NCBI GenBank assembly: GCA_024704765.1
Contig: JAKMXF010000330.1
Location: 124,001-188,000 of the forward strand
From: Oopsacas minuta
Lineage: Eukaryota > Animalia > Porifera
Direction of reading: 5' to 3'
Length of the DNA: 64,000 nt
Below, in pieces: positions 1 to 64,000 of this stretch; the stretch's first letter is position 1, and the number at the start of each line of letters is the position of its first letter. Below the pieces are notes generated by a model, which did no database searches, was not told the DNA's origin, and worked only from the letters and a program-made list of their open reading frames with translations. A program made the position numbers and the translations under genes.

Positions 1-480
1 ATCCATTACTGTAGAATTAAATTCTTGTAAGGAAAGATTGTAGATTTGCAGGAACTGATCAAGATTATTCGCTACATTAATAAGATCATCTGACTGAAGT
101 ACATGAATATTAAATAATCCACTACAGTTCTGTGGGTATGGATGACCATCAAAAATATCATATACAATTTGTATATGTACAATATTAGCTTGTGAATGAT
201 AGAATTCTGTAATAAGCCAATTATTCTCTCTACTGTGATCAACCTCTGTATCTGGACTTCCTGCACATACAATATATTGAGGACCACTATTTCTAGAATT
301 TCCATTAAACATCCAAGTGACTTGATCGCAATTATGATACAGTTTATTATCATCATCGATTATCTCCCAATTTTGAATAGGATTAAGTTTTGATTCTCCA
401 ATCGACCTGTAAATGTCCTTTTCTTCACCAACCAAGAACTTGATGAAAAACAATAATATGAAGTATCTCAATTCTAGCAT
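1..480 (-). CDS. Eph-like receptor, N-terminal part only (signal peptide plus ligand-binding-domain-like region); runs off the left window edge
   Basis: Not in the ORF track (no stop within the window). My translation from the ATG at 480 is open to base 1: MLELRYFILLFFIKFLVGEEKDIYRSIGESKLNPIQNWEII...SRENNWLITEFYHSQANIVHIQIVYD. It has a signal peptide and an ENNWLITEF motif like the Eph LBD NNWLxTxxI and the neighbouring ENNWIVSDY. Confidence 0.6.
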   Translation of the reverse strand, partial: MLELRYFILLFFIKFLVGEEKDIYRSIGESKLNPIQNWEIIDDDNKLYHNCDQVTWMFNGNSRNSGPQYIVCAGSPDTEVDHSRENNWLITEFYHSQANIVHIQIVYDIFDGHPYPQNCSGLFNIHVLQSDDLINVANNLDQFLQIYNLSLQEFNSTVMD

Positions 481-1124
481 ATCTAATGAGTAGTAATTCA
501 ATAAAGGAATAAATCTGGCAAGAATAAGATATATATATATACAGTCAAATCACGTTATATTAAACACGGCTACATCGAAATACTGACTTGATATTGTATA
601 AATATGGTCCAGAACCGCCAAGGAAATATGCTTCATCGGTTATATCCAACTCTGTATCGAAGGAATTATCGAGGACCCTTGACCTTCGAAATAACGGGAG
701 TTGACTGTATGGAACAAGTTGTAAAAGGTGAAATGTTTCAAAATAAATAGAGCTCTTATTTAATTTCACAAATAAAATTTGGGTCAAAAACTGGCGGGTC
801 CATAACATGCAAGAGGGTACAGGTACAGTTCAAGGTTTGGTGATAACGTAAGTAACGTTTTTCGAGACAAGAAAATAATTAACCGTCTATTGAGTAAAGA
901 AGTGTACCTGACAATATTTTATGGATTTTCTTAAACCCTACTACATAAGACCGAACAGAAACGTAAAAAATCAAATGGAGAATTATGTGTGAATTATAAA
1001 AATGTACAATCATATTACATAATATTAACACAAAATGTATTCACGATGGAATAAAATATACACAAATCTAAACAAATTTCTTAAAAAACAACTTAAGTTT
1101 CTAGAAGAGTAAACTCAACCCATT

Positions 1125-4067
1125 TCAATCAGGGTTAACAGTTTGTAGCATAGTCTTGTGCATCTCAGCGATACTCTTCATGATTTTGGAGCGATGACCA
1201 GCAGGAATAATTCCAAGATTAGCCAGGTCCTCATAAGTGAGAGAGTATAACTGAGCAAGATAGCAGTATCCGCCTTCTTGGAAATGTCTAATATAACGAG
1301 AGAAGCCGATAGAATCTAACCAGTCTTCTAGAGAACATGTTTTCGCATGAAAAACTGAGGCTCTATTCTTTCGCTTTTGTCCAAAATTATTATCAATTAA
1401 ACTATAGAGTTTGTACTGAATTTCAGTGAAGGTTGGTCTCAAATTAGCATCTGATTTCCAGCAGGACATCATCAAACTATAGAGGGGGTCGGGACAGAAG
1501 TCTGGTTTCTCAAGTCGGTAGCCAGCTTGTACCTCTCCCAATACGTCATAATTCTCAATACCTGCGTAAGGAATTCTACCGAAACTTGTTACCTCCCACA
1601 TGAGGATACCAAAACTCCACATATCACTAGATTCATTAAATTTACGATAGGCGATTGCTTCAGGTGCTGTCCACCGTACTGGAATCTTACCTCCAGATTT
1701 AACATTATAGAAATTCTCCTCAGTTTCACGAGATAGACCGAAATCTGATATCTTAGGAGTCCAATCACTATCTATTAGCACATTACGTGCAGCTAGATCT
1801 CTATGGACAAATCCTATTTTAGTAAAGTATTCCATGCCACAAGCAACGCCAATACAGATTCTGACCTGCTGGATAGCTGTCATGGATAACTCTTTCTTCA
1901 TAACGAAATCATCTAAAGAGCCATTCTCAATGTAAGGAGTGACAATGACAATAGGTTTAGCTAGGGTAACACCGTATAGGAATATAACATTAGGATGCTT
2001 AAACTGGCCCATGATGGACGCTTCTCCAAAAAAGTCTTCCTTGTTCTTCTTGTTTGCGTCAGATTTGAGAACCTTTATTGCAACTACAATTCGCTGATCT
2101 TGTTTCTTAAGAATTCCCTTACAGACCTCCGCGAATTCTCCCTCTCCGATATTTTTCTCAATCTCTAGATCCTCATGATTGATTTCCTTAGCAAAGCGTC
2201 GTACAGCAGTATTCAAGTCGATATACAAGCTAGGATCTTGATAGAGCTTCTCCATAGGATAGCTCCTTTCATCCGTTGAATAACCAGGAGTATACTTTCG
2301 ATTTCTGCGACAGAAATACACAGCAGTTAGCACTCCAAGGATTACAATAACAACCAGTAGTAGTAGAATGATAACAATAGAGACAATAACATATGGAGGA
2401 TCACTTAAATTAGCTGTTGTCGTAGGAATGAGAAAGTTTTGAGAAAGAGATCCATTAGTTATATTAGGAAATAGAGGAATTAGAGTTATAACAACACTCA
2501 TACTCGTATCCAAATCAACTACACCTGTACTACATCTGTAGACATCTGTAGTCACAATAGAACATCCATTCACTCTCACTTGTCTCAACACACCTCCTTT
2601 ACTAGTGTAGTTCAATTCAAAACTCAAATTACTCATTCTTCCCTCCAGTCTGTATTCCCACTCCACTACTGAAATAGTTTCATTCAAACTCAAAGACTCC
2701 TCCAACACTTCTGGGAAAGTAGACACAAATCTAACATTCACACTCTTCTCTACATCACTCAGTACTACAAGGTTGTTCAATGACGTCACTACTAATAGAT
2801 ATTCTCTGCTACTAGTCTCCAGTTCTGATTCACTTAACTCATACGTCATATTCTCAATCACATCACTCTTCCACCACAACTCTAAACTACCTTCCCTTTC
2901 TAAGTATAAACTCAGTTGATAACTCACTGATCTATTCCACACATCTACAGGTTCATTCCATGACACAACAATACTCACTCCTCCTCCTCCATTGTCTACT
3001 CTCTCTAATCCCAGGTTCCGTACAATAGAAGGACTCCTCCCACACAACATATACACACTCTCCTCCTCACTGCGATACCAACCAGCATCACACTCACATG
3101 ATTCACTTCCTATCCTCCCATTCGTGTTACTCATCTCTCCACAACTCATACACTCACCCTCATTCCCAACATCAGGCTTGTATGTATTCTCAGGACAAGC
3201 AACACAAGATATATTACTCACTTGGCTCCATCCTCCCTTACATACACACTCTACAGACTCAGGTATTTTCCAAGAACCGTTCGTATAGCATTCAGCTTGT
3301 TGGTGCCTCACAGAACCTACAGAGCAGTTAAAGTCAATGATTGTAGGTTCATCACTCAGTATAGGAACTGGAATATCTGGTACTGAATGGAATTGGTTTA
3401 TGATCATAGCAGGACAGACCAAGTAGTAGATTTGTACTGTAGCAATCTGTGTACAAGTTCCACGGTTCAAAATTCCAATATAGAATCCTTTCTTTGTGTT
3501 ATCAAAAGAAGCATGAATTATTCCGTCATTTGTTTGAGTATTAATTGTGTTTCTGGCAAGTGTGAACTGACTCAGTATAACTGAAGTTATTATCAATTCA
3601 TTATCAGACTCATAAAAGTATATTTCTGATGTGTTGCGACAATCTGGTATCTCATTACCTAATATCTCTTCACATAGTATTTGTACATCAATAATCGTAG
3701 CATCAGTAATGTAATAATCTGATACTATCCAGTTATTCTCTTCAATCATATCGATTGTAGTAGGGACACCTAAAGATAAGCAACAAGCATATGTAGGTCC
3801 ACATCTAAGAGTACTAAGTACTGCTCGACATTGAAATGAATCCATAAAAGATACTTGCTCCATTGTACCAAAATCAGTATATGTAATATTGTACATTAAT
3901 GTATCTACATCCAATAGTAGAAATCCTGGAATATTATTGGAATATAAAAGGGAATCGAGGATATATCTAGTGTTGTTAGGTTTGCTTATACATTCAGGAT
4001 AGACTTCTTCATATAATGTTAACGTTAAAAGGAGGAGATGATAAAAGATAGATTTGTAGAGAATCAT
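1125..4067 (-). CDS. Eph-type receptor tyrosine kinase (signal, LBD, Cys-rich, FN3, TM, kinase, SAM), single exon
   Basis: ORF 1125..4076 (first ATG at 4067). Juxtamembrane LYQDPSLYIDLNTAVRRFAKEI (Eph YxDPxxYxD...FAKEI); kinase motifs GEGEFAEV, VAIK, HRDLAARN, DFG, KIPVRWTAPE; C-terminal SAM domain SLEDWLDSIGFSRY...LGIIPAGHRSKI. Confidence 0.92.
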   Translation of the reverse strand: MILYKSIFYHLLLLTLTLYEEVYPECISKPNNTRYILDSLLYSNNIPGFLLLDVDTLMYNITYTDFGTMEQVSFMDSFQCRAVLSTLRCGPTYACCLSLGVPTTIDMIEENNWIVSDYYITDATIIDVQILCEEILGNEIPDCRNTSEIYFYESDNELIITSVILSQFTLARNTINTQTNDGIIHASFDNTKKGFYIGILNRGTCTQIATVQIYYLVCPAMIINQFHSVPDIPVPILSDEPTIIDFNCSVGSVRHQQAECYTNGSWKIPESVECVCKGGWSQVSNISCVACPENTYKPDVGNEGECMSCGEMSNTNGRIGSESCECDAGWYRSEEESVYMLCGRSPSIVRNLGLERVDNGGGGVSIVVSWNEPVDVWNRSVSYQLSLYLEREGSLELWWKSDVIENMTYELSESELETSSREYLLVVTSLNNLVVLSDVEKSVNVRFVSTFPEVLEESLSLNETISVVEWEYRLEGRMSNLSFELNYTSKGGVLRQVRVNGCSIVTTDVYRCSTGVVDLDTSMSVVITLIPLFPNITNGSLSQNFLIPTTTANLSDPPYVIVSIVIILLLLVVIVILGVLTAVYFCRRNRKYTPGYSTDERSYPMEKLYQDPSLYIDLNTAVRRFAKEINHEDLEIEKNIGEGEFAEVCKGILKKQDQRIVVAIKVLKSDANKKNKEDFFGEASIMGQFKHPNVIFLYGVTLAKPIVIVTPYIENGSLDDFVMKKELSMTAIQQVRICIGVACGMEYFTKIGFVHRDLAARNVLIDSDWTPKISDFGLSRETEENFYNVKSGGKIPVRWTAPEAIAYRKFNESSDMWSFGILMWEVTSFGRIPYAGIENYDVLGEVQAGYRLEKPDFCPDPLYSLMMSCWKSDANLRPTFTEIQYKLYSLIDNNFGQKRKNRASVFHAKTCSLEDWLDSIGFSRYIRHFQEGGYCYLAQLYSLTYEDLANLGIIPAGHRSKIMKSIAEMHKTMLQTVNPD

Positions 4068-5385
4068 CTTAAACAAGTAAGTAAGCTAATTATAATTATT
4101 TGATATAATGAATAGTTGAATATAATCATGAAAGATAGGTTGATAAACCTTTTAAGGTGCAAATGTTAATGATTATTCTATAGCAGAGATGGAATTGAAC
4201 AGGTCAGCTTATCGCTGGTCTTTGGATCAACTCTTAAATCTTATTCATAATATTAGTAGAAGTTATGATAATAATGAAAATAGACCTAATTACCAGTGTT
4301 ACAAGCCTTATTTGAGTTATTTCGAGGTTCAAATTCAAAAATTCTATCAAAAAAGTAATAAGTCAACAAGTCGGTCAAGATTTCGACCGGTTCTATGGTG
4401 AAATAGGTAGACAATACATGATACAAGTACACATAAAGTGCTTATTATTATACTTGTTACACATCCATGGAGTCATGGGTTATCCGCATTTTAACATTGA
4501 ATCTTTGATCCAGTGAACTCGTATAAATACTGGATTCTGAGATTTTCTATTAGCATCCTTAGGAGATTTCAATAAGATTTGTTAATTATTGTTGATAAGG
4601 ACACAACAAATAGCTCTGGATACAGGCCCCTATCTGTCAAAATTGAATTGGTATGTTAGATGGTGACCTTCGTTAATTAAGGTTAATTAACAATTTTTGG
4701 ACCAGGGATAAGTCCGAAGTCCATTGTAATCACATAGGCTATTATCTGAATTGCGATAATTTGGAAATGGTACGATTTGGCTCGAATAAATGTATTATTG
4801 ATAATTAACAATAAACACACCGTAGTCAGTACAAATATCAAAACATAATAAGTTCGCATGTTAATTATAGTAGTGATCACGGATGACACATTATTGCCAA
4901 CATTCACCAATACCTTGACCACTTCTAATTTTACGGTTAAACCTACTTGCTAGCATGTAGTATACACCTGATTTCCCATACCCTAATCATCTTGATATGA
5001 TATCTCTGCTGACCTTTCCTCGGGTATACATCAGGTACATATTTGTTAAGAAGGTATTTGTATCAAATGCATAAGAAAGATATAATGGACTTTCGTTTAT
5101 ACTAAGACAGGTAATACGTAATGCTTTCCCAAGGAAATTTACTTGGGTGGCATTTATTCCGGATAAGGAGTAGTCATCTTGTGTAGATATTAAGGATTAA
5201 CATGTTATAATCTGTAAGATAACTTGTATAATATCTGGGTGAATTATGTCCAATTTTAGAGTAAGATATATCTCGATCGTCGATATATATAAAAATATAT
5301 ATGCAATAATAAAGTAAGAATAAACACATACGTATATCTTGAGTTAATTAAACATAGCAAGAATAGTTAAGACAAGTAGGAGTGA

Positions 5386-7683
5386 TTAATTGATGAGATT
5401 CTTCTGCAGAGGTCTCTGCAGAGGATGTCCTACTAACTTAGCCATAGCGTCATAGAGTAATGTCATAGTTTGAGTTACATCTAACTTATAGCTCCGGACT
5501 CTAGGATCAATATTCCATAAACGTTCTCCAATGGCTCTGCACCTGAAGATTATAACCAGTATTATAATGCAAATTATCCTAATAAAATCTATTAGACATA
5601 AAGAAGTATTCCTTATATATACGTATCATTCTGGGATATGAAGCAGACAATGATAACCACATTACATGCATATTATTTACAAATTGATTGTTTGTCTCTG
5701 ATTTTATGGATAAGAACACTATCATAATTGTGAGAGATCTAATGAGTCATAAGAGGTCTCATTATATACAGAGATAATATTACAATCTCAATTATATCCC
5801 ACTTATCAAACCATGTAATGAGTTGAATTTCAAGTTATATAGTACTAATTCCAATTAATCTCTACTCCGATAGTATAATATATATACTGATACTGTAAGG
5901 TACCTGTTTCTCTCTGGGTTGGTAGGTTTGTGTATGTAAACAACGTCTGAGAAGAAGTAAGGGTTCTCTAGCAATTCCCGATGAGATTCTCTCCCGTTAA
6001 GGAACAAAGGTAGACAATCTGAGCGACAATATATGAACAATAGTCGTACTATGTAGGGAGGAGGGCTCCTCAAGTCAGTGATAGGTGGGAGTCTGTAGAG
6101 AGAATACAAGTAATAATATCTGTCCACACATAGAGCATAACAATTAATCATATAGATTTATCAATGTATAATTATATGAATAATAAATAATCATAATAAC
6201 ACCAGCTATCTGTGTATTTAATGCAACGTATCCTAAATCAAGTCTACGACTATAAATTTTAATGACATAATATTATGTGTTGAATCTCTATTGTTGTATG
6301 TCTATCTGTTTGTCTGTTGTTAAGGACTTAGGGTAGGCTGAATGTTGAATTGCGTTAGTATGAAAAATGCATTTTAACAAGTAGTAATGAATAATATTAC
6401 TGTCAGGTAAAGAGTTGGAATTACAGACCATTATTAATTGAATCTCCTGCAGAGCAACCAACACAAAGGTTCGTATAAGTTCAACACACGCGTAGGTTAG
6501 TAGTATATAGACCGTAGTAAAACTAAATAATATTTTCTCTGTGAGGTTATACTATACAAACATATACACCGAAGCAGCCGATATATATCCCTATACTTTC
6601 AATGTATTCCAATGAATGTTACTAAATAGTATGAAGGAGGAAGGTGGTAATGATTTATAGTTTTATCAGAATTAAAGTAATATCTATCCAAAGAAATTGG
6701 TAAAACTTAATAATCTTGGTCATATTAACGATAGTATTTACCCACACAGTGATCACCAGTGCTTATACTAAATCCATAGACAGTGGAACCTGCATTAACT
6801 GACACTCGTTGGGACATAATAATCTGTTTAGCAAATTGTTGTATTATATATAGGTGAATTTGTATTGTCGGAAGCTATTTCAGATCAGAAACACTGTAGA
6901 ATTATAGAGGTGTTCTGGATAATACAGGGGTCGGTTTATGCAGATTCTACTGTACGCCATTAATCAATAATCTAGATTTCAGTAATGACTTTAATAATAA
7001 GAGAAAATACACCTAGCAATCCTATTAACTTCCATCATCTCTGATATCGATGATCGCTGGATAAGTATTTATTGAACTTAATGATAATCCATATATAAAT
7101 GTCTACTGTATTTACCTGACTCTTTGATGTACAGTAGCAAATAGCGTAGTGAGATCGAATATATCCTCAACATCTATGGGATCTAAATGTCTCAAATCTC
7201 TAATGACGTCATCCTTCGCATTAGAGGGGTCACGTGTCCAAGCAGCACTGTTTAATAGAGTTATTAGACCGAATTGGTGACGCTTATCGATAGCTGATTT
7301 TGTACAAATAAACATCTCCACAGCATTCTTACAGATGTTAATAAGGCTTTCTTGATTACTTCCTTCTTTGGACTTAAGAACATGTCCTGTAACAATACAA
7401 GTAAATATACAGAAGTACACAACACATAGTGATATAGTTTTCTATAATACTTACCAGCAGTCTCCATACTGGGGTCCATACAGATGATAATCTTCTCGGG
7501 ACACGCTACCATGGGTAATGAGAGAGACATGTCATTAAGCATCGAGTAATTCAGTTTATCTTCCTCTTCTAGGAACTGTTCAGCTGTGTCCTTTATAGCT
7601 ACTAAGGGATGAGGTGTCTGAGTAAGGGGTAAGGAAGGGGAGGAGAAAGTAGGAGGATCCTTGGGGTCAATCGTGGGATCCAT
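5386..7683 (-). CDS. BABAM1: BRISC/BRCA1-A complex member 1 (MERIT40), 4 exons: 7683-7455, 7386-7116, 6092-5904, 5542-5386
   Basis: GT-AG exons joined by eye with consistent phases give CPEKIIICMD..., VEMFICTKSAIDKRHQFGL, PPPYIVRLLFIYCR, PYFFSDVVYIH and YDAMAKLVGHPLQRP. These match the BABAM1 vWA-like motifs, including the C-terminal MAKLLAHPLQRP. Confidence 0.88.
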
Positions 7684-7987
7684 CTGGCTAATAATGTTTG
7701 TAAACAAAAAGGACATAACATATTGAGGATCACTTGTATACTCTTGTTAATACACATTCCAGGCATCTTATATAATTAGATATTCTTTATCCATGGTATG
7801 TATGTATTATCAAAAGTTCCAAACCTATTCGTGTCAGCGAAGAGCATTGGAGATGATAATGAAGTTATTCAGAAAATTACAAGAAACAAATTATCTGAGC
7901 TAGTAGTATTAATTAATAAACCAAACTTGATGTATCACTCTACTAACGTAGACATCTACTAATACTCCTGAGTATATATCTTACTTA

Positions 7988-9238
7988 CTAATCAGGTGTA
8001 TGACTCTTTTCCATTGCTTCTGCTATGTTTTTGTCTTCTTCCATTTGAGATTCTAAAGCTGATTCTGTTATGGCAGTTTCTTCCTGCTCGGTATCCATTC
8101 CTTGAGAGAACATACGCTCAGCCTCAGGTATCTCAGATTCGCTGAGGAAGGGTGTGTCAATCTGAGCGCTTGTAACTACTAACCTTCCCTTCTCCAGATC
8201 GACAATGCATTGATGTCTTTTCAACATGTCAAGACCTAGAATGAGATCAGCTGTTTGCTCCATTATTGAAAAAGAACAAGGTAGAAACCCGTTCTCTATT
8301 TCAAGTTGTGCCATGTGTATACGCCCCAAAATGGGTGCAGTACCCACTCCTCTAGCCATACCTGCATACCTGTCATCTAGTAGCCGCATGATGCCACACT
8401 CCTCAGCTTTCTTCCTAGATAGAATGCTCATCTGAGCTCCTGTATCTATAAACGCTACTATGGGATGAGAGTTAACCTTACAGTGTATGTATAGCATCTC
8501 AACTCGTCCAAACATTTCAGGCGCATGCTCCATCGCGAGTTCTCTTGACTCAGCTACGTTCTCTTGCTTAATAGATTGTGCAATCCTCTCCTGGATGCCT
8601 GGATCCATGATGTCAGGACCTTCACCAGTAGGGTTATCACCTCTGTCCTCAGCACTCAGCATTTGTATCCAGTTGTATATGTTTCTCAACATAGTAATGC
8701 GCTGATCTGGATCATCTGATTCAAGTACTGCCTCTAGACCAGGCACATGTGGAGCTAGAAGATTAATAATGGTTGAGTCTAGCGATATTAGCTCCAGAAA
8801 CTGGTCGAAAGAGGGGAATGAATTTTCTGCGTTTCTAATATCGAAAAAGCGTCGATTGTTCCTGGATCCACTCGACAGGGCATTTTCGGGTATGACTACA
8901 GAGGACCAGTCAATAGAAGAAGCTCCCTGAGTTTGTACAGGAGGTGGATTGGGTGCTTGAGTAGGCGAGGGTATGCCAGGTATATTAATTGAACCCCAAT
9001 CTATAGATGGGGCAATAGTACTAGGATTCTGAGTTGTGATAGTTTGTACGTGCGCAGGTGTATATACTGGAGCAGGTAGGTGTCCTGGAGCAGGTGTTGG
9101 AACTGGAGCAGGTACAAGTGTAGGTGTTTGTAAAGGTGCAGGTGCTTGTACTTGTGTTGGAATCTGGATAGCACCCCAATCTATAACTGGGATTATTTGG
9201 GTATTTGTGTCTCCAGGATTAGGTGGGTTGTTAGCCAT
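7988..9238 (-). CDS. DDI1: DDI1/DDI2-like retroviral-type aspartic protease with C-terminal UIM; no UBL domain visible
   Basis: MLYIHCKVNSHPIVAFIDTGAQMSILS (catalytic D[ST]G), LILGLDMLKRHQCIVDL, UIM-like EEDKNIAEAMEKS. Start taken at MANNPP (9238); the ORF track starts at 9277. Confidence 0.9.
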   Translation of the reverse strand: MANNPPNPGDTNTQIIPVIDWGAIQIPTQVQAPAPLQTPTLVPAPVPTPAPGHLPAPVYTPAHVQTITTQNPSTIAPSIDWGSINIPGIPSPTQAPNPPPVQTQGASSIDWSSVVIPENALSSGSRNNRRFFDIRNAENSFPSFDQFLELISLDSTIINLLAPHVPGLEAVLESDDPDQRITMLRNIYNWIQMLSAEDRGDNPTGEGPDIMDPGIQERIAQSIKQENVAESRELAMEHAPEMFGRVEMLYIHCKVNSHPIVAFIDTGAQMSILSRKKAEECGIMRLLDDRYAGMARGVGTAPILGRIHMAQLEIENGFLPCSFSIMEQTADLILGLDMLKRHQCIVDLEKGRLVVTSAQIDTPFLSESEIPEAERMFSQGMDTEQEETAITESALESQMEEDKNIAEAMEKSHTPD

Positions 9239-10365
9239 ATGATAAGAGCTAGTTAATAAAATAATGTGTGAATGCAAATATTAGCGAAATCATTCTTTTT
9301 GGGATAGCACTGGGAAATATATACAACACAAGTGACCAGCATTCGCAGCAAAAAGTTGTATTACGATATTTTCATGTTTTTACTATTTCGTGCCATTGAA
9401 TAAATATCGATTCTTTCCAGTGTAGTTGTAATATTTTTCTAGTAAACATCTTTAGATATATTTACGTAATCAATTTATAAAGTTGATGACCAGCATTTGG
9501 AGAAGCATTGGCGCTAAATTTTGGTACCTAGGGCAGTGGCGTTTCTAGGGGGGAGGGGGGGCTAGAGGCGGGGCGACTTGTAATCATTCCCTGTACGCCT
9601 GTTAACATGACTGCAAAATATTATCCCTGTACGTTTGGCAGCTATGCAAACTTGCAGTAGCCAGTCATGGACTCTCTCCTCGTTCGCATGGAGTCAATCT
9701 GAGATAATAATGAAAATTCTTTAGTACTGTTGTATAATATTTTGAGAGGAAATGCTGCTAATTAGCAGCAAGGGGCGTGTCTAATTTACGGGACGTGAAT
9801 ATTGGAATTTTAGTAGTACAATCTTTGAACAATAATTTGATTTTTTGATAAAACGGAGTTCGACACCAACTAACCTGTAAACTATGAAGTAAAATGCTTT
9901 TAGACACTATAAATTTACACATACGTATAAATAGTTAAATTGAGTTATGACGATTCAATGTATAGTCTTATAAAATTCCTACATAAGTATAATCACACAA
10001 ATCATAATTGGGGTCCAAACTTTAGAGAATACGTATACAGAAATAATCTGATAATTTAGCGGAGGTTCGTAAAGATATCATACAACAATACGTATTCCAA
10101 ACATGTAATAAATTATTACAATTAAGATTACAAATAATTCTATTTTTCCTATAAATATTGAAGAAGTAATAGTTAAATTTAAGAAGTGCTACGTCATTAT
10201 CGTTTCTAATCATTCTACAATTTCATTGGATAATATCAACCAATCAATGGGACAGAGTAATGATGTCATTTATGCGCTCAGAATTACGTATAAATTATGA
10301 TAAACATTTTGAGAGAAAATTATATTTTTTTGATATAAACTATTTAGTCCGGTGTACAGTGTACG

Positions 10366-10878
10366 ATGCATCGTGCTTATCAACCTATAACTCCAGCCAA
10401 CAACAAACTGCTCAAGAAGAAGTGGGATGAACTCCGTTTCGATACTCACAGACAGAAGGTCGTATCTGCACAGCCCATCATTGATAATCAGCCACCAGAA
10501 ACGTACTTGCATTTACATATAAAGGCAAAGAAGAAACAAATGGACGAGGAGAGAAAGGCTATTGTAGAACGTGACAACCGTCTGCTGGTGGAGAAAATGG
10601 CTCAGGTAATCAAGGGGAAGCCTAGTTTCGAGACCAACAGTAAAACATACACAAAGGGGAGCTTGAATAGGACAAGGAGACAGAGAGACCTCTTGAGGGT
10701 GACACACGAAAACCAAGCTATACTGAAACGTATTCAGAGCAAAGAGCCCGAGTACAACCATCTACAGTGGTTGGATCAGTGGTATGTGAATGAGAGCTAC
10801 ATGGCTAACATCTCAAAGTATGCCCAATGGAATAAATGGAAGAGACAAACTATTCTAGCGAAAGTGAAGCAACAATAA
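10366..10878 (+). CDS. CFAP97D2: CFAP97 domain (KIAA1430/Hemingway family) ciliary protein, CFAP97D2-like
   Basis: MHRAYQP...HRQKVVSAQPIIDNQPP...HLHIKAKK...ERDNRLLVEKMAQV...ENQAILKRI matches the family pattern. Confidence 0.8.
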   Translation: MHRAYQPITPANNKLLKKKWDELRFDTHRQKVVSAQPIIDNQPPETYLHLHIKAKKKQMDEERKAIVERDNRLLVEKMAQVIKGKPSFETNSKTYTKGSLNRTRRQRDLLRVTHENQAILKRIQSKEPEYNHLQWLDQWYVNESYMANISKYAQWNKWKRQTILAKVKQQ

Positions 10879-11378
10879 CAATAAAATCAACTTTATAATC
10901 ATATACATATATTTTTATATGTATTTGAATGTTTGGATAAAGTAGAAAAATTGAATAAATATTGTATGTATCACAAGTCTATTAAAATTGTACAACAATT
11001 GTGTGAGAAGTTAGAACCTAATTGTTGTCATAACTGGCATATATCTAACCATATAAAATTTCTTGAATCATAAGCCACACATACATTAAAATAACCTGTG
11101 CTGTCAGAATTATAAATTCCATAGGAATCTTAACTCGATCTGATTGCTTGAAAAGAATTTAAATACTTTGAAATTTGATTTGTATTGTCTTTACATTCAG
11201 ATACCTAATATTATGTATTAATTAACAAATCTATACTCTATGTTAAGTCAAGAGAACATGCTAGAACACATGTGTTATAGAAAAACTCCAATGACAAAAA
11301 CTCGTGGTTGTAGATATTGCATAGAAGTGAATTAGACATATAAGCTATCTAATAAGTGAATAATGGATATGATACAAG

Positions 11379-14300
11379 TTAGTTTGGTAAAGACAAAGAT
11401 TTATAATCGTTGATCACTTGCTCAGCTTGGATAAATGTTTCAAATATGTCTTTCTCCTCCATTCCTTTCTCAGTGAAGTGATGTATATAAGCTCTGCTAT
11501 GGAATAGTTTCCATACAGATTTACTAGCTACTTCTAGGGCAGCCAGATGGAGCTGATCATTACTGACCAGAGTACAATGCTTATCATAGCTATTATAGTT
11601 ATGCACGTGATATCTATATAGAAGAGAAATCTGTAAGAAACGTTTATTATTATTGGAAACACTTCCTCTATTAACAAGTCCGCGGATTTGCCAGATGAAT
11701 TCACGGATAATACGGTTTGCTGTTACGTGATCTTCACTGTATTTATATTCCATATAAATCATTCAGCTGTCTTACCTGCACTACGATAGTAACTAACCTT
11801 GTTTGCAGAAGAGGACTAGATCTAGTAGTGTTAGAATACAGCTTGATATCTTCAAAAGGACCAGGATCCGCCAGGAACGAATCCTTACCCCTCAATATAA
11901 GATAGTTACCCAGAGATTTGTTTCTAATATGTTCTTGTGTCTTAGTGTATGACCAATCAAGTCCCAGGTCAATAGGAGAATTAGTTACAGACATCTGTCT
12001 TAATGTCTTAATGAGAGGCTCCCATAGAAAAGTACTGTAAGCATGGACTTCAGGCGTTATCAATGGAACTCCCCTTACACCCAATAGTTTGTAAGATGGA
12101 TCCCAACACAGATGTGAAATAATATCAGAAAGGGGTGTAATTAACGGTCGACAAATAGCACCTAGTCTTGACCATTCTAGATCCTGGCTAGGTTGAAATA
12201 TAGAGCCTAATAGATGAGCAATTACCTACAAGAAGATTTAATTTATAAATATTATTATCTAAGTTGGCTAATACGTTTTTTAATGAAGACGTATTACGTA
12301 TAATACGTATTATACGTAATACCTACAATTATTGATGACTTACAGCCTTGCTCTAAACGGCTATCCAGGGGTAACTAAGTACGCTGAATCCGAATTTCGC
12401 ATTCTCAAGTTTCTCAATGTAAATTTGTTGCTGTTGTTTTTATGAATATAAAGTAAACAAATTTCAAAATTGAGGTAGAATCATACTTTCAACGACTATC
12501 CTGGTATACTCGAGTACGTTGAGTCTGAATATTGTAAACAACATCAATATTATTAAATCTCTATTGATGTTTGCCTGTTGTTTGTCCGTTGAATACCTCT
12601 AGGCGCAATGCGCCGAGTTCATCGCGAAGCGACGAGCCAAAGGCTCGTTAAATAATAATAGAATAAGTTAAACCTTGACCAAAGGTTAAACTAATTTGAA
12701 CATTTATATTAATATAAGTAATTATACACCTAATATAATTATTTTTGACTATTTGATATTAAGTCATATTACCGAGGCACTGACGTATCCCTACCTTAGT
12801 CTAACACTTATAAATAACAGAAATATCAAATTAATAAACATAAAATAGTCCTCTGAATATTCTATTTTTAAAACAATTGTCTATCAATTGAATGTTTCTG
12901 AGATTGAATACACAAATCTTGTCTATTATCATCCTATCAGCTGTACTTGTGCTGGGTGCAGAGACAAGAGGATATTTGGAACTACAGGAAGTAATACTTA
13001 CTCAATGCAATAATACAAGAGTTTGTAAAGTCTCTTTGAATGAAAGTGAGTATATTCTTACAAAGAATGTATATCTTGACAATAAAACGTTGGATAGCTT
13101 AGAGCTGATAGGCGTAGGGTATAAGACTAGAGTAATTTGTGATCATTACACCATGAATGAACACGCTAAGAACAACACCATGATATCTATCTACGGGTTG
13201 GAAGAAGTATATTTCTATCAGCTACATTTCCACAACTGTCATCCTGCACGGATAATTCCTATGAAGATTGAAGTGAAATGTCCGATAAATTTTCTCCCTG
13301 GTTGTCCAACTGAGGGAGGAGTTAGAAAGAGTACTGTTTTACCAGAAGAGAACAAAATGAGGAAATTTGAAAAGTTTGAATTCGGAAATGATAGTTCTGA
13401 GGGGTCGCATCATAAACTAAACAGTAACAACGTTCATAAAGTGAATGCTACTATCTGGATAAAGAATTGTAAACACATACATATTGAGTACGTTAGCTTT
13501 AACAACTTCAGTTATAACGCCATTCAAATTACAGACTCCAAGAATACCAATCTCACATCAGTGTTTCTATACGGAAAGAGCAGCCGTGTGGCTACTGGCT
13601 ATCACGCAAGAGGAGTGCTATACGAAATAACAGACAGAACTCATCAATATACAGATTTCACATTGAACATTACAAAATCATTCTTGGAAGATATTGCAAC
13701 AGTATCTCATGACATTGAATTTAACTTATCCGGTAGCAATACTATATCAGACATAGATGATCACTATGGAGGAGGTGGTATTAAAATATCAATAATGTCA
13801 GCAGTAGAATCCAGGATACAAATAACAAGATGTTATTTCAAGAGCTGTGTTGCTCTACAAGGTAGCGGTATACTCCTGCTTACTACTGAGAAAGTACAGA
13901 AGTATCAACTTGTTATTAATAATTCTAAATTTGAAAGGAACAAAGCTTTTATACCAAATTTGTTGAATCCATCTGGAGGAGCTATAATGATCAAGCAGAG
14001 ATCAGATAATGGGAACATCACGATAACTAATAGTGTGTTCAAAAGTAATTGCGCTAACCAAGGAGGAGCCATAGGATTAAACATACAAGAGAATAACATA
14101 CATCATATAGTATTACATTCTCAAAATAATCTCTTCAGCTGTAATAATGCTAATCTAGGAGGAGCACTATACATTGAAAATAATTTTCAAAAAGTTAACG
14201 AATTTAAGTTCAAAGAGACAAACTTTACTAAGAACATTGCTCTGACTGGTGGAGCAATCCTCGGGTTCAACTCAAATATTAAAATTATCAACTCCACTCT

Positions 14301-17300
14301 ATCTCTAAACAAAGGGAATCTAGGTGGAGCTATAGCACTCATCAGTAGTCTGTTATCATTTGAGGATAATACTTCAATATCAAATAATTCAGCAGAGCTA
14401 AAGGGTGGAGCTATCTATATGACCGCATACTCTAAGATACATGTTAGAGACTATGCGTATGTACTGATTAAGGGGAATGTGGTGAAATACAAAGGAGGAG
14501 GAATATTCGTATTCAATCAATACGAAGAATACACTTATGGAGACTGGTCAAACCACATGCATCTGTTGGAAGATATTTTCTGTTTTATAACTTTTGGAGA
14601 GACTAAAGGTTTAATGCTTGATTTCCAGGATAATAGCATAAAGCTACATACCCACTCAGCTAATACGAACACTCCTTGTATGGGGCCAGATCTGTTCGCG
14701 AACACATGGGGGGCTTGCTTGAGTAAGAGAAAAAGATTTTCACTAATGCATACAAACTCTACGAATCTAGCAACAAATAATAAAGAAACAAACTGTAGTG
14801 TAGCATTAGATATTTCTAGATATGAAAAACTAGATTTCATCAATGAATCACTCTGCTATTTCAATAGCTTCAATAACAGGTATCAACCTTACTGCCACAC
14901 CGATACTATAGATATTGATTCATTCCCAAACTACAAGAGGAGATTGAAATTAGAAGCAAAGAAAGCTATAAATAGATTCATAGGTCAGATTCGTATTCCC
15001 AGCAAAGTGTATGTTATCTATCCAGGATTTGAGACGTCAATAACAATAGCTAGTATAGACAGTCAAAATCAATCAATATTAACAGACACAGTAATTCAGT
15101 TCGAACAAACTGAACAGAATACAAAGCACGAAATCAAGTTCAAGTTTGGGGAAATATTAACCGATTCGATAGTCACACCCTCCTCCACAAGAGTATATTT
15201 CAGTTTAACGAATAGCATAGACGATTGGGTACATGGAAAATTATGTCTAAAATCAAAATTGTCAATGAACATCATCAACTATTGCATACCAATAATATTA
15301 TCAAAATGTATGCCAGGATTCGAACTGGAAGAGAACAGATGTCAGGTTATGGCGGGGAGTCACATAGCAGGAGTTAAAGGAACAAATGTAACCACAGATA
15401 GGAACGTTATGATGGTGGTGAGAGAGAACGAGGACACAGATGTATTCGATTACGTTCATTGTACTTGGTTTCAATGCAAGTGTGACTCTATTGGTTCAGT
15501 AGAGAATTGCACGTTCAATATTTTGAAGCCACAAGATCAATGCAAAGATTGGTTAAAGGGTAAATACTGTACAGAGAGTAAAATACCAAACCACACAGTA
15601 GCACCAACTTATAGTTTCTTCCATCTACTCACAGATAGATACAGTTTCCAATGCAGAGCACCATGGTTAATGCTCATTCTCTATTTCATAATCTGTGCAG
15701 GAATACTAGCAGTTATAATGTTAGCTAGAATAGATATATTCGCAGACTATACAAGAAGCATTACATTCTATTCAGGGATATTATTCCTTATGACACTCAG
15801 CTGTGGAGACAGCGGAGACGAATTCTTCCAGAAACTAATCACAATCCCTATAGTTGTCCTTAATCTTAAAGTAACACATATGTATCGATTCTGTAGCTCC
15901 CAAACTAATGCTGTCAATCAAGCTATCTTTGAATTATATGCTCCTCTTATATTCGTATTCTACACAGCGGTAATATTCCTGTCTGCAAAGTATTTCTCTA
16001 ACAGAAGAATTATGAAGATATATAGAATTGATCACAGAATAATCATAAGTCAATTCTTAACTGCATTAATCCTTCTATACACAAACTTGTGTAGTGGAGC
16101 GTTCTTAGTATTCAAATGTCCACAAGATTCAAACAAGAGCATGCGATGGGTACTGAATAGCAATATAATTTGTTTTCAGGGAGAACACGCACATTTATCA
16201 ATTGCAGCTATATTTATACTCTACCTCCTATCTGTCATACCCTTCCTACTAATAACTATGAGTTGTACTGACATGGCTGGTAAAGACCATCTAGTGTCTA
16301 TCTACGAGAAGAAGTACAATATCAATTACAAGCACTGGGAACCTATAAAGATGTTCCTGAGATTCGGAATAGCTATGTTGTTAATATTACCAAGTGAATT
16401 TGACACATTTACATATCCATGTGTAATAGTATCAGTTATCTGTCTCCTGCTAATGATAGCTAATTCACTCCTACAACCCTCAATAAACAGTTGTGCAAAC
16501 CATTTCGAGTCTCTTTGTCTGCTCGTGCTGGCATTCACTGGAATTCGTGTGAGTACACAATTCAACGAAGAGTTCTCTAGCCTCTTGTTGACGCTGCCTT
16601 TCTGCATATTCCTGGTCATTAAAGGAAGCAAACTGATCATTATTTGCGTGAGAAAGGTTAAAGGAAAATGGAGAAAAAAGAAAATAGATGTGTAATATAT
16701 GTTTATAAAGTAAAAGGTTACTGTATTGAGATATAAAAATTTGATATTTTAATTTTAGATTCGTTGAAAGGATATTCGCTGTAGGAAATTTCCCTAGTTG
16801 GAAAATGGTCTACGAATACGGCCGGTATTTTACCGAGGAGGCCAAATAGAGCCGATTCAATTTTGAAATTTGTACATGAAGTAACATTCATACCAGAATT
16901 CGCTCAGACTACGTAGCCGTTCTCACAGCCCTACTGCATATGGTTTAGACACTTTATAATTAATGGCATTAATATGTACTTAACCGTTCATCAAAATGTA
17001 ATTATATATAACCTGGTTCATGTCTGGTAATGAGAAATCCTTCAACCCTAGTACACGTGAACAAATAGAATGCACATGATCATTCTGTATAGTTAATATA
17101 CCATCAGAGCTTCTGTATAGGGAAGCTAGTGTAAAGATAAGGTTGTAATCTTGAATGATTACGTCACGAGAGGACATATGAGGCCAGATAAGCTGACTCA
17201 TCCTGTACTTCCTTGTGTACTCGTCTCTCAGAGCTTCGGACACTAACGATCCTAGTCCAGACCCCGTACCCCCAGCTCCACTCATAAAAGTAATAAATCC

Positions 17301-18528
17301 TTCCAGACAGTCGCACCTCTCCACCTCCCTTCGGACATTCTCCATTACATGGGGAAGCATAGTAGGACCATTGGTATAGTAACCGAGAGCCCAGTTGTTC
17401 CCGGACCCGTGTTTGATGAAGGATTCATCTTTTGACTATATAATTAGGATTACTTAAAACAATACTTTTCTTATACAATTTACATTAGATGTCCGCTATC
17501 TCGAATCCTCAGGGAAAGTAACTTATGTTCGAGATAGTGAATGTTCCAAAAGATCTAAAACTAAGTAATGCGATGGCAGATGCTTATAAGATTAGATGTC
17601 ATGAATGAAATTACAGAGTTACACTAAAAACATGGATTGATTGGATAGCAATATATATTCTGAATTTGTAGTCCTCTAAACTCAAATTTTCGTTCTTATT
17701 AATACAACGAAATGTCAAAAATGGACTCTTACTTACTCGATTACCCCTAACTAGTCATTCAAACGAAATATCTAGCATCTTTTGAATTATTAGTAAAAAG
17801 GTGTGAAATATGATTAACCATATGATAAAATTTGTAACTTTCAGACTCTGAAATTTTCAAAATCGGACTCTGCGCACCCAATTACCCCTGACATGTTGTG
17901 GAAACCTAATCTCTAGCTTTTAAGGTATTGTACATAGAAGGTGTGAAAATATGATTGATCACCGAAAGGTGTGAACACAGCCTTAAGCGCTAAATTGTTT
18001 TCAATTAAATAGGAGCGCGCTCCAGGTCCCGCTATCCAAAATAGGGGCGGGTTGCTCTAATGCTCTGGGTATGAAATATTCACTTTATAAAAAAGTTCAA
18101 AATGTATATTCATACCAATATTCATATTAATTGTACTGCTAGATTTCGCACGGCCGCTCGGACGGAAGTAAGGAGGTCACACATCGTCCATGCCATTAGT
18201 ACATCTCCCTATAGGAGCTGCACTAAAAACAAGCTCTTATCACAAATGTATCTAATATTACCTCAGGATATGACCAAGAAGAATGCTTGTGAACATGACG
18301 ATACATTTGTTGGACAGCTTTAGACTCCGTATCCACAAGAACTGCCCTAGCACAAGGAGTGTTGTACTCCTGAGTGCTAAATGGTCGGAAGAACCTCTGG
18401 AGAGAGGTTTGTGCATATAGACTTTTCCCACGCTCATTAGCACGCTTAGCATCTTCATGTATGCAATTTAAAAAGGCCTGCCCTACTTGATTCCCGCACT
18501 GTCCTACCTGTATACAAACTAGAGACAT
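11379..18528 (-). CDS. TUBD1: Delta-tubulin, 4 exons: 18528-18262, 17435-17013, 12225-11798, 11613-11379
   Basis: QVGQCGNQVG, ARAVLVDTESK, GSGNNWALGY, MSGAGGTGSGLGS, VIAHLLGSIFQP, LILRGKD, WKLFHSRAYIHHF...EQVINDY. All junctions are GT-AG and phase-consistent; intron 2 (17012-12226) is about 4.8 kb. Confidence 0.9.
12892..16695 (+). CDS. Large membrane protein: signal peptide, pectin-lyase/polymorphic-membrane-protein-like beta-helix ectodomain, Cys-rich stalk, about 7-9 TM helices; nested antisense in TUBD1 intron 2
   Basis: 1267-aa single ORF with repeated FxxN...GGA[IL] motifs (FERNKA..GGAI, FKSNCANQGGAI, FSCNNANLGGAL, FTKNIALTGGAI), a Cys-rich region and multiple hydrophobic helices from about aa 925 to the end. 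Confidence 0.8.
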   Translation: MFLRLNTQILSIIILSAVLVLGAETRGYLELQEVILTQCNNTRVCKVSLNESEYILTKNVYLDNKTLDSLELIGVGYKTRVICDHYTMNEHAKNNTMISIYGLEEVYFYQLHFHNCHPARIIPMKIEVKCPINFLPGCPTEGGVRKSTVLPEENKMRKFEKFEFGNDSSEGSHHKLNSNNVHKVNATIWIKNCKHIHIEYVSFNNFSYNAIQITDSKNTNLTSVFLYGKSSRVATGYHARGVLYEITDRTHQYTDFTLNITKSFLEDIATVSHDIEFNLSGSNTISDIDDHYGGGGIKISIMSAVESRIQITRCYFKSCVALQGSGILLLTTEKVQKYQLVINNSKFERNKAFIPNLLNPSGGAIMIKQRSDNGNITITNSVFKSNCANQGGAIGLNIQENNIHHIVLHSQNNLFSCNNANLGGALYIENNFQKVNEFKFKETNFTKNIALTGGAILGFNSNIKIINSTLSLNKGNLGGAIALISSLLSFEDNTSISNNSAELKGGAIYMTAYSKIHVRDYAYVLIKGNVVKYKGGGIFVFNQYEEYTYGDWSNHMHLLEDIFCFITFGETKGLMLDFQDNSIKLHTHSANTNTPCMGPDLFANTWGACLSKRKRFSLMHTNSTNLATNNKETNCSVALDISRYEKLDFINESLCYFNSFNNRYQPYCHTDTIDIDSFPNYKRRLKLEAKKAINRFIGQIRIPSKVYVIYPGFETSITIASIDSQNQSILTDTVIQFEQTEQNTKHEIKFKFGEILTDSIVTPSSTRVYFSLTNSIDDWVHGKLCLKSKLSMNIINYCIPIILSKCMPGFELEENRCQVMAGSHIAGVKGTNVTTDRNVMMVVRENEDTDVFDYVHCTWFQCKCDSIGSVENCTFNILKPQDQCKDWLKGKYCTESKIPNHTVAPTYSFFHLLTDRYSFQCRAPWLMLILYFIICAGILAVIMLARIDIFADYTRSITFYSGILFLMTLSCGDSGDEFFQKLITIPIVVLNLKVTHMYRFCSSQTNAVNQAIFELYAPLIFVFYTAVIFLSAKYFSNRRIMKIYRIDHRIIISQFLTALILLYTNLCSGAFLVFKCPQDSNKSMRWVLNSNIICFQGEHAHLSIAAIFILYLLSVIPFLLITMSCTDMAGKDHLVSIYEKKYNINYKHWEPIKMFLRFGIAMLLILPSEFDTFTYPCVIVSVICLLLMIANSLLQPSINSCANHFESLCLLVLAFTGIRVSTQFNEEFSSLLLTLPFCIFLVIKGSKLIIICVRKVKGKWRKKKIDV
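17740..17990. repeat. Dispersed repeat copy, related to 27810-28110
   Basis: Shared blocks such as TTTGTAACTTTCAG, GGACTCT.CGCACCCAATTACCCCTGACATG and ATATGATTAACCATATGATAA occur at both sites in the same orientation; boundaries approximate. Confidence 0.6.
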
Positions 18529-19274
18529 TACCTACGCGACATAAGAATAAGATATTGTGGAAATGAATTATGTTAACTCCATCAGAACGAATAATTAATT
18601 CTAAACATTTTTTTAGAAAACTAAGAAGATTTAGAGATAAATAAAATAATTAGAAGTTGGTATTAAATTTTGAATCAGAATTAAGAGTTAATAGCAACCA
18701 GTAAATCAGTTGAAACTTGAAAGGAGTTAAACTCAGATTTTCGAGAGTATACAATATGGCTAATAAATGGTGAGAAATTAATAGGTTGCAAATATTAGAG
18801 ATACTAAGAAGAATAAATTCATAAAGAAATAGGAACAGAACTAGAAGATTTGAGGAGATCTATTCTGGGATTGACACACTACTATAATTCTATTTTGATT
18901 GCCTAATGTGATTCCCATTGGTAGATCAGAAACTGTAATTCTGTGAATAGATTTACAGTCTGTATTGTAAATAGGAATAGAATTATACGTTGGAGGCTTC
19001 AGCCTCATTAGCCCCAATGATAATCCGCCACTGCTGATCCGAACTATAAATTACCTACAGGACTACTACGTACGGACCTATTTGTTTGTGCAATAGATGT
19101 TAATCATGAAACACAGTCACAGTTAAAAGTGGTAAATCACAGCTATCGCAGAGCCCTGGATAAGATGCGCACACCCATTGAACGCTTCTACCTACAGTAT
19201 AGGAAAACGAACATGCACTCCACACTGGCCAACCGGTACTGTCTCTAGAACTAGAAGTATTGTCTTTCTATAAG

Positions 19275-19681
19275 TAGGACATTAGGATCGTATGATCATT
19301 GATCGCTCGATCACGATCGCGATACGTTTTTGACGATCTGGAGACCATCGGCGATCATTGTTTTATTAAGGATCGGATGTAAGATCGTGATCCTTTTTTG
19401 CACAAAAATTTTCGATCATTTTTGTATAATTTGAATGCTACTATTATTAGCGTTATTTATACTTAGGTAATTATTCCAAATCTGTGTTCAACAATCAGTA
19501 ATACTCGTTCGTAGAATGCGTTGATTCTCCACCTATGTTTCTTTTGGCATAAGAAATGATGTAACTATCAAAAAATGTACGTCTTGAATATTACACAAAT
19601 GATCGGGATCTCCGATCATAATTTCACCTAAGATCGGGATCGGGATTGCGATCTTGTTTAACACGATCGACTAATGCCTTA
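19275..19681. mobile_element. GATC-rich MITE, hAT-like (8-bp TSD)
   Basis: Direct repeat TCTATAAG at 19267-19274 and 19682-19689; imperfect TIRs TAGGACATTAG / TAAGGCATTAG; 18 GATC copies clustered in the two subterminal regions. Confidence 0.65.
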
Positions 19682-19799
19682 TCTATAAGTAACCATATGA
19701 GGATGCATTGCGAGTGGGTAGAACACGAGTAGTTAGTTCGAGAAAGTTCCACAAGCAATTCAAGAGCCAAACGAGCAACTTCACCCAAATCCACTAGCT

Positions 19800-20900
19800 G
19801 AGTAACATTCTCTCTCCCCGCGGGTTAGCCATCACCTCCATAATGATGAATCAATAAAGTTTTTCAATATAATATTCCGTACTTATGAATTCATTAGCAT
19901 TCTCCATCAGAGTAAGCTGTATAGAAAACAACAGAAGAAATGTAACGGGGAGAGGCTACCTTACGATGAGATTCGCTGCTTCATTGGACTCCTAATGTCT
20001 ACGTCACTTGTAAAGATGCCTAATCGACGAGCCTACTTCGGTGAAACGAAAATATTCTACTTACCAAAATTCAGAGCCCACACTACCCGCGATCGTTTCG
20101 AACAGCTGTTAAACATGTTACACTTGGCAAATATTGAACAACTCCCAAGCACATTCAAACACGCAGAAATCTTTGAAGCCAAACTTGGCAGTATACTTAC
20201 AGCTATCAATCTTTATGTCCCTCATCACACAAGCTAGATCACTCTCCATTGATGAAATGATGGTCAAATTATGCGGTCAATGTGTAAATATGGCACCAAA
20301 CTCTTGTCCATCTGCTGTGCCTGTTGTGGTTACTCTCTCACTCAGAACATGTACCTGAGTAACACAGCTGAATCGGTAGGAGGATATGATGTCGTGGGTA
20401 CAACTGTCAGAGCCTTTCTTAGATAAAGGTCATGTCATTTATTGTGAGTTTGTGACAGATTCTTCTCTTATATGGATCTAGCTGCTTACCTTCACTCCTG
20501 TCAGACTGGTATGGTCAGTACCTCATCGTTCACCACTCCTTCATGATCTGGACTATCTTGTTAGTAATATGCAACAACTCACCTCGGCATACAAGTGAAG
20601 AACCTGTGGCCTCCTTATCTGGATGGATAAGAAGTATAAAACCGAAAATAAAAAGTAGTTTTCATCACTAATTGTCTACTGCCATTCCATTTCGCCTCAA
20701 ATCCAATGTCATTGAAGAACATTCGTGATGCTAATTATCATTACACTAAACAGCTGCCCAACCAGTCGATGGAAAAGATTATCCATCGATATTTGAAGCC
20801 AAAGCTGGACATTGCATCATCTGTAAAATACAAAACATACTGCATGTAGAGCCTGTAAGCAAAGATATTGCTATAAATGTGGGACTCACCTAACCTAATT
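19800..20900 (+). pseudogene. Degenerate piggyBac-type transposase remnant
   Basis: Fragments across frames: SLVKMPNRRAYF...RDRFEQLLNMLHLAN, LSIDEMMVK, EPFLDKGHVIY, WMDKK and the C-terminal Cys-rich ACRACKQRYCYKCG; several stops, frameshifts and deletions. No TIRs found; boundaries approximate. Confidence 0.75.
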
Positions 20901-21728
20901 TTAGAGAGTGCAAGTGATAGTGAATTTGATCTTTGAGTTTATGCTGCAAATAGTTTACATAATTTATTTGTGTATTGAACTATGTTAGTGTAAGGTTTTT
21001 GATTTACTGATTTATTGCATTGTTTTTCCGTACGTAAGTAGTGTATATTGTCAGTGCATTATGAGCAATCAATTATGTATACGTAACAGCTGTTAGCTGA
21101 AAACTTCAATTTAGCTTTATATCAGTTTATCATACGAATATACAAACGCTTTAAGAGACCAGGCCCCACCAGAGAGTTCTCCACTGTAAATTCGCAAAGA
21201 GCAAAAGAGAGGGGCCTCAAATTTTAGCCTGCGCCATGGCCATGGCGCAGACGGCTCTTAATACGGCCCTCCACAAGAGTCCTGCGATCCTGGGCGGCCC
21301 GTCACTACTGGCTCAGGATTATATCATAGTGAATTGATCTGTAATTCGTAATTTCGTACAGAAATTCATATTTTTGCTACTGAAGTGCCCTAGAATAGAA
21401 TTGTGAGGGCATGTGCCCCCTTGCCCTATGGCACGAGGCCACTGCCATTCTATTTAGAATCTTAGATGCTCTGAGATTGATTCGCACAACTCTGACATCA
21501 ATTGAATAACATGCTCAAATTAACCAATACAGGTTCTCAAAACACTTACTATTTCCTCCCGCTCGCCATCACACGATACACCTTCAATGTCACACTATCT
21601 TGTAATGTGTTGTAAATCAAAACTTCTAAACGATCACTTTCCTTATACTGATTTAGTGATTTATAGTTTTTCTACTCTCTGAAACAGTCTTATATTGTTT
21701 TAGGCAAGCTAGGAGGTGTTTCTAACTA

Positions 21729-22002
21729 CAGTATACCCTCGCTAATCCGAACACCACTGTTCTGATTGCACAATATAATACATTCGGATTAGTGAAATGC
21801 ATTGAAACAATACTATAGAATCTGGAAGGACATTTTTCGAAAGTTATACAAACGATGGAATGGGGCTAACATGCGTATTATAGTATTAGATATTGATCTG
21901 TAGTAGAATTGGATGTACATCGGCAATTTTTTACGTTTGAAACAATTTCCTCCAAAGATTGTATAAGGTCTAGGCCCTATTCGGATTAGCGAGGGTCTAC
22001 TG
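21729..22002. mobile_element. Tc1/mariner (pogo/Tigger-type) MITE, 274 bp
   Basis: 23-bp TIR CAGTA[T/G]ACCCTCGCTAATCCGAA (22/23 match) flanked by TA at 21727-21728 and 22003-22004. Confidence 0.85.
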
Positions 22003-22330
22003 TAACTAGAACAGGATTGGGTCTGGATATGTTATTTCTGTAGAATAATTTGTATCTCCGACATAAAGATGTTAGTATACAGAAATATGTGCAGAAATCC
22101 AAAAACTCTTTTTCTGGATTGGAAAATGCAATTCCACAGATGTCTTCCAAACACGAGGAAGTTGAATGTAAATGACTAAGAAATATAATATTACGGATAA
22201 CTGAAAAAAGTAAACTGACTTTGTCAAATATACAACGATAATAAAACTAATCAAAATCACAAACGAAATAATATTATTCATACAAAAATAAAAAAATCAA
22301 GCAAAATTACACAAGAATAAAAGGAATAAT

Positions 22331-24130
22331 TCATTTAATTCTCCTTTTAGGGGAAAAATAAAGTATCAATAAAATTAGAGATGATAAAAAGATCAAAAGC
22401 CCAAAATTGATGAGTGAGAACAGAAGAAAAATCTGCAAAAGTAGTGTTTTTAGCATGAATGGTTCGATAATCTCTTTAGTTTGAAGTATGATAAAGCTCT
22501 GAGAAAGTGTTCCATTAGTTATATTAGGAAATAGAGGAATTAGAGTTATAACAACACTCATACTCGTATCCAAATCAACTACACCTGTACTACATCTGTA
22601 GACATCTGTAGTCACATTAGAACATCCATTCACTCTCACTTGTCTCAACACACCTCCTTTACTAGTGTAGTTCAATTCAAAACTCAAATTACTCACTCTT
22701 CCCTCCAGTCTGTATTTCCACTCCACTACTGAACTAGCTTCATTCAAACTCAAAGACTCCTCCAACACTTCTGGGAAAGTAGACACAAATCTAACATTCA
22801 CACTCTTCTCCACATCACTCAGTACTACAAGGTTGTTCAATGACGTCACTACTAATAGATATTCTCTGCTACTAGTCTCCAGTTCTGATTCACTTAACTC
22901 ATACGTCATATTCTCAATCACATCACTCTTCCAACTCAACCCCACACTACCTTCCCTTTCTAAGTATAAACTCAGTTGATAACTCACTGATCTATTCCAC
23001 ACATCTACAGGTTCATTCCATGACACAACAATACTCACTCTTCCTCCTCCATTGTCTACTCTCTCTAATCCCAGGTTCCGTACAATAGAAGGACTCCTCC
23101 CACACAACATATACACACTCTCCTCCTCACTGCGATACCAACCAGCATCACACTCACAAGACTCACTTCCTACCATCCCATTCGTGTTACTCATCTCTCC
23201 ACAACTCATACACTCACCCTCATTCCCAACATCAGGCTTGTATGTATTCACAGGACAAGCAACACAAGATAGATTATTCACTTGGCTCCATCCTCTCTCA
23301 CATACACACTCTACAGACTCAGGTATTTTCCAAGAACCGTTCGTATAGCATTCAGCTTGTTGGTGACTCACAGAACCTACAGAGCAGTTAAAGTCAAGGA
23401 TTGTAGGTTCATCACTCAGTATAGGAACTGGAATATCTGGTACTGAATGGAATTGGTTTATGATCATAGCAGGACAGACCAAGTAGTAGATTTGTACTGT
23501 AACAATCTGTGTACAAGTTCCACGGTTCACAATTCCAATATAGAATCCTTTCTTTGTGTTATCAAAAGAAGCATTAATTATTCCGTCATTTGTTTGAGTA
23601 TTAATTGTGTTTCTGACAAGTGTGAACTGACTCAGTATAACTGAAGTTATTGTCAATTCATTATCAGACTCATAAAAGTATATTTCTGATGTGTTGCGAC
23701 AATCTGGTATATCAAAACCCAATATCTCTTCACATAGTATTTGTACATCAATAATCGTAGCATCAGTAATGTAATAATCTGATACTATCCAGTTATTCTC
23801 TTCAATCATATCGATTGTAGTAGGGACACCTAAAGATAAGCAACAAGCATATGCAGGTCCACAGCTAGTAGTGGTTGCTGTTCGACATTGAAATGAATCC
23901 ATAGCAGATATTTGCTCCATTGTACCAAATTCAGTATATGTAATATTGTACATTAATGCATCTATATCCAATAGTTGAAATCCTGGAATATTATTGGAAT
24001 ATAAAAGGGAATCGAGGATATATCTAGTGTTGTTAGGTTTGCTTATACATTTAGGATAGACTTCTTCAGATAATGTTAACGTTAAAAGGAGGAGATGATA
24101 AAAGATATTCGAATTAGATTTAAGAATCAT
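22331..24130 (-). CDS. Kinase-less Eph-like receptor: near-identical copy of the 1125..4067 ectodomain plus a new TM and a tail of about 6 aa
   Basis: DNA about 22500-24130 aligns nearly base for base with about 2440-4067. After QSFIILQ it diverges into a hydrophobic stretch ending FSPKRRIK-stop. The ATG at 24130 corresponds to the paralog start. It could be a pseudogene. Confidence 0.7.
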   Translation of the reverse strand: MILKSNSNIFYHLLLLTLTLSEEVYPKCISKPNNTRYILDSLLYSNNIPGFQLLDIDALMYNITYTEFGTMEQISAMDSFQCRTATTTSCGPAYACCLSLGVPTTIDMIEENNWIVSDYYITDATIIDVQILCEEILGFDIPDCRNTSEIYFYESDNELTITSVILSQFTLVRNTINTQTNDGIINASFDNTKKGFYIGIVNRGTCTQIVTVQIYYLVCPAMIINQFHSVPDIPVPILSDEPTILDFNCSVGSVSHQQAECYTNGSWKIPESVECVCERGWSQVNNLSCVACPVNTYKPDVGNEGECMSCGEMSNTNGMVGSESCECDAGWYRSEEESVYMLCGRSPSIVRNLGLERVDNGGGRVSIVVSWNEPVDVWNRSVSYQLSLYLEREGSVGLSWKSDVIENMTYELSESELETSSREYLLVVTSLNNLVVLSDVEKSVNVRFVSTFPEVLEESLSLNEASSVVEWKYRLEGRVSNLSFELNYTSKGGVLRQVRVNGCSNVTTDVYRCSTGVVDLDTSMSVVITLIPLFPNITNGTLSQSFIILQTKEIIEPFMLKTLLLQIFLLFSLINFGLLIFLSSLILLILYFSPKRRIK

Positions 24131-24698
24131 CCTATCTAGTGTAATGATTGAAAAAAAAAGAGAAATTCCTTCGACTTCAGTACAGATACCAATATATATC
24201 ATGAATGACTGGAAAATTCCAGGTTAAACAAGTTAGGGTTGATGGAATTGTACCAATCAGAATTTCATTGTGATATGAATGTCAGGTTCTTGATCCGTCT
24301 CCGGTTAGTCGGAAACTCCACTTATTAATAATGAACTTTTCTCCGAAATTTCGGGCAATCGCATTCCCTAAAATGAATAATATTTTGGGTCGCGTAGCGT
24401 CCACAATAAGCAACCCCTATTGTATCTAATATTTAATTGGAATTTGCTACAACAGTGCATGTGTTTATGTGAAAAGAAGATTAATCCCAAAGATAAATTG
24501 TAAATAATTAGAACAGTTCAGAGCCTGACTAATCAGCAGGATTAGAATTTAATTTTATCACATGCAGTATAAGAAATAGATCTGAATAACGTCTTAACAG
24601 AGATATTTAAACTTACATATTCAATCACAGTTACAAAAGTAAGAATTATAACTATAACCAGATTTAATAATTGTCTCTTTATCCAGTCTATGACTCTG

Positions 24699-25895
24699 TC
24701 AGAAGAAGTAAGGTAAGAGAGAGGTACTGCCGTCTCTCCATTGAGGGTCTGAAGCAACAGGAGTGCGACATAAGGGACATGTTCTCTCTCTATCGAACCA
24801 AATCGATACACAGCCATCACAAAACACATGTGAGCAGAGCAGTTTAACAGGGTCAGCATACTCCTCCTGGCAAATAGGACAAGTTCCATTCTCAGAACGT
24901 CCCACATACATATAGGCCCAGTTTCGGGAGAGATCTAGCAGTGCTGCCCGCATCTCCTTCCCCTTCAGGAAGAGAGAGCTGGACTTGAAAATGAGATAGA
25001 GGATAGATATAACAACTGAACAGAACATACCAGCTTCTTCTGGCTGGAAGAAGTAGCTCAACCAAATACGAGTGGGCAATAAAAGACGGTAGAATTGAGT
25101 ACCGTGCTCGAGTGTGAGATAAATAGTACCTTTCTGTCTATTGGATAGGTGAGGAGGTTTCCCCAGCAAACAGACCATAGACTTAAGTAGCAGAACAATG
25201 TATCTAGCAGTGTAGTCAGTTACTAGTACTGCCCAGATTGTAGTCCAGAAGTCAAATGAAGGATGCATTGGTGGTAGTCCAAAGTAGAAAGAGACATAGA
25301 TATGGTACTGAGAGAATGTATAGTAAATGAGTAACAAGTTGAATAGCAAGAATAGCATCAATAGTACAAGTTTAGGAGATTGTTTCTTGTCACGAAGAGA
25401 AACTTGTCCCTTCAGCCCCTTGTTACAGTGGTATAATAGGAGATGAAGACCCACCCAGAGGACAATCCCTACCCAGTGATGCCAGAGAAGTTTGGTACCC
25501 AACAAGGCTACGAACACACCCGCTAGTAAACACCATCTACTGACACTTGTCTGAGCAGAGCTAACAGAACTGACTGCTTCTCCTATTCCGATCCTCCCTG
25601 GCTCCATGTCAATAGTGGTATCCATCTCTCTGATGGAGTTGGTGGCCGGAGTGGAACTAGGACGAGGTGAGCCCTGCTGCTGAGGAGATATCCCAGGAAC
25701 AAACCCTCTGAGGACAGAAGCTATCTGTAAGGCAGGGTTAGTGATGGAGGGGTCTGAAATAGGCTGGGGATTGGGAGTGAAGGACCAGGAGGCAGACCGG
25801 TAGTGAGAGCGGTCTCTATGTGAGGTGTTGGTTGCCTCTACATTGTTGTGTTCTGGAGAGTTTCCGTCCAGTTCATTCGGTTTAGGTTGTTCCAT
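24699..25895 (-). CDS. RNFT: RING finger and transmembrane domain protein (RNFT1/RNFT2 family E3 ligase)
   Basis: Multi-TM region followed by the C3HC4 RING CPICQEEYADPVKLLCSHVFCDGCVSIWFDRERTCPLCR and the family tail WRDGSTS. Confidence 0.88.
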   Translation of the reverse strand: MEQPKPNELDGNSPEHNNVEATNTSHRDRSHYRSASWSFTPNPQPISDPSITNPALQIASVLRGFVPGISPQQQGSPRPSSTPATNSIREMDTTIDMEPGRIGIGEAVSSVSSAQTSVSRWCLLAGVFVALLGTKLLWHHWVGIVLWVGLHLLLYHCNKGLKGQVSLRDKKQSPKLVLLMLFLLFNLLLIYYTFSQYHIYVSFYFGLPPMHPSFDFWTTIWAVLVTDYTARYIVLLLKSMVCLLGKPPHLSNRQKGTIYLTLEHGTQFYRLLLPTRIWLSYFFQPEEAGMFCSVVISILYLIFKSSSLFLKGKEMRAALLDLSRNWAYMYVGRSENGTCPICQEEYADPVKLLCSHVFCDGCVSIWFDRERTCPLCRTPVASDPQWRDGSTSLLPYFF

Positions 25896-26330
25896 AGTAT
25901 ATTTCTGCTGATATAACTAATTGACTAATTTTGAGAAAAGAGGGAAATTGTATCTACAATTGAATTACTGATACAATTACAAAAGTAATAACTCAAGCCT
26001 AATGTGTGAAGGTTGAGATTACATAAATATTATTCCTCATATTTTTGAATTGATGACTATAAATGTAGAAGAATGATGTAAACACTTAGTATAGGAGAAT
26101 TATAATCTGCTGGCCTGCACAAACAAATTGAATTAGTCAAGTTATCATATAATAATTACAACATGTGCCGACAGCTTAGTCTATTGATTAAATTCGTTTA
26201 AACTGGAAAACGGTTGCCATATACCTCTATATATTTTATGCCAGATATAAGAACACAGGTTTTGGGACATGCTAGCTATAAAAAAATCATCCTCTGAAGA
26301 GGCCTCATGTATTAATGAATAACATAGCCC

Positions 26331-26722
26331 AGATAGTATTGTGGAACCACAGCTCACAAATAGGCCAACATTACCTTCTCATTTTCCATTTCCAGAATTC
26401 AAAATTGCCAAATTGGAACTTCTTCTGAATTCTAAGTTATTAATTGTCTTAAGATATGTTATTTGTTTACTTTTTGGAGTATTCCTGTTTGTTGTAGTTA
26501 AATTTATGATTATTTGATTTGTGCTTGTTCAGTAATCTGCCCTGTATTTTGCTGGCCTCTTCGCTATTCCATGTTTATCTATTTGCTGTTAATTGACATT
26601 ATATTGATTAATTTGTTCTACACTATATCCATCTCATATATATTGGACCGTCTTGACTAAAAGGACTTCGCCCCGAGGTGCATTCACTTCTGCTAATGGA
26701 TGTATTATCCATTTGTTATTAT
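26331..26722 (+). repeat. Inverted copy of the MATE gene 3' end (partner 28466-28857)
   Basis: The 392-bp segment is the reverse complement of 28466-28857 with about 9 differences counted by eye; it covers the last about 60 MATE codons plus 3' flank. Confidence 0.9.
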
Positions 26723-27809
26723 AATAACAAATGGGCTATAGCCATATACCCAACCCTGTCACACGAAGCAGGGTTTACTAGATTATTCAAATTCACTAAA
26801 TTTCTCAACAATTTAACATAAATATTTGGGCTAATTACCGAGATCAATACTGTACGATAAATGAATCAATTATAACTACGAATTATTAACAAAAACAGAC
26901 AATAATATCGTGTATTTATGTTAAATATGTAAGAAACATCATTGAGAGAATTACCTACATCTTACAGCCTTGAGGTAGTCTGGCATCTGAACAACACCAA
27001 CTACTGGGCTCATATTGGGAATCAGCGTACTCCACCACCCTAGTCATGGATAGCTAAAATACATGGATATGAATGATAATTTTTAGGTGGATAAAAGGAG
27101 ACCATGAAATAAACATATGTGCATATCCATGACATATACGAATAACATAACATTTGCATCCCTATAGTATAAGGCAAAATGATCAATTGTCCAGAAAGTT
27201 CTTGAAAGAAGACACCTTTAACTATAATTCCTGTAATTTTCATTCAAAATGGACAACAAATATGTTAGGAGGATATGGCCATACAAAGTAGCACAAACAC
27301 CTCAAATACCAATTAGTCAGATTTGCTTCAAAATTTCAGGATTTCTTCGCCTAAATAATATATGTAGGTGTTACAAAAGAAATATTGATTGGAATGGGAA
27401 TTCACAATTTATGGGCCATAAACTTATAACAGTCATGTCAACCCTTCATACCTCTGATGGACAAAATTGAAGGTACAACATTTTTCCTTGAATAACTAAA
27501 GTAGCTAGAAAGAGATGTAGATAAGTTATATTACAACACCATGCCTAACAGGAGATGGCAATTCAGCAATTCCAAAGCTGATCGGTATCCACTATCACAG
27601 CTGATATACTAAACAGATACATTCAAGGTAGGTTCCAGGAGTTAGGGATTGATTGAGTGAGCGACAATACTAGAATTATACGTTGTTGTAGCCAGAATGG
27701 TAACCGCAACTTGTTTAAAAACAAGTGCAATTTTATATTTTGCTGAGTGAGTGAACAACAATTATTTCTCAGATAAATATATCATTAGTGTGTGTATTAA
27801 TCAATATGG

Positions 27810-28110
27810 CTTCTAGCATGCTTTTGAAATTTCTGTAAAAAGTTATGAAAATAAGATTAATCATATAATAAATCTGTGAATTTGTAACTTTCAGTATCTG
27901 AAACTCTCAAAATTGGACTCTACGCACCCAATTACCCCTGACATGGCTGACATCATGTATAAAATAATCTCTCGCATGCTTTTGAATTATATACAAAAAT
28001 GGTACGAAAATATGATTAACCATATGATAAATCGTGTAGATGTAGAGTTGAAACATCAAAATTGGAATTTCTAACATGATTTTTAAACACTTGGAAAAAG
28101 TGTGAAAATA
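27810..28110. repeat. Dispersed repeat copy related to 17740-17990, with internal repetition
   Basis: Shared GGACTCT.CGCACCCAATTACCCCTGACATG and ATATGATTAACCATATGATAA blocks; CATGCTTTTGAA occurs twice internally. Confidence 0.6.
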
Positions 28111-28117
28111 TTCTTAA

Positions 28118-28227
28118 CCGAATACTGCCAGGAAAATGTGTCATTTTATGACGTCAAAAAGGTGCTAATATCTCGATTTGGGTGCGGGAATAGGATATAG
28201 CGAACGTAACACTTAGGCAGTATTCGG
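28118..28227. mobile_element. 110-bp miniature element with TTAA TSD (piggyBac-type MITE)
   Basis: TTAA|CCGAATACTGCC ... GGCAGTATTCGG|TTAA: perfect 12-bp TIR with TTAA on both sides. Confidence 0.7.
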
Positions 28228-28671
28228 TTAATCAGTATTGTTTCAATGCATTTCAATAATCCTAACAAATTCACTTGTCCGAACGAAATATTTACAATTG
28301 GAGTGCTTTTCAGATTAATGAGTGTATTCTAAATATTTATTCAGATTAAAGGTAACCAAGTAATTTGCTAAATAGTTTATAAGTGAGTGTCTCGGATTAT
28401 TAGTTAGTTCGTTAAGTAAATCTAGTAGACTCTATCCTTCGTGTGACAGAGTTGGCTATGTGGCTATAATACCAAATGGATAATACATCCATTAGCAGAA
28501 AGTGAAGGTACCTCAGGGCGAAGTCCTTTTAGTCAAGACGGTCCAATATATATGAGATGGATATAGTGTAGAACAAATTAATCAATATAATGTCAATTAA
28601 CAGCAAATAGATAAACATGGAATAGCGAAGAGGCCAGCAAAATACAGGGCAAATTACTGAACAAGCACAAA

Positions 28672-30234
28672 TCAAATAATCATAAATTTAACTACAACAA
28701 ACAGGAATACTCCAAAAAGTAAACAAATAACATATCTTAAGACAATTAATAACTTAGAATTCAGAAGAAGTTCCAATTTGGCAAATTTGAATTCTGGAAA
28801 GGGAAAATGAGAAAGTAATGTTGGCCTATTTGTGAGCTGTGGTTCCACAATACTATCATTCATATGAGTGTTGTAGGAGATATTTTGTGCAATGGTATTC
28901 CAATTACGACAAAAGAGTATAGTCATAGAAGAAACAAAAGCGAGAGCATTGGATACACTTAAGATGAAAAACAGTACAAGTGCCTTAAGTGTGAAGTACC
29001 TTACAAATATGAAATCTGAAACAGATCCAAAAACAAACAGAAAGACGAACTTTAGGATAGTTTGAGTATGTTGCAACCCACAAGCATTCATGACTCCCTG
29101 ACCTAATATAATAGTGTCAGAAACGAGGATACAAACCGGTTGTATTAGCATATTGATATAGAGCTCTTTTAAGAACTTTTCATCTGTAGTGAATAAATTA
29201 CATAATTGCCGGTAAAACAGCATTGCATTTATACAAATAAATAGTAAAACAGTTTCTCCAAATGCTATTCCAAATATAGCAGATTTCTTGGCTTTGGTGA
29301 CAGTATTCGCACCTAACAGCTGTCCAACACGGACTGTTAGAGCTCTAGAATAACCCATGGTAAATAGTGAATACAGATACCATACTGATATCATTATTGA
29401 GAATATTGCAAACTCACTTTCGTCATTGAAAATCTGAAGCAAAATGATCAATGCGATTATACGAGTAAATGCAACAACTATCATTGTCTGTAAGAAAGTT
29501 GGGATAACAAATTTAGCAGTGTTATACCAACCACTAATCAAATCAATGCTCAACTCTACATGGGGCAGGTTTTGGTGAAATAATTGAATATGTGTGAATA
29601 TTAGTAACGCAATAATATAAGTACTGATGACGTAAGCAGAAGCTGCACCTGCAATTCCTAAATTACAATGCATTATAAGAATGTACTGGAGAAAACCATT
29701 TGAAATATTTCCGACCATAAGATATATTAATGGACTCCAAACAATATTTTGTGATTGAAGATAAGAAATGGATATCTGGTAATAAGCATAGGAAGGAAAT
29801 CCACAACAGAATATGGTGGTATAGGATCCAGCGCCTATCGATAACTCCCAACTTTGAGTGAATAGGTACACAATTGAACCTATACTAACAAACATTGAGA
29901 ATAGAGGGAAACAAAGAAGAATTGTTAAGATTAATACTCTGTAGTAATATAGCTTCACCAATCTATGTTGCCCTGCTCCGTACGCTTGAGAACATAAGAT
30001 GGTTACACACGCCGATAAACCTTCCGAAATTGAATAAGCAAAAATAGTTAATACTATCTGGCCAATGAATAGAGCGCTTAATTCTGTAGAAACATCTTTA
30101 CCTGATACTCTCCCAATAAATATGTTACTCATTTTCAGTTGAATCCCTTCGGTTAGACAAATAATGGAAGTGGGAAGTGCGAGGAGAGTAAGAAATTTTA
30201 TCTCCTCAAATGTCCACGCAATTTTAGCAAACAT
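28672..30234 (-). CDS. MATE family (SLC47-like) multidrug/toxin efflux transporter
   Basis: 520 aa with about 12-13 TM helices; ILCSQAYGAGQ, LGIAGAASA and VRVGQLLGAN motifs typical of MATE1-like proteins. Confidence 0.88.
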   Translation of the reverse strand: MFAKIAWTFEEIKFLTLLALPTSIICLTEGIQLKMSNIFIGRVSGKDVSTELSALFIGQIVLTIFAYSISEGLSACVTILCSQAYGAGQHRLVKLYYYRVLILTILLCFPLFSMFVSIGSIVYLFTQSWELSIGAGSYTTIFCCGFPSYAYYQISISYLQSQNIVWSPLIYLMVGNISNGFLQYILIMHCNLGIAGAASAYVISTYIIALLIFTHIQLFHQNLPHVELSIDLISGWYNTAKFVIPTFLQTMIVVAFTRIIALIILLQIFNDESEFAIFSIMISVWYLYSLFTMGYSRALTVRVGQLLGANTVTKAKKSAIFGIAFGETVLLFICINAMLFYRQLCNLFTTDEKFLKELYINMLIQPVCILVSDTIILGQGVMNACGLQHTQTILKFVFLFVFGSVSDFIFVRYFTLKALVLFFILSVSNALAFVSSMTILFCRNWNTIAQNISYNTHMNDSIVEPQLTNRPTLLSHFPFPEFKFAKLELLLNSKLLIVLRYVICLLFGVFLFVVVKFMII

Positions 30235-30873
30235 TACGTAATTTTTATGAATCTCTTTGAACTTATATTTATTGTTTTATTCAATTAACAAGAGATTCAC
30301 CCAGGGTTTCTCAACATGGTCACACTCTATCACAGATATTTTTGTAACTAAAGCATAACATTCTAATCAGTGGCGTCGTGTGGCTTTGAAATCGGGTCGT
30401 GGCACAAATTCAATCTAGTGTGCAACAAGTTATGGATAAAGGTCCATGGGCGCAGTAACCAATCAGAAAGGTCCAGTAGCGAGACCCATCGCAAGAAATA
30501 ACGTTTGATTTTCAATTATAGAAGCACAGAAAATTGCCATTTTTTCTGGTCCATTGGAGTAATGATGTGGGATCGAGGAGAATATTTGGGGGGACCAGGC
30601 ACCCCCAGGCACATATAGCACGACCCCACTGATTCTAATAATACACAAAGTCAAAGGCAATGACACTGGCCATTTTTTCAGGACCAGAGATTGGTTAAAC
30701 ATTTGATGCATTATGCTTTAGTTTATATATCAGAAACAGTGCACTTGGCCGAATGAATGTATTACATGTAGAAATACATGTCATTAAATAAAAGTATAAA
30801 CTTTGTCAAAATATGGCAATTTATTTGCTTAGTAAGCGGAGCTGTATATTTTGATCAACGACTATGTAGGATA

Positions 30874-31563
30874 TTAATGTTCTGGTACATAGGGTCCCCC
30901 CTGGATATTTGGCCCAGGGGGACCATATGTACCAAATCGTCATAGGTTTTGGTACATATGGTCCCCATTAATTACGAAGCACTTTCTAGTGACAATTCAA
31001 TATGGCTTCTCTTGACCTTTCGCTTAAAATCGTATATATTAACTAAGGGGGACCATTTGTACTAAATTATAGCAGTTTTGGTATAAATAGTCCCCTACAT
31101 TATGGAGCACTATTTAAATAACAAAATATATATGATTTCTCATCTCGTGACCATTTTTAGTTAGTAGAATTTAGAATTTTAGATTCTTCTTTCAAAATAT
31201 ATTTTCTCATTATCACTAAATAATACCTTATTTTACTGTTGATTAATTTCTAAACATGGTAAAGTCACGAGATGAGAAACCACATATATTTTGTTATTTA
31301 AATAGTGGTCCATAATGTAGGGACTATTTATACCAAAATCTACTATAATTTAGTACAAATGGTCCCCCCTTAGTTAATACATACGATTTTAAGCGAAAGG
31401 TCAAGAGAAGCCATATAAATAGAAATGAAGCCATATTGAATTGTCACTAGAAAGTGCTTCGAAATTAATGGGGGACCATATGTACCAAAACCTATGACGA
31501 TTTGGCACATATGGTCACCCCGGACCAAATATCCAGGGGGGACCTTATGTACCAGAACATTAA
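30874..31563. mobile_element. Foldback-like / long-TIR non-autonomous element
   Basis: Arms about 30878-31159 and 31251-31559 are imperfect reverse complements built from GGTACATATGGTCCCC / GGGGACCATATGTACC units, with an AT-rich spacer of about 90 bp and TTAA at both outer ends. Confidence 0.75.
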
Positions 31564-32062
31564 TCAACGTATGATGTTATGACAAAAGTGGGATATGCTA
31601 ATTAAACATTTAACCATGGATGTTAGATTTTGTATATCTGCCTGAATGTTGTTCTAAGGCGTTTCGAGGCACACCTCGTATGACACAGGGAGAATAGGGA
31701 TTCAAAATTTGGGGAATTTGCGTTACGTAGCGTTTAAATGGCCCCATACTCGTATAGCTATTTGATATTTATGGAATTCTTTGTAGAAAAGAGAAAGGAT
31801 ACGAAAATATAAATTCAGGCATAGTAAAATATTTGAAATAATAACAGATTATGATCTATTCATTGTCAAATAATACGACAACAGATTGAGCCAATCAGAT
31901 GAATATATATTATAAAAACAGCTATCTCAGCTTAGAAAAATTAAAATAATAAGAGTCCTGGCTCTGATTATTAATTCCTAACACATACGTGGAACTATAT
32001 TTACAAAGGAAAGACAGAATGCGAAATAAAACCAGATATGTAGTATAGAATCCGTGTCTACA

Positions 32063-35000
32063 TTAGGTAGTAGCAGTATTAGCAGTAGGTTGAACCGCCA
32101 TATATTCTTTACTGGGAGAGAAATATGACTTTGTCTTTGCAAGGGCTTGAGGACTGTTATCTTCTCCAGATGGATGCTCCTCTAGAGTATGGTAGTGAGA
32201 ACTTGTGTCGGAGGAGGAAGAAGAACAACGCTCATCATCTGACTTATCACAATCAGTTATAAGGATATCTAGCTGTGAGCGAAGTAAGCTAATCTCTTCC
32301 TTACACTGATTCAACTCTGTGTTAGGATGCAGACTGTCTGGACGTGATACAGTGGGTTGGTCTGGGAGACTTAGAATGTGATCATACTCGCTCTTAATGT
32401 TAATCAAAAATAGGCGGTCCTCATGATCACTATCTGGATCTGAGTTGTCATCTGTAGCAGAATCAAGTGAGGAAGATTCACGAGAAGAACTCCTATTTAT
32501 AGGTGTGATGTCAGATCTGGTGTCCAAGTCATCATGAGATGATCTAGACCCCCCGGGTATCGGGATAGTACCCGGATGTCTTCTGGTCTCGTAGCGACAT
32601 GAACTCCCTATCTCAGGTTCCTCTACACTAGAGTAGCTCCTGGCCATTTTCTCATGAGTCCTCTCTTGAGAGGCTGCGTCCAAGATATTAGGAGAAGATG
32701 CGGTTATTGCTTCACTTTTCCTGAGTCTAGACAAAGTGGATCTGTCATCTTTCGGAGACATGCCATCATGTATCAGGGTGTTGTTAGATGTATGTTTAAG
32801 ATAGTCGTCTAAATTAAGTTGAAATACAGCTGACACCACATCTTGTGTCAGATTACTGCTGTCCTTCTTGAATTCCCAGCCGTCTCCAAAACCTGTTCCA
32901 CGCTCCCGACTAGGAGACTCTATAGAGTCAACACTTATTTGACTGAGAGAGTCAATAGATCTGTTACTTTTCCGTCGAATACGGGAGTTAGGACTGTATG
33001 AAGGTACTCTTGTGTCTCCACTACAAATAGGAGATAGTGTTGGAGACTTTATACCATGTTTCTCTAGTTGGTGTTGATGAGGTTTTCTGAACTTCTTCCT
33101 GATAGAGAAAGGAGAAGTCTCTCTGAACTGAGTTATGTGATTAGTCATGCGAGTTATGTCTTTAATAGAACGATTCCGCTTTATGTTACTAATCGGCTGA
33201 CGTACCACATCGTCATCCAAACTCAGCTTTACCCTCCTAGGATTGAGAGCAACTGGTGAGAAGGTTTCACTGTCACTCTTAGATTCCTCTAATGGGTCCT
33301 CACTATTGTCTCCTCTCTCATCCTCCATTTCGCAGTCTATCTCAAAGGTGCTAGGATTATCTATCATAATCTCCACTAGCTTGGTACGTAGAGAGATTTC
33401 AGCCAACGCACTTATCCCCAGTTCTACGGGACGGAATAAAGTGGGACCAAACACAATACCCAGGTTATGTGAATTCATGCAATTAACACTAGCATTCATG
33501 TGTATCACCCGGAGATGACGTAATAATCTCCTCCCTATGATGTAGTTAGGGCGTGGTAGTTTCTGTACCAACTTTCTGAGTTCAATCAAGAGTCTCTCCT
33601 TCTCCTCATCAGCAGCATCTAGGTCAGGGTTCCTCAGCATCTCATCCCACTTACGAGAGAAAGGAATAAACTCGTCATAGAGACGGAAAGTGAAGAGAGG
33701 CTCGGGGAGCTGTCTGAAGTATAATTTGAGGCAGGATGCTATCAGGTGAGGAGGCTCCTCGGATAAATTTATATCTTTATAATCTCCTGTCTCAAAAGAG
33801 GCACACAGGTTCTCTACTTTGTTCTTCACCCCTGCTATCCGGTATATTCCCTGTAGATCCAACCCTCTATCCTCTATCTCACGGATACACCTGGAGAGAA
33901 TAGGAGGAATTTTATGATTATTTGCCTTCAGCTGATCTTCTAGAGAAACCCCAAATGTAGTGCATCTAGCCAATGGCTGAGATTTGTTAACTTCAGTCTG
34001 TCCGCATATGACTATGAGGAAAGGAAGACACTTAGTGTGAACTGCTACGTCACACTTAGAACAAGACACACCAGTCAGGAGAGTCAAGTGATCACACACA
34101 CGACATCTAGTAGGTACCATAAGTCTACTGAGATCGTGAGTCTGTTGAGCTTTTAGGGCAGCTGCACGCTGATGGTGCTCAGGTTTAGAGTTCATAACAG
34201 CTTGAGGGGAAGATTGAGAGGGAGCAAGAGTGCGACGCTTGTACTCTTCTCCATCCGGTCCTACCTCTGACATTAACTTCCCAGTAGAGGGATCTACTGA
34301 GAAAGAAGATGAGTACTTTTCAAACTTAATGTCAAAGTTTTTCTTGTGAGAAGTGTGAGCTGAACGTACTACGGTAGAAAACACGGTCCCAGGCTCCACT
34401 CTCTTAACTCTCTCCACAACAGAGGACAGGTAATCCGGCAAAGGCTGACAGTACTCCAGTTGACATCTGTAGAATAACTCTAGACATTGAGCTAGTTTCA
34501 TATCGGAATCTGTTGCTAATATACGAGAAGCACAGTAGATAGAACCTTTGAATAGCTCGTGCTGCTTGCGACAAGTATTAGCATTAACTATTGATACAGA
34601 ATAAGCTCTCTCACACTCATCCAACCTTGCTCTAGCCTCCTCGAGCTCTTTCTTCCTTTTGAAATCATCCTTCTTCTCAGAGCGATGCATTGTGAAGTCA
34701 TAACTCCCTCCTGCTTGGAAGTACCTCTCCTTAGCTCTGTTCATAGCATTCTCAGCATCTTGTACTTTCTTCTTCTCAACAACCCAGCTGGACTTAAAGT
34801 TATTGTATTGGTTTTCTAAAGTTGATTTAAGATGCTCATTCAGAGGAGTTAATACTTTCTGATTAACTTGATGCACGTAATTCTTAATAGCTTGCTCTGC
34901 ATGTCTCTCATTTATACGTTCCAATTCGTGTGTAATGATAGGCTGTGAGGATACCGTACCGAAGTAGACGTGTACACGTTTGTTGAGATTTTCCAGGTTA

Positions 35001-35887
35001 GAGAGATGGTGCTGATCCATGGTTTGCATGCGACGGAAATTGTTTAACTCCTCTTTAGATCTGTTCTGTGCGTAAGTTCTTAGTTCTTTGAAATACTTGA
35101 CGAGAGTCTTGAGATATCCCAGACAGAATTCAACTCCCTCGTCCATGTTAGCCATCTTTCTCTCTAGTTCTTCATTCTTCTGGTCTCGTTCCAGATTCTT
35201 CTGTTTGTAATCTACAATATCTGTATCTTTACCAGAGCACCCTATGAAATTATCCACAGACATGAAGTCTTCTACATAGTCTGCGTCTGATTCTTCCACA
35301 CACTGACAGAGAGCACTAATCAGTTTAACAATAAGGTAGTGGAAGCTGGAGAAGTCAGGCTTATCTCTGTAGTTAGTGGGTGAGGGAAATATTTTATCGT
35401 TTAGTTTACTCAATAGATCTGATATGTCACTAGTGTCAGATAGCTGTAGCAGATCCAATGTAGAGGTTATGGCAATGTTAACTTCATCCATGCGTTCTCC
35501 CACTGAAGGACGTCCATCTTGTGTCTCATTTATTTCATAATTATTCCTCTCTGCTGCCTTTAGAGAATCCTCTAGCTTGTGTATAACGTCTAAACACTGC
35601 TGTGCTTCATAGCGTAGGTCGTAATGAGGAGATTTTAGGTTAAGGAAGGAACCAGCTGTTAACTTCTTAGTAGGCCCTCCTGGAGCACCATCTGTTATAT
35701 TATAGCGAGATGAATGCAGAGTAGAAGTAGAGAGAGCAGGAAATGTGTTTATAGGTACAAGAGAGAGAGGCTGTGAGAATCGTCGTGTCGGACTCGGGTG
35801 TATATTGTGGAGGGGAGGATTTGGATTCATAAGAATAGCTACTTGATAGAACAATGTAATGATAGGAATAATTATATCATCTAGCAT
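32063..35887 (-). CDS. F-BAR - C1 - RhoGAP protein (ARHGAP29/ARHGAP45/GMIP family)
   Basis: Coiled-coil F-BAR region; C1 domain HDLSRLMVPTRCRVCDHL...CSKCDVAVHTKC; RhoGAP domain GIYRIAGVK, IASCLKLYFRQLPEPL, NLGIVFGPTL; single exon. Confidence 0.88.
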   Translation of the reverse strand: MLDDIIIPIITLFYQVAILMNPNPPLHNIHPSPTRRFSQPLSLVPINTFPALSTSTLHSSRYNITDGAPGGPTKKLTAGSFLNLKSPHYDLRYEAQQCLDVIHKLEDSLKAAERNNYEINETQDGRPSVGERMDEVNIAITSTLDLLQLSDTSDISDLLSKLNDKIFPSPTNYRDKPDFSSFHYLIVKLISALCQCVEESDADYVEDFMSVDNFIGCSGKDTDIVDYKQKNLERDQKNEELERKMANMDEGVEFCLGYLKTLVKYFKELRTYAQNRSKEELNNFRRMQTMDQHHLSNLENLNKRVHVYFGTVSSQPIITHELERINERHAEQAIKNYVHQVNQKVLTPLNEHLKSTLENQYNNFKSSWVVEKKKVQDAENAMNRAKERYFQAGGSYDFTMHRSEKKDDFKRKKELEEARARLDECERAYSVSIVNANTCRKQHELFKGSIYCASRILATDSDMKLAQCLELFYRCQLEYCQPLPDYLSSVVERVKRVEPGTVFSTVVRSAHTSHKKNFDIKFEKYSSSFSVDPSTGKLMSEVGPDGEEYKRRTLAPSQSSPQAVMNSKPEHHQRAAALKAQQTHDLSRLMVPTRCRVCDHLTLLTGVSCSKCDVAVHTKCLPFLIVICGQTEVNKSQPLARCTTFGVSLEDQLKANNHKIPPILSRCIREIEDRGLDLQGIYRIAGVKNKVENLCASFETGDYKDINLSEEPPHLIASCLKLYFRQLPEPLFTFRLYDEFIPFSRKWDEMLRNPDLDAADEEKERLLIELRKLVQKLPRPNYIIGRRLLRHLRVIHMNASVNCMNSHNLGIVFGPTLFRPVELGISALAEISLRTKLVEIMIDNPSTFEIDCEMEDERGDNSEDPLEESKSDSETFSPVALNPRRVKLSLDDDVVRQPISNIKRNRSIKDITRMTNHITQFRETSPFSIRKKFRKPHQHQLEKHGIKSPTLSPICSGDTRVPSYSPNSRIRRKSNRSIDSLSQISVDSIESPSRERGTGFGDGWEFKKDSSNLTQDVVSAVFQLNLDDYLKHTSNNTLIHDGMSPKDDRSTLSRLRKSEAITASSPNILDAASQERTHEKMARSYSSVEEPEIGSSCRYETRRHPGTIPIPGGSRSSHDDLDTRSDITPINRSSSRESSSLDSATDDNSDPDSDHEDRLFLINIKSEYDHILSLPDQPTVSRPDSLHPNTELNQCKEEISLLRSQLDILITDCDKSDDERCSSSSSDTSSHYHTLEEHPSGEDNSPQALAKTKSYFSPSKEYMAVQPTANTATT

Positions 35888-36102
35888 CTGAGAAACCTCA
35901 GAAACTAGCTTTTAACTAGAAATGAAGCTTAGAAGTTGCAATATAAGTGTATATTACAATATCATTAATTAAACTAAGTGAACGATTACGATACCACCAA
36001 TATTATAGGGTTCTTCTTCTTAGAGATTTAATGTTAGAATATTGAAAGTATTTTGCTAGTGGTTTTGAATTATTAAAAGAATCTTGACGCCATTTGTATC
36101 TA

Positions 36103-37062
36103 TCAGAAATGTGATAAATTATGTGATTCTACAGTCTTTACATTTTCAGATCTATTAAGATGAGGTAGACACCCGATACAAATATTATTGATATCTTCCA
36201 ATGTGAGACAAGAAATTCTCAGACTGGTGTTTATGCCGGTACTCTTCAGTATTTCCTCTCTCAATTCCTGATCTTCAGGAAATAGCAAGTTTAGACTTTT
36301 ACGGATTGAGCTACGTTTCTGATTGAAGAGAGAGCGTAGCACTAGATCAAGGACTTCAAAGTCAACACTAATTCTAGGCTTAATAAGCGGTTTGAAATGA
36401 ACAGTGGCTGCGTTAACCTTTGGCCTAGGAACATAGACTGTGGAAGGAATCCTATAAACCAGCTCAGCATCACAATAAGCTTGCACAATAACAGATAGTC
36501 TAGATCTGTGAGGAGAATAAGGAGGAGCTACTATTCGGAGTCCAACTTCTTCTTGGAAAATTAGCGTCATTGGCGTACGTCCAAATTTGAAAGGGCCAGT
36601 GCGATAAGATATTTGTTTGAGAAATTTCACAAGGAGGGGGAGGGATATGTTAAAGGGGAGGTTTCCTATCAAATGTAGGAAACAAATTTCATCTTTCCAC
36701 CGGACGAGGGGTACAACACCAGTGAATTCCTTCTGTAGATCATATTTCAACACGTCTCCTTGTCTCACGACCAGAAGGTTATCTGAATAACTGCCTAGCT
36801 GATCAAGCATGGGGAGGAAGCGAGAATCTTTCTCAATAACAGTGAGACATCTAGGTTCCTGTAGCAGTATGCATCTGGTAAGAGATCCGGGACCTGGACC
36901 GATTTCACATACATATTTGCCTGTTATACCACCTGCATTGTCTACAATCCGCTGAGCTACGTTCAAGTCTAGGATGAAGTTCTGGCCGAGTTGAGATCTA
37001 GCGCGCAGATTATACAACCTGAGCAGCTCTGATACTTTAGGAAGGGTAGGGAATCTCTGCAT
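36103..37062 (-). CDS. TFB1M: Mitochondrial 12S rRNA dimethyladenosine transferase
   Basis: RFPTLPKVSELLRLYNLRARSQLGQNFILD, EIGPGPGSLT, IGNLPFN, RTPMTLIFQEEV, RSRLSV, YVPRPKV. Confidence 0.9.
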   Translation of the reverse strand: MQRFPTLPKVSELLRLYNLRARSQLGQNFILDLNVAQRIVDNAGGITGKYVCEIGPGPGSLTRCILLQEPRCLTVIEKDSRFLPMLDQLGSYSDNLLVVRQGDVLKYDLQKEFTGVVPLVRWKDEICFLHLIGNLPFNISLPLLVKFLKQISYRTGPFKFGRTPMTLIFQEEVGLRIVAPPYSPHRSRLSVIVQAYCDAELVYRIPSTVYVPRPKVNAATVHFKPLIKPRISVDFEVLDLVLRSLFNQKRSSIRKSLNLLFPEDQELREEILKSTGINTSLRISCLTLEDINNICIGCLPHLNRSENVKTVESHNLSHF

Positions 37063-38435
37063 ACAGGCAGAACTGTATAGTAAATAGTGTATGGTTTAGT
37101 TACTTTAGTAAATATACAACAATACCGACCAATCAATGTCAATAACAAACACACTTGTAAGTGCCAAATTGGAAGTGGAATCAGTAAATACAGTGGAATA
37201 ATTTTAACGCATGTAATTTGACCATTTTAGCTAATTCTGCACTTACTAAGAAACTACGTAGTACAAATATGGACTAAATATTAGTATTAATGCATAGCAG
37301 TCTTACCGAATATTCAACTATTCAGTAGCAACATTGGTGACTATGTATGCGAATTAATGTTATGTTGGGTTTCCTTTAAGTAAAATTTCTCAATTTCAAA
37401 ACTCTGTTTGTTCTCAAATACAATATGTTGTTACAACTATTGAATCTGTTTATATACAACTAGCCTAGGCATAGGGTATTAGTTTAATCAGCCAAACCAT
37501 AATGCTAAATGCAAAGCAAACAACATGTGCAACACTGCATGAACTATAGTTTCCTCTCTCCAACAGGATTCGGTGAAAATGGTTGACAAATTCAACAGTA
37601 ACAAGAAATAGAAATATAACAATACGAAGAAATTACATTATGCGATATTCGTATTTCGTTTTTATGATTCTAAACAATAAACAATAAACAATAAACAACA
37701 AAGCAACTAAGCATTCAAGCCAAAAAACTTGCTTCATAATGTTGCTGCATGCTTTATAATACCTGAAATTACGTATCTGTATTGTAAATCACAATGGTGA
37801 AAGTTTGAACTTGATTGGAGCCCGGAAACAACCCAAACCGATTCAAACTCCACACGTTTCAGTTATAAGGAACTCCAGTCTGAGATTAGAGACTCAAAAG
37901 GGTATTGGGCATATCATTATTGGCTATTTATCGTCAAACTTTTAAAGTACAAATACATAAGTTCCGTTTGGTCTGGCTGGATTGAAATACTCAACCCAAC
38001 CGACCAATCCGTTTCGAGCTCTAATTCTGACTAAAGATGAAATGACAATAAGCTTAATTTTGTAGAATTATAATAAATCATCAGTGAAAAATAATAGCTT
38101 ATGGAAATTGAGGAGAAAAGTATATTTTAGTTTCAGAAAAGATTGTAGAGTAAGTAAAGCTGAAAAACTTTGCTGCCGAAAGTTATTACATGACCTACGG
38201 TTATAATAACTATATACATGTGTAGTTTGATGGAACATGATTACTAGAAATAAGCATTATCAGCATGTTTTCACCAACTTTGTACATAAGACGAATAAAT
38301 ATTCATAACTTCAAGAGAAAAACCTTAACCATCAGGATAGAATAATTAGGAGCACAACAATTAATTCTCAATTAATTAATTAAAGATTAGTACCAGCAGT
38401 TATTATGTGTGATTCTGAGCTGTGATACATATAGT

Positions 38436-38972
38436 CAGTAGCGTAACGACGGGGGGGGCAATGGGGGCACGTGCCCCCAGCGGCACTTTCTGGGGGGGCG
38501 GCATTTTGACATATTGGTCCACACAAATATGCTAAATCTCATGTGATCCCATGATAATTTATATCCGTTCTAACCAGGGTTGTCTCTTTAAAGTTTAAAC
38601 CCACCCCTCTGGATTAAACCATTGTTTAAACTGGTTAGAGGTCTTACTGAGGCAACTGACTTCACCTATGTGATCGATAAGTTTGCGAGACTCAAAGCAC
38701 GAAAGGTCAGGCTGTGAAGAAGAGCTACTAACGACCCGAAGCGGTAGTATTATTGTATTTTCGGTTAAAAGTTGCAAACATATATGCGTAATCACATATT
38801 ATGTAAAAAATAACTAAACATGGTATCTAATGAACCAGGGTAGGGACAAGGGGAATTTTCAAACAACACCCTTCCCAGGAGTTGTTTAAGATAACTACTC
38901 ATAAAGTTACGTTTTAGGGGGCGGCGTTTAGAGCATGTGCCCCCAGCGGCACTAGACATCGTTACGCCACTG
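38436..38972. mobile_element. hAT-type MITE, 537 bp
   Basis: TIRs CAGTAGCGTAACGACG / CAGTGGCGTAACGATG; perfect 8-bp TSD CATATAGT at 38428-38435 and 38973-38980; subterminal GTGCCCCCAGCGGCACT near both ends. Confidence 0.9.
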
Positions 38973-39337
38973 CATATAGTAGCCATTATTAAATTAAGTA
39001 GTAACCTTGTTACATGGCTTGTATTGTGATGTTAGGTGCAGTAAATGCACGTAACACAACATGTACATACAAGAGCATAGGTCTATTGTATGACAAAATA
39101 GGTAAACCTATTTTGTGACGTAAAGCAGGGGTATGGGATGATTTGTGCGTAATGAGAAATGACTACCTCGCATATCCATGGTTACTATATAAAGAGGGGC
39201 ATATTTCGATGCAACATAAACCTCTTAAATTTAAAGGACTTTTACCATTACTTCACAACCAAGCATTTACTGGTAAAATAAATGTAATTTGAAATTGAAA
39301 TTTACAGTATAAAAATGAAATTTTAGTTAAAAAAAGT

Positions 39338-42300
39338 TTAAATAATTGAGATACTACCTTCTTCTGAATCGATAAATTTTAGATCATCTTCTGTAGCCAT
39401 CTCTCCTTCAATTCCATCTATATAACCTGTTACAGATGGATCATCATTGTAAAGCTCTCTGAAGTCAATCTCCAACTCCTCAGAATCATAACGATCAAAA
39501 GGACTGAACAGCTCATTGCTATTTTCACTGCCATGAGGAAGAAGCATGCCGTGACTCATGTTATCCATTGACTCACTGAACATTTCCATGATTAGCTCCT
39601 GTGATTCATAGTGTAGAGTCTGGCCTGACTGGGCAGAAGACCAGTCATCATAGGGAGGGCGGTATAACGGGTTGTCTAGAGCCGCAGAGCTGCTGAAGAA
39701 CCGAGAACTCAGATTGGACAAGTCAGCAAGAGAATTCATAACCGATTCAAATCTAGAATCCTTAGACCCTGTGTATTGTCTCCGACGGTGTCTACGTGCC
39801 TGGCAGAATAGCAGACAGCAACAAGTCATACCGATACACACGAATACAGCCAGGACACCTATAAGAGACCAGTAGAGGAGGTCATAGTTGGGAGCAGGTG
39901 TAGCTGGAGTCTCTTCTAACACAGCCTCTATATCACAATCTGATAAAGTTCGTAATAACTCAATGTTTTCATCTAGTAATTTGACCAGGTTAGCTTGTGG
40001 AATTAATAAACCTTCAGAATTAACAGCGAACACATAGACATCGGTTTTACTGAGATCAATTACACTATTGTCTACATGCGGAGTGACGTCATACACTGTT
40101 ATCATAGAGTTAGTTATTTTCTCGTAAGATGCAATCAGCTGATTGATGTTAGACACCACTTCCAATGGTTCACATTGTATCACTGTTATAACGAGATATG
40201 AACCTGTAATAATAGTTATAGTGAGATAAACTGTAGCAGAGTTATATGGAGAGTTCATTCCATTATCATATGCAGTTACATCAGTTACATAGATAGTACC
40301 AACTCTGTTATCAAATATGTCATGTGTAGCCACCTGTCCTGTCGTAGGGTCTATTTCGAAGTGCTGCTGGTTGGCGGTAGGCTCATTAATTTGAAATCCG
40401 ACCGTCCCTAACCTACCGGAATCTCTGTCCGTAGCTGTTAGCACTATCACACTGGTACCATGAGGAGAGTTCTCTAACACACCAGCTCTGTAGAATAACT
40501 CCCCAAATACAGGAGTATTGTCATTCTCATCCACTACAGTTATATTAACAGATACTGTACTTGATAGAACAGGTGTACCAGCATCTGTAGCTATTGCAAT
40601 GAACAAATAGCTTTGAGTAATCTCAAAGTCTAGCGGATCCGTGAGAGTTAAAACTCCACTGCTAGAGAGAGAGAAGGCATCTACTCTACTAGCGTTATAC
40701 AGGGTGTATGATACAATAGCATTAATACCGATATCTCTGTCTGGAGCGGAGAGAGTAGTGATAGCAGATGATAAGACATGATACTCACTAACCAGTATGT
40801 CATAGCTAGCGGGAAAAGTGGGAGGGTTGTCATTTATATCTGTAATATTAACTAGGAGGTTGTATTCAGAGGTGAGGGAGGGATCTCCACCATCTCTAGC
40901 AGTGATAACAAGTTCATAACTATCTGTATCTTCACGATCTAGCTCTGATATCGTAAATAAGCTACCAGATTCAAGACCTATAGCAAACATTCCTTCACCT
41001 CCAGAAATAAAGAACACTACTTTTTTATTCAGTTCTATGTCTATATCTGTAATATTAACGAGGAAGAGCTGAGCACCTAGAAACACATCTTCAGGCACCT
41101 TAATGGAGAGTTCAGAGTTTAAAAACTGTGGATCATTGTCATTGACATCTTTTATGATTACGCTGATCACTACATCTGTGTGTCTAGTCGGGGAGCCCAT
41201 GTCTGAGGCTCTAACCATGAAGGTATGTAGACTGGTAGTCTCACGATCAAGTAGTCCTGTTGTAATTAATATATTTGTGCCAATAATGAAGTCAAATGGA
41301 ACAGTAAGGCCAGGAGCTATCGAATAAGAAACAGTACCATTCTCAATACTATCGGGATCTAGTGCTGTAACCACACCGTCTAACTGAGTGTTGATAGTAA
41401 CATTCTCAAGAACAGAAAATCTATAAATAGATTGTTCAAAGGTAGGAGAGTTGTCGTTAACATCTAGGAGGGTAATAATGAGATCAGCTGTTCCTACTCG
41501 AGGAGTAGGCCCATTGTCCTGAGCGCGTATAGTCAGCTGATGAGTAGCAGCTGTCTCTCTATCAGTGGAGATAGCTGTAGCGCTAACTAGTCCTGTGTCT
41601 GTATCAATCGAAAACATATCGCCTGTGTCTCCACCTACGATAGAATACTGTATCTTCTGGTTCTCTCCTTCATCCATATCAGTAGCTAATACAGTTATAA
41701 CATACGTACCCATATGAGCACTCTCTATTAGCTCAGCAGTGTAGGTAGTCTCAGAGAAAATAGGAGAATTATCATTAATGTCCAGTACTGTTATAAACAC
41801 ATCTACTAGGTCACTAGTGCGAGGAGAAGTATCTAGATCACTAGCTTCTATCTTTAGAGTGTAGTTATTAGTTGTCTCTCTGTCAGGAGAATCAGACAGA
41901 GAGCTGACAGATATCTCACCTGTCTCTGAGCTGAGTGAGAATGCAGATCCTGTGTTACCGCTGATTATAGAGTATCTTACTTGTCCAAATACAAGATTAG
42001 GATTATCTCCGTCACTAGCATATACTCTGCCAAGTGTAGCTTCAGGACCAGAGCCTTCTGTTACCTGTCAGAGAATTATATTATTTATATGCAGTTGCCA
42101 TCTCGAACATATCTTTTAAGTAATAGAGACTCTTATTGTTATTAATATGATTCGGAAGCATGTTTAGTTGTACGTACGTATTATCACGAGTACATATAGT
42201 ATTACAAAGTAGCACAGTATTCAGAAGTATAACTAACCACAAATGAGTAAGGAGCTCCTATGAACTGAGGGTTCTGGTTGTTAGTATCAGTTATGTTGAC

Positions 42301-45300
42301 ATTAATGAGAGCAGTGGAGCTAAGCGAGGGAGAACCCTTGTCTCTGATCTCTACGAGGATAGAGAAACTGTTCTGAGAGAGACTCCACTGAGGAGGATTG
42401 GAGATAGAGAGGGTACCGTCACTAGGAATAAGTGAGAATGTATCTGCTATGTTACCAGATAGAATTGTAAAATTAAATTCCTGGTTAATACCCTCATCTG
42501 AATCTGAACCTTCTAGTTTCATAACAAACAATCCTACATGACTGTCTTCCACTACACTGATAGGATATATGTCTTGTGAGAATACAGGAGCATTGTCATT
42601 GACATCTGTCAGAACAACTTCAACATCAGCAGTTCCGTTATGGGGATCAATAGCACTATCAAATGCTATGACAGAGAATGAGAAGAATGCTCCTGTCTCT
42701 CTATCCAATACTCCAGCTACTGTAATTAATCCTGTGGTTATATCAATTCTAAATGGGAGGCCTTGTGGAGGATCGTAAATAGCGTACTTAATGAGAGCGT
42801 TATGAGAAGTATCGTTGTCAATAGCTAACACCTGAACAACACTAGATCCATCTTGAGCATCCTCTGATACAGTAGCAGTGTATGTACTGAGAGAGAATAC
42901 TGGATCCTTGTCATTCGCATCCAGTACTGTTATCAGGACCAAACAGGTACCTGTTCTGCCGCCCTGTCCCTTGTCAGTAGCTACCACCCTAAGACTGAAG
43001 AAGCTAGTAGCAGGGGAGTCTGCATCTAGCTGACTCAGCACTGATATCACTCCTGAGGTGGAGTCAATGAGGAAAGAACTTCCTGGATTAGTTAATGGAT
43101 CCAAACGGTATTCTACTTCAGCATTAATCCCTTCATCATTATCAGATGCGGTCACCTATGAACATATACAACAAGTAATAGGGAATATTAAGGCATAGAA
43201 TGCTATGAGTAAGGATTAGTATAAATTTCAAATTATTTGGTCACGGATTACGAACTATAAATATGTGAGTTATATCGAAGCTATGAGATTAGCTTTGTGA
43301 CCTCGAAGATTAGATCTATTCAATTACTAAGGATTGCTGAACTATACTACATACCTGTATCACTAGTGAAGAGGGTACAGCTGCCTCGCTAACACTCTGT
43401 GAGTAAGTGGACGGATCAAAGAAAGGATTATTATCATTAGTGTCATTGACAGAGATGATAAGCTGAGCTGCTGTAGTCCTAGGATTAAGAGGATCTAGAT
43501 CTGTAGCCAACAGTGTAATAGTGTACACAGACACACTCTCTCTATCCAGCATCATACTGGTAGATATGTCTCCATCTCCGTTAACAGAGAACAAACTACT
43601 GTCAGTACCTGAGAGAGAATAACTCACCATACCTGCCAGACCTAGATCATCATCGGAAGCTGTTATGCTAGATACTGGAGTACCAATAGGCTGATTCTCT
43701 AGAATAGATAAATAATGTATTTGTGTGTTGAAGTATGGACTGACGTCATTCTCATCTGTAATCGTAACTGTGAGTGGTACCTCTGTAACACTATTTTCTG
43801 CAGTCAGTGTTTCTATAGCTAATAACATCAAGGAGTAGCTAGAGGTTGTCTCACGATCTAGAAGCCCTGTCACAATCAGGTTACCTATTAGAGATAGACA
43901 TAAATATCAACCAAACCCTTATACATTTCCATATATTTTCAATTATTCTCTGCAATTTATGTTCTAAAGCAGTTAGTTCGAATAATGTCCCCATTTCACC
44001 AAAATAGAAATATTTGCAAGCTTGTTAAATAACTTTCCCTGGAAACGTAGCAAAATCTTTGGAATGACAACTTAACAAGTATGATAATACTCTAGCGGCC
44101 TCTAGCCATCATGAGAAATAACATTAACATAATTACCTGTCATAGCATCTATAGAAAACACAGGAGATACTGTCCTAAGAGAAAACGAGAACAGAGCATT
44201 GGTACCATCATCTGTATCACTAGCAGACACACCCGTGTACACTACCAGGTTAATAGGTGCTCCCTCAGATACCTCTACAGCATAGTAGGGTTGATCAAAT
44301 ACTGGAGAGTTGTCATTGATATCTAATACTGTTATAGCTACAGCAGCGAATGAACTGGAAGTAGCGTCTGAGATCTCAGCTGCTCGTATCTGTAAGGAAT
44401 AACTAACATCTTGTTCACGATCCAGAGCTGTCTGAATAGTAATGGTGCCATCACTCCCAATACCAAAGTTACCACCTGCATCTCCTGATGTGATATCGAA
44501 TTGAACTTTATCTAGATCTGTAGTATCTCCATCATCAGCGAATACCTACAATAAAATTAAAAGATATATTCACAAATATATATGTCACAATCCAAATTGT
44601 GTATCCGCCAAAACTAGCGCCAAAAAAATAATCAGCTGATATTCAGTCGATACTCCCTGGACCAAGTATATACAAATTTTATAAAAATTCAGTTGATATC
44701 GAAATACCTAACAATGAGAAACAGAGCAGAAGCATAGCACACATTATTCGCACAAATAATTAATACTTGTGACTGTAAAATATTTCCGGTTATAATCCTT
44801 TAAATATTGTCAAATTGTGTCTAATTGAACAAATGTAAATTATGGATAACTAGTAATACTATAATTATTAAACAGTGACATACCTGAAGTACAGCGGTGC
44901 CTACAGATGCCGCTCCCTCAACTGCAACCCCAGAGTACGGCGTGTTAACGAATCGTGGTAATTCGTCCTGTACATTACCTATAGATACGAATACACCGAT
45001 ACTGGTAGAGAGAGCAGGCGACCCCAGGTCAGTAGCAATAACAGTCAGTGAGTAATGGTTGAGAGTTTCATAGTCTAGAGCTGTAGCTACTCGCAGGTTT
45101 CCGACTACCGAGTCTATCTGAAAGGCACCACCTGTGTTCCCTACAGAGTCCAATGAGAATAGGATCTGACTGTTCTGGCCTGCATCCTAGCCAAATTAAT
45201 GGAATACTTATCCAAAACAAAGTATAATTTGAAATTGTTCATTTTGTCAAATCGACATTTTGAGAAGTACACTTTACCAGATGAACATCTTTTATTAGTT

Positions 45301-45925
45301 GATTTTACAAAATTGACACTATCATGACCTACGTAGGTCACGACATATCATATACAATTACACATTGTATCTGTAGTTATCTAGAAACTAATGAATATAG
45401 TAGGAAGACAACTCAATAAATACATAATATCGTAATTTATTAACTCACATCATCCAGTGCAGAGACCTGCAATACAAATCCTTCTACTGCAGTAGATTCA
45501 TCTATATCTCCTTCGTAAGGAAAATTCGTAAACTGAGGAGCGTTGTCATTATAATCTCCTATTATAACCAAAATAACGGCAAAACCTTGAAGCAGTGAAT
45601 CATCAGCAATTACATTAAACTGTATAGTATTAAATGTTTCTCTGTCAAGAGATTGTATCAGTGTAATAACTCCTAAAGTAGGATCTATACTGAAGTATAC
45701 ACCTCCTATAATATCTAGACTGTATGTGAAGGAATCAGAATCAGTTGCTTCTACCGTATATGCGTGTGTTGATACAAGATGGTCTTCCCTTACTGGTACG
45801 ATGTAGATATCTTTGGAGAATACAGGGGCTAGGTTCTGAGCAGAACACCAGCTGGTCAGGAAAGAAACCAAAATGACAGAAAATAAGGTCCGGGTTAGGA
45901 AATATAATAATTGATTTTGTGACAT
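39338..45925 (-). CDS. Non-classical cadherin, about 1790 aa, 14 EC repeats plus membrane-adjacent domain, TM and acidic tail; 6 exons: 45925-45449, 45186-44884, 44545-44137, 43884-43355, 43155-42238, 42064-39338
   Basis: Signal peptide; repeated DRE / DxD / DxNDNxP calcium motifs (13 linkers counted); GT-AG phase-consistent junctions, including an exon (44545-44137) missing from the ORF track; TM YWSLIGVLAVFVCIGMTCCCLLF; NPLY in the tail. Confidence 0.88.
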
Positions 45926-46413
45926 TAATTTAGAAGTGGAGTATCTGCTGTTGCTAAAGTATAATATAATATGGATGTAATGAGCAGATTACTATGGATA
46001 CCGGCATAATGAGCATCCCGGATATAAGTTGTGTTAACCAGGGATATTCGTTGTGGTAGATTTAGCTAACTGCAGAAATACGGGGATGACGACATGCACA
46101 ATGAATACATGCAAATTGGCTATAAGAACTTCATAATCTACTTCCTAAAACAATGTTCATAGAATTATATCAGGTTTCTACCCAATGTAGAATCGTGAAT
46201 TATTTAATAATACTACCATCCAACCTGGAGCACTAAGTGAAAGCTAGTGAAACACATAAAATTAATATCAACAGATACCTGTACTGTAGTCCCCATTTTA
46301 GTGTAACAAATAAGTTAAATGTATGTTGTTATATTTGAATTATATTATATAAGAATTGGGACTGGTTACACTAGATAAACTACTATCCAATGTCACAAGT
46401 AATACAGATAGTA

Positions 46414-48792
46414 TCAAAATAGTCCACTAGTCTTATGAGTAGTTGCAGGATCTTTCAATAAAGCTTTCTTTTTGAACAGCTGGAAGCTACTCTTGCTAGT
46501 AGCATTACTACTTCCACTACCAGGCACATGACGTGTAGATTCACTAGTGTTTCTTATTGATTTAGAGTTATTATCTTCAGAATTGTTAGAATCAGACTCA
46601 GAACTGGTGGAAGAACCTGACCCTGAGCTACTCTCCGAGTCAGAGCTAGAAGAAGACTCACTCAGTCTAGAAGTAGATTTACCAGCTGTACTACCTGATT
46701 GAGTCATACCTGTCTTTAAAGATTTATGACTAGCTAAGCTCTGAGAGGAATTACGCTGTATATCTTGTATCTTTCTTTCTAACTCAGCTTTCTGTCTGGC
46801 CTTCTCAGTCACAGCTAAAGATTTTGAAATCTTCTTTGACTTCTTGAGGCAACTATTTACAAATTTCTCCAATTCTCTCAAAGTAGAAGAGCGTAGTGTT
46901 TCAAAATCAATCTCAATCTCATCGGGACTACTATCCTTGAAACTCATCTCTCTGCTCTGAATGATGTGTACAACTCTGCCTAGTTTATCTCCAGGTAATT
47001 TATTGATGTCAAGTGACAGCTGTCTCTTCTCATCATACGTCATAGATCGGGAATCTTCTTCATCAGAGCTCTCAATGTGTTGCTGTCTTCTGTAACTTCG
47101 AGATTTTGGTTTCTGCTGGCTAGCAACAGGCCGGACAGGTTTTGAGGAACGGATTTTAGCACTAGGCTTCTTAACTCGATCTTTGCGTTTAGCAGGCGCA
47201 GAAGCTGCATCTAGTTTTGTTATCGGGAGAGCTACTTTAGAAATGTGTGCCTCTTGAACTGTGACAGGTTTGGAAGGGGAAGGGGTAGGTTGTTGTTGTG
47301 GGAGTTTAGGAGATTTAGAAGGATGAGCTTTCGTATGTGAAGTAGATTCATTAGCATTAGACGGTTGAGTTTTGTGTTTACCATTATATACCGTAATTTG
47401 ATCCAGTTTTAATTGCTTGTGTACAGATTTAGAGTGAGGTTGTTGGAGAGACAGACTCATACCACAAATACTGTCCGTCAGACGGGTAGCTTCCCTTATC
47501 TTTGATAATTCTCCAGAAATAATCCCCCCGTTACCGTGAGATGCATTACTAACAAGACTCTCGAGACGCTTGAAGGATTTAATTCTTACCTCTTCCGGGT
47601 CAGAATCAATAGCATCACCTGATAGGAACTTCTCAATGGTAGCCTCATCACTAGATATGTCTATGTCACTAGAAGACTCTGATATATAGGATGGTATAAT
47701 GTAAGAACTGTTCTTAGAAGTATCTTCACGATTGTTGGAAGAAATGCTGGGAATTCTGGTAGAAGAACAACCAATCTGTGTGTATTTAGGAGAATTTATA
47801 CCGAGAAAGTGAGGGGAAGATTGTGGTATTTTAGCCCATCTAACTTCAAATATATCTTGTAGTTTGTGAGCTAGCTGTACCACCTGGTTATCAGGAGGAT
47901 TGTACTTGTAGCAATTAGAGAATACTAGTCTGACGTCATTAGCAAAGGCTAGTCCAGTTTTATACTCCCTATTATCCATGTTCTTACGGATTGTTCCTAG
48001 ATCAATTGGCTCCTTTATGATTTCGTAATAATCAGGCAAGCCTAATTCAACTGGGTCAACAGGTTGCCGAAATGGCCAGTTCAGGTCCTTATACTTTTGG
48101 CTTAGCAATTCTTTGAGTATATTGTTACAGTATTTTAGTTGTACATTAAGCTTTGTTTTCTTGTGAGAGAACTGAGGTCCTGTAGAGTAGTCAATCTCTA
48201 GGTTAGGACGTTTGACTTGCCGAGCTGACTCTCTCCTTCTTTTAGTTTTAGAATCTGATTGAATAGGATCATGTGTCTTCTCTGCTGAAGGGGTTGATTC
48301 AGAACGACGTTTAAAACCTCGAGCCTTCTCTTGTAACTTAGATTCTATTTGTAAATCAAGCTTTTCGGGATCATCTACAATATGTTTACTTTGATTCTGC
48401 AATTCAGCTAATGAATCTTCATTAGCTAGCATATACTCCACACGATTCTCAAATGAAGTCTGTAATACTTTACACATATGTACGATATCATCAGTAGGAC
48501 GATTATAAGTAAGACAGTTTGTAAAGACAAGACGACAGTCACGAATACATTCCTCATAATTCTTATAGTAACCGATTTGTAAGCGAGCCCTGATCGTCTG
48601 GAAATCCATAGGCTCAGTAATGATATCAAAATAATCTGGTAGATCTAGGGAACCTGGATCTACAGGTTGTAGAAATGGCCACGCATATTTATGTTGCCAT
48701 AATTTCTTCAATATAGTATTCAATAAATAATCCAACTTACTCACTGTTGGAATGAATGTTTGTTCACTTGATTCTGGTTCAGCAATCTCCAT
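46414..48792 (-). CDS. BET-family bromodomain protein (BD1, BD2, ET; BRD2/3/4-like short form)
   Basis: Two bromodomains ([30 protein letters not shown]...NCYKYNPP) and the ET domain [32 protein letters not shown]...[19 protein letters not shown] further 3' exon cannot be excluded. Confidence 0.92.
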
Positions 48793-49859
48793 TTTGGACT
48801 ACAATGCAGAATTATACAAAATTACTATAATTACCCCCGTAATACACATGAAAATAATCATAAATTGTATGTGACAACACTGAAGCAATAATATATTAGT
48901 TTGAGTGTAGTTTTGCAATAAACTATATCATAGTAAAATCTTTTAAATGCTATCCCACCATTCACGATATAACTTTGCTTTGCTGCACTCTGTATGTTCT
49001 ATGTTGGGTGTTGGTTGCAACTTGTTACATGCACCATTGAATTGAAATAAAGCACATTCAATTTTTATACAACAAAATTAGAATCATGCAACATCCCGTC
49101 GTTGCATTGTATCGTATTTTTGGATGTAAGTAATATCAAACTTTCATCGTGTATGATGGTCTTAACACATTGGTCCCAAATGAAGTGTCCGAAGGTCAGA
49201 CCCGCATTCGAACATCCGCCGTGCCCCACCACGTTCGTTCTATAGAGCCTAAATTTTGGGGGTACTGAAGCATGCGACACTGATTGGGGAATCTTAGGTC
49301 GCATTGCACCCTTCCCTGTATCCTAAGTTCGTATTTTTTCTCCACCAAAATGCAAATCATGAAAAAAGATTGCAGTATATTACTTCAGGTATTAGCCTTT
49401 TAGAATATAATTTTGCATCTCATTTCATAATAGTAATAATTCCACCAGCTATCAAACCCACTATAAATTCACTGCTTAGAAACGATTGGTTTATATAATT
49501 ATCCCAGGTATGACCCTCATTAGGTCCGCTCCAACTCGGGAGCTATGTTAACATAATTGGTATTAGGAGAAGAACAGCAACAAGGTTGCTATAATTCGTC
49601 TACTAACCAAGAATACTGTAAACATACTATATATTCTGAATCATCGAGTGCGAGATCAGTTCAAGAGAAGAATTACACTAAATACACTTACTCAGTAACA
49701 ATAATCATTCTAAGCTAACACACAACAATAATTAATTATCAAGGAAACAAACTGTACTGACCACTCTACCCTGATATTTCTACCAAAGAGCTCAATTTAA
49801 ATACACAAGTGATCGGTTTGAATTGTAGGTAGCCCCGCCCACTGACCACATAGATAAAT

Positions 49860-52800
49860 TCAGTTCTTAGAAGGAGGGCAGAGCCGAGCAAGCAATCTCT
49901 CTGCCATTGTTTTAGCGTATTTTAGCCGTGTTTGAATATCCTTGGTACATCCGTATTTCTCAATAGAACTGAATTTGAACGTTCTAAAGTTCTTAGATTC
50001 GTCTATATAAGAAATAGCTTGCATGAGAGGACAAATAATAACTTTAGTGTGATCTGAAAAGAAATTAATCTGCATAATTCCATTACTGAGATGTAAGACT
50101 ATAGCAGAACGAGTCCTGAACCAATGTCGCATGTGTGGAAGACGAGTACCATCTTCTATCTCTCTTTCTCCCATCTCTCCACCTGCCTTCAACAGGTGTT
50201 CACTCATGTAGGAACGGAAATAATTCAATAATACTACTTTCTTGTTATGTTCTTCTGGGTAGTTAGTAATCGTATGGAACTCTTCTGTCTCGTTCTTATC
50301 AATATACTGCATACTCTGTCCATCAGGCCCTAGCAGAATCCTTGTCTGATCATTGAACAGTACTCCCACTGAATCATCACACAGCTGATATCCTAGTCCA
50401 TACTTGTCTGAGTAGTCTACCCACTTACTTACCCAGAATACAGGTGTACTAGCTGGATCTTCTGCTTCATCGTGTCTAGCAGCAGCCTTCAAGAGAGGGT
50501 TTGAATTTATAACAGATGTTATTTGACTGATAAGCGTGTTCAGATGCCAGTCTAACGGCTCCACCATTGATAGGTTCACTTTAGGACAGAGTTTGTGTTC
50601 CTCTCTGACAGCTCCTGTCTCTGATTTGACAGCTTCTGGTTTCCTAATTGCTTCACTAGGTACATTCTTCTCAGCTAGAGGTTTCCTATAAACAAACACA
50701 GTAGTCCCAAAAAAGAATAAATCTATCAAATGAGTTAGGATAATCGAGGTTGTACTCTTCACAACCCAGTACAGCTCCTGCTTCTTAGCAGTAATTAATA
50801 GATTAGTGTTCGGGTAAGTGAAATAAGTATGTTACTATGTATTTAGATAATGTTATATGAGGTACTCCTGGAAAACTTAGAATCCGTAAATGGACATATT
50901 TGACAGTATTAAACACAGTATTGATCTAACATCAATCCATAACAAATTCTCAAATCTATTTTAGGTCCAAAGTTGTGATATAAAATCATAAAAATTTATA
51001 GTGTTCACACTATTCTCATAATACAGGTTCAGATTAACGAGAATTCGCTTAGAAAGACAAACATCATAAATTTTAGATCAGTACAAAATACTGTATAATT
51101 AAGTGAGAAACGAATATATCAAATGCCATTAAAATGAAAGATCAAGTACGCGGGTTAAGTGCTCTACTTAATCGATTAGCAGAAGTGCTGACAGGAATAG
51201 AACTCTTGGATCTCTCACTTAGTTTAGGAATGTAAGTAGGTTTGCTCCCAACAACAAATCTAGGAATATCTTTAACTGCAGTTCTCTCTGGAGTCTGTAC
51301 AGTATCTACCTCAGTGAACTGTCCAGCTGTTCCACTCCCTCTGGCACAAGTAAGGTCACCTCTATACAGCTGTGTGAAGTCAGTACCATTAACAGTAGGC
51401 TCATGGTACGGCAAGTTACAATGGTCAGTAGTTCTAGAGCTGAATTTTTTACAAGTAGGAGGACTCTGAAGAGTTTTCTTACGCAGTCTTGCAGGGAATG
51501 GAATCTTGCTTGCTTTTGATACAGTATTGAAACTATTCTTATCTGGGTTTCTCGGGAAATCTCCTATACCATTGTGTTTAGTGTATGGTGACGTCATGAG
51601 GTAGTAAGAACTAGCTTGAGATCCTGCTTGTTCATCTTCAATCAGGTTTCTTATCTCTTCAAGAGCACTATCCTTCTCTCTGATTATCATAAGAAGCTCC
51701 TCTTCATTGTGTGATATTTTAAGACGCATTCTAGATTCCCATTTAGCCTTCTCATGGTATAGAATATCTTGTAACACACACTTAAATCTCTCTCCACACT
51801 GTTTCTCTTCTTCAAATCTCTGTTCAGCTGCCTGCAGGTCTAGCTCTAGATCTTTCTTAGCTTGTAAATACGTATCAGTTGTTTTTCTCAGCTGATCATT
51901 CCTCTTCTGCAGATTCCTAACTCTTTCGTTCACTAACTTAATCTCTTCTTCCTTCCCATCTAACTCAGTAGTGTATTTAGTGTTAGATAATCTCAGCTGA
52001 TCTCTCTCCTCCTCAATAGCTACTAACATCTGTCTGAACATAGTCTGTTTCTTATTCACAGCTTCTTTCAATCTTCCTCGCATAGTAGACCTATCTCTGA
52101 GCAGCTTAATAAACTCCTGTATGCTTAGCTCTCTCATCAAATACTTATCAATATCAGGAGCAAGAGGAGGGAGAGCTACGGAGAAGGGATGCTTAACTGG
52201 TTCTCTCCCTATAGCTAAATCTAGAGTAGCTATAGCTTCTTCTTCAGCTAGTTTCATCTTCCTCTCCTCCTCCAGCTGCTGGAGAGAACTCTTGTAGACG
52301 AGATTAGCTCGTCTCCTCCCAACTGAGAAGGTTATATCCTGTTTAGGAGCTTCACTCCTCTCTACACTAACAGACTGTGTTAATTCAGAGAACTTCATGA
52401 CGTATGTCATCTCTTCGTAATCTTCATTCCTGGGATTCAAGCAGATTATCATTCGTACTTTGCCTTCTCCTTCAAAGAAGTTCTTGAATAGATGAGTCAG
52501 TCTAGAATCTCTATAAGGTACCAATTTGTTACATCCTTGAGTCTGATTGTCTCTGAGAGTCTCAATACAAGTCCTCAACACCATGAGAGATGAGTTTATA
52601 CTCCCAGCCTCTCTCAGCTGAGTACCACCTGACTTGGTACGAGATGTCCTCTCAGATCCAGCTAGGTCTACTAGAGACAGCTGGGATACCACAATCCTGC
52701 TCTTATCCTGGAGTACCTCCTCTCCGTTAGAGTCTAGTGGTGACTGTACTAGTCTTATATTGAATATAGCATGAGATCTGCTGCTGGTATGGTTTAGATT

Positions 52801-55764
52801 GGTTTGAGATTGTCTCCTCATTTTATGACCACGTCCTAACAGAGCATATGCTTCATTAGCAGTCCTTGTTTCAATCTCTATACCCCCTCCCACATACAGA
52901 TTGTGTCTTGTGTCCTCTCTCATATTCTTAGCTTGAGGACCTCTATGAGCTCGTAGTGCTAACAAACTTTGTGGGGCGTCAGAGGTGTCATCCAGGAGGT
53001 CATACACATAATTATTGTATATTTCAAAATAGGAGATGAATACAGAGTAGCTGTTGTCCTCTACAATCCCCTGGACCAGGGATTGGTCTGTTATCCTGGA
53101 GCTGTCAGGAGAAGAGCTATCATCCCCCTGTGTGTCATCAGTAGACTTATTCTTATTTTTCTTCTTTGATTTTGGCTTTTTAATAGCATCTTGATGAGCT
53201 CTAGCATTAGCTTCAGTATGTACTGTAAACCAGTTAGATTTGTCTGGTCTGAATACAAAAGGCTTAGCTAGTAGATCTCCTATACTGTTGAATATGATGT
53301 CAAGGGTACGTGGGAGGATCCCACCATCCTCAGGGGTTCCATTAATTGTGTGTGTCTTGCCAGAATTAGTGATACCGTAAGCAAACAGGAGGCCATTCTT
53401 ACCGTGCAGGAGATCATGCACGAGTGGGAGAGACAGCTGATTAAATACGTCTTTCTGAGTACAATCTGAATTGTAAACCTTTTTGAACGTGTGTTGTGTA
53501 GCAGTACGGTTAGCACTACGAGACACGGAGACAGTACCAGGTGGACACAGCTGTATAACTTCGTCTGAGATCTGTTCCACACAGCTCTTCTCGTGTAGCT
53601 CTCCCATAGGTCTTAATCTACAGAACACTTCTACGGGATCACGTGCATTCTTACCCCGTAATGATCTGGTGCGAGAGCTGTTCTTACGAGTTATTTTAAC
53701 AAGCGTAGCACTAGAGGGAGCTGGAGGCTTTTGATCTTGCAATTTGAAGGACATCTTCGAACTGAATCGCATTAGCAAACGACAAAGCAAAATGATAATA
53801 TTTATAGGCTTGTGAAGGAACGCAATAGAAATTCGCAAATCCTAAGAAGCTATTTGCGATCACAAGAGACGAGCACTTTATGTCTGCGGACTGGTAACCT
53901 CTTGAACGCATACACAAGTGGAATATTATCGCTTTGAAGGTACGGGGTACAACAAGAGACGAGAGGGCTTCTTCTCTGTGTTTGTGCGATCTTTAGAAAG
54001 AGGGTTTCGCAGGTGATTCAAATAATTTCCAATTCAGCGAATTAGAAATCTGAATTATACCAAATATGTCGAACAAACAATCTCTCCACTAACAGCAAAA
54101 CGGTAAACAGTTATTATCACTGATTACTATAGCATACTAAATAATATTAACTTAACAACAGTATTATGTCTATTGTAAGTGTTTAATCTGTACATTGTGT
54201 GTAATAGATTGATATAGCTTCTGACAGATGAAGTGGTCTTCTCAGATATACGTGCTTTGTTGTCAGACAGATTGAAATTGGATGAGTAATGGAGTATAAG
54301 TGTTTGGAAATACAATAATTCTACCATTATAATCAACAACAGGTATATATACCTGCAATTATGTACTCAACTGATTTACGTAAATTCTTTCGATAAATAG
54401 GTAACAGAAGAAGGCTGAAATAAGTCATAGATTGTTGTGATATGTATATACAATTCTGGCCCAGTAGACCCTCAAAATGTTGTATAAATTCATGTATAAA
54501 TAGATTCCTGATATCCTGACGATGTGATTTATGCAACTCTATTAACCATGGATACACAACTAAAAAGTGCTTCCACGAGTCTGTAAATTACATTAGCACT
54601 TATGCGATTTAAATTATTTCACTTTTCACTTATCCGAACACAAACCTCAGAAATATCATACTAAGGAACTGATAACTGAATATGTATAAAAGTAGATATA
54701 ACTAACCTGACAGGTGGTAGAGGAGCCTCTTGTAGTGGAGACAAATCCTGTGTATGAGTATCTGTACCAATCATAGAGAATCTCTCCTGCTTGAAGTATG
54801 GAGCTGTGGTCAGACAAGAGATAGGGAGACGAGTGGGACAGTATCCTGTGGTTAGAAAGGGGTCATTTAGAGACTGCTGAGCTGTAGGCCTTAGGTTAGG
54901 ATCCTGTACAAGGAGTTTGTCTATCATAATCTTAGCGTTCTTTGTTATGTGAGAGGGAACATAATACTCTCCACGTTTGATACGTTTATATGTCTCTGAG
55001 AGAGAGCTAGTTTCGAAGGGAGGCTTACCGCATAGAAGAGTGAAAAGAATGCATCCTAGAGACCACATATCCACCTCATAACTGTGTCCTTTCTTCCCCA
55101 ACACCTCAGGAGCTATATAGTTAGGAGTTCCACATAGTGTCTTTTTCCGCTCTCCGTCAAAATCCACCCGAGTAGCAAGTCCGAAGTCTCCTATCTTCAG
55201 CTCCATCAGATCGTTTAGAAACAAGTTGCCTAACTTCAGGTCCCGATGTATAACCTTATTCGTGTGTAAATACACTACAGCATCTAATAATTGTCTCATG
55301 TAGTACCGGACCTCAGGTTCTGTCAAATCCTTCCTACGTTTATGTAGCTCCATCAGAGATCTTCTCCTACACAGCTCTAACAGGATGTATACATTAGTGT
55401 CATCCTCAAAATATCCTCGAAAGTCAACTACATGACGATGTCGCATTTGTCGCTGAATATCAATCTCCATTGCCATCTTAGCTTTCTGATGATCTTTCAC
55501 TAACAGAGATTTGGGTACGATCTTACCAGCCAGTACCTCCTTATTCTTAGTATCTGTGCCTGGATCTTTCTCTGTCATCTCGAAGCATTTTGCAAATCCT
55601 CCCTTACCAAGAAACTTCCCTTTCAGGTACTGCTTCTTGTTCATATTGTCAATGATTATTTCCTCTGGGATTCCTCTGGACACAGGGGCGAGGTTACTCA
55701 TAGAAGATGAGGGTTTGGGACCAGACATGGGGTCTTTATGTCCGCGGGAGATAGCTGTGCTCAT
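49860..55764 (-). CDS. PLK1: Polo-like kinase 1, 2 exons: 55764-54707 (kinase) and 50685-49860 (polo boxes)
   Basis: Kinase [39 protein letters not shown]; polo box [32 protein letters not shown]. The phase-2 junction AG|gttagt ... ttatag|G gives [11 protein letters not shown] and a 627-aa product. Confidence 0.9.
51142..53754 (-). CDS. KIF23: Kinesin-6 MKLP1 (centralspindlin motor), single exon, nested in the PLK1 intron
   Basis: [65 protein letters not shown], coiled coil, tail [20 protein letters not shown]. Start at MSFKL (53754) or MRFSS (53772). Confidence 0.88.
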   Translation of the reverse strand: MSFKLQDQKPPAPSSATLVKITRKNSSRTRSLRGKNARDPVEVFCRLRPMGELHEKSCVEQISDEVIQLCPPGTVSVSRSANRTATQHTFKKVYNSDCTQKDVFNQLSLPLVHDLLHGKNGLLFAYGITNSGKTHTINGTPEDGGILPRTLDIIFNSIGDLLAKPFVFRPDKSNWFTVHTEANARAHQDAIKKPKSKKKNKNKSTDDTQGDDSSSPDSSRITDQSLVQGIVEDNSYSVFISYFEIYNNYVYDLLDDTSDAPQSLLALRAHRGPQAKNMREDTRHNLYVGGGIEIETRTANEAYALLGRGHKMRRQSQTNLNHTSSRSHAIFNIRLVQSPLDSNGEEVLQDKSRIVVSQLSLVDLAGSERTSRTKSGGTQLREAGSINSSLMVLRTCIETLRDNQTQGCNKLVPYRDSRLTHLFKNFFEGEGKVRMIICLNPRNEDYEEMTYVMKFSELTQSVSVERSEAPKQDITFSVGRRRANLVYKSSLQQLEEERKMKLAEEEAIATLDLAIGREPVKHPFSVALPPLAPDIDKYLMRELSIQEFIKLLRDRSTMRGRLKEAVNKKQTMFRQMLVAIEEERDQLRLSNTKYTTELDGKEEEIKLVNERVRNLQKRNDQLRKTTDTYLQAKKDLELDLQAAEQRFEEEKQCGERFKCVLQDILYHEKAKWESRMRLKISHNEEELLMIIREKDSALEEIRNLIEDEQAGSQASSYYLMTSPYTKHNGIGDFPRNPDKNSFNTVSKASKIPFPARLRKKTLQSPPTCKKFSSRTTDHCNLPYHEPTVNGTDFTQLYRGDLTCARGSGTAGQFTEVDTVQTPERTAVKDIPRFVVGSKPTYIPKLSERSKSSIPVSTSANRLSRALNPRT

Positions 55765-56361
55765 TACCTGCTATGTCTGAATAAAGTAGCATAAATTGCA
55801 ACAGGTAATTGAAGAATAAGAGCTGTGGAAGTGGCAGAATTATAATACATCGTGTCGCGAATAGATTAAATTAGAATTACTGGTAGTTTAGAAATAATTT
55901 TAAATGAATTTTACTCAAAATCTCTTTTTGGTAGAGTAAAAGTAATAATTATGGCAGTAAAGTTATATCAGCCTACAGTTATACTGAATAGATTGAGTCT
56001 GAGCTTAATCCTTGCAGAAGTAATGTAATGGGCACTCAGACACGGTCAGTTACTAATGCAGACTCAATCTAAACACTAAAGCAATCAGAATAGTACTATA
56101 GTCAGAGAATATTGTAGTATGGAAATTTCCTTCAGAAAGAATTCTAAAAATATAACAACGAGAACTTCGCGGTAACATTCAACAAAAAATTCGACATCAA
56201 CAGATACAAGTTACATACCATTCCATAATGATAAATCTTCGTCTGATTATATTTCAGAATATTACAAATATATAAAGTGCCTACCTCTAGACATTAGAAT
56301 ATCAAACCTGAAAACCTATAGCCTAAATATGACATATGGGTCCTTCAGTTCCTGACTATTA

Positions 56362-57381
56362 CTAGAATCTAAGGTCGTAACTAAGTAAACTCTCAGCTAT
56401 CCGCTCAGACAGAGATAGAATTCGGAAGGGAGGATGTTTGGCAATATCGTCAGAGGTTGGGAGAGAGTCTGTTATCCAGAAATTATCAAATTTAATCTCA
56501 CATTTATCAGGAAGAAACCTCTTCCATGAATCATTAGGGAATATTGCATGCGTGACGTATAGACTTATAGTGACAGCTCCGTTCTTAAGAAGTCCCTTAG
56601 AACATTCAATAAGTGTACCTCCTGTCATAACAAGATCATCTACAATAACAACATGTCTACCTGTAGGATCACCTTCTGTTACTGTTACAATTCTATGATT
56701 CCCCTCTCTGACTTTTGTACAAGTGATGATTGGCCAGTCTATCAGCTGATGACCGAATCTCTTCAGAGCACCTTCATCAGGGAATGCAATAGATATCTTG
56801 CCTCTATCTGCCCTGCTAGAGAGCACCTGGTTGAGGAGAGGTATAGCAGTCTCCAACCGGGGAATAACATTATCACTGAAATAAAACCGCTCCTGTAACG
56901 CATGTATATCAAATATTACTATCTGAGGGGGACCACGAGTAGTGAGAGGAATAGCTGAGAGGAGGGAGGCTAGCACCTTAGCAGTAGCGATCTGTCCCTC
57001 TTTATCTATACGCTCCATTGTACCAGTTGTGAACAGGGGTAATATAACTACGAATGAATTAGCTAGATACTTAGGCATGGAGTATAGGATAGACAGCTGT
57101 TCAAACATAGCGTCTGGAGTATGGAAACTTGCTAAGAAGAGTACGTCACGACCCTTTACCTTATCTACATTATTTATGAATAGTTTAGGCCAGCCATCTG
57201 AGAACTTCTCCCACTTTATGTCATCCATGAGTCTTACTGACCGGTACCTAATTCCCGGCTTTTCAGGTGTCAGATACTTCTCCTTTAGTACCTCCATTAG
57301 CTTCATTGCTAACCCACGCATTGATACGTGGAAGTAGAGTAACACGTCATTCATCAGAGACTGGTAGTCCAGGGAAGCCAT
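56362..57381 (-). CDS. Class II (plant PRS3/PRS4-type) ribose-phosphate pyrophosphokinase
   Basis: WEKFSDGWPKLFINN, FLASF, TGTMERIDKEGQIATA, DIHALQERFYF, AFPDEGALKRF, CTKVREG, VIVDDLVMTGGTLIEC, YVTHAIFP, FWITDS. These are class II motifs rather than the PRPS1-type PYARQD. Confidence 0.88.
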   Translation of the reverse strand: MASLDYQSLMNDVLLYFHVSMRGLAMKLMEVLKEKYLTPEKPGIRYRSVRLMDDIKWEKFSDGWPKLFINNVDKVKGRDVLFLASFHTPDAMFEQLSILYSMPKYLANSFVVILPLFTTGTMERIDKEGQIATAKVLASLLSAIPLTTRGPPQIVIFDIHALQERFYFSDNVIPRLETAIPLLNQVLSSRADRGKISIAFPDEGALKRFGHQLIDWPIITCTKVREGNHRIVTVTEGDPTGRHVVIVDDLVMTGGTLIECSKGLLKNGAVTISLYVTHAIFPNDSWKRFLPDKCEIKFDNFWITDSLPTSDDIAKHPPFRILSLSERIAESLLSYDLRF

Positions 57382-57999
57382 ACTGGTTTAGCTAATTTAT
57401 GATTATGATAAATAGTTAGCCTATGATTACGTAATGCGAATATAGAAAAATGGGTTAGGACACCCTTGTAATATTTCTTTTGGATAGTGTCTGTGACACG
57501 CATGGAGTAATACAGGCTACTCTGTAGAATTGGCAGCTGTAAATGTGTCACAAGAATCAGTTGAACTTTTGCACTAGAAACTTTTCATAATAGAAACTAA
57601 ATATTATTTTCATGAGAATAGAGGATGTCATAGGTCAGATGGGTTCAACAGACTAATTAGTTCCAGTTATAACTGATTCCTTTTAATATTTGTGTAGGAT
57701 AGCACTGTCAAGAGAATACCGTATTTCCCTGAATAAGCGCCAGGACCTAGAAAATAGCTCCAAAATTTTATAACCAACCTTTAGAAGAAAAAGTTTGTTA
57801 AATTACGTCACAGATGTAAGGGTTTGTTTGGGGGGGGGCTCCCCAAAATATCCAATTGTGATAAAATGTCTGGAGGGGCTCTCAAATTGAGGGGGGTGGC
57901 CCCCCTAAATTTGAAATTTGTATGATCTTATTGGGCCCCACCATGTCTGGGGGGACAATGAGTTTGAATTTCGACAGTCCTTGATCATGAACAGAGGGG

Positions 58000-58035
58000 C
58001 ACAGTGGGCATTTTTGAGGGGTGAAATGGAAATAG
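58000..58035 (+). repeat. 3' TIR of the Transib: heptamer, 20-nt spacer, TGGAAATAG
   Basis: CACAGTG GGCATTTTTGAGGGGTGAAA TGGAAATAG, read directly. Confidence 0.9.
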
Positions 58036-58350
58036 AAAACCATGCAAGATAGAGATATATAATGCATTATTAGCCAATAGGAAATTACCTCTGAGAAAAT
58101 GATTTCTGCATAAAAAAAAATCTAGGTCATCTCATTAAAAAGTTATGACGACATTGACACCTCTCATATTATCATAAATTATAGTTTTTGAGCTTAAAAT
58201 TCAGTTACTAGACGCGATAGAAAGCTTATTTTGGATCATAGACACACATTTAACATACCCACATTTTAATAGTATCTTATGCTTCCATCTATTTCAATCA
58301 TTATTTATTAGCAAGTTTATTGTGAGAAAAGAATTTCTTGGTCTGGAGGT

Positions 58351-60399
58351 TCAGAAGTGTGTTTTCTTGCTTGCTTTAGTAAATTTTCTATACACATTGA
58401 GGACAGGATCACTATTACACATCAGTCGTATAAAGATATCTCGAGTATTCAGAGAAAACGACATTTTTCGGGCAAGGTGTTCGCGATACCTTCAAACGAG
58501 TTTGTTTGAAACTTCAACTGCTTCTTCAGAGAAGACTTTAAGTCCATGGCTATTGTTACAAGTTCTAATGAGTTCTGAAGAATGGGCTAGCAATTTATGC
58601 AAGGTTGGACTGATGTTTGCCCAAGGGAACCTGATTACAATGTATTCGTATGTGTCCTTGCAAAGAATATCCAGTCTTTCAGTGTTTATCTCTCGGTCGC
58701 TGTTGTGAATACGCAAACATACTGAAAGGTTAGTGTGGATGACCTTTATATTTTCATGGTATTCTGTTGGTATCAAGGAACAAACCCAGTAAAGAAATTG
58801 GTTTTTGTCCAAGAAACAATTTCGAGCAACTTTGCCAGTTGATGTAGTGCCACCATCACTGCTGGGTTGATCAATCTTCATACCAGTCTTTTCCATCAAT
58901 AAGCCTGAAACAAACTTCATTGAGTTTTTTATACCTAAGGATGATGGTGACCACTTCCTTGCACCTGATTGCAGATGATAAACGAGGGTCATAAACTATC
59001 TGAAGATGCACAAATATGAATGTAATGGAGAAGAGCAAATTATATCGATGTCGGAAATAGGTTGGTGAGTCAATCCAAGACGGTCATTGGAACTTAGAGA
59101 TAGAAATTCTACTTCATTCACACTTTGAAACAGTTCTTTAGCCGATGTTATTGAACGATTAATAGGAAAACCATCTCGTATAAGTTCGACATCATGCAGT
59201 TGTTTGAAAGTCGCAGTACAGAGTTGGCAGTGAGCACCACCGGCTCCAGATAGAATTCCTGCCATTTTTCCATCGAACATGGTCCTGGGCAGTTTTATCC
59301 TCACAAGTCCTTGCGAGAGTGGTATCCCATTTTCTTCCATGTCTGCTACGTAAGGATTGATATAAGTATCCATTAGATGACGTACATTTTCGCTATTTTC
59401 TTTGGCAGCTAGTAAAGTGACTGGGCGAATCTGAAATTGTGAGTTGGGCCTTTCGTTTTCCCAATTAAGTTTGTTTGCCCTGTCGTGAATAGCGAGAGGT
59501 TTGAAAGCAAAGAGAATGAAATTTTTGGAACCAATATCTGGTGACTCTTGAATCTGATTATAAACTTGATGGGATCCAGATCCATCCAAGCCATCTGCTG
59601 CAGAAAATGTCAACGGGAATTCAAATTCAGAATCTGTGGGAAGTGATTCGAGTAGGCGGGAAATTGTCTGTTTGATGATAGAGATGTAAGATATCCCTAC
59701 TCCCATAGGTGCATCAGACACATTGCGGATAAAAATGAATTCCTTCTCCAGAGTAATATCTGCTCGATACTGGGAAATTAGCTCATACTTAGGGAATAGT
59801 ACATTGTCTGACTTACAAAGTCTCCTCAATTCAATGTACTTTCGCTTACCTATTTCCAGTTGCCCTAGGAGGAACGTAGACTTAGCGATTGAGATGTGTG
59901 TCTTTATATTGCCTTGAAATGTGCCTTTGCTGACTATTTCCAGACAGAAGGAACTGGTGGAGTAATCTCCTGAAGAAGATGAGACAAATTGCAGAGCCAT
60001 GGCTGCCATCGTTTTGCTATCCACGTTCTCACTAGCTGCTAAGCTTTTAATCAGGGCTAAAAGAGGTTCCAGACGTACCCTTTGTCCTTTAATCGTTAAT
60101 TCTAGGAGTGGTTTCCTGATAGCCTTTGCATGAACATGATTAGGAGTACAAATATCACCTTCAGACGATAACCGCCTCTTCTCTGCCAATGTTGAATTGT
60201 CAAAGAATATCATATCATCCCATGTATTTAGGTCGTTTCTTTTACGAAATATCTCTCTATCACCCTTCAACTCAACGAATTTGTATCGGATACAACTATA
60301 ATATTTATCATCAAGTTGCTGACTATCCATAAATACGATTGTTGCATCTCTGACAGATTTACGTGAGGATAGAAAGTCAAAAGCTTCCTTGTTATTCAT
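58351..60399 (-). pseudogene. Transib/RAG1-like transposase, 682 codons in one frame with two nonsense codons (58996-58998 TAG, 58492-58494 TGA)
   Basis: The two ORF-track pieces are in the same frame and reading continues to the TGA at 58351. Motifs: DGLDGSG (RAG1 D600 position), PNSQFQIRP, MFDGK (D708), HCQLC (ZnC2), SPLH, TSTGKVAR, HKLLAH (ZnH2), SEEAVEVSNK (E962), then RYREHLARK...SDP. Confidence 0.92.
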
Positions 60400-60949
60400 A
60401 ATGCTAATATTTCATAGGGAAATTTTACATTAAAGTTACACCCATTCAAATGAATGCTTGATACTTTGGGCGCCCTCCGGCGGGTCTAAACTATTATATT
60501 TTTTGAATTTATTATTACAACCTACATTTTAAGACCAGTGAGAGTTCACGCAACGAAACGCCACAACAAGTTTCAGCATAAAATATCCTGTGGACGCCGA
60601 AAAAAAATGTCCTAAATAGTCATCGCGTTTTATCTAGTTTTAGAATAGAAAGTTAGAAACCAAACGACATTTCAAGATGTAAATTAGATACTTGAAATAT
60701 AAATGTTTCATTATTGTAAAGGAATTCTTTCTTCTTAGTTACAAGTGCTAAAAATATAACTATGAAACTTGATCGATTTTGATATACCACACAACAGAAA
60801 TTCCAATTACAAGAAGCCGCAAATATTCATCACCATAACAACCAATTTACTTGTTGAATCAGAATGTAATTACTAATTTCTAGGTTTGAAACGATTGTGA
60901 ATTCAATGATAAAAAGGAAATACAATTCTGAGGGGATAAAAATTTCATG

Positions 60950-60975
60950 CTATTTCCAGCAAAAAGCCCACTGTG
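60950..60975 (-). repeat. 5' TIR of the Transib: heptamer, 10-nt spacer, TGGAAATAG
   Basis: The reverse complement reads CACAGTG GGCTTTTTGC TGGAAATAG. Confidence 0.9.
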
Positions 60976-61375
60976 AGGGGTATCTAGCATTCCTCTTGGG
61001 GGTTACTGTGGGGATGCAGCCATGCAGGATGTGCCAGTACCGGTAGGGTGGCTGGCAAGCCCAATAATACAACTTGCTACCATCCCTATTGATCCTCAGT
61101 AATCCAGGGTTCGCTACTGGGGCTGCAGACAATTGCCCTGGGGTTGCCAGAGACCCCTAGCTACCCCTAATCCCCTATGTCACTGATATACGTAACGAGA
61201 TTCTAATATCAGGAATATACTAAATTAACTTCATATCAATAACATATTAATATCATAAATAAATTTGTGTAGAATCTTTTGAAGTGACAAGTATAACAAT
61301 AATAAAGTGATGAATGAATTCTCCAAATATACAATACTAATCTGCATGAAATATACTCTATAATCTGTACTATCA

Positions 61376-61996
61376 TTATGAACTAACACCCTTCAGACCC
61401 CTAAGAGAGAAGCTCTTAGGCAAACTAGGCATTAGTTTCTGAGGCAGACTAGATATCTCAGTGTTCTTGATATTCTTAGCAGCAGTAGCAGCTCGGTTAG
61501 GGGCAGAGGAGAGAGTATCCTTCACGAGAGAGGTGGTAGTACTCTCAGATTTCCTTACTTTAGTCTGCTCATCTAGCTCAGCCATTACATCTGCTTGATT
61601 TGTTTCTAACACTAGTCCACCCATTATAAGCTCATTAAGTACGAAATGTACTTTATCCATATGGAAGATAAAGTCTAGCTCACACACACTCTCAAAACAC
61701 TTATCCAATGTCTCTACCAGTACCTGTATCATATCCAGGATACCTAGCTCACTCTCTGACGAGTCTGCACAAACTACAAAGTATAGAGTAGCGTATTGTC
61801 TGTATATGAGCTTTATCTCTTCATCTGATATAATAGGACCTCCCTCTAGGAAGTTACAGAGAGACTCATCTCTCCTAGATACCAAATGGAATACCTCTCT
61901 GATTATGTGTTGCTGTCGATCTACTGGGTAGTGTCCGTAGAATTTTATGAGCCGGGCTTTACCGAAGTTATTGAATACGATAATAGCTTTAATCAT
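61376..61996 (-). CDS. AP3S: AP-3 complex subunit sigma
   Basis: MIKAIIVFNNFGKARLIKFY...CNFLEGG...YRQYATLYF...ESELGILDMIQVLVETLDKCFESVCELDFIFH. Confidence 0.92.
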   Translation of the reverse strand: MIKAIIVFNNFGKARLIKFYGHYPVDRQQHIIREVFHLVSRRDESLCNFLEGGPIISDEEIKLIYRQYATLYFVVCADSSESELGILDMIQVLVETLDKCFESVCELDFIFHMDKVHFVLNELIMGGLVLETNQADVMAELDEQTKVRKSESTTTSLVKDTLSSAPNRAATAAKNIKNTEISSLPQKLMPSLPKSFSLRGLKGVSS

Positions 61997-62064
61997 CTAA
62001 TAGGAGTATAGCTAGTCAGTAAAGTATAATAGATTATTTTAATTAAATAATAAGATAGAATTAA

Positions 62065-62898
62065 TCAGAAGTATGTCTGTACACTGCTGTCTATTAATCC
62101 TAGTTCACGTCCTAACAGACCATCATAGGTCTGAGTACCAAAGTCGAACAAATTGTCTGAATGTGTATGGGGGAAGAGGGACCACTCAGGGGACCAGCAC
62201 TCGTGAGAGAGGAGTGTCTGTACCTCAGCATGCTCAGTAGAGGGTGAGTGAGTTAGCATGAGGTTAGTCTGTACTGACTCAGTCTGTGATACAGTAACTA
62301 ATGTCTGGGTTTGTGTATCAGCCTGTAAGAGAGGGGAAGGCGGTATATAAGGAGGGTAGATAGTTGTGTAAGGAACTGAGTATGGAGGATAATGATCCTC
62401 AACAGTCTGTGTAGAAGCTTCATTATAATACTTCTTCATTTTAATGGTACGTATCTTCTTGATACCATCCTTATTAGTATTTAATAAACTGATTAACGGA
62501 TTGGAAATAACAATTTTCCTTTCTTCTCCAATTTTAAGAACAGATTCCTTTTTCCGGTCTCTCTTCTTCTTATAATAAACTTCAGGTTGTATCCATCTGG
62601 ATTCCATCAGCTGTTCCTTAGCTGACTTAGTGATGTGTCTACTACGTCTGCAGTGTAGCTCAAGAGCTTGAGAAGAAGGAAAAGTTTTGTTACACTGACA
62701 ACATTTGAACTTAAATCCACACTCTATCTTATGAGCTACACAGCGGTAACGTAATCCGAAGGATCGAGTACACTTATCACAGCTGTAAGGTTTGTTAGAG
62801 TGTAGACTATGTATGTGTTGTTGTAGGTTGTTCTTACTGCTGAAGGGGTGTCTGTGTCTGGAACAGGTCTCTACAGGACACACAAGTGTATCTCTCAT
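62065..62898 (-). CDS. ATMIN: ATMIN/ASCIZ-like zinc-finger protein with TQT (LC8-binding) motifs, compact form
   Basis: CPVETCSRHRHPFSS..LQQH...H, YSCDKCTRSFG..H..ECGFKFKC fingers in ATMIN spacing, then ASTQT, DTQTQT, SVQT, EVQT, FGTQT, SSVQT. Confidence 0.75.
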   Translation of the reverse strand: MRDTLVCPVETCSRHRHPFSSKNNLQQHIHSLHSNKPYSCDKCTRSFGLRYRCVAHKIECGFKFKCCQCNKTFPSSQALELHCRRSRHITKSAKEQLMESRWIQPEVYYKKKRDRKKESVLKIGEERKIVISNPLISLLNTNKDGIKKIRTIKMKKYYNEASTQTVEDHYPPYSVPYTTIYPPYIPPSPLLQADTQTQTLVTVSQTESVQTNLMLTHSPSTEHAEVQTLLSHECWSPEWSLFPHTHSDNLFDFGTQTYDGLLGRELGLIDSSVQTYF

Positions 62899-62958
62899 CA
62901 CAGAGCAAATCTATATTATTAAATCTCTATTGCAATTTATGTGTTGTTTTTATGAATA

Positions 62959-63142
62959 CAGTGGAGTCTCCCAAACGGACACTCCGAAAGCGGACAACAT
63001 CTCAACAGCGGACAAGCTCGTGGAACCAAATAAGTTAATAATACATGCAAAAAATACTTAATCAATCTCTGAGAAGCGGAGATCTCACCTACAAAGGACA
63101 AAATCTAATCCCAAACGTGTCTGTTATTGGGAGACTCCACCG
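62959..63142. mobile_element. Tc1/mariner (pogo-type) MITE, 184 bp
   Basis: TIR C[A/G]GTGGAGTCTCCCAA (15/16 match) flanked by TA at 62957-62958 and 63143-63144. Confidence 0.8.
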
Positions 63143-63354
63143 TATACTAAACATGAATTACTTGAATGAAGCACCCATAGAACCGCCAATTGGGAGAATT
63201 AAGTATACTTCGAGGCTCAAAGCGCCGAGTTCATCGCGAAGAAGCGAAGAGCCAAATTCCGAAGGCTCTTACATAGAACAAAGGTAAGAAACTACATATA
63301 ACAGATGTATTAGTATATTATATCCCATTCAAACTAATACTCATAATGCATTTC

Positions 63355-63999
63355 TCAACTAGATTTGCTAACAATAAGAGCAGCTGATGGCACTAGACCT
63401 AACTCTTTAAGTGTCTTCTTATAATCTTCCAATGCATATACTTTTCTAGGAAATGTTGTGCCTAGTTCAAATTCTAGCAAGCCTGTCTCTGCTACGAGAA
63501 AGAGTCTTACATCATGTAAGAGCTGATCAGGCTTGAAGCTAGTAGGCATAGACTTACCATCAAGTAGTCTGAGATTAAGTTTACACTCTGTGTACTCCTT
63601 CTTTTCTCTGGGAGCTTCTGCCTCTACAGGCTTTTCAACAGCTGTTATCTTCCTTGCAGTAGATGCTGCTTTTTGATCAGCTCTATCTTTTGCTATTTCT
63701 TCTTTAATCCTCTTCTTAGCTTCCGCCTGTTCCTTCTTCTCTCTTCGTCTCTCTGTTGCTATCAACATAGCTTCTTGTTTCTCTCTCTCGTGTTTTGCCA
63801 TTGCAACCTGCTTACCCATTTCTCTGCGTCTTAACTCGTCATCTCTGTGTCTAGCTTTCTCTTCCTCTTCTCGTTGAATACGCTTAGCTTTTCTTATTTC
63901 TTCAAGTTTAGCCAGCTGTTGCTCCCGTTCTTCCTGAGTAAGAGGTTTAACTGATTCAGCACTCTCCGAGAAGCTAGAGTGTCCTGTCCGTGCAGCATG
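63355..63999 (-). CDS. UBXN1: UBX domain protein 1 (SAKS1), 3' part; 5' end is outside the window
   Basis: The frame is open to the window edge: HAARTGHSSFSESAESVKPLTQEER, coiled coil, UBX domain ECKLNLRLLDG...TTFPRKVY...LKELGLVPSAALIV. Confidence 0.85.
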   Translation of the reverse strand, partial: HAARTGHSSFSESAESVKPLTQEEREQQLAKLEEIRKAKRIQREEEEKARHRDDELRRREMGKQVAMAKHEREKQEAMLIATERRREKKEQAEAKKRIKEEIAKDRADQKAASTARKITAVEKPVEAEAPREKKEYTECKLNLRLLDGKSMPTSFKPDQLLHDVRLFLVAETGLLEFELGTTFPRKVYALEDYKKTLKELGLVPSAALIVSKSS

Positions 64000-64000
64000 T

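What the first reader, a model, noticed from the sequence alone, without database searches (positions are those of the whole stretch)
57995..60980. Complete Transib transposon with RSS-like asymmetric ends: exact CACAGTG heptamer plus a 9-bp box at 10 vs 20 nt
Seen: both termini are the exact V(D)J RSS heptamer CACAGTG, followed by GGC(A)TTTTTG. An identical 9-mer, TGGAAATAG, lies 10 nt from the heptamer at the 5' end (60950-60958) and 20 nt from it at the 3' end (58027-58035). The TSD is a perfect GC-rich 5-mer, AGGGG. Established: RAG cleaves heptamer-12/23-nonamer signals whose spacers differ by about one helical turn, RAG1 derives from Transib, and both make 5-bp GC-rich TSDs; bipartite ends with unequal spacers have been described in some Transib families. 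Inference: this is a '10/20 rule' paired-end system in a probable sponge, and the distal box may be read by the transposase N-terminus as the nonamer is read by RAG1.
Basis: partly seen in the sequence, partly recalled or inferred. Interest (0 to 1): 0.9.

Follow-up and report, generated by a model that had tools for sequence, protein, structure and literature searches.

The report
Sponge Transib transposon, unequal ends
This is a recently active but now broken RAG1-related "Transib" jumping gene of the glass sponge Oopsacas minuta, whose two ends carry the V(D)J-type heptamer plus an inner 9-base box set one DNA turn deeper at one end; the layout is real and strongly conserved, but this kind of asymmetry is already published for Transib and RAG-like transposons.

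Summary
The element spans 58000-60975, with exact CACAGTG at both tips. TGGAAATAG lies 10 nt in at the transposase-upstream end and 20 nt in at the other. The TSD is AGGGG, and the ~683-codon transposase frame has two in-frame stops.

The host is Oopsacas minuta (Hexactinellida). The protein is a Transib/RAG1-core transposase (HzTransib E=4e-9; fold Z 18.7 to mouse RAG1).

Five more copies (96-99% identical) end exactly at the heptamers. Four of them have their own perfect 5-bp TSDs.

In eight families (transposase identity down to about 40%), the upstream spacer is always 10 nt and the downstream spacer 19-20 nt. Pairwise identity is 83-88% for the box and about 33% for the spacers. The short spacer is always on the transposase-upstream side.

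Residues 90-157 fold like the RAG1 nonamer-binding domain, so "the N-terminal region reads the box" is plausible. It is unproven, as is any pairing "rule".

Asymmetric bipartite Transib/RAGL ends and Transib NBD equivalents are already published (2005, 2019-2023). This scan reached the same reading on other loci of this genome (s1-252713, s1-211778). The finding is a new member of a known kind, of moderate interest.

The parts
57995..57999 (.). Target-site duplication AGGGG, left copy
   Evidence: Identical 5-mer at 60976-60980. Sibling copies have their own perfect 5-bp TSDs.
58000..58006 (+). Heptamer CACAGTG of the 3' (transposase-downstream) end, read inward
   Evidence: BLAST alignments of five sibling copies stop at or within a few bases of this tip, and the extracted ends start with the heptamer. 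Contigs from another organism diverge at 58000 (table 7).
58007..58026 (+). Long spacer, 20 nt
   Evidence: The length is 19-20 in 8 families. Pairwise identity is 33-45%.
58027..58035 (+). Distal box TGGAAATAG of the 3' end
   Evidence: Pairwise identity is 88% across 7 families. The family consensus has an extra G after it that this copy has lost (table 4).
58036..58170 (+). 3'-specific subterminal conserved blocks: AGATAG at 58047-58052, a block of about 28 nt near 58062-58089, and a CRE-like palindrome at 58146-58153. The palindrome is mutated here to TGACGACA; sibling copies have TGACGTCA.
   Evidence: Alignment A2 of 3' ends of 7 families; motif search.
58351..60399 (-). Transib transposase frame of about 683 codons. 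It is broken by TAG at 58996-58998 and TGA at 58492-58494.
   Evidence: HzTransib 6PQN matches at E=4e-9 and 2e-3 for the two pieces. Fold Z is 18.7 to mouse RAG1. All other contigs read C at 58997, which gives a Trp codon, so that stop is private to this copy (table 3).
59929..60132 (-). Coding region for the NBD-like domain, residues 90-157
   Evidence: VIA-align to the RAG1 nonamer-binding domain 3GNA_A gives Z 6.9, rmsd 3.2 A and 67 of 68 residues aligned. The match is colinear with full RAG1 (model 96-467 to RAG1 394 onward). The motif R-K-P-L-x-E-L-T-x-K-x-x-R-x-R-L is conserved.
60214..60399 (-). Coding region for a conserved N-terminal helical domain, residues 1-62
   Evidence: pLDDT is 94 when folded alone. 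No informative fold match was found.
60400..60949 (-). 5' leader of about 570 nt with 5'-specific conserved blocks near the tip
   Evidence: The leader is 570-710 nt in all families with a defined start. Alignment A3.
60950..60958 (-). Distal box TGGAAATAG of the 5' (transposase-upstream) end
   Evidence: Pairwise identity is 83% across 6 families.
60959..60968 (-). Short spacer, 10 nt
   Evidence: The length is exactly 10 in all 7 families with a 5' end. Pairwise identity is 33%.
60969..60975 (-). Heptamer CACAGTG of the 5' end
60976..60980 (.). Target-site duplication AGGGG, right copy

Best explanation
Window 58000-60975 is one dead copy of a young, multi-copy autonomous Transib DNA transposon of the glass sponge Oopsacas minuta. 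It has two private or recent stop codons.

Shown:
- It encodes a RAG1-core-type transposase and inserted with a 5-bp target duplication.
- Its ends share only two inverted modules. One is the cleavage-site heptamer CACAGTG plus G. The other is the distal box TGGAAATAG(G).
- The box sits 10 bp from the heptamer at the transposase-upstream end and 19-20 bp at the downstream end, about one helical turn deeper.
- The heptamer, the box, both distances and the polarity are held constant across at least eight sponge families whose transposases are only about 40-67% identical. The spacers meanwhile have drifted to near-random similarity. The layout is therefore under selection.

Inferred:
- The catalytic core reads the heptamer and cuts by the nick-hairpin route of RAG and HzTransib.
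- A dimer of the NBD-like domain (residues 90-157) binds the two boxes in the synaptic complex, as the RAG1 NBD dimer binds the two nonamers.
- The one-turn offset makes a 5' plus 3' pair the preferred or only productive pair.
For: Identity:
- HMMER matches to HzTransib.
- Fold Z 18.7 to mouse RAG1.
- Source names for the homologues and the assembly GCA_024704765.1.

Mobility:
- Six copies, 96-99% identical, end at the heptamers. Five have perfect 5-bp TSDs of different sequence.
- One copy is nested inside another Transib.
- Depth over the element is 6-30 times that of the flanks.
- A deletion derivative that keeps both end regions is abundant in another run.

Constraint:
- The 5' spacer is 10 nt in 7 of 7 families.
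- The 3' spacer is 19-20 nt in 8 of 8 families.
- Pairwise identity is 100% for the heptamer, 83-88% for the box and about 33% for the spacers.
- The short spacer is always on the transposase-upstream side, as in the insect families of PMC1131882.

Reader domain:
- Model residues 90-157 superpose on the RAG1 NBD (3GNA, Z 6.9, 67 of 68 residues) and are colinear with full RAG1.
- The HzTransib structures align only from residue 166.
- The NBD helix motif is conserved across the clade.

Precedent: ProtoRAG experimentally prefers its asymmetric 5'/3' TIR pair (PMC8289069).
Against: - There is no biochemical or genetic evidence for which domain binds the box, or that symmetric pairs fail.
- The families share ancestry, so they are not independent inventions. 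Only the contrast between box and spacer speaks for constraint.
- The downstream distance is 19 or 20 (18 in one decayed copy), so spacing is not absolutely fixed.
- The box is not an A-tract nonamer, and the NBD-like domain lacks the GRP AT-hook motif (I-R-K-P here).
- The NBD fold Z of 6.9 is modest for a small helical domain.
- Part of the long spacer is weakly conserved (AATGG-like in four families), and both ends carry further end-specific blocks. Other sites may therefore create the asymmetry.
- I sampled about 180 kb, not the genome, so symmetric-ended elements could exist.
Confidence: 0.6

Rival explanations
1. The layout is functional, but the box is read by another part of the transposase. 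One candidate is the conserved N-terminal helical domain (residues 1-62), tethered by a disordered linker of about 30 residues. Another is the C-terminal tail. In this reading the NBD-like domain serves mainly dimerisation or stability, as proposed for NBD* of amphioxus BbRAG1L.
For: - Residues 1-62 are conserved across the clade and fold confidently (pLDDT 94).
- In BbRAG1L the target of NBD* is unknown, and the C-terminal tail clamps the TIR (PMC8289069; bioRxiv 10.1101/2023.08.20.553239).
- The NBD-like domain lacks the GRP motif.
- Some sponge families carry a CCHC zinc-knuckle tail.
Against: - The N-terminal domain has no DNA-binding fold match (best Z 4.6).
- The window family and the L011 family lack the zinc-knuckle tail yet keep the same box.
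- The position of the NBD-like domain, directly before the dimerisation domain, matches RAG1.
Confidence: 0.2
2. The asymmetry is tolerated rather than required. The extra 9-10 bp at the downstream end holds, or makes room for, a 3'-specific function such as a host-factor bending site or an RNA 3'-end or regulatory signal. The transposase would pair any two ends carrying a heptamer and a box, so there is no rule.
For: - Part of the long spacer is weakly conserved between four families.
- The 3' end carries many further conserved blocks out to about 170 bp, including a CRE-like palindrome.
- The downstream length varies between 19 and 20.
- Mouse RAG1 without RAG2 shows no 12/23 preference, according to PMC8355894.
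Against: - All eight families sampled keep exactly one short and one long end with the same polarity, despite about 60% protein divergence.
- The offset equals one helical turn, which keeps the box on the same DNA face.
- ProtoRAG shows a functional preference for asymmetric pairs (PMC8289069).
Confidence: 0.2

Closest known systems
Insect Transib families with RSS12/RSS23-like ends (Transib5 of D. melanogaster; Transib2_AG and TransibN1-3_AG of A. gambiae; Kapitonov & Jurka 2005, PMC1131882, Fig. 4C)
   Same: Single-gene Transib with a 5-bp TSD and a CAC-heptamer tip. A second conserved block follows after a spacer that is about one helical turn longer at the 3' end. The polarity is the same: short at 5', long at 3'.
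   Different: The spacers are 10 and 19-20 rather than 12 and 23. The distal block is TGGAAATAG rather than an A-rich nonamer-like sequence. The heptamer is the exact RSS consensus CACAGTG rather than CACAATG. The host is a hexactinellid sponge.
Subgroup I Transib and the protist AanRAGL transposon (Tao et al. 2022, PMC9435367)
   Same: Asymmetric TIRs made of two conserved elements separated by unequal spacers (4/13 bp in AanRAGL, also a 9-bp offset). An NBD equivalent is present in the transposase. Relatives of the window family have a zinc-knuckle tail like CTT1.
   Different: Membership of Subgroup I was not tested by phylogeny here. The window family itself has lost the zinc-knuckle tail. 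There is no RAG2-like gene.
HzTransib of Helicoverpa zea (PDB 6PQN and related entries)
   Same: It is the closest solved homologue by sequence (E=4e-9). The catalytic core fold is shared (Z 12.5-14.5), as are the 5-bp TSD and the RSS-like heptamer.
   Different: Its TIRs are described as symmetric, with no nonamer-like element (PMC8289069). The solved chains align only from residue 166 of the sponge protein, so they have no counterpart of the N-terminal domain or the NBD-like domain.
Vertebrate RAG1 with 12/23 RSSs, and PflRAGL-A of the acorn worm (bioRxiv 10.1101/2023.08.20.553239)
   Same: The heptamer is the identical CACAGTG. A distal element is offset by about one turn between partners (11 bp in RSSs, 10 bp in PflRAGL-A). 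An NBD fold lies N-terminal to the dimerisation domain. As with TR2 in PflRAGL-A, the few bases next to the heptamer match between the two ends of one element.
   Different: There is no RAG2 partner. The NBD has no GRPR/K motif. The distal element is not an A-tract. It is a mobile element, not a domesticated recombinase.

Membership tests
Transib superfamily of DNA transposons | Transposase homologous to the RAG1 catalytic core | tested here: met
   phmmer against HzTransib 6PQN gives E=4.2e-9 (residues 170-407) and 2.2e-3 for the second piece. Foldseek E=1e-12 and VIA Z 18.7 to mouse RAG1. Relatives carry PF26100 RAG1_RNase_H. My own Pfam scan of the window pieces found nothing.
Transib superfamily of DNA transposons | 5-bp target-site duplication | tested here: met
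   AGGGG here. Perfect 5-bp TSDs in four of the five sibling copies and in L007a, L010 and the outer element of L006. L011 matches at 4 of 5 positions. No TSD is recognisable for L009 or L012.
Transib superfamily of DNA transposons | Terminal inverted repeats beginning with a CAC heptamer that resembles the RSS heptamer | tested here: met
   Exact CACAGTG at both tips and in every family except one mutated 3' tip (CATAGTG in L012).
Transib superfamily of DNA transposons | No RAG2-like gene inside the element, which distinguishes it from RAGL transposons | tested here: met
   The element is 2976 bp, and the only long frame is the transposase.
Transib superfamily of DNA transposons | Acidic catalytic residues in conserved motifs | tested here: met
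   The D in DGLDGSGSH (D269), E334 and the E in SEEAVEVSNK align with the HzTransib and RAG1 motifs. D269 and E334 are invariant in 30 relatives. Catalytic activity itself was not tested, and this copy has two stops.
Transib/RAGL elements with asymmetric bipartite (RSS12/23-like) ends | Two conserved elements separated by a variable spacer whose length differs between the ends by about one helical turn | tested here: met
   10 versus 19-20 nt in 8 families. Pairwise identity is 83-88% for the box and about 33% for the spacers.
Transib/RAGL elements with asymmetric bipartite (RSS12/23-like) ends | A-rich nonamer-like distal element and 12/23 spacer lengths, as in RSSs | tested here: not met
   The distal element is TGGAAATAG (variants AGGGAGTWG and AGGGAATAG). 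The spacers are 10 and 19-20.
Systems obeying a 12/23-type pairing rule | Efficient reaction only between one short-spacer and one long-spacer end | not testable with these tools
   Only natural co-occurrence could be seen: one end of each type in every element sampled. This needs cleavage or transposition assays, or a whole-genome census.
RAG1 nonamer-binding domain (NBD) | Small helical domain directly N-terminal to the dimerisation and DNA-binding domain | tested here: met
   Model residues 90-157 match 3GNA_A residues 389-456 with Z 6.9, rmsd 3.2 A and 67 of 68 residues aligned. The full-length alignment is colinear from RAG1 residue 394. A weak HMMER alignment covers the same region. The Z score is modest for a helical domain.
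RAG1 nonamer-binding domain (NBD) | GRPR/K AT-hook-like motif that contacts the nonamer A-tract | tested here: not met
   The window has A-I-R-K-P and the clade consensus is x-R-K-P. No G-R-P motif is present.

The most novel reading that the evidence does not exclude
In these sponge Transibs, a RAG2-independent transposase uses an NBD dimer to demand one 10-bp and one 19-20-bp end. That would be a working one-helical-turn pairing rule in a non-bilaterian animal. It would place the mechanism behind the 12/23 rule in Transib itself, before RAG2 capture. It would also supply a naturally asymmetric, NBD-bearing Transib as the experimental model that symmetric HzTransib cannot provide.
Probability: 0.3. 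Interest if true: 0.6.

Novelty: new member of a known kind. Interest (0 to 1): 0.35.

Why it matters
The origin of the 12/23 rule is still argued. Published models already assume that the ancestral Transib/RAGL element had asymmetric ends and an NBD (PMC9435367; bioRxiv 10.1101/2023.08.20.553239). However, the only biochemically and structurally studied Transib, HzTransib, has symmetric ends, and its solved structures contain no NBD.

This sponge clade offers many families, some with intact reading frames. They have the exact RSS heptamer, a sharply defined distal box, a fixed offset of 9-10 bp and an NBD-like domain. That makes them convenient material for testing whether spacer asymmetry is enforced without RAG2.

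As a genome feature it is otherwise an ordinary decayed DNA transposon. The asymmetry is a further example of something already described, and the same layout has already been reported by this scan at other loci of the same genome.

Tried and rejected
- **Pfam scan:** nothing significant for the two ORF pieces. Identity came from PDB sequence search and fold search instead.
- **Internal box copies (59850-59858, 59934-59942):** I considered them as internal binding sites. They encode L-E-I in two transposase motifs and are absent from the other families, so I treat them as incidental.
- **Within-family conservation:** at 96-99% identity everything is conserved, so this is uninformative about constraint. 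I moved to divergent families.
- **N-terminal domain (residues 1-62):** folded alone and searched by Foldseek and by VIA wide. The best Z was 4.6 and no E-value was at or below 0.001. No assignment was possible.
- **Automatic TIR and TSD search:** it failed for L009 and L012. A motif search recovered both pairs of ends. Their TSDs are not recognisable, and the L012 3' heptamer is CATAGTG.
- **MITEs:** none found in the roughly 180 kb held here. The only non-autonomous form seen is a deletion joint in contigs from another run.
- **Empty or excised allele at this site:** no such joint appeared in the contigs of the source organism. Contigs drop rare variants, so this is not evidence of absence.
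- **Literature on sponge Transib:** no paper in the held library describes them.
- **Not attempted:** a scan of JGI metagenome contigs, a phylogeny against the published Subgroup I/II sequences (not available here), and identification of the organisms behind ENA assemblies ERZ25072730 and ERZ25071281 or the coded runs.
Full report
**1. The observation**

Reading 57900-61100 confirms every stated coordinate.
- AGGGG lies at 57995-57999 and again at 60976-60980.
- CACAGTG lies at 58000-58006, and its complement at 60969-60975.
- TGGAAATAG lies at 58027-58035 after a 20-nt spacer. Its complement lies at 60950-60958, 10 nt from the heptamer.

The minus strand carries one long frame starting at 60399. 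It is interrupted by TAG at 58996-58998 and TGA at 58492-58494, and ends at 58351, about 683 codons in all.

The 9-mer is expected 0.92 times in the 64-kb window. It occurs four times, all inside this element.

**2. What it is**

Pfam gave nothing for the ORF pieces. The first piece matches the Helicoverpa zea Transib transposase (PDB 6PQN) at E=4.2e-9, and the second at E=2.2e-3. The alignments cover the DGxDG and SEExxExxNK catalytic motifs.

An AlphaFold model of residues 1-467 (pLDDT 77.8) matches mouse RAG1 core structures at Foldseek E about 1e-12 and VIA Z 18.7. It matches HzTransib at Z 12.5-14.5.

The window's own protein is encoded on contig JAKMXF010000330.1 of assembly GCA_024704765.1. 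Close relatives are named Oopsacas minuta by their sources. O. minuta is a hexactinellid sponge.

The element has a single gene and no RAG2-like partner. It meets the defining features of Transib.

**3. A young, multi-copy family with no intact copy found**

Five further full-length copies in the same assembly (L002-L006) are 96-99% identical. Their alignments to the window element stop at or within a few bases of the two heptamers. Four of them have perfect 5-bp TSDs of unrelated sequence: CCCTG, CACCT, TATAG and TGATG. The fifth has a damaged 5' tip.

All six copies have broken frames. No full-length protein above 90% identity was listed.

Logan contigs of the source organism give 6-30 times more summed depth over the element than over its unique flanks. 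Every other contig reads C at 58997, which turns the TAG into a Trp codon, so that stop is private to this copy.

The same family, at 95-99% similarity, is present in runs from three other coded organisms that do not hold the window's unique flanks. One of those runs has an abundant internal-deletion form (joint 58259 to 60225) that keeps both end regions.

One copy (L006 2366-5346) is inserted inside another Transib (L006 233-6542, TSD TAACT).

**4.

I recovered ends of divergent relatives from the same assembly and from two ENA assemblies.

| Family (locus) | Identity to window transposase | 5' spacer | 3' spacer | Box |
|---|---|---|---|---|
| Window family | - | 10 | 20 | TGGAAATAG at both ends |
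| L007a | 67% | 10 | 20 | TGGAAATAG at both ends |
| L009 | 55% | 10 | 20 | TGGAAATAG at both ends |
| L011 | 42% | 10 | 19 | TGGAAATAG at both ends |
| L006 outer element | not measured | 10 | 19 | TGGAAATTG / TGGAAGTAG |
| L010 | 48% | 10 | 19 | AGGGAGTTG / AGGGAGTAG |
| L012 | about 40% | 10 | 19 | TGGAAATAG / AGGGAATAG |
| L007b (3' end only) | not measured | - | 19 | TGGAAATAG |

A decayed copy at 76% identity (L008) has 10 and 18.

The short spacer is on the transposase-upstream side in every case. This is the same polarity as the RSS12-like 5' and RSS23-like 3' ends of the insect families in Kapitonov & Jurka 2005 (PMC1131882).

Mean pairwise identity between families:
- heptamer: 100%
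- 5' spacer: 33%
- 3' spacer: 33-45%
- box: 83% at 5' ends and 88% at 3' ends

The transposases are only 41-67% identical to each other. Unconstrained DNA at that divergence should be randomised, as the spacers nearly are. The box, both distances and the polarity are therefore under selection.

**5. Refinements to "bipartite"**
- The base after the heptamer is always G.
- The next 3-7 bases match between the two ends of one element but differ between families. This is reminiscent of TR2 in RAGL elements.
- The box is usually followed by G and an A/T run.
- Each end has further end-specific conserved blocks.
  - At the 3' end: AGATAG about 11-13 nt after the box, a block of about 28 nt, and a CRE-like TGACGTCA palindrome. 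The palindrome lies about 150-167 bp from the tip in at least four families.
  - At the 5' end: several blocks within the first 100 nt.
- Four families share an AATGG-like stretch in the long spacer.
- The two extra TGGAAATAG copies inside the gene encode Leu-Glu-Ile and are specific to the window family. I treat them as incidental.

**6. Who might read the box**

Model residues 96-467 align colinearly with mouse RAG1 from residue 394. Residues 90-157 superpose on the isolated RAG1 nonamer-binding domain (3GNA_A, Z 6.9, rmsd 3.2 A, 67 of 68 residues, 21% identity). HzTransib structures align only from residue 166.

The first NBD helix motif (R-K-P-L-x-E-L-T-x-K-x-x-R-x-R-L) is conserved through the clade and resembles RAG1's L-L-S-L-T-R-R-A-Q-K-H-R-L. 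The G-R-P AT-hook motif is absent. That fits a distal element that is not an A-tract, but this link is inference.

A second conserved helical domain (residues 1-62, pLDDT 94) precedes a disordered linker. It has no informative fold match and remains an alternative reader.

Some relatives end in a CCHC zinc knuckle. The window family does not.

**7. Mechanism**

Shown: the anatomy, the mobility signature and selective constraint on the asymmetric layout.

Inferred from RAG, HzTransib and ProtoRAG:
- The catalytic core cuts at the heptamer by nick-hairpin chemistry.
- The NBD-like dimer bridges the two boxes.
- The one-turn offset favours pairing of a 5' end with a 3' end.

ProtoRAG has been shown experimentally to prefer its asymmetric pair (PMC8289069). 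Nothing here shows that symmetric pairs fail.

**8. Comparison with what is known**

Asymmetric RSS12/23-like ends in some Transib families were described in 2005 and reviewed in 2021 (PMC8355894). Tao et al. 2022 report the following (PMC9435367):
- Subgroup I Transibs all have asymmetric TIRs.
- NBD equivalents exist in Transib.
- The protist AanRAGL has two conserved elements with 4/13-bp spacers.

PflRAGL-A has a heptamer-TR2-asymmetric spacer-nonamer layout with a 10-bp offset.

I found no paper in the held library describing sponge Transibs. Two earlier follow-ups in this scan reached the same reading at other loci of this genome (s1-252713 and s1-211778). The first of these is the nested pair that I analysed independently as L006.

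**9. Verdict**

The finding is a new member of a known kind. It has some value as a candidate experimental system for the origin of the 12/23 rule. Interest 0.35.

Noticed in passing
window 58146-58153; L005, L007, L011, L006 3' ends (about 150-167 bp from the tip): A CRE-like palindrome, CAATGACGTCATAA, sits at nearly the same distance from the 3' tip in at least four families. In the window copy it is mutated to TGACGACA. With the ATTGG and TATA-like motifs between it and the tip, it could be a regulatory or promoter-like module, or a further binding site.
   Followed up: partly
window 58036-58100 and 60850-60949; alignments A2 and A3: Both ends carry end-specific conserved blocks well beyond the box. 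One example is AGATAG plus a block of about 28 nt at the 3' end. The functional ends are therefore longer and more complex than heptamer plus box.
   Followed up: partly
L006 233-6542 with L006 2366-5346 nested inside: A copy of the window family is inserted, with TSD TGATG, inside another Transib family. That outer element has TSD TAACT, 10/19 spacers and box variants TGGAAATTG / TGGAAGTAG.
   Followed up: yes
window 58000-60975, seen in runs X5, X6 and X8: The same family, at 95-99% similarity, occurs in runs from three other coded organisms that lack the window's unique flanks. One run has an abundant deletion derivative (joint 58259 to 60225, depth 483). These may be related species or horizontal spread; this was not resolved.
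   Followed up: partly
window 57634-57999: The left flank of the insertion is itself repetitive. Its depth is 250-470 against 80-100 for unique DNA, and part of it is also present in the other organisms' runs. It contains a 15-nt inverted repeat at 57882-57914. The Transib probably landed in another repeat.
   Followed up: no
window 59850-59858 and 59934-59942: Two further exact TGGAAATAG copies lie inside the transposase gene in sense orientation, encoding Leu-Glu-Ile. They are present only in the window family.
   Followed up: yes
window 60214-60399 (residues 1-62): A conserved N-terminal helical domain that is confidently predicted (pLDDT 94) has no informative match in the PDB by Foldseek or VIA.
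   Followed up: yes
alignment A1, C-terminal columns: Several sponge families (for example P0012-P0015 and P0046-P0066) end in a CCHC zinc-knuckle tail like the CTT of RAG1L proteins. The window family and the L011 family lack it but keep the same box.
   Followed up: partly
L009 (ENA ERZ25072730, contig labelled 2x): An intact 706-residue transposase with 10/20 ends sits on a very low-coverage contig of a sample whose main contigs are labelled about 280x. No TSD is recognisable. It may be a rare insertion or a minor organism.
   Followed up: no
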